A stretch of DNA of 32,000 nt from Deltaproteobacteria bacterium HGW-Deltaproteobacteria-3 (GTDB lineage Bacteria; Desulfobacterota; Desulfobulbia; Desulfobulbales; Desulfurivibrionaceae). The position numbers were made by a program, and so were the translations under genes. Under the pieces are notes generated by a model, which ran no database searches, was not told the origin of the DNA, and saw nothing but the letters and a program-made list of their open reading frames with translations. Below, in pieces: positions 1 through 32,000 of the stretch. Every line of letters begins with the position of its first letter. The first letter of the stretch is position 1. The stretch spans positions 6,946 to 38,945 of the forward strand of contig PHAW01000009.1 in assembly GCA_002841785.1 (NCBI GenBank). The letters run 5' to 3'.

Positions 1-631
1 GCCTCACGCCGCGCAATGCCGCATCGCCCAAAAATTCCTGGGGAATCCCGGCCAGGAAACCAATCCCGTCCTCGGCCAGCAGACCGGCATGATCGGCCGG
101 CAGAACACCGTCCGGCAGGATGAGCATGATATCCGGGGTGAACATCTGGCGCATGGCAAAGGCGAGGCGCATGGCCTCGAGGGAATCGCCGAGGATGACG
201 AGCTTCTTGCCGGTGGTGCGGTAGCCGTCGCAGTCAACGCAGGTAAAAACCGTCCGGCTGAAGAACCTGTTCATCCCCTTGATTTTCGGCAGATGCTCGA
301 CAACGCCGGCGGAAACAATGGCATAGGGCGAATGGTACTGGCCCTTTTCGGTGCTGACGATAAAACCCTTCTCGGCTCGAACCGAGGCAACATGCTCTTG
401 CCGGAAATCAGCGCCGAAGGACTTGATCTGTCTGATCCCGATGTCAACGAGCTCTTTGCCGGAGGTGATTTCAAGGCCGAGATAGTTTTCGATGTGCAGG
501 GCATGGCGGGTCCGCCCGCCGCCCTGATCGATGAGGAGAACCTTGCGGTTATAGCGGGCAAGATGGATGGCGGCCTGCAAACCGCCAGGCCCTGCCCCGA
601 TGATGATGCAGTCGTAGCTGTTTTCTTGCAT
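1..631 (-). CDS. Thioredoxin-disulfide reductase-like FAD-dependent pyridine nucleotide-disulfide oxidoreductase (3' end runs off the window)
   Basis: Absent from the ORF track because it has no stop inside the window. Reverse-strand ATG at 631-629. My translation is MQENSYDCIIIGAGPGGLQAAIHLARYNRKVLLIDQ... It has a GxGxxG FAD-binding start, a redox-active CVDCDG (TrxB CATCDG-type) motif, and a second nucleotide-binding strand GKKLVILG. Confidence 0.8.
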   Translation of the reverse strand, partial: MQENSYDCIIIGAGPGGLQAAIHLARYNRKVLLIDQGGGRTRHALHIENYLGLEITSGKELVDIGIRQIKSFGADFRQEHVASVRAEKGFIVSTEKGQYHSPYAIVSAGVVEHLPKIKGMNRFFSRTVFTCVDCDGYRTTGKKLVILGDSLEAMRLAFAMRQMFTPDIMLILPDGVLPADHAGLLAEDGIGFLAGIPQEFLGDAALRGVR

Positions 632-736
632 GGGCTTTTCCTGGTCCTCCCCCCGGCGGCAGGAAATCGTTTACAAGACGGACAGCGGAAAAGCCCGAGG
701 CCGTGAGACGGCCCAGACTTTTCCGCGAGCAAGGGC

Positions 737-1306
737 TCAAAGGAGCCGATAGGGATAGGCGCGCTTGGTCCATTCGCTGTCGGGAAAAGCAGCGCTCAGC
801 TTTTCGTAGGCCGCCTTCAGCGGCTTGGGATCGTGCGACCGCTTGTAGCTGCAGACGCCCACCAGGAAAACGGCTTCCGGGGCGCTGCCGCTTTTGGCAT
901 ACCCGTCAACCAATTGCTCAAGGCGGGCCAACGCCTCATCAAACCGATCATTTTCAAAATGATATTTGCCAAGCCCCAGCAGGAGTGAGGGTATCAACTC
1001 CTCCGGCCCGAGGAAACCCACGGTCCGGTGATGTTCCTGGGCTTCCGGACTCAAGGTTATCAGGGTAGGCGTCCACTTGACGTTGTACTTCTCCGAATGA
1101 GGCTTGCTGTCGGAGAGAAGCCGCAGCGGGATAAAATTTTCTTCGACGAACCGGACAACCTTGCTTTCGGGATACGTAACTGTATCCATCTGTTGGCAGC
1201 CGATTCAGTTGGGGTTGAAAAAATCGAGCAGGATAGGCTTGCCCGCCTTCTGGCCCAGACACAGGGCATCGTCCATTTCCGTGCGCCATTGGATTGTTGC
1301 CGTCAT
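737..1306 (-). CDS. Thioredoxin-fold (Thioredoxin_7/DUF255-like) selenoprotein with UxxC redox motif and TPR-like C-terminal half; in-frame UGA at 1207-1205 read as selenocysteine
   Basis: The ORF track gives only 737..1189. The same frame continues upstream through a single TGA to ATG 1306-1304, which follows GAGGAGGGACAACC (strong SD). The joined protein is MTATIQWRTEMDDALCLGQKAGKPILLDFFNPN-U-IGCQQMDTVTYPESKVVRFVEENFIPLRL... The UGA sits where the first Cys of a thioredoxin WCxxC motif would be. A hairpin follows the UGA. Confidence 0.75.
1170..1187 (-). other. Candidate bacterial SECIS hairpin (GGAUAC-AGUUAC-GUAUCC)
   Basis: Perfect 6-bp stem with a 6-nt loop containing GU. It starts 17 nt 3' of the in-frame UGA at 1207-1205, within the spacing expected for bacterial SECIS elements. 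Confidence 0.5.
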
Positions 1307-1376
1307 GGTTGTCCCTCCTCGTGTGGTTAGTGGATAAACACCCCTTTATTGCAGTTTGCTCCAGAACCGCGCCGCG

Positions 1377-1625
1377 CTACATCTGCTCGATATTTTTCCT
1401 GAGCTGGCCGATCTGCAGACCCAACGACACGCATTGCTTGCCGTCCATGCATTGTTGCGCTTCGGAGTCCTCCAGGAAGGTCTTGAGCTCATGCTTGTCC
1501 TTCTTGAGATCAACGACCCAGGCCTTGTTGCTCTTGTCGTAATCAACTTTGAGGTCGATGCCGCAGGCGCCGATCTCCGGAAAAACAGCCTTGATCTTCT
1601 CACACAGCTCTTCTTTGGTGTGCAT
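1377..1625 (-). CDS. Small (82 aa) four-cysteine hypothetical protein, first gene of the redox operon
   Basis: ATG preceded by ACAGGAGGATGCGCC (AGGAGG SD). A sigma70-like promoter lies just upstream. I recognise no family; Cys at positions 8, 21, 59 and 64. Confidence 0.6.
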   Translation of the reverse strand: MHTKEELCEKIKAVFPEIGACGIDLKVDYDKSNKAWVVDLKKDKHELKTFLEDSEAQQCMDGKQCVSLGLQIGQLRKNIEQM

Positions 1626-1671
1626 GGCGCATCCTCCTGTTGTGTTCTGCTATTCAGACCTCGTATGTTTT

Positions 1672-1700
1672 AGTATATGTCCTGGAAAACCGGATGTAAA
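1672..1700 (-). promoter_or_regulatory. Sigma70-type promoter TTTACA-N17-TATACT
   Basis: On the reverse strand, TTTACA (1700-1695), an exact 17-nt spacer, then TATACT (1677-1672), about 45 nt upstream of the start at 1625. Confidence 0.5.
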
Positions 1701-1852
1701 GAGGAGGAGGAAAAGTTGCCCAGGATGCTTGTCCTGTCGGCCTTTGAGGGCAGAGGGGTGTTGTTCGCGCACGAAAATGGGTTGCTGTTCTCTGCGTGAG
1801 AAAAACGGGAGGAGAGGAAATTTGGATACCAGGTTGCCGGCCGGGCCTTGCC

Positions 1853-2498
1853 TTACCGAAGAGCCTGGGCAATCTCCTGCTGCATGGCTTCGATAACCGC
1901 GATGGGATCAGCGGCCTTGGAGATGGGGCGGCCCACGACCACCTGGTCGGCGCCGCTTGTGATGGCGCGGCCTGCGGTCATGATCCGGGTCTGGTCGTCG
2001 GCCGTGTCCAGCACGTTGGCTCCCGGCCTGATCCCCGGCGTGACCAGCAGCAGCTTTTCGCCAAGCCCGTCGCGCAACCGGGCGGCCTCAAGACCGGAGG
2101 AGACCACCCCGTCGCAGCCCAGTTCCAGCGCCCGTTTGGCCCGGAAATAGACCAGATCCTCAATGGACTGGGTCATGCCCATGTTTTTCCTCCAGCGCGG
2201 CCCGGATTATCGGGTCGTTGCCGTGCACGGTGGCCAGGCTCACCCCGTGGCTTCTCAGTTGGGCCACGGCCAGCTTGACCGTCTCCGGGATATCGAAAAA
2301 TTTGAGATCCAGCATCACCTTGTGGCCCCGGTCGACCAGCCAGTCAACGGTCTGGAACCAGTCGGCCATGAAAAGCTGCAGTCCGACCTTGTAAAAACCA
2401 AGATGGGATTCGGTTTTTTTCACCAGCTCCCTGGCCTGCTCCGGGGTTTCCACGTCAAGGGCCAGGATGATCCGTTCTTTCAAGGGAATGTCTTTCAC
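1853..2498 (-). pseudogene. pyrF: Orotidine 5'-phosphate decarboxylase (pyrF) interrupted by a 1-nt frameshift in a homopolymer (true pseudogene or sequence error)
   Basis: Two overlapping ORFs (2160..2498 and 1853..2182) carry the N- and C-halves of PyrF (ILALDV..., FYKVGLQLF, MLDLKFFDIPETV, TVHG / LLLVTPGIRP, VVVGRPI). The span is 646 nt, not a multiple of 3. The frame switch must lie between 2160 and 2207, where a T5 run sits (2184-2188, A5 on the coding strand). Confidence 0.75.
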
Positions 2499-2524
2499 GC
2501 GCTGCCTTTTTCCTTATGCTAATC

Positions 2525-3090
2525 TTACTGGATGTCCACCTTAACCCGGCCGCTGACATCGTAGGAATCCTTTTCCATGTCATACGCCATCCCCATGCCG
2601 CGGATGTCCAGGTTTTTGTCGGTGATCTGCACCGGGGCCAGAGTCGTGATCTTTCGGGCCTGATCGTCATAGGTGAGGCTGTCGGACTGAATCAGCATGC
2701 CTTTTTCGGCCTGCACCTTGACTTCGTTGCGCATGGTGAGAACTTTTTGCTTGCTGTTGTATTCGCCTTCCTGACCGGTGATCACAAACCTGCGTTCGGC
2801 GTTCTTGAAAACCTGCGCCTCCACCGTTACGAGCTGCATTCTGTCCTGATCTTCTCCGGAATAAAGCCGCTTGGCCTGGATCTGCCAGTCCCGCACCCCG
2901 TTTTTCAATTGGGAAAACACGACCCCCTCCATGCTGAAACCGGCGCCTGCGGTCGCGGCCTTGGGCGCAGCAAGGGTAGCGCCGGAATCCATGCCGCCGC
3001 GGGGAGCAAGAACCCGGGTGAACGCGCCGCCCCAAATCGGCCAGGAAAGCACAAGAATCATGGGCAACACCCAGAGGATATTGCGGTAAC
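2525..3090 (-). CDS. lptC: LPS export system protein LptC (OstA-like fold, N-terminal membrane anchor)
   Basis: MMTGYRNILWVLPMILVLSWPIW anchor followed by a beta-rich periplasmic domain. It lies directly downstream of kdsC, the conserved kdsC-lptC order. I moved the start to ATG 3090, 7 nt after the kdsC stop; the track's longer N-terminus overlaps kdsC. Confidence 0.65.
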
Positions 3091-3096
3091 CGGTCA

Positions 3097-3741
3097 TCAT
3101 CGCAGATACCTCGCCAACAGCTCTTCCCCCCGTCCTTTGGCCTCGATGATCAGTTCGCACAACTCGCGCACCGCGCCCCTGCCTCCGGCCTGCCTGGTCA
3201 CATAATGGGCAACCGATTTGACCTCTGCCACGCCATCGGCCACGGTTACCGCCAAACCCACCCGGCTGAGCAGGGGCAGGTCGAGCCAGTCATCCCCCAT
3301 GTAGGCGACCTGTTGGGGAGCAAGCTTCTGGGCGGCGAGGATCTCGGCAAAGGCCTCGATCTTGTTGCCCACTCCCTGATAGAGGTGGGCCAGTTTCAGA
3401 TCCTGGGCCCTGCGTTCCACCGCCTCGGAACGACGGGCGGTGATGATGCCCACCTCCACCCCGGCCTCGCGCAGAAGGCGGATGCCGAAGCCGTCCTTGA
3501 TATTGAAGGATTTCAGCTCCGTGCCGGAATCACCGTAGACGATGGAGCCATCGGTGAGCACCCCGTCCACGTCAAGGAGGAGAAGCCGGATTTCCTTTGC
3601 CCGAGGCAGGCAGGCGCGCCAGGCATAGCCGCGCTCGTCCTGGCCACTCCGCGACATGGCCCGCTGGCGCAGCCCTTCGGTGACCTCGCAGTCGGAAGGA
3701 TACTGGCCGCCGGAAATTCCGCAGGAACAGTTGCCGGTCAT
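3097..3741 (-). CDS. kdsC: 3-deoxy-D-manno-octulosonate 8-phosphate phosphatase (HAD superfamily, KdsC)
   Basis: IRLLLLDVDGVLTDG (the HAD DxD motif), FNIKDGFGIRLL, YQGVGNKIEAF, AYMGDDWLDLP, GGRGAVRE: collinear with E. coli KdsC. The start ATG overlaps the kdsA stop (ATGA) and has GGAGG upstream. Confidence 0.85.
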   Translation of the reverse strand: MTGNCSCGISGGQYPSDCEVTEGLRQRAMSRSGQDERGYAWRACLPRAKEIRLLLLDVDGVLTDGSIVYGDSGTELKSFNIKDGFGIRLLREAGVEVGIITARRSEAVERRAQDLKLAHLYQGVGNKIEAFAEILAAQKLAPQQVAYMGDDWLDLPLLSRVGLAVTVADGVAEVKSVAHYVTRQAGGRGAVRELCELIIEAKGRGEELLARYLR

Positions 3742-4580
3742 GGACCACCCTCCGCGGCCTGGCGCTGGATAAGGGCATGAATCTCCAAAAGATGGGCGAG
3801 AAGAGGCTCCACCCCCTTAAGCGGCATGGAATTGGGCCCGTCGCACAGGGCCTTGGAAGGATCGGGATGGATCTCCATGAACAGCCCGTCGATCCCGGCC
3901 GCCACCGCCGCCCGGGCCAGGGTCGGGATGAACTCCCGCTGGCCGCCGGAGCTGCCCCCCGCACCGCCGGGCAATTGGACGCTGTGGGTCGCATCGTAGA
4001 TGACCGGGCAGCCCAAGGAGCGCATCACCGGCAGGGAGCGCATGTCAACGACCAGATTGTTGTAGCCAAAGGTTGTGCCCCGCTCCATGAGCATCAGCCT
4101 GTTTTTTGCCACCGCATTGATCTTGTTCACCGCGTGTTGCATGTCCCAGGGTGAGACAAACTGGCCTTTTTTGAGGCTGACCACCTTGCCGCTTTTGGCC
4201 GCGGCAACCAGCAGATCGGTCTGCCTGCAGAGAAAGGCGGGAATCTGCAGGACATCCAACACCTCGGCGGCCGGCCCGACCTGGGCCACCTCATGCACAT
4301 CGGAAACCACCGGCACCCCGAAATCCCGGCGGATACCGGCCAGGATGCGCAGCCCTTCCTCCAGGCCGGGGCCACGGAAGGCTTCGAGCGAGGTCCGGTT
4401 GGCCTTGTCAAAGGAGGCCTTGAACATGTAGGAAATGCCCAACCGGGAGCAGATCTCCTGAAGGCCAGCGGCGACCTCGCGGCACAGGTCGGCCGATTCG
4501 ATGACGCACGGCCCACCGATCAATAAAAAAGGCCGGTTGGGACCGACCTCAAAAAAATCAGGGATACGAACAGGCTCCAC
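3738..4580 (-). CDS. kdsA: 2-dehydro-3-deoxyphosphooctonate aldolase (KDO8P synthase)
   Basis: FLLIGGPCVIES, KASFDKANRTS, GLPVVSDVH-like and DATHSVQLPGG motifs. The start is probably GTG 4580, which follows AAGGAGAGG; the track's TTG at 4610 has no SD. Confidence 0.9.
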   Translation of the reverse strand: MEPVRIPDFFEVGPNRPFLLIGGPCVIESADLCREVAAGLQEICSRLGISYMFKASFDKANRTSLEAFRGPGLEEGLRILAGIRRDFGVPVVSDVHEVAQVGPAAEVLDVLQIPAFLCRQTDLLVAAAKSGKVVSLKKGQFVSPWDMQHAVNKINAVAKNRLMLMERGTTFGYNNLVVDMRSLPVMRSLGCPVIYDATHSVQLPGGAGGSSGGQREFIPTLARAAVAAGIDGLFMEIHPDPSKALCDGPNSMPLKGVEPLLAHLLEIHALIQRQAAEGGP

Positions 4581-4617
4581 CTTTCCTCTCCTTAGATGAT
4601 GGTTTCGCAAAAGAGCC

Positions 4618-4688
4618 CTTCGACAGGCTCAGGGCGAACGGACATTATCTCCCTCTATGATCTTCCGTTCGTGCTGAACCTGTCGAAG
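4618..4688 (-). other. Long imperfect intercistronic hairpin between pyrG and kdsA
   Basis: CTTCGACAGG (4618-4627) pairs with CCTGTCGAAG (4679-4688). Inner pairings are 4629-4632/4674-4677 and 4634-4642/4664-4672. That is about 23 bp around a 21-nt loop. On the transcribed strand it is followed by GGCUCUUUUG. Confidence 0.5.
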
Positions 4689-4759
4689 CACCCATTGAAA
4701 CAAATTTTGCCTTTTGCGAATCCATTGTTTTTGGGCGGCAAAAAATCGGAAAAACCGCT

Positions 4760-6415
4760 TTAGAGCCCGGCGTTCGTGAGGGCGGCCTTGATGAAATTCG
4801 TGAACAGGGGATGCGGCTTCATGGGGCCGGACTTGAATTCCGGATGGAACTGGCAGCCCAAAAACCACGGATGGTCGGGCAGCTCGACAATCTCCACCAG
4901 CTTTTCGTCCGGGGAGGTGCCGCTGATGATGAGCCCATGCTTCACCAGCTCGTCCTTGAAGGCGTTGTTGAATTCGTAACGGTGCCGGTGCCGCTCTTGT
5001 ATCTCGCTTGTACCATAGGCCGTGTGGGCAAAGGTGCCATCCACCATCTTGCAGGGATAGGCGCCCAGCCGCAGGGTGCCGCCCAGAGCAGTGGACTCGT
5101 CACGGATCTGGATCTTGCCGGTGCGGTAATCATACCACTCCTTGATGAAATAGATGACCGGATGCTTGGTGAGCTGGTTGAACTCGGTGCTGTCGGCATC
5201 TTTCATGCCGGCGACATTTCTGGCAAATTCGATCACCGCCAACTGCATGCCGAGGCAGATGCCGAAATAGGGGATCTTCTTCTCCCGGGCAAAGGTCACG
5301 GCCTGGATCTTGCCCGCCACCCCGCGGCTGCCGAAGCCGCCCGGCACCAATACCCCGTGACACCCGGCCAGCAGGCCGTCGGCGCCCTTGTCTTCAATCT
5401 CCTCGGCGCTCACATAGCGGAGCCGCACCTTGGCCTCATTGGCCACACCCCCGTGCACCAAGGCCTCGTGCAGACTCTTGTACGACTCGGTCAGATCGAC
5501 GTATTTGCCGATGATGCCGATCTCCACCTCGCGTTTCGGATGCTTGACCTTCTCGACCAGCTCCTGCCAGGCGTCCAACCGCGGCGCCCCGGTCCAGATG
5601 TTGAGCTTGTTCAGGATGATGTCGTCGAGCCCCTCTGCGTGGAAACAGAGCGGCACTTCGTAGATATTGTCCACGTCGCGGGCCGTGATCACCGCCTCTT
5701 TCTCCACGTTGCAGAACAGGGAGATCTTGGCCTTCAGTTCGTTGGAAAGCAGGCTCTCGGTACGACAGAGGAGAATATCCGGCTGGATGCCGATGGCCCG
5801 CAGCTCCTTGACGCTGTGCTGGGTGGGCTTGGTCTTCACCTCGCCTGCGGTCTTGATGTAGGGAACCCAGGTAACATGGATGTACAGCGAATTTTCCCGC
5901 CCCACATCGGTGCGGAACTGACGGATCGCCTCCAGAAAGGGCAGCCCTTCGATATCGCCGATGGTGCCGCCGATCTCGATGATGGCCACGTCCACCTCGC
6001 CTTCAAACTGGAGGATGGCTCTCTTGATCTCATCGGTGACATGCGGGATTACCTGCACTGTGCCGCCCAGATACTCGCCACGCCGTTCCTTGCTGATCAC
6101 TGAATGATAGATGCGACCGGAGGTGTAGTTGTTGCGCTGGCCCAGAGCCACGGAGGTGTACCGCTCGTAATGGCCAAGATCCAGGTCGGTCTCCGCCCCG
6201 TCGTCGGTGACATACACCTCGCCGTGCTGGAAGGGGTTCATGGTGCCGGGGTCCACATTAATGTACGGGTCCAGCTTCTGAAAGGTGATGGACAGCCCGC
6301 GGCTCTCAAGCAGGGCGCCGATGGAGGCGGCGGCCAGCCCTTTGCCCAGGGACGAAAGAACGCCGCCGGTGATAAAAATGAACTTGGTGCGATGGGTTTG
6401 ATTGGTAGTCTTCAT
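4760..6415 (-). CDS. pyrG: CTP synthase (glutamine-hydrolysing)
   Basis: [17 protein letters not shown]-terminus and a GICLGMQ glutamine amidotransferase Cys motif; full-length collinear PyrG. I set the start at MKTTNQ (6415) rather than the track's upstream GTG. Confidence 0.93.
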
Positions 6416-6797
6416 AAAATGGCGCCGGTCTCGTAAAATAGGAAAAAACACGGTGGATGGCTTTCAACATGCGCAACACAACCCATCGCCGCAACGCAAG
6501 CCAGGGGAAGCGAGGCCTGCGCCGGGATTCCACCAAGCAATCGACAAACAAACAGGGGAACAAGAACCGCAGCCCGACACAACCGGGCCGCACTGCATTC
6601 CCATTAAAATACAGTATTGAGCCCTCTTTTGTCCAAGGGAAAATACCCATTCCGGCAAGAGAAATTGCCGAGGGGCCAGGGACAACGCGGGCGCGGGTAC
6701 GATCTTCCTCTTCCGATGCAATTGCGGCTTGTTGCCCTTGCGCTAAATAAGGTAGTATGGCGGAACATTCATCAATCCCGAGGACACACGTTCTGCC

Positions 6798-8294
6798 ATG
6801 TCTTTTTGTCTCTGCACAAAAATCCGCGCCATCCTGGTACCTCTCTGCCTGCTGGCCCTTGCTTTTCCAGGCTGCAGGGAGAGCAAGCCCCCGGAAAAAC
6901 CCGCCGCGCAAAAAACTGCGCCCCAGCCCGTGCGCCAGCCAGGCTGCCTGGGCTGTCACCCTGAGGTGCGGCTCGATTCCAGCCACGCTCTCGCCTGCAC
7001 CGAGTGCCACCATGGAAACCCGGAGGGCGCAACCCGGGAGCAGGCCCACGCCGGGCTTATCAGCCAGCCCGCCCATCCGGAGCGGATGCAGAAATCCTGC
7101 GGCGCATGCCATGCCAAGCAGGTGGCCGAGACCGCCTCTTCGCTGCACTTCACCGCGCACAACGAGGTGAACCTTGTCCGGTCGGCCTTCGGCGCCAGAG
7201 CCCCCCTTGCTTCGCTTACGGAAATCCCGATTCCTGAAACAATCTCCTCCCCGCTCGACCTTGCCGACGACCTGCTGCGCCGCCGCTGCCTGCGCTGCCA
7301 TGTGTACAGTTCCGGCGACGGCTATCCGGAAACAGTGCGCGGCACCGGCTGCGCCGCCTGCCATCTCCCTTACGGCAACGGCACAATGAGTAGCCACGGT
7401 TTCAGCAAGTCGCCGGCGGACAGCCAGTGCCTGCACTGCCATTACGGCAATTTCGTGGGCGCTGACTATCATGGCCGCTTTGAGCACGACTTCAACCAGG
7501 AGTACCGCACCCCCTACCGTACGGATGGCAGCGAGAACCGGCCCTATGGGGTCGAGTTCCATCAACTGGCCCCGGACATCCACCAGCAGAAGGGCATGGC
7601 CTGCATCGACTGCCACAGCGGAGGCGAGCTCATGGGCGGGCACGGTGGTGCGGGAAAAAAAGAAAAGGCGGTGACCTGCCTCGGTTGCCACGGCTGGCGT
7701 AAAGGGCTGCCCCTGCCCATGAACAATCTGCAGATTGAGGCGGACCACCTTGTACTGACCACCCGGCTGACCAACAAGAAACTCGTGGTGCCCCAACTTG
7801 TCCATCCGGCCCACAAACAGTATGAAAAAAAAGCGCATTGCACCGTATGCCACAGCCAGTGGTCCTTTAACGACCAGGGGACCCACCTGCTCCGCATCGA
7901 TAATCCCGATCATCCCGCCTGGTCGCGGCTCGGCGTGCAGGGCAGCCGGGAGGTGGAGGAACAACTGGACAATCCCGCCCCCACAGGGACTTCCCTGCGG
8001 GACAAGATCACCGGGACGTCAAGCCCAAGCCTGTGGCTCAAGGGCTACGAGTTGCGCCGCTGGGAAAGCCCCTTGATCGGGGTTGGGCCGGACGGCAAGC
8101 TGCACATCTTCCGGCCTGTTCTGGACCTGCATCTCTCCATGGTTGACGCTGACAACACAGTTATTTTCGACAATCTGGGCGTGGAGCCCAGGCAACACCG
8201 CTATCTCCCCTACACCCCGCACACCGCTGGCAAGGCCGGAGCATTTTTCACGGAACGGCTCAAACCCAACCTGCCCACAGAGAGACAACCATGA
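6798..8294 (+). CDS. Nonaheme c-type cytochrome, probable lipoprotein
   Basis: Nine CxxCH motifs (CLGCH, CTECH, CGACH, CLRCH, CAACH, CLHCH, CIDCH, CLGCH, CTVCH). Signal peptide ending LALAFPGC (lipobox-like). The C-terminal ~150 aa carry no heme motif. Confidence 0.8.
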   Translation: MSFCLCTKIRAILVPLCLLALAFPGCRESKPPEKPAAQKTAPQPVRQPGCLGCHPEVRLDSSHALACTECHHGNPEGATREQAHAGLISQPAHPERMQKSCGACHAKQVAETASSLHFTAHNEVNLVRSAFGARAPLASLTEIPIPETISSPLDLADDLLRRRCLRCHVYSSGDGYPETVRGTGCAACHLPYGNGTMSSHGFSKSPADSQCLHCHYGNFVGADYHGRFEHDFNQEYRTPYRTDGSENRPYGVEFHQLAPDIHQQKGMACIDCHSGGELMGGHGGAGKKEKAVTCLGCHGWRKGLPLPMNNLQIEADHLVLTTRLTNKKLVVPQLVHPAHKQYEKKAHCTVCHSQWSFNDQGTHLLRIDNPDHPAWSRLGVQGSREVEEQLDNPAPTGTSLRDKITGTSSPSLWLKGYELRRWESPLIGVGPDGKLHIFRPVLDLHLSMVDADNTVIFDNLGVEPRQHRYLPYTPHTAGKAGAFFTERLKPNLPTERQP

Positions 8295-9103
8295 TCTGCC
8301 CAAAACATATCCGAGCAATTTTTCTCCCTGCCCTTGTTCTCCTCTGCGGGGTAACCTTTTCCGGCTGCACCACCGTGCTCACCAGCACCCCGCCGCCCAA
8401 GGCGACACCGCCCCAGCCCAAACCCGCGGCCAAGGCGGGCCGCATTCCCGCCACGCAAAGGCCCTATCAGATAGAGGGCAAGACGTACTATCCGCTGCCC
8501 TCGGCCGAAGGATACATCGAAACCGGCACCGCCTCCTGGTACGGCAATCCATTCCACGGCCGCAAAACCTCAAACGGCGAGACCTACAATATGTATGATT
8601 GGACCGCAGCCCACAAGACCCTGCCCATGAACACCCGGCTTCTGGTGGAAAACCTCGGCAACGGCCGTTCCACCACGGTGCGGATCAATGACCGCGGACC
8701 TTTCGTGGGAAACAGAATCATCGATCTCTCCTACAATGTGGCCAGGGATCTCGGCATCATCAAGGACGGAACCGGCCGGGTCCGGGTCACCGCCTTGGGC
8801 GAAGCGGAAACCATCCAACTGGCCGACAACAAGACCGCAGCCCGTTTTCTGCCCCACGAGGATTTCCAGAAGGGTGATTTTTATGTCCAGATCGGCGCCT
8901 TCACCGTCCAGGAGAATGCCGACCGCCTGAAGGACAAGATGAACAGGGAGGGAAGAGAAACCGAGACCGTTCGCCATGAACGGGGCGATCAGGTCTTCTA
9001 CCGCGTTCAGGTCAAGGCAGGCTCAACCTTGACCGCGGCAAAACAGATGGAACAAACCTTGGCGGGCGCGGGCTTCCCCGAATCTTTCGTCGTCGCAAGA
9101 TAA
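8291..9103 (+). CDS. rlpA: Septal ring lytic transglycosylase RlpA (DPBB domain plus C-terminal SPOR domain), lipoprotein
   Basis: Lipobox LLCGVTFSGC. ASWYGNPFHGRKTSNGETYNMYDWTAAHKTLPMNTRLLVENLGNGRSTTVRINDRGPF is the classic RlpA core. FYVQIGAFTVQENADRL is SPOR-like. The start overlaps the upstream stop (ATGA, 8291-8294). Confidence 0.9.
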   Translation: MICPKHIRAIFLPALVLLCGVTFSGCTTVLTSTPPPKATPPQPKPAAKAGRIPATQRPYQIEGKTYYPLPSAEGYIETGTASWYGNPFHGRKTSNGETYNMYDWTAAHKTLPMNTRLLVENLGNGRSTTVRINDRGPFVGNRIIDLSYNVARDLGIIKDGTGRVRVTALGEAETIQLADNKTAARFLPHEDFQKGDFYVQIGAFTVQENADRLKDKMNREGRETETVRHERGDQVFYRVQVKAGSTLTAAKQMEQTLAGAGFPESFVVAR

Positions 9104-9215
9104 TTCTGCCAGCAGACAATTGCTTGACAGCCGGAGGCCGATCGTTATATCCCATAACCAAGGGACGCTCTCTTGTAGCGATTACGCCGTTCCCACTCTG
9201 CCGAGGAGGGCTGTC

Positions 9216-10253
9216 ATGATCTTCAAAGTCTTCAAAAATCAGGAGCTCGCCCGCCTGCATGAGCTGCTGGCCGTCAACATCGTTGTCGGTCCCGTTGCCA
9301 AGGGCAACGACCGCAACGGCAAGCCCCTGTATGATTTCGATGTGGTGTACGATTTTAACGAACTCGCCCTTGACTACACCCAGACGGTGCATTCGCCCAA
9401 ACGCTTTGTCCTGCCCTACCAGGAAACCTTGTCCACTTTTGCCGTAAACCGTAAGGACTGGGAAAAGCATGTGGATTTCAATGTCTACCGCCCCCTGGTT
9501 TTCTTCGGCATGCATGCCTGCGACATCAATGCCCTGAACAAGCTGGATCTGGTTTTGGCGCAAAGCACCTACCCAAACCCGTACTACATGGGCAAACGCA
9601 AAAACCTCTTCATCATCGGAATCGACTGCAAGCCGGAACCCCAATGTTTCTGCCGCTCCATGGGAACCGACTCCGCCATCCACGGCTTTGATGTTTTCCT
9701 CACCGACCTGGGCGGCAAATATTTTGCGGAAATCCTGTCGGCCACGGCCTTTGACTTGCTGGGCCAGATCAGTTGCCAGGATCCGAGCGCCAAGGATCTC
9801 GCTCTCTACAAGCAGGCAACCAACGGAAAGAACAAGCACTACACCGCCCAGGTGGAGACCTCGGACCTCACCAAAATCCTCGACCTTGAGTTTGAATCCC
9901 CGGCCTGGGACTACTGGGGCGAAAAATGCCTCTCCTGCGGCACCTGCGCCAACGTCTGCCCCACCTGCTACTGCTATGGGGTTGAGGAGCATGTCGATCT
10001 CGACCTGCAGCACGCAAGCAAGACCAAGTCCCTGCACTCCTGCAACCTCATCGACTTTGCCAAGGTGGCCGGCGGCCACAACTTCCGGCCCACAAGCGCC
10101 AGCCGGTTGAAATACCGCTACTACCACAAGCACCGCGGCTTCGTGGAGGCCTTTGAGGAGTCACTCTGCGTGGGTTGCGGCCGTTGCGGCACAGCCTGCC
10201 TTGCCGACATCACCCCCCCCGAAGTCATCGCCAGCGTCCGCGGCAAGGAGTAA
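9216..10253 (+). CDS. [NiFe] hydrogenase group 3b (sulfhydrogenase-type) beta subunit, 4Fe-4S dicluster protein (AsrA-like)
   Basis: CLSCGTCANVCPTCYC and CVGCGRCGTAC cluster motifs. Gene order beta-gamma-delta-alpha matches Pyrococcus hydBGDA. Start at ATG 9216 after GAGGAGGG; the track's start at 9120 lacks an SD. Confidence 0.75.
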   Translation: MIFKVFKNQELARLHELLAVNIVVGPVAKGNDRNGKPLYDFDVVYDFNELALDYTQTVHSPKRFVLPYQETLSTFAVNRKDWEKHVDFNVYRPLVFFGMHACDINALNKLDLVLAQSTYPNPYYMGKRKNLFIIGIDCKPEPQCFCRSMGTDSAIHGFDVFLTDLGGKYFAEILSATAFDLLGQISCQDPSAKDLALYKQATNGKNKHYTAQVETSDLTKILDLEFESPAWDYWGEKCLSCGTCANVCPTCYCYGVEEHVDLDLQHASKTKSLHSCNLIDFAKVAGGHNFRPTSASRLKYRYYHKHRGFVEAFEESLCVGCGRCGTACLADITPPEVIASVRGKE

Positions 10254-10256
10254 ACC

Positions 10257-11159
10257 ATGCACAACAAACTCCACTTCATCGACGTTCTCGGCAGAACCAC
10301 AGGCGCACACCGCAAGCAAGACCCGGACAGCTTCGAGTACACCCTGCCCGCCGAGATCACCAGCATCTACCCGCTCACCGCCAGCGAAAAACTCTACCAG
10401 ATCCAGATCATCGACCCAGAGCTGCGGAACCGTTTCTCCTTTAAGCCGGGCCAGTTCGTAATGCTGGAGCTGCCGGGCATCGGCGAAGCGCCGTTTTCCA
10501 TCTCCTCTTCCCCGGTGCGGCGCGGCGACCTCGAACTGTGCATCCGGGCGGTGGGCAATTTCACCAACTTTCTCGCCAAGATGGAGCGGGGCGCCAAGGT
10601 GGGGATAACCGGCCCGTTCGGCACCCACTTTCCCCTGGAGAAGATGCAGGGTAACGACATCCTGCTCATCGGCGGGGGGCTGGGCATCGTGCCCCTGCGC
10701 TCTCCCCTGCTGGCCGTGCTGGAAAACCGGAGCAGATACGGGAGGGTGGACATCATGTACGGCGCCAAGAGTCCGATGGAGCTGCTCTTCACCTATCAGT
10801 ACGAAGAATGGCGCCGGTTCGACATCACCCTCGGCATCACGGTGGATAAAGCGGACAAGGGCTGGAAGGGACGCACCGGCCTGATCACCGAACTCCTGCA
10901 GGAACGAATCAAACAGACAACCAGCCTGCGCGAAAACACCTATGCCATTGTCTGCGGCCCGCCGGTCATGTTCCATTTCGTTTGCAAGATGCTGACCGAG
11001 GCCGGACTGCCCATGCAGAAGATGTTCGTCTCCCTGGAGCGCCGCATGCACTGCGGCCGGGGCAAATGCTGCCGCTGCAACATCGGCTCGACCTATACCT
11101 GCCTGGACGGCCCGGTCTTTGACTACTGGTCGGTGATGAACCTCAAGGAGGCGATCTGA
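10257..11159 (+). CDS. [NiFe] hydrogenase group 3b gamma subunit, FAD/NAD(P)-binding oxidoreductase with C-terminal 2Fe-2S site (PyrK/AsrB-like)
   Basis: FKPGQFVML and RPFSISS-like flavin motifs, a LLIGGGLGIVP NAD(P) fold, and a C-terminal CGRGKCCRC...C cluster motif. Confidence 0.75.
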   Translation: MHNKLHFIDVLGRTTGAHRKQDPDSFEYTLPAEITSIYPLTASEKLYQIQIIDPELRNRFSFKPGQFVMLELPGIGEAPFSISSSPVRRGDLELCIRAVGNFTNFLAKMERGAKVGITGPFGTHFPLEKMQGNDILLIGGGLGIVPLRSPLLAVLENRSRYGRVDIMYGAKSPMELLFTYQYEEWRRFDITLGITVDKADKGWKGRTGLITELLQERIKQTTSLRENTYAIVCGPPVMFHFVCKMLTEAGLPMQKMFVSLERRMHCGRGKCCRCNIGSTYTCLDGPVFDYWSVMNLKEAI

Positions 11160-11160
11160 G

Positions 11161-12033
11161 ATGAGCGAACAACTCTCCTACCTCGGCGTCCCCCTTGCCC
11201 GGCCAAAGGTCGGGTTCTTCGAGCTTTCCTCCTGCGAGGGGTGCCAGTTGCAGCTTTTGAATAACGAGGCCACCCTGCTGGACTTCCTCAACCTGGTGGA
11301 GATCGTCAATTTCCGCGAAGGCATGAGCGAACGCGCCGACACCTACGACATCGCCTTTGTCGAGGGCAGCGTCACCCGCAAGGACGAAATCACCCGGCTC
11401 ACCGAGATCCGCAGAAACGCCAAAATCCTGGTCGCCCTTGGTTCCTGCGCCTGCTTCGGCGGGGTCAATCAGCTCAAAAACCGCTTCCGCGATCTGGAGT
11501 GGGTAAAAAAAGAGGTGTACGGCGACTTTCCCATCGAGACCATGGAGGTGCATCCCCTGGCGGACTTTGTCCAGGTGGATCTTTCGATCTTCGGCTGCCC
11601 CATAAAAAAAGAAGAAGTCGAAAGAATCGTCACCGATCTGGTGGTGGGCAAGACGGTGCGACATCCGGAATACCCGGTGTGCATGGAGTGCAAGGCCAAC
11701 GAGAACATCTGCCTGTTCGAGCTCGGCGAGCCCTGCCTCGGCCCGGTCACCCGGGCCGGCTGCGATGCCTGGTGCCCCAGCAACCGCAGAGGGTGCTGGG
11801 GCTGCCGCGGCCCGGCGGAAACGGCCAACCTCACAGAGCTGGAAAAGATCATGCACACCTACGGTTTTGACAGCGAGACCATCCTCGACCGGTTGGAATG
11901 TTTCGGCGGCTTTGCCTCCTTTGCCGACACCCTCCGCCCCAAAAATATAGCTGAGTTGAGCAGCTTGCCTGCGCAAACGAAACTTATACCCTCTGGGTGC
12001 AAAAAAGTCCCGGCCAGGAGGAAAAAACCATGA
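11161..12033 (+). CDS. [NiFe] hydrogenase small (delta) subunit, cytoplasmic type without Tat signal
   Basis: FELSSCEGCQ, ALGSCACFGG, CMECK and GCWGCRGP Fe-S ligand motifs. No twin-arginine leader. The stop overlaps the large-subunit start. Confidence 0.8.
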   Translation: MSEQLSYLGVPLARPKVGFFELSSCEGCQLQLLNNEATLLDFLNLVEIVNFREGMSERADTYDIAFVEGSVTRKDEITRLTEIRRNAKILVALGSCACFGGVNQLKNRFRDLEWVKKEVYGDFPIETMEVHPLADFVQVDLSIFGCPIKKEEVERIVTDLVVGKTVRHPEYPVCMECKANENICLFELGEPCLGPVTRAGCDAWCPSNRRGCWGCRGPAETANLTELEKIMHTYGFDSETILDRLECFGGFASFADTLRPKNIAELSSLPAQTKLIPSGCKKVPARRKKP

Positions 12034-13304
12034 AGCTCTCCTGCGAGGTCAATGTCCACCACCTGACCCGGGTGGAAGGACACGGCAACATCCAAATCAG
12101 CATCAAGAACGGGGTGGTCAAGAAGGCGCAATGGGAGGTGGTGGAAACTCCCCGCTTCTTCGAGGCCATGCTGGTGGGCAAGCACTGGGAGAATGCGCCC
12201 TATATCTGCGGGCGGATCTGCGGGATCTGCTCCATCGGCCATACTCTGGCCAGCATCCGGGCGGTGGAAAACGCCTTCGGCATCACCCCCACGACCCAGA
12301 CCGCGAACCTGCGGCTCCTGCTCAAGCACATGGAAACCCTGCAGAGCCATATCCTGCACCTGTACTTTCTGGCGGCCCCGGATTTCCTCGGCGCGGGCAG
12401 CGTGCTGCCCCTGGCCACAACCCACCCGGAGGTGGTGCAGCGCGCCCTGCGCCTCAAGCTGCTGGCCAACGATGCCTGCGACATCATCGGCGGCAGACGG
12501 TTGCACCCCACCCGCACCGTGGTGGGCGGCTTCACCATGCTCCCGGAAAAAGGCGAGCTGGAAAAAATCCGCCAGCGGCTGCTGGCCTCGGTTCCCGACC
12601 TTCTCGCCTCGGCGGAACTGTTTAAAACCTTTGCCATCCCGGATTTCAGCCGGGAAACGGAATTCGTTTCCCTCAAGGGCGACACCAGCTATCCCTTTAT
12701 CGGCGGCGGGTTGGTTTCAACCGATGGGGTAGTCAAAAAAGAAGACCAATACCGGGCCATGACCAACGAATACTGCACACAGGGCTTCACCTCCAAGCTG
12801 AGCAAACTCTCCCGCCGCTCCTTCGCCGTTGGCGCCCTGGCGCGCCTGAACAACAACTTTCCCTTGCTGCATCCCACGGCGCGGGAGATCTCTGAATTTC
12901 TCGGCCTTGTTCCGGTCAACCACAACCCGTACATGGGCAATGTGGCCCAGTTGGTGGAATGTGTTCAGGTGGTTCTTGATTCCATGCGGCTCATCGACAC
13001 CCTGCTGGGCAGCCCATGGCAGGAGCCTCGCCAGCAGGTACAGGCGAAAAAAGGGGAAGGGGTCGGCGCGGTGGAAGTTCCCAGGGGCATCCTCTACCAT
13101 TATTATAAATTCGACACGGACGGCAAGGTGATCAAAGCGGATTGCGTTATCCCCACCAGCCAGAATCACGCCAACATCCTGCACGACATCGAGGCGCTGG
13201 CTGGCCAGTATGCCAAAACCGGCAAGCAAGACCGGGAGATCGAACTGCTGGCGGAGATGCTGGTCAGGGCGTACGACCCCTGCATCTCCTGTTCGGTCCA
13301 TTAA
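12030..13304 (+). CDS. [NiFe] hydrogenase large (alpha) subunit
   Basis: N-terminal RVEGHG and RICGICSIGH (CxxC Ni ligands); C-terminal DPCISCSVH (DPCxxCxxH). Start at ATG 12030 after GGAGGAAAAAACC, an ATGA overlap with the delta-subunit stop. Confidence 0.9.
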   Translation: MKLSCEVNVHHLTRVEGHGNIQISIKNGVVKKAQWEVVETPRFFEAMLVGKHWENAPYICGRICGICSIGHTLASIRAVENAFGITPTTQTANLRLLLKHMETLQSHILHLYFLAAPDFLGAGSVLPLATTHPEVVQRALRLKLLANDACDIIGGRRLHPTRTVVGGFTMLPEKGELEKIRQRLLASVPDLLASAELFKTFAIPDFSRETEFVSLKGDTSYPFIGGGLVSTDGVVKKEDQYRAMTNEYCTQGFTSKLSKLSRRSFAVGALARLNNNFPLLHPTAREISEFLGLVPVNHNPYMGNVAQLVECVQVVLDSMRLIDTLLGSPWQEPRQQVQAKKGEGVGAVEVPRGILYHYYKFDTDGKVIKADCVIPTSQNHANILHDIEALAGQYAKTGKQDREIELLAEMLVRAYDPCISCSVH

Positions 13305-13427
13305 GCGTTCCGGTTTCCCGTGCGGCACGGCATCCCTCGCCAAACAACACTGTTTCCAACGCAAAAATTAATTCCAAATTTACCGCAACAGGGTATGATG
13401 ATCAGTATTTCATAAAGGATTCAATGC

Positions 13428-14093
13428 ATGCCAACTGACAACTCTGCCAACACCAGCGACCAGAACCGCCGGGAAAATTTCCGGATCGATGATCTGCTGG
13501 CAACCTCGGTGCAAAAAATCGACAACGGAGTCCTGCCCGTGTCCAGGGTCATTCCCGTGGCCCTTTCCGACTCCGGCAGTCTCGGGGCCGGCCTGAAGCC
13601 TTTTCCCCACGAAATCGACCCCTCCTTTGCCCTGATGCTGCTTGAGGCCAACACCAAGCTGGACTTGCTGTTCAAGTTTTACAAGCTGTCACGGTACAAC
13701 GAGGAGAAAAACCTCAAACCCTCCTTGGCCCAATTACTCCTCCAGGTAAACAGCAAGCTGGACAGCCTCCTCGATTTTCATCTCATCGCCAGACCGCAGG
13801 AAACAACCCGGGTTGGAGAGGTCAGCCTCAGTGCGAGCGGCATCAAACTCACCTCCCACGAGACCCTTGCAGCCGGGGACCTCGTGGAGGTTCACATGCT
13901 TCTCTCCACGGACCAGCCCTGCTGGGTTGTGGTCGGCGGTTCGGTTGCGCGGGTGCATCCGCTCCCGGAAGGAGGCAACCAGGTGGCCATCCAGTTTACC
14001 GCAACAAACGGAGCCATCCAGGAGGCCATCGCCACCTATGCCCTCCGGAAACAAAAAGAACAACTCATGAATCAGCGCTGGCTGGAGCCTTGA
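13428..14093 (+). CDS. PilZ-domain protein (putative c-di-GMP receptor) with a helical insertion
   Basis: N-terminal RRENFR (RxxxR) and, about 115 residues later, VSLSASGIKL (D/NxSxxG-like with S in first position). A beta-barrel-like C-terminus ends in an amphipathic helix. The insert contains two copies of LLxxNxKLDxL. Confidence 0.55.
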   Translation: MPTDNSANTSDQNRRENFRIDDLLATSVQKIDNGVLPVSRVIPVALSDSGSLGAGLKPFPHEIDPSFALMLLEANTKLDLLFKFYKLSRYNEEKNLKPSLAQLLLQVNSKLDSLLDFHLIARPQETTRVGEVSLSASGIKLTSHETLAAGDLVEVHMLLSTDQPCWVVVGGSVARVHPLPEGGNQVAIQFTATNGAIQEAIATYALRKQKEQLMNQRWLEP

Positions 14094-14177
14094 GCTTTCC
14101 GGTTTTCGGAAAGGATATCCTGATCCGCCCCCACGCCATCAATACCATAGAAATTCCATAGGGAAACAAAGACCAAT

Positions 14178-14960
14178 ATGCTCACAATCATCGGCATAGC
14201 AGTTGTTTTAGGGTCGGTCATCGCCGGCTACGCCATGGCAAAAGGCAATTTCCACGTCCTTTTCCAACCCGCCGAAGTAGTCATCATCTTCGGCGCCGCC
14301 ATCGGCAGCCTGATCATTTCCTCGCCGACCAAAGCGCTGAAGGTCATTATCGGGCATCTCGGCGGCATCTTTTCCGATTCCCACATGAACAAGGCGCATT
14401 ATCTGGAGCTGCTGCTGCTCATGAATGCCGTCTTTTTCATCATGAAGGACCGCGAAGCGGCCGATTTCATCTGCGATACGGTGCGCACCATGCTCAGCGC
14501 CAATTACCCGGCCTACGAACTGGACAATCTCATGGAGATCGACCTTGAGGCCAACCAGCATGAGCGGATGCTGCCCGCCCACAGCATCACCCGGATAGGC
14601 GATGCCCTGCCGGGCCTGGGCATTGTCGCGGCGGTGCTCGGCATTGTTGTCACCATGGGATATATCAACGAATCCGCCGAGGTTCTCGGCCACCATATCG
14701 GCGCGGCTCTGGTCGGCACCTTTTTCGGCGTGCTTGCCTGTTACGGATTTGTCGGGCCCATGGGGACCAAGCTGGAACACCATGCCCATGAGCGCGAGAC
14801 CTATCTGCGGGTGATCAAGACCTCGCTGCTCGCCGCGTATTCCACCAGCTTTATGGTCCAGTTCGCCGTTGAGGCCGGGCGGCGCGCCATCCCCGGAGAC
14901 GATCGCCCCTCTTTTATCGAGGTTGAGGAGGCCATCAAGAAGTGGAAGACAAAAGCATAA
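14178..14960 (+). CDS. motA: MotA-type stator proton-channel protein
   Basis: Collinear by eye with E. coli MotA: LFQPAEVVIIFGAAIGS, DALPGLGIVAAVLG, ALVGTFFGVLACYGFVGP, ERPSFIEVEEAI. At 260 aa it is ~30 aa shorter, in the TM2-TM3 cytoplasmic loop. Confidence 0.85.
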   Translation: MLTIIGIAVVLGSVIAGYAMAKGNFHVLFQPAEVVIIFGAAIGSLIISSPTKALKVIIGHLGGIFSDSHMNKAHYLELLLLMNAVFFIMKDREAADFICDTVRTMLSANYPAYELDNLMEIDLEANQHERMLPAHSITRIGDALPGLGIVAAVLGIVVTMGYINESAEVLGHHIGAALVGTFFGVLACYGFVGPMGTKLEHHAHERETYLRVIKTSLLAAYSTSFMVQFAVEAGRRAIPGDDRPSFIEVEEAIKKWKTKA

Positions 14961-15829
14961 TCATCAAGAAGGTCAAGAAGGTCCAGGGCGGCGGCCACCA
15001 TGGCGGCAGTTGGAAGGTGGCCTTTGCCGATTTCATGACGGGCATGATGGCTTTTTTCCTTCTCATGTGGCTGGTCAACATGACCACCACGCCGCAAAAG
15101 GAAGAGCTCGCCAAGTATTTCCAGGAGTACAGCCTCTTTGCCGAGGGCGGCGCAGGCGGAACCACCCAGATGATCTCCACGGAACAAGCACAACCCGCCG
15201 CGCAGATCACCATCACCCAGACCCCGCCGGCCTCGGGAGAAACAGAAGGCGAAGCCAGCCCGGCAGGTTTGGAGCAGCTTAAAAACAAGCTGGAACAGGA
15301 GATCGAACAGCGGCTCGCGGACCTTAAGGATCAGGTCCGCATCGAGGTTGTTGAAGGCGGGATCAAGGTGGACATCATGGACAAGGAAGGAAACCCCATG
15401 TTCCCTCTCGGCAGCACGACCCTGACCGAAAGCGGCAAAAAAATCCTCAAAGTGCTCTGCGACAACATCAAGAGCACCTCAAGCCGCGTTGAAATCGAAG
15501 GACACACCGACGCCGTGAGCTACGCGAACAGAGAATTCGGCAACTGGGAGCTTTCCACGGCCAGGGCCTCGGCCGCCCGGGTCGAAGTGGAAAAAAACGG
15601 CATCCCTTCCAGCCGGCTCCGCCGGGTCTCCGGTTATGCCGCCACGGAACCGATTATCAAGGAAAACCCTTTTGACCCCCGTAACCGGAGGATAAGCCTG
15701 CGCCTCTATCCGGAAAAACAGAGCAAGACCCCAACCCCGGCCCAGCCGCAGTCTCAGCCGCAGCAGAGTCCTCCGGCCCAGGTCTCTCCCAAATCCGTAC
15801 CCCAGGTTCATCCGGCGCCAATGCAATAA
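14942..15829 (+). CDS. motB: MotB-type stator protein (OmpA-like peptidoglycan-binding C-domain, P/Q-rich tail)
   Basis: GGSWKVAFADFMTGMMAFFLLMWL (TM helix with the conserved Asp). IEGHTDAV...NWELSTARA is the OmpA-like domain. GTG start with GAGGAGG upstream; overlaps the motA end by 19 nt. Confidence 0.88.
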   Translation: MEDKSIIIKKVKKVQGGGHHGGSWKVAFADFMTGMMAFFLLMWLVNMTTTPQKEELAKYFQEYSLFAEGGAGGTTQMISTEQAQPAAQITITQTPPASGETEGEASPAGLEQLKNKLEQEIEQRLADLKDQVRIEVVEGGIKVDIMDKEGNPMFPLGSTTLTESGKKILKVLCDNIKSTSSRVEIEGHTDAVSYANREFGNWELSTARASAARVEVEKNGIPSSRLRRVSGYAATEPIIKENPFDPRNRRISLRLYPEKQSKTPTPAQPQSQPQQSPPAQVSPKSVPQVHPAPMQ

Positions 15830-15867
15830 ACACAGCGGCGGAAGCCTCTGGCAAACGAAGCAGCAGT

Positions 15868-16179
15868 TCAGCAACAGGAGCCGCCGCCCGGCTTTTCCTC
15901 AATCGCGCAGCAGGCTTCGCTGCCACGGCCAAGCATGGCATGGAATACCGCCTGGGCGCAACCGACCCCGCTTTGCACCCAGATCACTCCGGCGGGGCAA
16001 TTCATCATGCAGGCTCCGCACTCCATGCAGGCGTCCTGTTCGCTGATCCGCGCCTTGCCGTGCGCCATGACAAAAACCTCCTGCGGACAGACCGCCAGAC
16101 ACATGCCGCAGCCCATGCAGCCATCCTGCTCCAGCCGCAGGGTGGCAACTCCCCTGAGATACAGTTGCCTTCTCCTCAT
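15868..16179 (-). CDS. hgcB: Mercury methylation ferredoxin HgcB (2x[4Fe-4S])
   Basis: CMGCGMCLAVCP and CMECGACMMNCP cluster motifs, a GVGCA cysteine, and a C-terminal ...GGGSCC vicinal Cys pair. ATG 16179 overlaps the hgcA stop (ATGA). I trimmed 13 residues from the track's N-terminus. Confidence 0.88.
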   Translation of the reverse strand: MRRRQLYLRGVATLRLEQDGCMGCGMCLAVCPQEVFVMAHGKARISEQDACMECGACMMNCPAGVIWVQSGVGCAQAVFHAMLGRGSEACCAIEEKPGGGSCC

Positions 16180-23097: not shown

Positions 23098-26000
23098 TTA
23101 TTGCTGCCCAGGCTCAAGACTTTTTGCCCTGCCCGTCAAAAACTTCCAGCCCTTGTCCACATCTTTCTGGGCCAGTTCCATCAACTCGTCAAACATCCCG
23201 GGATTGGTGAGCTTCAAGGCCCTGTACCTGTTTTCATTCATGGCATAGTCACTGAAAGGAATTGCCGGGGCTTTCGAGTCAATGGTCAGCGGATTTCCAC
23301 CCGCCTCCTCAATCTGCGGATTATAGCGATACAGAGGCCAGTGCCCGCACTCCACCGCTTTTTTCTGCTGCTCAAGCCCCTTCGCCATGTTGATCCCATG
23401 GTTTATGCAATGCGAGTATGCGATGATCAACGACGGGCCGTTATACGCCTCCGCCTCGTTGAACGCCTTGACCACCTGGGCAGGATTGGCCCCCATGGCC
23501 ACCTTGGCCACAAAGACATTACCGTAAGTGGCAAAGATCATGCCGATATCCTTTTTGGCCATCCGTTTGCCGCCGGCGGCGAACTGGGCCGTAGCTGCAC
23601 GAGGGGTGGACTTTGACATCTGGCCGCCGGTGTTGGAATAGACCTCGGTATCCATCACCAGAACGTTGACGTTTTCACCCGAGGCCAGGACATGATCAAG
23701 GCCGCCGTAGCCGATATCATAGGCCCAGCCGTCGCCACCGAAGATCCAAACCGATTTTTTGACCAGGAAGTCGGCCACATGCAGCAATTGCTGGGACTTG
23801 CTGAAAGTGCTGCCTTCCAGTATTTTTTTCAATTCAGCCACTCGCCCGCGTTGGACCTCAATCTCAACCTGACTGCTCTGGGAAGCGTTGAGCAACTCAT
23901 CCACCATGGCCTGGCTAACAACCCCATCAATCACCCCATCCGCTAAGAGTTCAGCGGCCTGGGAGGCCATTTTGTTGACGGTCTGGCGCATACCGAGGCC
24001 GAACTCGGCATTGTCTTCAAACAGGGAGTTGGCCCAAGTCGGCCCCCGGCCATCATCCCGCTTGCAATAGGGAGTGGTGGGCAGGTTACCGCCGTAAATG
24101 GAGGAGCAGCCGGTGGCATTGGCGATCATCATCCGGTCGCCGAAGAGCTGGGTGGCCAGTTTGATGTACGGCGTCTCGCCGCAGCCCACACAGGCGCCTG
24201 GATATTCAAACAGGGGGCGGAGCAACTGGCTGCCCTTAATGGTGGCCGGCTTGACCTCGTTATAGTCAAGCTCCGGCAGGGTGAGGAAAAAGGCGTAATT
24301 GCCTGATTCCCGCTGGCGGATCTCTTCGTTATTAACAGCCATGGCCAAGGCCCGATCCTCGGTCTTTTTGCCGTCCGCATCCTTCTTGCGGGCCGGACAG
24401 ACGGAGACACAATGACTACAACCGTTGCAATCCTCGGTGGACACAGAGATGACAAATTTACGGCCCTCGAACTCTTTGCCCACGGCGTCGGCACTTTGCA
24501 GGGTGTCCGGCGCACCGGCCAGGGCATCCTTGGTAACGATTTTCATGCGGATGGAGGCGTGGGGGCAGACCAATGAGCACTGACCACACTGAATGCAGGT
24601 GTTCGCATCCCACAAGGGCACTTCCACAGCGATATTCCGTTTCTCATACTGGGTGGTGGCGGTGGGCCAGGTGCCGTCACAGGGCATCTGGGAAACCTTG
24701 ATGGTGTTACCCTTGCCCTCGATCATCTTTGCCGTCACCTCTTTGACAAAGGCAGGCGCATTGGCCGGTACGGTTGGCGGCAGTTCGTAGCCGGTGATTG
24801 CGCTTGGCACAGCAACGGCAACGATATTGTTCACCGCTGCGTCCACGGCGTCATAGTTCATCTTGACCACCTTTTCACCTTTGTTGCCGTAGGTCTTCTT
24901 GATGGCGGTCTTGATGGAGCTGATAGCCTCTTCCTTGGTGATGATGTCGGAAATCAGAAAAAAGGCAGTCTGCATGATCATATTGATACGGGCGCCAAGA
25001 CCGAGGGCCGCGGCAAGGCTCAGGGCATCGATGATGTAAAATTTCAGTTTCTTGTCGATCATCTGCTTTTGAACCTTGGCCGGCAGGTGATTCCAGACCT
25101 CATCCTTGCTGAAGGAGGTGGTGAGCAGAAAGGTGCCGTTTTCTTCGATGTTGGCCAGCATATCGTACTGGTCAAGAAAGGTGAACTTATGGCAGGCGAT
25201 GAAACTGGCCTTGTTGATAAGATAGGGAGCCATGATCTTGTTCTTGCCGAAACGCAGGTGGCTGGTGGTGATGGACCCTGATTTTTTGGAATCGTAGACA
25301 AAATAGCCCTGGGCGTTGTTGTCGGTCTCGGTGCCGATGATCTTGATGCTGTTCTTATTGGCGCCCACGGTGCCGTCCGCCCCTAGGCCGTAGAACATGG
25401 CCCGGTGGACATCCTTGCCTTCGATATCGTAGGTCTTGTCGTAGTCGAGGCTGGTAAAAGCCACATCGTCTTCAGGCCCCACGCAGAAATGGTTCTTGGG
25501 GTCTTTTGCACCCATATTGTCAAACACTGCCTTGACCATGGCCGGAGTAAACTCGGCGGAGCCCAAACCATAACGGCCACCGAGGACGATTGGCGCTTTT
25601 GACAGCACCCCTGCGTCCTGGGCCTCGCCGACAACGGTGCGGACATCCTGATACAGCGGCTCGCCGGCCGCGCCATTCTCCTTGGTCCGGTCGAGCACGG
25701 TGATGCGCTTCACACTGTCCGGCAGGGCACCGATAAGACCGCTTGCGCTGAAGGGCCTGAAGAGCCTTACTACGACAAGGCCGACTTTTTGTCCCTGGGC
25801 TATGAGATATTCCACCGTGGCGCGCACCGTCTCGGCTCCGGAAGCCATAACAACAATGATATCCTCGGCATCAGGGGCGCCGAAATAATCAAAAAGATGG
25901 TATTTGCGGCCGGTGAGTTGGGCGAATTTGTTCATGGTCTCTTGGACAATGTCCGGGACTGCTTCATAGAATTTGTTCACTGTTTCGCGGCCGGTGAAAT

Positions 26001-26673
26001 TAACATCCGGGTTCTGGGCCGTGCCTCGCATCATCGGTCGATCCGGGGAAAGACCACGCTTACGGTGGACGATAATCAGCTCTTCGTCGATCATGCTCCG
26101 CATGTCATCTTCAGAAAGCTGCTCGATTTTCTGGATTTCATGGGAGGTGCGGAAGCCATCAAAGAAATGCATGAAGGGGATGCGTGACTTGAGCGTTGAC
26201 TGGGTGGCGATGAGCGCCATGTCCTGGGCTTCCTGGACATTCTGAGCGCCGAGCATGGCCCAGCCGGTCTGCCGGGCTGCCATGATATCGCTGTGATCTC
26301 CGAAGATAGACAATCCCTGATAGGCCAGGGCGCGGGCGGAGATATGAAAAACCGTTGGGGTCAACTCGCCGGCAAGCTTGTTCATATTGGGCAAAAGAAG
26401 CATCAAACCCTGGGATGCAGAGAAAGTGGTGCACAGGGAGCCGGTGGTGAGGGAGCCGTGCAAAGCACCCGCCACCCCGGCTTCGGACTGCATCTGGCTT
26501 ACGGTGGGAACCGAGCCCCAGATGTTCTTCTGCCTGGCATTGGCCTTGGTGTCGGACTCTGCCGCCATGGAGGTTGACGGGGTGATGGGGTAGATGGTGA
26601 TAATTTCGCTGGTGGCGTAAGCCACATGGGTGCACGCCTGGTTGCCGTCAATGGTGACCATTTTTCGGGACAT
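23098..26673 (-). CDS. nifJ: Pyruvate:ferredoxin (flavodoxin) oxidoreductase, single-polypeptide PFOR
   Basis: 1191 aa. N-terminus is MVTIDGNQACTHVAYATSEIITIYPITPS. Internal 2x[4Fe-4S] ferredoxin domain (CIQCGQCSLVCP, CNGCSHCVSVCP). TPP-binding GGDGWAYDIGYGGLDH motif. Confidence 0.97.
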   Translation of the reverse strand: MSRKMVTIDGNQACTHVAYATSEIITIYPITPSTSMAAESDTKANARQKNIWGSVPTVSQMQSEAGVAGALHGSLTTGSLCTTFSASQGLMLLLPNMNKLAGELTPTVFHISARALAYQGLSIFGDHSDIMAARQTGWAMLGAQNVQEAQDMALIATQSTLKSRIPFMHFFDGFRTSHEIQKIEQLSEDDMRSMIDEELIIVHRKRGLSPDRPMMRGTAQNPDVNFTGRETVNKFYEAVPDIVQETMNKFAQLTGRKYHLFDYFGAPDAEDIIVVMASGAETVRATVEYLIAQGQKVGLVVVRLFRPFSASGLIGALPDSVKRITVLDRTKENGAAGEPLYQDVRTVVGEAQDAGVLSKAPIVLGGRYGLGSAEFTPAMVKAVFDNMGAKDPKNHFCVGPEDDVAFTSLDYDKTYDIEGKDVHRAMFYGLGADGTVGANKNSIKIIGTETDNNAQGYFVYDSKKSGSITTSHLRFGKNKIMAPYLINKASFIACHKFTFLDQYDMLANIEENGTFLLTTSFSKDEVWNHLPAKVQKQMIDKKLKFYIIDALSLAAALGLGARINMIMQTAFFLISDIITKEEAISSIKTAIKKTYGNKGEKVVKMNYDAVDAAVNNIVAVAVPSAITGYELPPTVPANAPAFVKEVTAKMIEGKGNTIKVSQMPCDGTWPTATTQYEKRNIAVEVPLWDANTCIQCGQCSLVCPHASIRMKIVTKDALAGAPDTLQSADAVGKEFEGRKFVISVSTEDCNGCSHCVSVCPARKKDADGKKTEDRALAMAVNNEEIRQRESGNYAFFLTLPELDYNEVKPATIKGSQLLRPLFEYPGACVGCGETPYIKLATQLFGDRMMIANATGCSSIYGGNLPTTPYCKRDDGRGPTWANSLFEDNAEFGLGMRQTVNKMASQAAELLADGVIDGVVSQAMVDELLNASQSSQVEIEVQRGRVAELKKILEGSTFSKSQQLLHVADFLVKKSVWIFGGDGWAYDIGYGGLDHVLASGENVNVLVMDTEVYSNTGGQMSKSTPRAATAQFAAGGKRMAKKDIGMIFATYGNVFVAKVAMGANPAQVVKAFNEAEAYNGPSLIIAYSHCINHGINMAKGLEQQKKAVECGHWPLYRYNPQIEEAGGNPLTIDSKAPAIPFSDYAMNENRYRALKLTNPGMFDELMELAQKDVDKGWKFLTGRAKSLEPGQQ

Positions 26674-26744
26674 GTTTCTGTTTCTCCTGTTGTTATTGTT
26701 TCAATTCGGTTTCTAAAAAAAATCGTTTTTGCCTGTCTTTCAGT

Positions 26745-29051
26745 TCAAACGCTGGCGGCTAACGCCGCGACAATCTTCTTGGGCAATTTGCCCAATGAAT
26801 CGAACTGCGGTTCAAACATCTTTTTCAAAACTCCTGTTGTCGTGGCGGAACCATTTCCGCCGTATACTTTTTTCTCGTCAATAGTCGGCATATGGGTCAT
26901 CAGGGGACACACGCCACATGCTTTACGCTTGGTCATGTCGTGGGTCAGGGCGATGATCTCCTTCAAGGCTCCTTCTTCGCCGGCATAGATCATCTCCCTG
27001 CCGATCTTGTCTGCAAGCCCGGTTCTTTCAATTACCGCCATCACTTCCCCCTTGACCCGGCACATGGCAAAACCAATCCCGGCCCGACGAACCCTGTCCA
27101 CCAGCAGGGACAAAGCGTCTTCCCCCGAAGCATCGATGTCATTGATACCGTCAGCGACCAGAAGGATGAATTTCAGCTCAGGATTGGCGGTGCGAATCCG
27201 GAACACCTGTTCGTCCAGATAACTGGCATTGGCAAAAAAAAGTGTCCCGTCAAAACGAATCACCGCGATATGACTGCACACCCGGAGTCCGTGATCGATG
27301 GCGCATCCCAATACGCCTTCATTACTCATCGCCAGGGTCGACACATTGGGATGCATCCTTCGATACAAAAACACCGCCACGGAAAGACAAACGCCCAGCA
27401 GAATTCCCTTGTCCAGATGCGGGGCAAAAACAAGAGTGGCGCAAAAACTGGCCACGGCGATTATCCCATCCGCCTTCTGCGCCTTCCAGGCATGAGCAAA
27501 CCCTTTCACCTGCACAAGGCTGATAACCGCCATCATAATGACTGCGGCGAGAACTGCCTGGGGCAGGTGATACAAAAGGGGAGTCAGAAACAGCAAGGTC
27601 ACGGTAACGACAATTGCACTGAAAACATTCGCCAATCCTGTCTTGCCGCCGGCCTGCAGATTCACCGCTGATCTCGAGAACGAGCCTGACACAGGATAGG
27701 AACCGCTGATGGAACCGAGGATGTTGGCCAGTCCCTGCCCTATCAATTCCTGATTGGCATCAAGCTTTTGCCCTGTTTTCGCGGCGATGGCCCTGGCGAT
27801 GGAAATTGCCTCCATAAAACCGAGCAGGGAAATAATCGCGGCATAGGAAAAAAGCTGCGAAAATACCTGGAGGTTTAATTCCGGAAAGCGCAGGGAAGGA
27901 ATACCTTGGGGGATATTGCCAACCACCGCACCTCCGCCGGTGAGAACCAAACGATTTTCCGGCAAAGCATTATTGCCTGCCTTGATCCGCCATGTCCGAC
28001 CATCTTCTTTCATTTCCGGCGGGGTCTCCCCCTTCCGGTAATAAACAACCCCATCTTTCGTTTGAACAGCGCTGAGTTGCATGGATCGCAAGGCTGATCT
28101 GTCGGCCTGGATCTTTCCCTTGGCCTCATCAAGCATGAGGCTATGCACCGCCTTATTGTGCTGCATTTCCAAAAGCGCCAACGGGTCAAAACCGGTCTTG
28201 TTTTTGGCCGCATTGATTTCGCCGATCACCGTCGAACGCTGTTCGCTATAAATCCTTATTTTTTCCACGCCATGATTGAACTCTTTCACCAGCCCCTGAA
28301 TTTCCTGCGAGCGTAAATCCTCAAGCGAGACGGTCTGGTGGCGCTCAAAGCCGGTGAACCAGGAAATCAGGGTGGTGATCACAACTGCGGCCAGAATTGC
28401 CGGTGCTTTCGGGTACGCTCTTTTCAAGCCCACCATGACGGCAATGGCCAGGACGGCCATGCCGAATGTCGGCCAGTGGATGTATTGCATGCCCCTCTGC
28501 AGCACAAGAAAAATGGTTTCGTAGTGGTATCCCGCCTTGTCGACCTCAACCCCGAATATTTTCGACAACTGCGAAGAAGCTATAATAATGGCGGCAGCAT
28601 TGGTAAACCCGCTGACCACCGGATGGGAGAGAAAATTGACCACGAGTCCGAGCCGGAAGACGCCAAGACAGAACTGAAAGAGGCCAACAATAAAGGCCAG
28701 CATGATGGCGTAGGCGATAAACTGCTCACTGCCCGCAGTGGCAATGGACTCAAGAGACGCTGCGGTCACCAGGGAAACCACCGCCACAGGACCTGTGGCG
28801 AGTTGCCTGCTCGACCCGAAAAAAGCCGCCACCATCGGCGGGAGAAAGGAAGCATACAAACCGTAATACGCCGGCAGGCCTGCGAGCTGGGCATAGGCCA
28901 TGGACTGAGGAATCAGCACCAGTGCCACGGTAATGCCGGCCACCGCATCCGCCTTGAATTTTTCCTTGTCGTACTCCCTGAGCCAGGGCAGAAACGGAAA
29001 CAATTTTAGAAGCAAAAGAAAAATCTCCCTTGTGTATCCACGATTAAGCAA
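26745..29051 (-). CDS. SulP-family anion permease with STAS domain, ~140-aa internal insertion and extended C-terminal tail
   Basis: GITVALVLIPQSMAYAQLAGLP is the SulP signature. The STAS domain is IAVIRFDGTLFFANASYL...DASGEDAL. The only in-frame start after the upstream TAG is TTG (29051). Confidence 0.85.
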   Translation of the reverse strand: MLNRGYTREIFLLLLKLFPFLPWLREYDKEKFKADAVAGITVALVLIPQSMAYAQLAGLPAYYGLYASFLPPMVAAFFGSSRQLATGPVAVVSLVTAASLESIATAGSEQFIAYAIMLAFIVGLFQFCLGVFRLGLVVNFLSHPVVSGFTNAAAIIIASSQLSKIFGVEVDKAGYHYETIFLVLQRGMQYIHWPTFGMAVLAIAVMVGLKRAYPKAPAILAAVVITTLISWFTGFERHQTVSLEDLRSQEIQGLVKEFNHGVEKIRIYSEQRSTVIGEINAAKNKTGFDPLALLEMQHNKAVHSLMLDEAKGKIQADRSALRSMQLSAVQTKDGVVYYRKGETPPEMKEDGRTWRIKAGNNALPENRLVLTGGGAVVGNIPQGIPSLRFPELNLQVFSQLFSYAAIISLLGFMEAISIARAIAAKTGQKLDANQELIGQGLANILGSISGSYPVSGSFSRSAVNLQAGGKTGLANVFSAIVVTVTLLFLTPLLYHLPQAVLAAVIMMAVISLVQVKGFAHAWKAQKADGIIAVASFCATLVFAPHLDKGILLGVCLSVAVFLYRRMHPNVSTLAMSNEGVLGCAIDHGLRVCSHIAVIRFDGTLFFANASYLDEQVFRIRTANPELKFILLVADGINDIDASGEDALSLLVDRVRRAGIGFAMCRVKGEVMAVIERTGLADKIGREMIYAGEEGALKEIIALTHDMTKRKACGVCPLMTHMPTIDEKKVYGGNGSATTTGVLKKMFEPQFDSLGKLPKKIVAALAASV

Positions 29052-29074
29052 ACTGTTCCACTATGCCGTCGCGA

Positions 29075-29575
29075 CTAGGCTTTGCCTTTTTTAAGCTCTG
29101 CCGACTTTTTCATCAGACTTTCACGGGTTTTCGCCCTGAACTTTTCCAACTCCCCTGCGACCTCAGGATATTTAATCGATAGAATTTCACAGGCGAGATA
29201 GGCTGCATTCTTTGCGCCATCAATCGCCACGGTTGCCACAGGAACCCCCGGAGGCATCTGCACCGTGGCGTACAGCGCGTCAACTCCGTGCAGAGCCCCT
29301 GATGCCAGAGGAACCCCGATAACCGGCAAAGTGGTGTGGGCGGCAATGACCCCGGCCAAATGCGCCGCCATTCCGGCTCCGGCAATAATCACCTCAAGGC
29401 CGCGCTCTCTTGCCGTACCGGCATATTCCGCTGTTTTATCCGGAAGACGATGTGCGGAACTGATATCCATCTCATAGGGAATGCCCATTTCCGCAAGCAC
29501 CGCTCCTGCCTTTTCCATAACCGGAAGATCAGAGTCGCTGCCCATCAGAATTCCAACAAGTGGTTTGCTTTGCAT
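29075..29575 (-). CDS. purE: 5-(carboxyamino)imidazole ribonucleotide mutase (PurE)
   Basis: VGILMGSDSDLPVM, SAHRLP, IAGAGMAAHLAGV and PVIGVPL motifs. AAGGAGAG SD. Confidence 0.93.
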   Translation of the reverse strand: MQSKPLVGILMGSDSDLPVMEKAGAVLAEMGIPYEMDISSAHRLPDKTAEYAGTARERGLEVIIAGAGMAAHLAGVIAAHTTLPVIGVPLASGALHGVDALYATVQMPPGVPVATVAIDGAKNAAYLACEILSIKYPEVAGELEKFRAKTRESLMKKSAELKKGKA

Positions 29576-29667
29576 TGTTCTCTCCTTTGTTCGGATTTTT
29601 TTCGGTGCGCTGGCGCACCACCATTTTCAGATCTGAAAACCTGTATTATTTTCCCTGCCCCACAGAC

Positions 29668-31473
29668 TCATGGGGCAATCTTTATATCTCTTAAGGTGGC
29701 GATAACCCTCAACAACGCTCTGGCTGCTTTTTCCGGCCCGGACGCTTCATACCCTGGAATGCCAAGCCGAGTCCGCAACTGACCGACCTTTACTCCGGAC
29801 TCGAATGCCGCCTCAAAAACCTTCCCGGCCAAATCTTCATGCGACTCTTTATATTGTGGCGGGCCAAAGATATTGGCAAAATACGAATGAACCAGACCGG
29901 TTGATGTCGTCGTTCCCTTGGCCATTACCGCCCCTTCCCGGAAAACGTTCAGCGCCTGGGCAGGGCTGGTAAATTGCTCAAGAATCGGATGCTCCGGGTC
30001 GACCTCTTCATAATTGTTGGCGTACAACAGGTAATCCAGAGGATACCCTTTCAGAACATCTTCAATGGTCGCCACCGGCAGCACGACACGGGCGTTGACC
30101 TTCTGCGGACTCATGATGATGGCCCTGTCAATCTGCCCGAAAGCATAGCCTTGCTGCAGGTCATCCAACCGGATAAATGCGCCGATTTCCGTGCCGTAGG
30201 CAATAAGCCGTCCTGCCTCATCAATCTCGATCGAACCCATGTCATCGGCGACAATCCGCATTTCCCGAATAAACGTTTCCCCGAGAATCCGGAATGCTTC
30301 CAGCGTTTCCGATTTTCCAGCAGCCGTATCCCCGATAAGCAGGATGTTAGCCTCTATACCGGTTTTGACAAAACCGCCTTTGAGGGAAATATGCACCATG
30401 GCCCCATGAAAAGGCAGGCGCCCGCGCTTCATCATGATCACATTGTGAAGGGTCAGGGTCATTTTTTTGAGATAGCCGAAATAGCCGAACCGATCTTCAA
30501 GCGGCACAGCTGCGACCAGCAAGTTATGCCCGGCATCATCGAAAAATACCGTTGGCAGATCACCGAATTGAACCATTTGTTCAGGAGGAGCGCCAAAAAC
30601 ATATACTGCATCGGGACCGGCACAAATCTGCTCGTCCGTGGCCAACTCAAAGAGGTTTGCGACAGAGGAGCCCAGCCCCATAAATTGGTGGTGAAAGTAT
30701 ATAAAAACAACGAGCGATCCGACCTGCGCCGGATAACAGAGGAAATCCTCCGGCGCTAAAACCAGGTCACTCAGCGGGTTGACCTCTGTCCGCTGGAATT
30801 GTCCGGTGCGCTTGTTTGTCGGGGGATCGATAATCAGGGGAGGAGCAATCCATATCTGACGGATAAACGGTATTTCACCCAATATTTTCTCATACGGTGT
30901 CGGCAGGCCGGAAACTTTTGCCACAGCAATAATGCCGACCTTGCATCCAGCCGCAACATGTCGATATACCCGAGGATGACTGCCTGTGATATTCTCGCAA
31001 ATATTGCGATACAACGAGCGAACTTGATGCGCCAAGGAGACAAGCGTCTCATTAAAAGCACGGTGGGGACGCTGATCCATGCAGTTTGGCCCGGGCTCGG
31101 AATACAGCACCATATAACGATCAAAGGATCGCCAATAATCGTACAGTTTCTCCACGAATTCATGAAAAGCCTGCTGCCGCAGCGGGTCAGACAAGAAAGC
31201 CGCCGAGGGGAGCAGAGAAACTACCTGCGCCACCGGATGTTCGCTCAGTGCTTTCAGGATATTGATGAACAGTCTCTTATCCCTGTCACTCTCGAGACAT
31301 AAGCCCAATTCCGACAACAGCGGTGATTCGTCGCAACGGAGATCAGCTATGTACTGGTTGAGCAACTCGTCGAATACTTCACTGTGAATGAGCTCTCTTT
31401 GCGACTCGCAGATCTTGCCGTCCGTGCTGATGATAATTTGCTTCCCTTGCCTGTGGATTTTTTTTGCCGCCAT
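29668..31473 (-). CDS. Uncharacterised ~600-aa protein with a C-terminal PEP-carboxykinase/HPr-kinase-superfamily nucleotide-binding catalytic core
   Basis: FGYLKKMTLTLHN...GRLPFHGAMV...LLIGDTAAGKSETLE (P-loop at 30333-30307)...IVADDMGSIEI...GTEIGAFIR...VNARVVLP. The order and spacing parallel ATP-PEPCK motifs, and the P-loop is HprK-like (GKSE). The start is ambiguous: ATG 31473 (preferred) or the track's 31569. Confidence 0.6.
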   Translation of the reverse strand: MAAKKIHRQGKQIIISTDGKICESQRELIHSEVFDELLNQYIADLRCDESPLLSELGLCLESDRDKRLFINILKALSEHPVAQVVSLLPSAAFLSDPLRQQAFHEFVEKLYDYWRSFDRYMVLYSEPGPNCMDQRPHRAFNETLVSLAHQVRSLYRNICENITGSHPRVYRHVAAGCKVGIIAVAKVSGLPTPYEKILGEIPFIRQIWIAPPLIIDPPTNKRTGQFQRTEVNPLSDLVLAPEDFLCYPAQVGSLVVFIYFHHQFMGLGSSVANLFELATDEQICAGPDAVYVFGAPPEQMVQFGDLPTVFFDDAGHNLLVAAVPLEDRFGYFGYLKKMTLTLHNVIMMKRGRLPFHGAMVHISLKGGFVKTGIEANILLIGDTAAGKSETLEAFRILGETFIREMRIVADDMGSIEIDEAGRLIAYGTEIGAFIRLDDLQQGYAFGQIDRAIIMSPQKVNARVVLPVATIEDVLKGYPLDYLLYANNYEEVDPEHPILEQFTSPAQALNVFREGAVMAKGTTTSTGLVHSYFANIFGPPQYKESHEDLAGKVFEAAFESGVKVGQLRTRLGIPGYEASGPEKAARALLRVIATLRDIKIAP

Positions 31474-31610
31474 AATGAGTCGCTCCGACCAACTGCTTGA
31501 ATACAAAAAAAAAGGCCGAAGAATCCTTAAAAAGGATGCATCGACCTTCATTCCAAGAACCGCACTCAACCCTTGAGTCGGCTGGACAAAATATCAGATA
31601 TGTTTCAGGC

Positions 31611-31650
31611 AAAAAAAAACGCACAATATCAGAAACAAGTCAGATATCGT
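31611..31650 (-). terminator. Candidate rho-independent terminator (8-bp AU-rich stem plus U9) downstream of the DUF2294 gene
   Basis: Minus-strand RNA: ACGAUAUC-(12 nt)-GAUAUUGU-GCG-UUUUUUUUU. It contains one G-U pair, so it is specific to the minus strand. Confidence 0.45.
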
Positions 31651-31779
31651 ACGGTCCTTTCTTGGCAGGTGCTTTTGACACCCCCCAAGTCTCAACCTAT
31701 GTAAGCAAGAACTTACCTTGTGATGCCCAGGAAGTCAACGGAAAAATCCGCTCATTTCTCCGAAGACAGAAAAGAGCTT

Positions 31780-32000
31780 TCAAGACAGGTCCGGGGCCGA
31801 ATTAAGAGTGAATAAAATTATTCTCTCGCCGGTCACAGTACTAATATCCGTGTGCAAACTTTTGACCTTTTTGCCTACAATGCCTTCTATGACGGCCTCT
31901 AGCAAAGGACGCCCTTTTTCAAGCAAGGTACACCGCACCTGTTTAATCAATTCTCGCCCGTTGGTAACATCGGCAGCACCTGCCAGCTGGTACTCCGCCT
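31780..32000 (-). CDS. DUF2294 (MpsC-like) domain protein, C-terminal part (5' end outside the window)
   Basis: Not in the ORF track. My translation of the reverse frame from 31998 is ...GRELIKQVRCTLLEKGRPLLEAVIEGIVGKKVKSLHTDISTVTGERIILFTLNSAPDLS*. The KV.SLHTDIS...GE.I..F.L pattern is typical of DUF2294. Stop at 31782-31780. Confidence 0.5.
   Translation of the reverse strand, partial: AEYQLAGAADVTNGRELIKQVRCTLLEKGRPLLEAVIEGIVGKKVKSLHTDISTVTGERIILFTLNSAPDLS

Follow-up and report, generated by a model that had tools for sequence, protein, structure and literature searches.

One gene of 189 codons, with a single in-frame TGA, runs on the minus strand from the ATG at 1306 to the stop codon at 739-737 of the window, as we call the whole 32-kb stretch of DNA analysed here. 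Judging from its sequence, this gene (737..1306) very probably encodes a 189-residue cytoplasmic Trx-fold oxidoreductase with the active site U-I-G-C, in which Sec is provided by the UGA at 1207-1205. It is a known kind of gene, ordinary for sulfur-cycling bacteria, and its recognition is an annotation correction, not the discovery of a new kind of system. The following features were assigned to the gene:

737..1306, minus strand: full coding sequence of the predicted selenoprotein, 189 codons (M1...U34...L189 in translation), with its own TGA stop at 739-737
1314..1320, minus strand: Shine-Dalgarno (SD) sequence GAGGAGG, with a 7-nt spacer to the ATG at 1306-1304
1205..1207, minus strand: predicted Sec codon UGA (codon 34), which opens the redox motif U-I-G-C (1207-1196)
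989..1306, minus strand: Trx-fold domain, DsbD-gamma/Thioredoxin_7-like, approximately residues 1-106
740..988, minus strand: C-terminal TPR-like domain of four helices, CpoB/YbgF-like, approximately residues 107-189

The annotated ORF (737..1189, minus strand, 150 aa) begins at an internal ATG, the codon of Met40. As the earlier note had described, the sole stop upstream of it in the same frame is the TGA at 1207-1205, from which 33 sense codons lead back to the ATG at 1306, and the SD sequence claimed for that ATG is indeed present; by inspection of the sequence, the internal AUG at 1189 has no purine-rich SD. The restored active-site region reads ...KAGKPILLDFFNPN-U-IGCQQMD..., and the residues flanking Sec34 are ...PILLDFFNPN-U-IGCQQMDTVTYPESK.

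The identity of the residue at codon 34 is suggested by orthologs that carry TGC at the position of the UGA (L002-L004, L092 and L093), and thus CIGC instead of UIGC. These CIGC forms are present in Geobacteraceae (P0079/L002-L004), in P0072 and P0102, and in a 186-aa Geobacter/Geomonas-type clade, and the Geobacteraceae branch holds both Sec and Cys forms. The alignment of a Cys with the UGA, proposed in the earlier note as a check, was thereby obtained both for the Geobacteraceae protein (P0079/L002) and for the Geomonas-type 186-aa clade, and the UGA position also aligns with the first Cys of the WCGPC motif in PDB 2kuc. The motif itself had been described as a WCxxC changed to UxxC; the TGA does fall at the first redox Cys, but the Cys forms of the family read E/G-C-I-G-C and not W-C-x-x-C.

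The UGA could also be read as a standard amino acid, either Trp or Gly in an alternative genetic code, or Cys or Trp by near-cognate suppression stimulated by the hairpin described below. Hairpins downstream of a stop codon are known, in principle, to stimulate readthrough, many database entries have a W at this position, and the Sec machinery is not directly seen in the window or in the flanks. The W entries, however, correspond to TGA translated with code 4 on short contigs, and one of the loci, L001, does not yield its own database protein when translated with table 11. TGA ends 15 of the 28 window ORFs, including this gene, which argues against a reassignment of the genetic code. In addition, the residue that orthologs without TGA have at this position is the catalytic Cys of their CxxC motif, which gives a classic Sec/Cys pair, the hairpin fits the bacterial SECIS geometry, G-U in the loop included, and the host lineage and its relatives have been reported as Sec users. 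We therefore regard incorporation of a standard amino acid as very unlikely.

Neither the 32-kb window nor any of the locus flanks contains selA, selB, selC or selD, Pfam matches revealed no sel genes or further selenoproteins among the approximately 30 window ORFs, and with ARAGORN the window yielded no tRNA at all and 84 loci yielded no tRNA-Sec. Consequently, the Sec competence of the source organism rests on its relatives and on the literature, in which Desulfurivibrio alkaliphilus is reported to have an MccSep of the Sec type (PMC13510729) and strain MLMS-1 to possess Sec machinery (PMC1914089).

If the TGA were a true stop, as a result of pseudogene formation, nonsense mutation or sequencing error, only the 150-aa piece, or nothing, would be made; a weaker version of this explanation divides the region into a 33-codon gene and a 150-codon gene. 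Public annotation agrees with it, since the 150-aa ORF is called almost everywhere, sometimes together with a separate 33-aa ORF, and the window does contain an apparent frameshift (in pyrF). Against it, TGA is found at codon 34 in 80 of the 80 orthologous genome loci, which represent species-level genomes, share 57-95% identity, are all collinear and keep the 33 upstream codons in frame, and the exact gene sequence is present on at least 23 independent contigs. An identical gene is carried, for example, by contig JAUYGB010000026.1 (GCA_030690745.1), and cultured carriers include Hydrosulfovibrio ferrireducens CB1MN and Thiovibrio frasassiensis. The earlier note had regarded a start at the internal Met as evidence against a longer gene; no ortholog starts there. 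The sequences of the TGA type include 64 unique, gapless 189-codon genes. Real stop codons drift, as the terminal one does in 65 unique orthologs (TGA in 33, TAG in 20 and TAA in 12), whereas the internal TGA never varies. The 33 upstream codons evolve under coding selection, in frame with the rest of the gene: the entropies of the three codon positions are 0.69/0.67/1.29 before the TGA and 0.73/0.51/1.41 after it, the same third-position periodicity, which is absent from the gene flanks of the orthologs, and residues are conserved on both sides of the TGA. The start codon is ATG in 64 of the 65 gapless, unique orthologs for which flanking sequence was available (GTG in the other), and all 12 ortholog upstream flanks examined have a purine-rich, SD-like tract equally far from it, while the internal Met has no such SD. 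Finally, the 150-aa remainder, which had been said to lack the catalytic motif, leaves a Trx fold predicted at pLDDT 96.5 without its redox motif and without beta1/alpha1. A true stop at this position is, in our view, extremely improbable.

Downstream of the UGA, two RNA elements were delimited:

1170..1187, minus strand: SECIS-type hairpin, composed of the 5' arm GGAUAC (1187-1182), the loop AGUUAC (1181-1176) and the 3' arm GUAUCC (1175-1170)
1148..1206, minus strand: predicted outer stem enclosing the hairpin, in which the UGA region is paired with GUCCGGUUC; clade-specific at most

The hairpin, which the earlier note had reported with GU in its loop, begins 17 nt past the UGA, and 23 nt separate the UGA from the loop, a spacing retained in every gapless ortholog. 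Taken alone in the window sequence, its fold is not beyond chance (z = -1.17 for a 76-nt segment, with 28 of 200 shuffles folding equally well or better), so that its significance comes only from the comparison of orthologs. In this comparison, the hairpin is the sole consensus structure obtained with RNAalifold, 432 of 432 cells are paired, and two stem pairs show double compensatory changes. Synonymous variation is absent from only three of the 82 conserved degenerate columns (Asp+7 GAU, Thr+10 ACG and Tyr+11 UAU), and these three frozen codons are exactly those with the third base in the stem, a coincidence with a chance of 1 in 88,560. Individual orthologs follow the same rule: in L076 the stem is preserved through the combined changes GAU>GGA and UAU>UUC, and in L089 the Tyr codon turns to UAC only where its partner is a G; the stem of a single ortholog, L038, contains a C.U mismatch. 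The Geobacteraceae branch has a hairpin of 7 bp with a 4-nt loop. Several loop variants were identified (AGUUAC in 43 cases, GGUUAC in 14, GGUCAC in six, CGUGAC in five, AGUUUC in four and AGGUAC in one), all with an invariant G at loop position 2. The hairpin region has a folding energy of -9 to -11.6 kcal/mol in Sec forms versus +0.4 kcal/mol in the Cys forms L092 and L093, which use GAC/ACU/UUU and have lost the hairpin but keep the same Met codon. The aligned sequences indicate that the stem is under RNA-level selection, and it is seen only where the UGA is present. Since the entire stem is made of codons for a conserved peptide (M-D-T/A-V-T-Y-P), the sequence is constrained as protein and as RNA at once.

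The bacterial SECIS model that PMC13188914 summarises from Zhang & Gladyshev considers an apical loop of 3-9 nt, an upper stem of 4-16 bp, a G at loop position 1 or 2 with G or U as the usual next base, a UGA-to-loop distance of 16-37 nt and an MFE of -7.5 kcal/mol or lower. The window hairpin, with its 6-nt loop, 6-bp stem and G-U at loop positions 2-3, fits the loop, stem and spacing criteria, and the compatibility with a bacterial SECIS suggested in the earlier note extends to four of the five published criteria (PMC13188914), the fifth, energy, being borderline. The MFE is -6.4 kcal/mol for the hairpin alone (also the ortholog median) and -7.2 kcal/mol in context, reaching -8.2 kcal/mol for the segment of the UGA plus 40 nt and -18.4 kcal/mol for a 60-nt segment that includes the non-conserved outer stem. 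In comparison with the bacterial SECIS, whose prototype is that of E. coli fdhF, the hairpin is likewise located within the coding sequence, a short way 3' of the UGA, and has a small loop and a 6-bp upper stem, but it is minimal, without a conserved lower stem or bulged U, neither of which was recovered by RNAalifold across the family; the outer stem at 1148..1206 is thus a prediction only. That the hairpin is another RNA element, acting in internal initiation at AUG 1189 or in mRNA stability and unrelated to UGA decoding, would agree with its first base being the G of the internal AUG, with its short stem and marginal energy and with the lack of a match to any Rfam family at the gathering threshold in a scan of the whole window, but is scarcely credible, as hairpin and frozen sites are present only in UGA-type genes and are lost in Cys-type orthologs with the same Met, the SECIS model accommodates the spacing and the loop composition of the hairpin, and the internal AUG has no SD.

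Reading through the TGA raises the score of Pfam Thioredoxin_2 from 19.2 to 41.5 bits (cut-off 27) and adds matches to Thioredoxin_7 (32.8 bits) and Thioredox_DsbH/DUF255 (29.4 bits, cut-off 27); the assignment of the restored N-terminus to a Thioredoxin_7/DUF255-type active-site region is borne out, since both models exceed the cut-off once the TGA is read through. The Trx domain is matched by the PDB profiles of 2kuc (1e-11) and DsbD-gamma (4e-9), and weakly by the NCBIfam DsbD and TsoB models, while the C-terminal domain is matched by CpoB (6g5s, 4.6e-10) and YbgF (2xev), its Pfam TPR matches being below threshold. As structure we used the AF2 model of the Cys ortholog P0079, which stands in for the window protein. 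In this model (pLDDT 96.5), the CxxC motif is located at the N-terminus of helix 32-41, and the C-terminal domain comprises helices 97-114, 118-131, 138-153 and 157-169; Foldseek matched it to YbbN/CnoX and, at an rmsd of 2-3 Å, to DsbD-gamma. Profiles and model together indicate that readthrough restores a DsbD-gamma-like Trx fold fused to a CpoB-like TPR domain. The 189-residue protein apparently has neither a signal peptide nor a membrane segment.

The modelled overall architecture, Trx followed by TPR, resembles that of YbbN/CnoX. The E. coli YbbN/CnoX chaperedoxin (PDB 3qou) is the best whole-chain structural match (196 columns, E = 4.4e-07), with both domains aligned; in the two proteins alike, TPR helices come after an N-terminal Trx domain, and the location is cytoplasmic. 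However, they share only 14% identity, superpose with an rmsd of 11.9 Å, reflecting a different domain orientation, and a TMq of 0.44, and CnoX is approximately 100 residues longer, with more TPR units. E. coli CnoX is not known to have a CxxC motif. The CnoX-type family is absent from the Pfam and NCBIfam matches, and the likeness to YbbN/CnoX is at the fold level only. The domains of DsbD-gamma, DsbH and Thioredoxin_7 type superpose on the Trx domain (rmsd of 2-3 Å, 26-29% identity) and have the CxxC in the same place, but they are periplasmic and belong to membrane or exported proteins, whereas the protein described here has a TPR tail and Sec, and neither signal peptide nor membrane segment.

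The genes surrounding the predicted selenoprotein gene include:

1..631, minus strand: downstream flavoprotein gene, cut by the window edge, of a divergent member of the low-molecular-weight TrxR family, with a CVDC motif and a Pyr_redox_2 domain
1377..1625, minus strand: upstream same-strand gene of 82 aa with four Cys, with no Pfam or NCBIfam match
1700-1672, minus strand: promoter-like site

No terminator-like site was found between the selenoprotein and flavoprotein genes. The flavoprotein gene lies directly downstream in 20-22 loci, exclusively in the close, Desulfurivibrionaceae-like clade, and the 82-aa gene is kept upstream in 24-25 loci, some distant ones included; no universal gene neighbour was found across the family. 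A full-length flavoprotein ortholog matches TIGR01292 over its entire length, with 118 bits and thus below the cut-off of 343. The best PDB relatives of the flavoprotein, ahead of the classical NADPH-TrxRs, are Gll2934 (5n0j, 2.4e-32) and Slr0600 (5jri, 1.4e-31), which, by sequence similarity alone, have the CxxC in the same position and which are cyanobacterial proteins of the diflavin-linked disulfide oxidoreductase (DDOR) type, a type not known to use NAD(P)H. A degenerate GxGxxA region was also noticed by eye in the flavoprotein, as a lead only. Elsewhere in the window, one apparent frameshift was observed, in pyrF, and a search for further pairs of ORFs that share a frame and are interrupted by TGA retrieved only the out-of-frame shadows typical of GC-rich DNA.

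We propose that the hairpin of 6 bp and 6-nt loop, placed 17 nt past the UGA within the codons for M-D-T-V-T-Y-P, acts as SECIS and would recruit SelB with GTP and Sec-tRNA(Sec), a SelB dependence that we infer from the standard bacterial Sec pathway. By this recruitment the UGA at 1207-1205 would be read as Sec and not as a stop, and the terminal UGA of the same gene, which has no such hairpin, would terminate translation. Sec34 and Cys37 would then cycle between the selenol/thiol and selenenylsulfide states, reducing or exchanging the disulfides of putative redox partners, with the TPR domain probably binding the partner protein. In Desulfurivibrionaceae, the selenoprotein is probably re-reduced by the adjacent TrxR-family flavoprotein.

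The protein likely belongs to the "thiol:disulfide interchange protein" selenoprotein family of Kryukov & Gladyshev (2004), a putative assignment made against the descriptions of that family only. The family is listed under PF13098 with a UxxC motif and WP_011366075.1 as its representative (PMC13188914, PMC9312934), and PMC1794560 reports it from Syntrophus aciditrophicus, Geobacter metallireducens and G. uraniireducens. The best Pfam domain (PF13098) and the UxxC motif are the same, and the reported hosts overlap the lineages observed here, namely the Syntrophaceae loci L048 and L064 and the Geobacteraceae branch. The old family name would also be explained, as the nearest named relatives of the Trx domain are DsbD entries named "thiol:disulfide interchange protein". 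By elimination, the 2004 family is the only Trx-type entry of a 2026 family table compatible with the domain matches of this protein. The published descriptions, on the other hand, include neither a TPR domain nor a flavoprotein neighbour, and no named G. metallireducens or S. aciditrophicus entry was retrieved when the window protein, the Cys form from Geobacteraceae and an ortholog from Syntrophaceae served as queries in homolog searches. The NCBIfam models TsoB (NF045694), VPGUxxT (NF041382 and NF041383) and Trx7/PDZ (NF041199) scored 41.4, 24.7, 24.2 and 17.4 bits, all below their respective cut-offs of 805, 275, 350 and 300 bits.

Alternatively, the protein may represent an undescribed family distinct from the 2004 one, a CnoX-like "seleno-chaperedoxin" that forms a dedicated redox pair with the divergent TrxR-family flavoprotein in Desulfurivibrionaceae, a proposal that we consider rather unlikely. 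If true, this would be among the more widespread such families, with 518 species genomes and approximately 1,900 clusters at 90% identity.

The finding has consequences for annotation. Approximately 1,900 protein clusters in 518 species genomes are recorded as 150-aa "hypothetical", "TPR repeat" or "TolA-binding" proteins with the catalytic half missing, or else as full-length proteins with a spurious Trp that comes from code-4 calling on short contigs. The present NCBI selenoprotein models miss the family, and a profile with a Sec exception would mend these records. The frozen synonymous sites, together with the loss of the hairpin in Cys forms, make this a clean natural case of a minimal SECIS written wholly in conserved-peptide codons, and a possible benchmark for SECIS predictors. 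The selenoprotein finding does not overturn current understanding; it extends the selenoproteomes of sulfur-cycling Desulfobacterota and Nitrospirota by a thiol oxidoreductase that depends on Sec, for which, in one clade, a partner-binding function of the TPR domain and a TrxR-family partner are proposed.

The minus-strand ORF listed at 737..1189 begins at an internal ATG. Its frame upstream crosses a single stop, a TGA, and continues through 33 sense codons to an ATG at 1306-1304 with GAGGAGG lying 7 nt ahead of it, as the earlier note had read it when taking this ORF for the back end of a hidden selenoprotein gene. The features concerned are:

737-1306, minus strand: gene of 189 codons
1205-1207, minus strand: in-frame TGA
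1170-1187, minus strand: hairpin GGAUAC/AGUUAC/GUAUCC, 17 nt downstream of the UGA
1377-1625, minus strand: upstream neighbour, an 82-aa protein with four Cys residues (C8, C21, C59 and C65)

Translation through the TGA gives MTATIQWRTEMDDALCLGQKAGKPILLDFFNPN-U-IGCQQMDTVTYPESK..., and, with U set to C, this restored protein matches three Pfam families above the gathering score of 27 (Thioredoxin_2, 41.5 bits; Thioredoxin_7, 32.8 bits; Thioredox_DsbH (DUF255), 29.4 bits), with TPR matches below threshold in its C-terminal half. The 150-aa ORF by itself gave no thioredoxin match above threshold in Pfam. Window 1306-737 on the minus strand is one gene of 189 codons.

The fold was modelled with AlphaFold2 on the closest true-Cys ortholog (P0079, a database protein 56% identical), as a stand-in for the window protein. 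The model is very confident (pLDDT 96.5, pTM 0.90) and shows a predicted Trx plus TPR architecture, in which helix 32-41 carries the CxxC at its N-terminus and four TPR-like helices come after the Trx fold. Profile comparison of the sequences places the N-domain nearest to 2kuc (1e-11), a putative disulfide isomerase of Bacteroides, and to DsbD-gamma (4e-9), and the C-domain nearest to CpoB/YbgF (5e-10). The best whole-chain structural match to the model is E. coli YbbN/CnoX (3qou; Trx domain plus TPR), at the level of fold only (14% identity, rmsd 11.9 A); taken by itself, the Trx domain fits DsbD-gamma, DsbH and 2kuc to 2-3 A. We noticed no signal peptide or hydrophobic segment on inspection of the window protein sequence, so the selenoprotein is probably cytoplasmic.

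A homolog search returned 1,432 clusters, the closest of which mostly have annotated lengths of exactly 150 aa and so are truncated just like the window ORF. Relatives are present in 518 genomes (scanned with one genome per species), and the best 80 loci, from hosts including Desulfurivibrionaceae, Desulfobulbaceae, Desulfocapsa, Hydrosulfovibrio ferrireducens, Syntrophaceae, Desulfomonilaceae, Desulfobacterales, Nitrospirota/Thermodesulfovibrionia and others, all carry TGA at the identical codon (80/80), with conserved residues on either side, down to 57% identity. Among 65 unique gapless orthologs, the entropy at codon positions 1/2/3 is 0.69/0.67/1.29 for codons 2-33, upstream of the TGA, 0.73/0.51/1.41 for codons 41-189 and 1.66/1.67/1.65 for the 5' flank; 64 of them begin with ATG and one with GTG, and an SD-like purine-rich tract precedes the start codon in all 12 upstream flanks printed. 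The upstream codons share the third-position periodicity seen downstream. The terminal stop varies (TGA 33, TAG 20, TAA 12), the internal codon being TGA in all 65. The first redox Cys, at which the earlier note had placed the TGA, is found as TGC, reading C-I-G-C, in a Geobacteraceae protein (P0079; loci L002-L004) and in a 186-aa Geobacter/Geomonas clade. These alignments show the conserved UGA to be, at the level of comparative sequence, a sense position matching the nucleophilic Cys of CxxC. A TGA-sense genetic code in the organism is ruled out, since TGA ends this very gene and 15 of the 28 long window ORFs.

Most database entries of about 189 aa have W at the TGA position. The DNA of one of them (L001, 190-759) reads ggt TGA att ggc tgt, and its table 11 translation differs from its own database protein; the W is therefore a gene-calling artefact, and the entries are evidently, judging from this DNA, further TGA-type genes called with a code-4 model picked on short contigs. 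Trp at the Sec position also occurs in P0026, P0034, P0037, P0041, P0042 and others. Orthologs at 59-82% identity (L022, L055, L072 and L083) lie in MAGs labelled Draconibacterium orientale, Clostridia, Gammaproteobacteria and Candidatus Brocadia; these labels, unexpected where a gene is of Desulfobacterota type, suggest mis-binned contigs or horizontal transfer.

The hairpin is present as the earlier note had described it, its first G being the G of the internal ATG. In the window sequence its local fold has z = -1.17, and an equal or better fold arises in 28 of 200 shuffles; the single-sequence hairpin is therefore no evidence by itself. Since the stem is made of codons for the conserved peptide M-D-(T/A)-V-T-Y-P, protein conservation is a confounder and the informative sites are the synonymous ones. 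We compared, in 64 unique orthologs, the 82 codon columns whose amino acid is both conserved and degenerate, and exactly three have zero synonymous variation (Asp+7, GAU 63/63; Thr+10, ACG 60/60; Tyr+11, UAU 63/63). These are precisely the columns with the third base inside the predicted stem, a match expected by coincidence once in C(82,3) = 88,560, and no such restriction is seen at the remaining Asp, Thr, Tyr and Pro columns, Pro+12 immediately outside the stem among them. Unguided RNAalifold on 73 sequences gave the 6-bp hairpin as the sole consensus structure, with 432/432 stem cells paired (slid controls, 17-62%). One ortholog (L076) has a compensatory change (GAU to GGA and UAU to UUC, so that A-U and U-A become G-C and A-U), which alters the protein (D>G, Y>F). 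A second compensatory case lies in the Geobacteraceae Sec branch (GGU...UAU), where one member, L089, has UAC, the only Tyr codon variant seen, with G as its partner. Two Cys-type genes (L092 and L093, UGC) have GAC, ACU and UUU at the stem sites and no hairpin (+0.4 kcal/mol), against -9.0 to -11.6 kcal/mol for the folds of the Sec-type genes in this branch; a Cys gene close to Sec forms (L002) retains only a hairpin relic with a U.U mismatch. This Cys-type versus Sec-type comparison is decisive as a natural control for the linkage of hairpin and UGA. Taken across the orthologs, the comparison shows the putative element 17 nt past the UGA to be under RNA-level selection and present only with the UGA. 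The sole TGA-type ortholog with a stem mismatch is L038 (~4366-4413; D>A, GAU>GCU, C.U, uncompensated); either the element is weaker there or the mutation is recent.

Compared with the bacterial SECIS model published in PMC13188914 (Fig. 2), the window element has an apical loop of 6 nt (model, 3-9 nt), an upper stem of 6 bp (4-16 bp), a UGA-to-loop distance of 23 nt (16-37 nt) and an invariant G at loop position 2, followed by U, in agreement with the G required within the first two loop positions. Its energy is borderline, the hairpin alone having -6.4 kcal/mol (-7.2 in context) against a model MFE <= -7.5 kcal/mol; a 40-nt segment reaches -8.2 kcal/mol, and a 60-nt segment -18.4 kcal/mol, including a predicted outer stem not conserved across the family. 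No Rfam match was obtained at the gathering threshold.

The window is ordinary chromosome (pyrF, lptC, kdsC, kdsA, pyrG, a multihaem cytochrome, an RlpA-like gene, motAB, a NiFe hydrogenase cluster, purH, thiH/thiG/thiF, gap, a SulP transporter and purE), with no sel or tRNA genes within it. It also holds a 1,191-aa ORF whose N-terminus looks, by eye, like pyruvate:ferredoxin oxidoreductase, and the following:

1853-2498, minus strand: pyrF (orotidine-5'-phosphate decarboxylase), in two frames (ORFs 2160-2498 and 1853-2182)
6798-8294, plus strand: 498-aa multihaem cytochrome (Cytochrome_C7 match), with a 4-nt overlap with the RlpA-like gene start
9120-13304, plus strand: four genes, for a Fer4_22 protein, a FAD/NAD-binding protein and the NiFe hydrogenase small and large subunits
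29668-31569, minus strand: 633-aa ORF with no Pfam match at 1e-5

An intact 235-aa pyrF is found in L017 (4746-5453) and L085-L087, and the split is either an assembly frameshift error or a strain-specific pseudogene. The hydrogenase cluster looks like a group-3 sulfhydrogenase type, its large subunit ending in TAA. MccSep is a multihaem Sec enzyme known in relatives; the cytochrome ORF has no in-frame TGA extension.

Two same-strand neighbours flank the selenoprotein gene in about 20-25 loci, those of the close Desulfurivibrionaceae-type clade. In 24-25 loci, some of them distant (L032, L036, L041, L069 and L075), the 82-aa gene immediately precedes the selenoprotein gene in the same orientation; its product belongs to no Pfam or NCBIfam family and may be functionally linked to the selenoprotein. 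Downstream is a flavoprotein gene, starting at a median of 29 nt past the selenoprotein stop (105 nt in the window), whose product matches the TrxR model TIGR01292 from one end to the other, though below its cut-off (118 bits, cut-off 343). The closest relatives of this product with solved structures are Gll2934 (5n0j) and Slr0600 (5jri), both of the DDOR type, which is not known to use NAD(P)H; classical TrxRs rank behind. There is one promoter-like site upstream of the 82-aa gene and no terminator-like site between the three genes. Distant lineages have other neighbours (in Geobacteraceae, for example, rsmB, an M48 peptidase and a PLD-family gene), and the flavoprotein link is therefore clade-specific. 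A 98-aa helical protein of no family, with CxxxxC, is conserved after the TrxR-like gene (L017, 7611-7907; L085, 4491-4787), a position beyond the left edge of the window, and in about 17-20 close loci a gene for 2-oxoacid:ferredoxin oxidoreductase comes next.

By analogy with the standard bacterial pathway (SelA, SelB, SelC and SelD), the hairpin would bind SelB with Sec-tRNA(Sec) and Sec would be inserted at codon 34, while the terminal UGA, which has no such hairpin, would terminate; we consider this selenoprotein/SECIS reading very probable. Fold and neighbourhood suggest that Sec34 and Cys37 could pair as a selenenylsulfide couple that works on protein disulfides, that the TPR domain could hold a client or partner and that, in the close clade, the TrxR-family flavoprotein could recycle the selenoprotein, a specific partner scheme that we put forward tentatively, at somewhat below even chances. 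Strain MLMS-1 is a close relative of Desulfurivibrio. Bearing on whether the host can use Sec, the Sec insertion machinery was stated for this strain (PMC1914089), D. alkaliphilus is listed as a Sec-type representative for the MccSep selenoenzyme (PMC13510729) and some Desulfobulbia genomes have 56 selenoprotein genes (PMC13326102).

Selenoproteins of the Trx-fold UxxC type whose SECIS lies inside the ORF are well known, and among bacteria the Desulfobacterota make the richest use of Sec (PMC1794560, PMC1976440, PMC13188914). No NCBIfam model captures the family, the best selenoprotein models falling far below cut-offs, and the Thiovibrio frasassiensis ortholog stands in RefSeq as a 150-aa hypothetical protein. 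A "thiol:disulfide interchange protein" selenoprotein family was described in S. aciditrophicus, G. metallireducens and G. uraniireducens (PMC1794560); the window family agrees with it in domain, motif, lineages and DsbD-like naming and is therefore, compared by description, quite likely the same. Code-4 calling on short contigs evidently makes spurious W-containing proteins out of selenoprotein genes. Whether the family is the same or a separate one, the window gene belongs to a known kind of selenoprotein, and its restoration is a correct and well-supported annotation rescue of modest surprise.

Follow-up and report, generated by a model that had tools for sequence, protein, structure and literature searches.

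A strongly conserved protein family of the PEPCK superfamily and the previously undescribed leader RNA upstream of its genes

Results from fold search and profile comparison support the assignment of a 601 aa protein from Deltaproteobacteria bacterium HGW-Deltaproteobacteria-3 to the phosphoenolpyruvate carboxykinase (PEPCK) superfamily. The gene lies in a stretch of 32,000 nt of contig PHAW01000009.1 (hereafter the window), and the family to which it belongs is a large, strongly conserved clade of that superfamily. The gene is expressed through a conserved leader RNA that carries two hairpin-plus-U-run elements; this RNA is previously undescribed, absent from Rfam 15 and present in many phyla. 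We see about even chances that the protein is a PEPCK-superfamily member with PEPCK-type chemistry at the PEP/oxaloacetate node and that its expression is governed by antitermination in the leader, the functional steps being drawn from homology and gene context. The features of the locus are collected in Table 1.

Table 1. Features of the PEPCK-like locus (positions in the window).
Feature	Position	Strand	Basis
GAPDH (glyceraldehyde-3-phosphate dehydrogenase)	21924..23000	-	Pfam Gp_dh_N, Gp_dh_C
PFOR (pyruvate:ferredoxin oxidoreductase)	23098..26673	-	Pfam POR_N, POR, EKR, TPP_enzyme_C
SulP/STAS anion transporter	26745..29051	-	Pfam
purE (AIR carboxylase family)	29075..29575	-	Pfam AIRC 1.9e-63
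PEPCK-like CDS, 601 aa	29668..31473	-	ORF list; stop codon 29668-29670
Lid-like segment KGTTTSTGLVHSYFANIFGPPQ, aligned with a PckA segment	29854..29919	-	Profile alignments
N460-A-R462 = PckA N331-T-R333	30088..30096	-	Profile alignments
D410-D411 (kinase-2 motif) = PckA D268-D269	30241..30246	-	Profile alignment
P-loop (Walker A) GDTAAGKSE	30307..30333	-	G381..K387-S388 aligned with PckA G248..K254-T255
H356 = PckA H232	30406..30408	-	Profile alignment
YFGYLKK; Y331/K336/K337 = PckA Y207/K212/K213	30463..30483	-	Profile alignment
Family-specific N-terminal region, residues 1-263	30685..31473	-	AF2 secondary structure, conservation
Leader, 306 nt, mpsC stop codon to PEPCK-like ATG	31474..31779	-	Sequence; cross-phylum alignment
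Intrinsic terminator AAGGTCGA..TCGGCCTT plus U-run	31505-31548	-	Within core motif
Conserved core RNA motif	31506..31599	-	Covariance model R1
First hairpin plus U9 run, terminator-like	31611..31655	-	Predicted fold, sequence
Leader hairpin 1, CTTGG-G-GGGTG..CACCT-G-CCAAG	31661..31689	-	Predicted MFE fold
Promoter-like TTGACT-N17-TAAGTT just after mpsC stop	31710..31738	-	Read from the sequence as a candidate
MpsC/DUF2294-family gene, 3' end, runs off the window	31780..32000	-	Translation ends ...GERIILFTLNSAPDLS and stop

The Gene and Its Protein Family

The ATG at 31473 is the conserved start, since all homologs align from the N-terminus MA.K.. on, and the coordinates 29668-31473 of the original prediction are correct. 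The ORF as listed spans 29668..31569 on the minus strand and is contained in the window. This longer, TTG-initiated form was ruled out, its extension being non-conserved and overlapping the terminator.

The family comprises more than 5350 homologs of ∼590 aa each, with about 60% identity across at least 10 phyla. Its loci were gathered with the closer alignment A1, conservation was counted in 73 representatives left after clustering at 50% identity, and gene context comes from 80 genome loci plus 3 others. Sequence searches of Pfam, NCBIfam and the PDB placed the window protein in no family: Pfam gave no PEPCK match at E ≤ 10, NCBIfam gave none, and phmmer and a 20-sequence profile against the PDB returned nothing relevant and no PEPCK. 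Many relatives are auto-named "phosphoenolpyruvate carboxykinase" by RefSeq/PGAP, and the link to PEPCK is therefore not new; we found no HMM support for the name. The enzyme was rightly called uncharacterised, as we found no experimental work on the family in the literature. Searches on PEPCK-like families, PEPCK classes, anammox PEPCK and DUF4914 found no characterisation of it, and no published enzyme assay of a member was found.

Fold and Profile Comparisons

The AF2 model of the window protein is moderate (pLDDT 69; TM 0.35–0.40 to PEPCK), and the conserved active-site loops are its low-confidence parts. The modelled protein has the PEPCK two-domain fold. Of the 50 matches listed in a Foldseek search of the PDB, every one is a full-length PEPCK, of either the GTP or the ATP type; E runs from 2e-10 to 8e-9 over 400–514 aligned columns, at a probability of 1.00. 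The best of them are the GTP-PEPCKs (EC 4.1.1.32) of M. tuberculosis, rat and chicken (E ∼2e-10, up to 514 aligned columns), from which the protein differs in that identity in the Foldseek alignments is 10–14% and TM-scores are 0.35–0.40.

When the 73-sequence family profile was compared with Escherichia coli PckA, an ATP-PEPCK (EC 4.1.1.49, PF01293), hhalign gave Prob 74% and E 2.7e-5 with the catalytic motifs in register; an earlier comparison with a smaller family profile also had them in register (E 5.9e-5). Both hhalign and Foldseek on the AF2 model thus place the window protein in the PEPCK superfamily, as had been proposed. Sub-threshold matches to Pfam PEPCK_ATP (PF01293) were seen in 17 of 30 diverse members, the best at 25.2 bits (cut-off 26.5) over profile positions 103–226. 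The GTP-PEPCK family was absent from the 25 most-matched Pfam families of these 30 members and gave no match for the window protein. The protein resembles PckA in fold, by Foldseek, and in length (601 aa vs 540 aa), yet it falls below HMM membership, and the region before the Lys-Lys pair measures ∼330 residues in the family vs ∼210 in PckA, with a helical insert.

Catalytic Motifs

All six strings quoted in the original prediction occur in the translation in the stated order (FGYLKK, GRLPFHGAMV, LLIGDTAAGKSE, IVADDMGSI, GTEIGAFIR and VNARVVLP), and five of their six proposed matches to PckA motifs were confirmed. The remaining one, GTEIGAFIR to NFEGGCYAK, was not recovered by profile-profile alignment, in which PckA NFEGGCYAK aligns with SIEIDEAGRLIAY, a segment that is non-conserved in the family. 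The alignments confirm the five PEPCK motifs (Tyr-x4-Lys-Lys, His, P-loop, Asp-Asp and Asn-x-Arg) as conserved across the family. As anticipated, the protein keeps the Lys/His/Asp metal ligands and one substrate Arg, which are conserved among the 73 representatives; judged from sequence, the residues that bind Mn2+, nucleotide phosphates, CO2 and oxaloacetate/PEP in ATP-PEPCK are kept in register.

Y331 is conserved in 70 of the 73 representatives, K336 in 71 and K337 in 63. Of the PckA counterparts, Y207 is the CO2-site Tyr and K213 a Mn2+-ligand Lys, the Mn2+ site being Lys213/His232/Asp269. H356 (65/73) lies 19 residues after the second Lys, a spacing identical in PckA; the smaller-profile alignment put it one turn off. 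Walker A and Asp-Asp positions are conserved in 64–69 of the 73 (K387 in 67; D410 and D411 in 68 each). N460 is found in 67, and R462, whose PckA equivalent R333 is the oxaloacetate/PEP-binding Arg, in 66, with Lys in another 4. A PEPCK-type lid motif is likewise present in the family by alignment: T521, T522, G526, N534, F536 and G537 are conserved among the representatives, and the PckA segment aligned with KGTTTSTGLVHSYFANIFGPPQ holds the omega-loop lid. The motifs aligned with PckA include the Walker A Lys-Ser/Thr and the lid/FxAxFG motifs.

The family departs from canonical PEPCK in three ways: its P-loop is worded like that of HprK, the adenine pocket is not conserved, and the N-terminal region is larger. 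At the P-loop the family has GD(S/T)xAGKSE where PckA has GLSGTGKTT. The adenine-pocket residues R449, I452 and T455 of PckA and its phosphate-binding K288 are not conserved, and positions aligned to the pocket hold other residues (E576, G579 and others).

The N-terminal ∼300 residues had been said to match nothing recognisable. This stands for residues 1 to ∼260, since hhalign gave no reliable residue-level PEPCK match for residues 1–263 (zero confidence), but residues ∼264–330 align with the PckA N-domain and the Foldseek alignments to PEPCK span 400–514 columns. In the AF2 model the region contains a beta-hairpin and a helical segment (∼25–163), and R119, R156, R171, N220 and R222 are conserved in the 73 representatives. 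No equivalent of the N-domain substrate Arg of PckA (R65) was located by low-stringency hhalign, because the N-terminal alignment has no confidence.

Resemblance to HPr Kinase

The C-terminal domain of HprK belongs to the same superfamily as the PEPCK C-domain, and HprK P-loops carry the signature GxSGxGKSE, with (I/V)xDD as the wording of the Asp-Asp motif. The family P-loop consensus is GDSGAGKSE (GDTAAGKSE in the window protein), followed by a hydrophobic-DD strand. Weak local matches to Hpr_kinase_C (PF07475) cover the stretch from P-loop to DD, so the HprK-like wording that had been pointed out is real. The window protein matches this model over residues 374–425 (E 0.079, 12.9 bits, cut-off 33.3); matches occur in 7 of the 30 diverse members, the best at 7.7e-5 and 22.7 bits, below threshold.

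The further claim of an architecture intermediate between PEPCK and HprK does not hold. None of the 50 listed Foldseek matches is an HprK, all being full-length PEPCKs, and 17 of the 30 diverse members match PEPCK_ATP vs 7 for Hpr_kinase_C. HprK/P is a protein of about 310 aa that phosphorylates protein; the window protein, at 601 aa, does not have this two-domain architecture of about 310 aa.

The Leader RNA

The long structured leader of the original prediction is real: the 206-nt leader has a folding energy of -71.7 kcal/mol, with a z-score of -6.0, and its conservation extends across phyla. The spacer between mpsC and the gene measures 223–363 nt in most of 26 loci. A promoter-like pair lies just after the mpsC stop codon; a generic promoter scan did not report it, and a TTGAC..TAnnnT pair recurs at the equivalent place in the cross-phylum leader alignment. 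Leader hairpin 1 is long with a conserved purine-G mismatch, and in other phyla the hairpins homologous to it have stems of different sequence, a covariation judged by eye rather than by formal count. The equivalent of the first hairpin and T-run is seen in most aligned leaders.

The core motif consists of P1 (UCCR..CCG / CGG..YGGA), a P2 hairpin (GCYC-loop-GRGY) and a GCG junction, and is followed by an intrinsic terminator. Covariance model R1, which covers this downstream element only (P1/P2 core and intrinsic terminator), matched the window leader with 69.6 bits (E 2.6e-16). It matched 27 genome loci at E < 1e-6 and 5 metagenome loci, and all matches in genome and metagenome loci lie directly upstream of the PEPCK-like gene family. 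Compensatory changes were found in 22 of 25 pairs of the core, and the observed values were reached in 0 of 500 shuffles. Eleven of 16 metagenome matches to the RNA-core pattern were rejected as chance, having no R1 match at E ≤ 0.1 and no PEPCK-like gene; two of these gave chance-level R1 matches only (E 0.12 and 0.24).

Rfam 15 gave no match at gathering thresholds in the whole window, and at E ≤ 10 only chance-level matches to miRNA, snoRNA and other non-coding RNA in 31400-31900. The literature on riboswitch candidates near PEPCK held no characterisation that we could find. The leader resembles terminator-type riboswitches and protein-dependent antitermination leaders, such as that of the hut operon (hutP-terminator-hut operon), in its order of small structured element, intrinsic terminator and gene, and hutP-type leaders likewise have a small conserved protein gene immediately upstream. 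It differs from both in having two successive hairpin-plus-U-run modules and no Rfam match.

The Upstream MpsC Gene

Loci with the leader RNA motif nearly always have an MpsC/DUF2294 gene upstream as well. MpsC/DUF2294 is a widespread domain of unknown function, known elsewhere from the mpsABC inorganic-carbon transporter operon of S. aureus. The fragment in the window matched an HMM built from the loci at 1.2e-33. Its ortholog in locus L006 matches Pfam MpsC (PF10057) at 1.6e-37; both this ortholog and the one in L005 reach 128 bits, where the cut-off is 23. We found no characterisation of DUF2294 in the literature. A known RNA-binding fold was rejected for MpsC: the model is confident (pLDDT 89) and has no PDB match at E < 0.001, and weak uL23- and TRAPPC3-like matches are not evidence. 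Phmmer matches to CheY (E ∼0.01, 40 residues) were judged spurious.

Gene Neighbourhood and Base Composition

The purE gene lies 92 nt downstream on the same strand, is probably co-transcribed with the PEPCK-like gene and is found downstream of it in 12 of 80 loci. PFOR is present in 7 of the 80 loci, all Desulfobulbales-like, and a GAPDH-PGK-TIM cluster adjoins the homolog in L004. In about 12 Planctomycetota loci the gene stands between aroA (EPSP synthase) and aroC (chorismate synthase) on the same strand. An MFS transporter (Nodulin-like/OFA-like) follows directly in 8 loci from about 5 phyla, a gamma-carbonic-anhydrase-like gene in 5 loci, and a DRE-TIM lyase-like gene is downstream in 2. 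Other neighbours include a carboxyltransferase and transporters of the SulP and SbtA types; for the SulP ortholog in L008 the score exceeds the threshold of the NCBIfam sulP subfamily model but stays below the cut-offs for DauA (4e-67) and BicA (1e-40).

Neighbours other than MpsC are heterogeneous and specific to lineages, and when 150 non-redundant neighbour ORFs were compared with Pfam, no further family recurred across lineages beyond those clustered. No canonical PEPCK was found nearby by tblastn of E. coli PckA against the fetched loci, and no PTS genes adjoined the gene in the loci examined. The neighbours fit a PEP/oxaloacetate/CO2 role without proving it. The form of inorganic carbon that PEPCK uses is CO2, not bicarbonate (PMC8100219).

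The gene and its flanks had been described as less GC-rich, and they are, at 0.517 for the gene and 0.447 for the leader vs 0.596 for the 6–22 kb region. GC falls gradually from about 23 kb on, and the mpsC-gene-purE-(SulP)-PFOR synteny is common to Desulfobulbales relatives; the low GC is therefore not evidence of recent transfer, and horizontal transfer was rejected as its cause.

Discussion

PEPCK-type chemistry is the most likely activity, i.e., a phosphoryl transfer that depends on a metal, has an enolate as acceptor or donor and would be coupled to carboxylation or decarboxylation. The proposed reaction would be PEP + CO2 + NDP <-> oxaloacetate + NTP, and the phosphoryl donor may not be ATP. 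The window enzyme possibly shares its metabolic node with PPi-PEPCK (EC 4.1.1.38), a much larger protein, and PPi is a conceivable, if speculative, donor for it. In this organism, with its Wood-Ljungdahl pathway and PFOR, either direction would be possible: oxaloacetate to PEP, for gluconeogenesis and aromatic amino-acid synthesis, or PEP and CO2 to oxaloacetate, with energy conservation. The leader RNA may work by ligand- or protein-dependent antitermination, for which the MpsC-family protein encoded just upstream would be the obvious candidate partner. In Dissulfurimicrobium hydrothermale, one cultured carrier of the gene, PEP synthase and pyruvate carboxylase are already annotated (PMC8780430), so that the need for a PEPCK is not obvious.

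How far the family departs from known PEPCKs is the point on which other readings turn. That it is simply an ordinary PEPCK ortholog, as the RefSeq/PGAP name on many members and the agreement of fold and catalytic motifs suggest, is unlikely: the window protein reaches no Pfam (PEPCK_ATP, GTP type) or NCBIfam threshold, profile and phmmer searches of the PDB found no PEPCK, and the adenine pocket and the long region before Lys-Lys (∼330 residues vs ∼210) set it apart from PckA. The only classes given in a 2020 review of the node are those using ATP, GTP and PPi, the last evolutionarily unrelated to ATP/GTP-PEPCK (PMC8100219). Tentatively, the family might form a fourth, mechanistically distinct class of the superfamily that differs from these three in donor and/or carboxylate substrate and is spread widely among anaerobic phyla, most of them uncultivated, with a leader that is a new riboswitch class or is bound by MpsC/DUF2294 and senses a metabolite of the PEP/oxaloacetate/CO2 node. 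It is also possible, though we have our doubts, that the protein is a PEPCK-fold kinase or lyase for another 2-oxo/enol acid or a phospho-metabolite of C3/C4 size, perhaps using PPi/Pi as HprK/P does. The family-specific N-terminal ∼260 residues, with several invariant Arg/Asn that have no mapped PEPCK equivalent, point this way, as do the altered nucleotide-base pocket, the HprK-like P-loop, scores below every PEPCK HMM threshold and the downstream MFS transporter and DRE-TIM lyase-like genes (8 and 2 loci). Yet Y331, K337, R462 and the lid motif are conserved as much as the nucleotide-binding residues, and PEP is the common denominator of the gene contexts.

The two readings furthest from PEPCK chemistry are both highly improbable. 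A protein serine kinase/phosphorylase like HprK/P, acting on a protein substrate, would account for the weak Hpr_kinase_C matches from P-loop through DD and for GDSGAGKSE and (I/V)xDD, but not for listed Foldseek matches that are all PEPCKs with >400 aligned columns, for a length of 601 aa vs about 310 aa in HprK/P or for the lack of adjoining PTS genes in the loci examined. The Lys-Lys, His, Asn-x-Arg and lid motifs are PEPCK-specific and conserved; to our knowledge HprK/P has no Lys-Lys/His Mn2+ site, Asn-x-Arg Arg or lid. A non-orthologous enzyme of the shikimate pathway, e.g., a kinase, is suggested by the aroA-gene-aroC order, but this synteny is confined to one phylum, the neighbours elsewhere being MpsC, PurE, PFOR, GAPDH/PGK/TIM or gamma-CA-like, and a simple kinase would need no Mn2+ triad, CO2-site Tyr or lid. 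As AroA consumes PEP, the aroA/aroC context fits a PEP-supplying enzyme equally well.

A PEPCK-type enzyme in these lineages would act at the PEP-pyruvate-oxaloacetate node, which decides carbon flow in autotrophs and fermenters. Here a highly conserved family at a central node is covered by no HMM and carries a name for which we found no HMM support, and metabolic reconstructions therefore either miss the enzyme or assume its reaction; those of Desulfobulbales, anammox bacteria, Planctomycetota, Chloroflexota and others are affected. For MpsC/DUF2294, the locus of leader and PEPCK-like gene is a first context open to testing. The leader RNA, dedicated to this gene family across phyla and not in Rfam, offers a direct experimental handle, as the ligand or protein that flips its terminator should report the substrate or product of the enzyme.

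The gene and its family

The open reading frame of the PEPCK-like gene extends to a TTG codon at 31569. We took the ATG at 31473 as the start codon, giving a 601-aa protein, because the resulting N-terminus (MA.K...G.Q.I) aligns with all homologs, whereas the upstream extension of the longer TTG-start frame is not conserved. The six peptide strings quoted in the original prediction are all present in the translation, in the order given. The gene and its leader also proved less GC-rich (0.517 and 0.447) than the 6–22 kb region (0.596), as had been noted. As the GC content falls gradually toward the gene and the local gene order is common to the window and its Desulfobulbales relatives, we do not read this as a sign of recent transfer. 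Two long plus-strand ORFs (550 and 596 aa) without Pfam match overlap minus-strand ORFs and, in GC-rich DNA, are more likely antisense shadows than genes.

The nearest relatives of the protein (93–94% identity) are found in Desulfurivibrio/Desulfurivibrionaceae MAGs. The family takes in more than 5350 clusters at 90% identity, with members nearly all of ∼590 aa and without a precomputed Pfam domain. An exhaustive search of 50%-identity representatives gave 536 clusters, mostly full length, with identity down to ∼25%. The family is present in at least 258 species-representative genomes, nearly all MAGs, and is under strong purifying selection: members share ∼60% identity between Thermodesulfobacteriota, Planctomycetota (including Brocadiaceae), Actinomycetota, Chloroflexota and Bacillota, and likewise Latescibacterota, Sumerlaeia, Omnitrophota, Nitrospirota, Armatimonadota and Goldiibacteriota. 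Many members carry the RefSeq/PGAP label “phosphoenolpyruvate carboxykinase,” among them WP_237888278.1 from the cultured Dissulfurimicrobium hydrothermale, and others are labeled “hypothetical protein.” Since RefSeq already loosely labels the family PEPCK, the enzyme is not categorically new. Our literature search found no paper characterizing the family, and the D. hydrothermale genome paper does not mention the protein (PMC8780430).

Relationship to PEPCK and HPr kinase

The sole Pfam match of the window protein was Hpr_kinase_C, which at 12.9 bits (E 0.079) stayed well short of the 33.3-bit cut-off. No NCBIfam model matched it, and PDB sequences gave nothing relevant with either phmmer or a 20-sequence profile. 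Among 30 diverse family members, 17 had sub-threshold matches to PEPCK_ATP, the best reaching 25.2 bits (cut-off 26.5) over profile positions 103–226. Hpr_kinase_C and DUF4914 were matched by 7 and 9 of them, both locally around the P-loop. The weak DUF4914 matches, seen in family members P0132, P0195 and others, cover residues ∼300–405 and profile positions ∼207–286 of 612; judged by this similarity, DUF4914 may be another uncharacterized family with a PEPCK/HprK-type P-loop.

Family profiles aligned with E. coli PckA (from NC_000913) at E 5.9e-5, and in a second run at E 2.7e-5 and Prob 74%. Residues 264–330 align with the last part of the PckA N-domain (xxNxF...KPDxI). Five of the six motif correspondences originally proposed were aligned and are kept in the family; the fifth in order (GTEIGAFIR with NFEGGCYAK) was not recovered. 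K337, H356, D411 and R462, the proposed metal and substrate ligands, are retained among homologs. The alignments thus indicate a conserved PEPCK catalytic constellation, and the family is a divergent PEPCK-superfamily clade with PEPCK-type catalytic residues; its architecture is not intermediate between PEPCK and HprK, as had been suggested.

There are also differences. The family P-loop consensus GDSGAGKSE, followed by (I/V)xDD, has the HprK-like wording originally noted. Neither the position of PckA K288 nor the adenine-pocket residues are conserved, and the KK motif is preceded by ∼330 residues, compared with ∼210 in PckA. This region has a predicted helical segment (25–163) and conserved R119, R156, R171, N220 and R222, and no conserved N-terminal Arg/Asn could be mapped onto PckA R65 in the alignment. 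The clade fails the HMM tests for ATP- and GTP-dependent PEPCK; a 2020 review of the node recognizes ATP-, GTP- and PPi-dependent PEPCKs only (PMC8100219).

Features of the window, and motifs of the PEPCK-like protein paired with E. coli PckA by profile alignment (conservation among 73 representatives)
Feature	Position	Strand	PckA counterpart	Remark
CdhD-domain ORF	16176-17231	-		CO dehydrogenase/acetyl-CoA synthase delta subunit
Two long ORFs	17597-20630	+		
ThiS-like/ThiF fusion and ThiG	21036-21848 and 20070-20855	-		thiazole synthesis
PEPCK-like ORF	29668..31569	-		
Leader	31474..31779	-		306 nt, mpsC stop (31780-31782) to ATG
Intrinsic terminator AAGGYCGA..UCGGCCUU + U-run	31548-31505	-		∼30-50 nt 5' of start codon
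Conserved core GUCCRNCCG-G-[GCYC-loop-GRGY]-GCG..YGGA	in 31506-31599	-		cross-phylum alignment
Hairpin + U-run	31655-31611	-		U9 in window; in most aligned loci
Long hairpin, purine-G mismatch	31689-31661	-		cross-phylum alignment
Promoter-like TTGAC-N17-TAnnnT	31738-31710	-		cross-phylum alignment
mpsC	31780-32000	-		runs off window end
Y331-x4-K336-K337			Y207-x4-K212-K213	Y331 70/73, K336 71/73, K337 63/73
H356			H232	65/73
G381..G386-K387-S388			G248..G253-K254-T255	K387 67/73
D410-D411			D268-D269	68/73 each
N460-x-R462			N331-x-R333	N460 67/73; R462 Arg 66/73, Lys in 4 more
AKGTTxxxG...FANxFG			AKLAGTERG...FSACFG	lid region

An AlphaFold2 model built from 20 homologs was of moderate quality (pLDDT 69, pTM 0.60). 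All 50 Foldseek matches shown against the PDB were PEP carboxykinases (E 2e-10 to 8e-9, probability 1.00, 400–514 columns aligned, TM 0.35–0.40), including the GTP enzymes of M. tuberculosis, rat and chicken and the ATP enzyme of A. succiniciproducens. The model thus places the protein in the PEPCK fold. Its confidence is low in just the loops that are most conserved; this would be expected of mobile active-site loops, but it limits structural inference.

Gene neighborhood

In the window, purE, a SulP/STAS transporter, pyruvate:ferredoxin oxidoreductase (PFOR) and GAPDH lie 3' of the gene on the same strand, with CODH/ACS-related genes further off. The CdhD-domain ORF is consistent with a Wood-Ljungdahl organism. 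The thiazole synthesis genes adjoin GAPDH and PFOR and appear unrelated to the PEPCK-like gene.

Clustering of ORFs from 80 genome loci gave MpsC/DUF2294 as an immediately upstream neighbor (downstream in one locus) in 27 loci from at least seven phyla. Downstream purE was found in 12 loci of several lineages and PFOR in 7 Desulfobulbales-like loci. In about 12 loci, all of Planctomycetota (L031, L042, L054, L056, L058, L062–L065, L078, L079, L083), the gene has EPSP synthase (aroA) upstream and chorismate synthase (aroC) downstream on one strand; these loci have neither mpsC nor the leader motif. A Nodulin-like MFS transporter lies directly downstream in 8 loci (about five phyla), as does a hexapeptide-repeat protein of ∼200 aa in 5 loci from at least three phyla (L039, L041, L053, L067, L077; median gap ∼40 nt). 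The latter matched best, at E ∼1e-40 but under the cut-offs, the NCBIfam models for the CcmM gamma-carbonic-anhydrase domain and “carbonic anhydrase.” Among the neighbors seen in single cases are SbtA-type and SulP transporters, a carboxyltransferase and GAPDH-PGK-TIM, and in a Brocadiaceae genome the gene adjoins FTHFS, formate dehydrogenase and CODH/ACS. When 150 non-redundant neighbors were scanned, no further family common to several lineages emerged. The neighbors have PEP, produced or used, and CO2/bicarbonate as common themes; the PEPCK substrate is CO2, not bicarbonate (PMC8100219). Gene context thus supports a PEPCK-like role without proving it.

Predicted function

The enzyme would act at the PEP/oxaloacetate node, where it would couple an Mn2+/Mg2+-dependent phosphoryl transfer to a carboxylation or decarboxylation; its nucleotide pocket, and perhaps its donor, would differ from that of ATP-PEPCK. 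That it is a catalytically active phosphotransferase of the PEPCK superfamily is very probable; for the narrower prediction that it catalyzes the PEPCK reaction itself, we see an even chance. The main rival, action of the same machinery on another small-molecule substrate, is a possibility that we hold with some doubt.

Other explanations are less likely. An HprK-like protein kinase would fit the P-loop wording; no HprK was among the Foldseek matches shown. A shikimate-pathway kinase would fit the aroA-gene-aroC order, which is confined to Planctomycetota. An ordinary PEPCK ortholog would agree with the RefSeq name and less well with the failed HMM tests.

A terminator-containing leader RNA linked to mpsC

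The gene has a dedicated terminator-containing leader. The predicted long structured leader was borne out, as the RNA between mpsC and the ATG folds at -71.7 kcal/mol (z = -6.0 against shuffles). The mpsC-gene spacer is 223–363 nt in most loci with mpsC upstream, and alignment between phyla gave five elements. Because the upstream module (31611–31689) has its own hairpin and U9 run, the gene lies behind two successive terminator-like elements. Weak matches of this module to the leader covariance model in three loci (L005, L006, L008; 15.9–30.8 bits) hint at a tandem arrangement.

The covariance model was built from 21 seed sequences and covers the P1/P2 core and following terminator (31506–31599), leaving out the upstream hairpins. 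Run on 1.36 Mb of fetched loci, it gave strong matches (38–84 bits) nowhere but immediately 5' of the PEPCK-like gene, also outside the seed (Brocadiaceae L002/L003, L007, Syntrophaceae L017, L018, L004/L040), and 27 loci matched at E<1e-6. The motif precedes homologs in L002–L021, L029, L032, L034, L039–L041, L052, L066 and L077, and further in L087, L094, L096, L098 and L099. Five more loci came from scanning metagenome contigs for the pattern, each with the motif between mpsC (upstream) and a homolog (downstream). Another 11 pattern matches are regarded as chance, as they lacked both a homolog and a model match at E≤0.1 (two gave chance-level matches, at E 0.12 and 0.24).

Compensatory changes occur in 22 of the 25 modeled pairs, with 87.5% of cells paired; none of 500 shuffles reached the observed covariation values, and slid registers all scored far lower. 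The outer P1 is only 62% paired as modeled; read by eye, nearly all sequences can pair there around a bulge that varies (UCCA/UGGA, UCCG/CGGA, UCU/AGA, UUCG/CGAA).

Where the leader motif occurs, mpsC nearly always does too; only L017, which lacks mpsC over 10 kb, and L040, with mpsC downstream, depart from this. MpsC homologs (window 31780–32000 (-); L006:9265–9687) are 70–80% identical between phyla. They give a confident AlphaFold2 model (pLDDT 89) that has a duplicated helix + β-hairpin unit. As it matched no PDB fold at E<0.001 (best E 0.027), the MpsC fold may be still unsolved.

Rfam 15 gave no match to the leader at gathering thresholds and chance matches only at E≤10, and literature searches found nothing on the RNA or its coupling to MpsC/DUF2294. 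Both appear undescribed and are the newest element of the finding. The leader RNA may be a new riboswitch or antitermination target, in which read-through into the gene would occur only when a signal, a metabolite or MpsC, blocks terminator formation.
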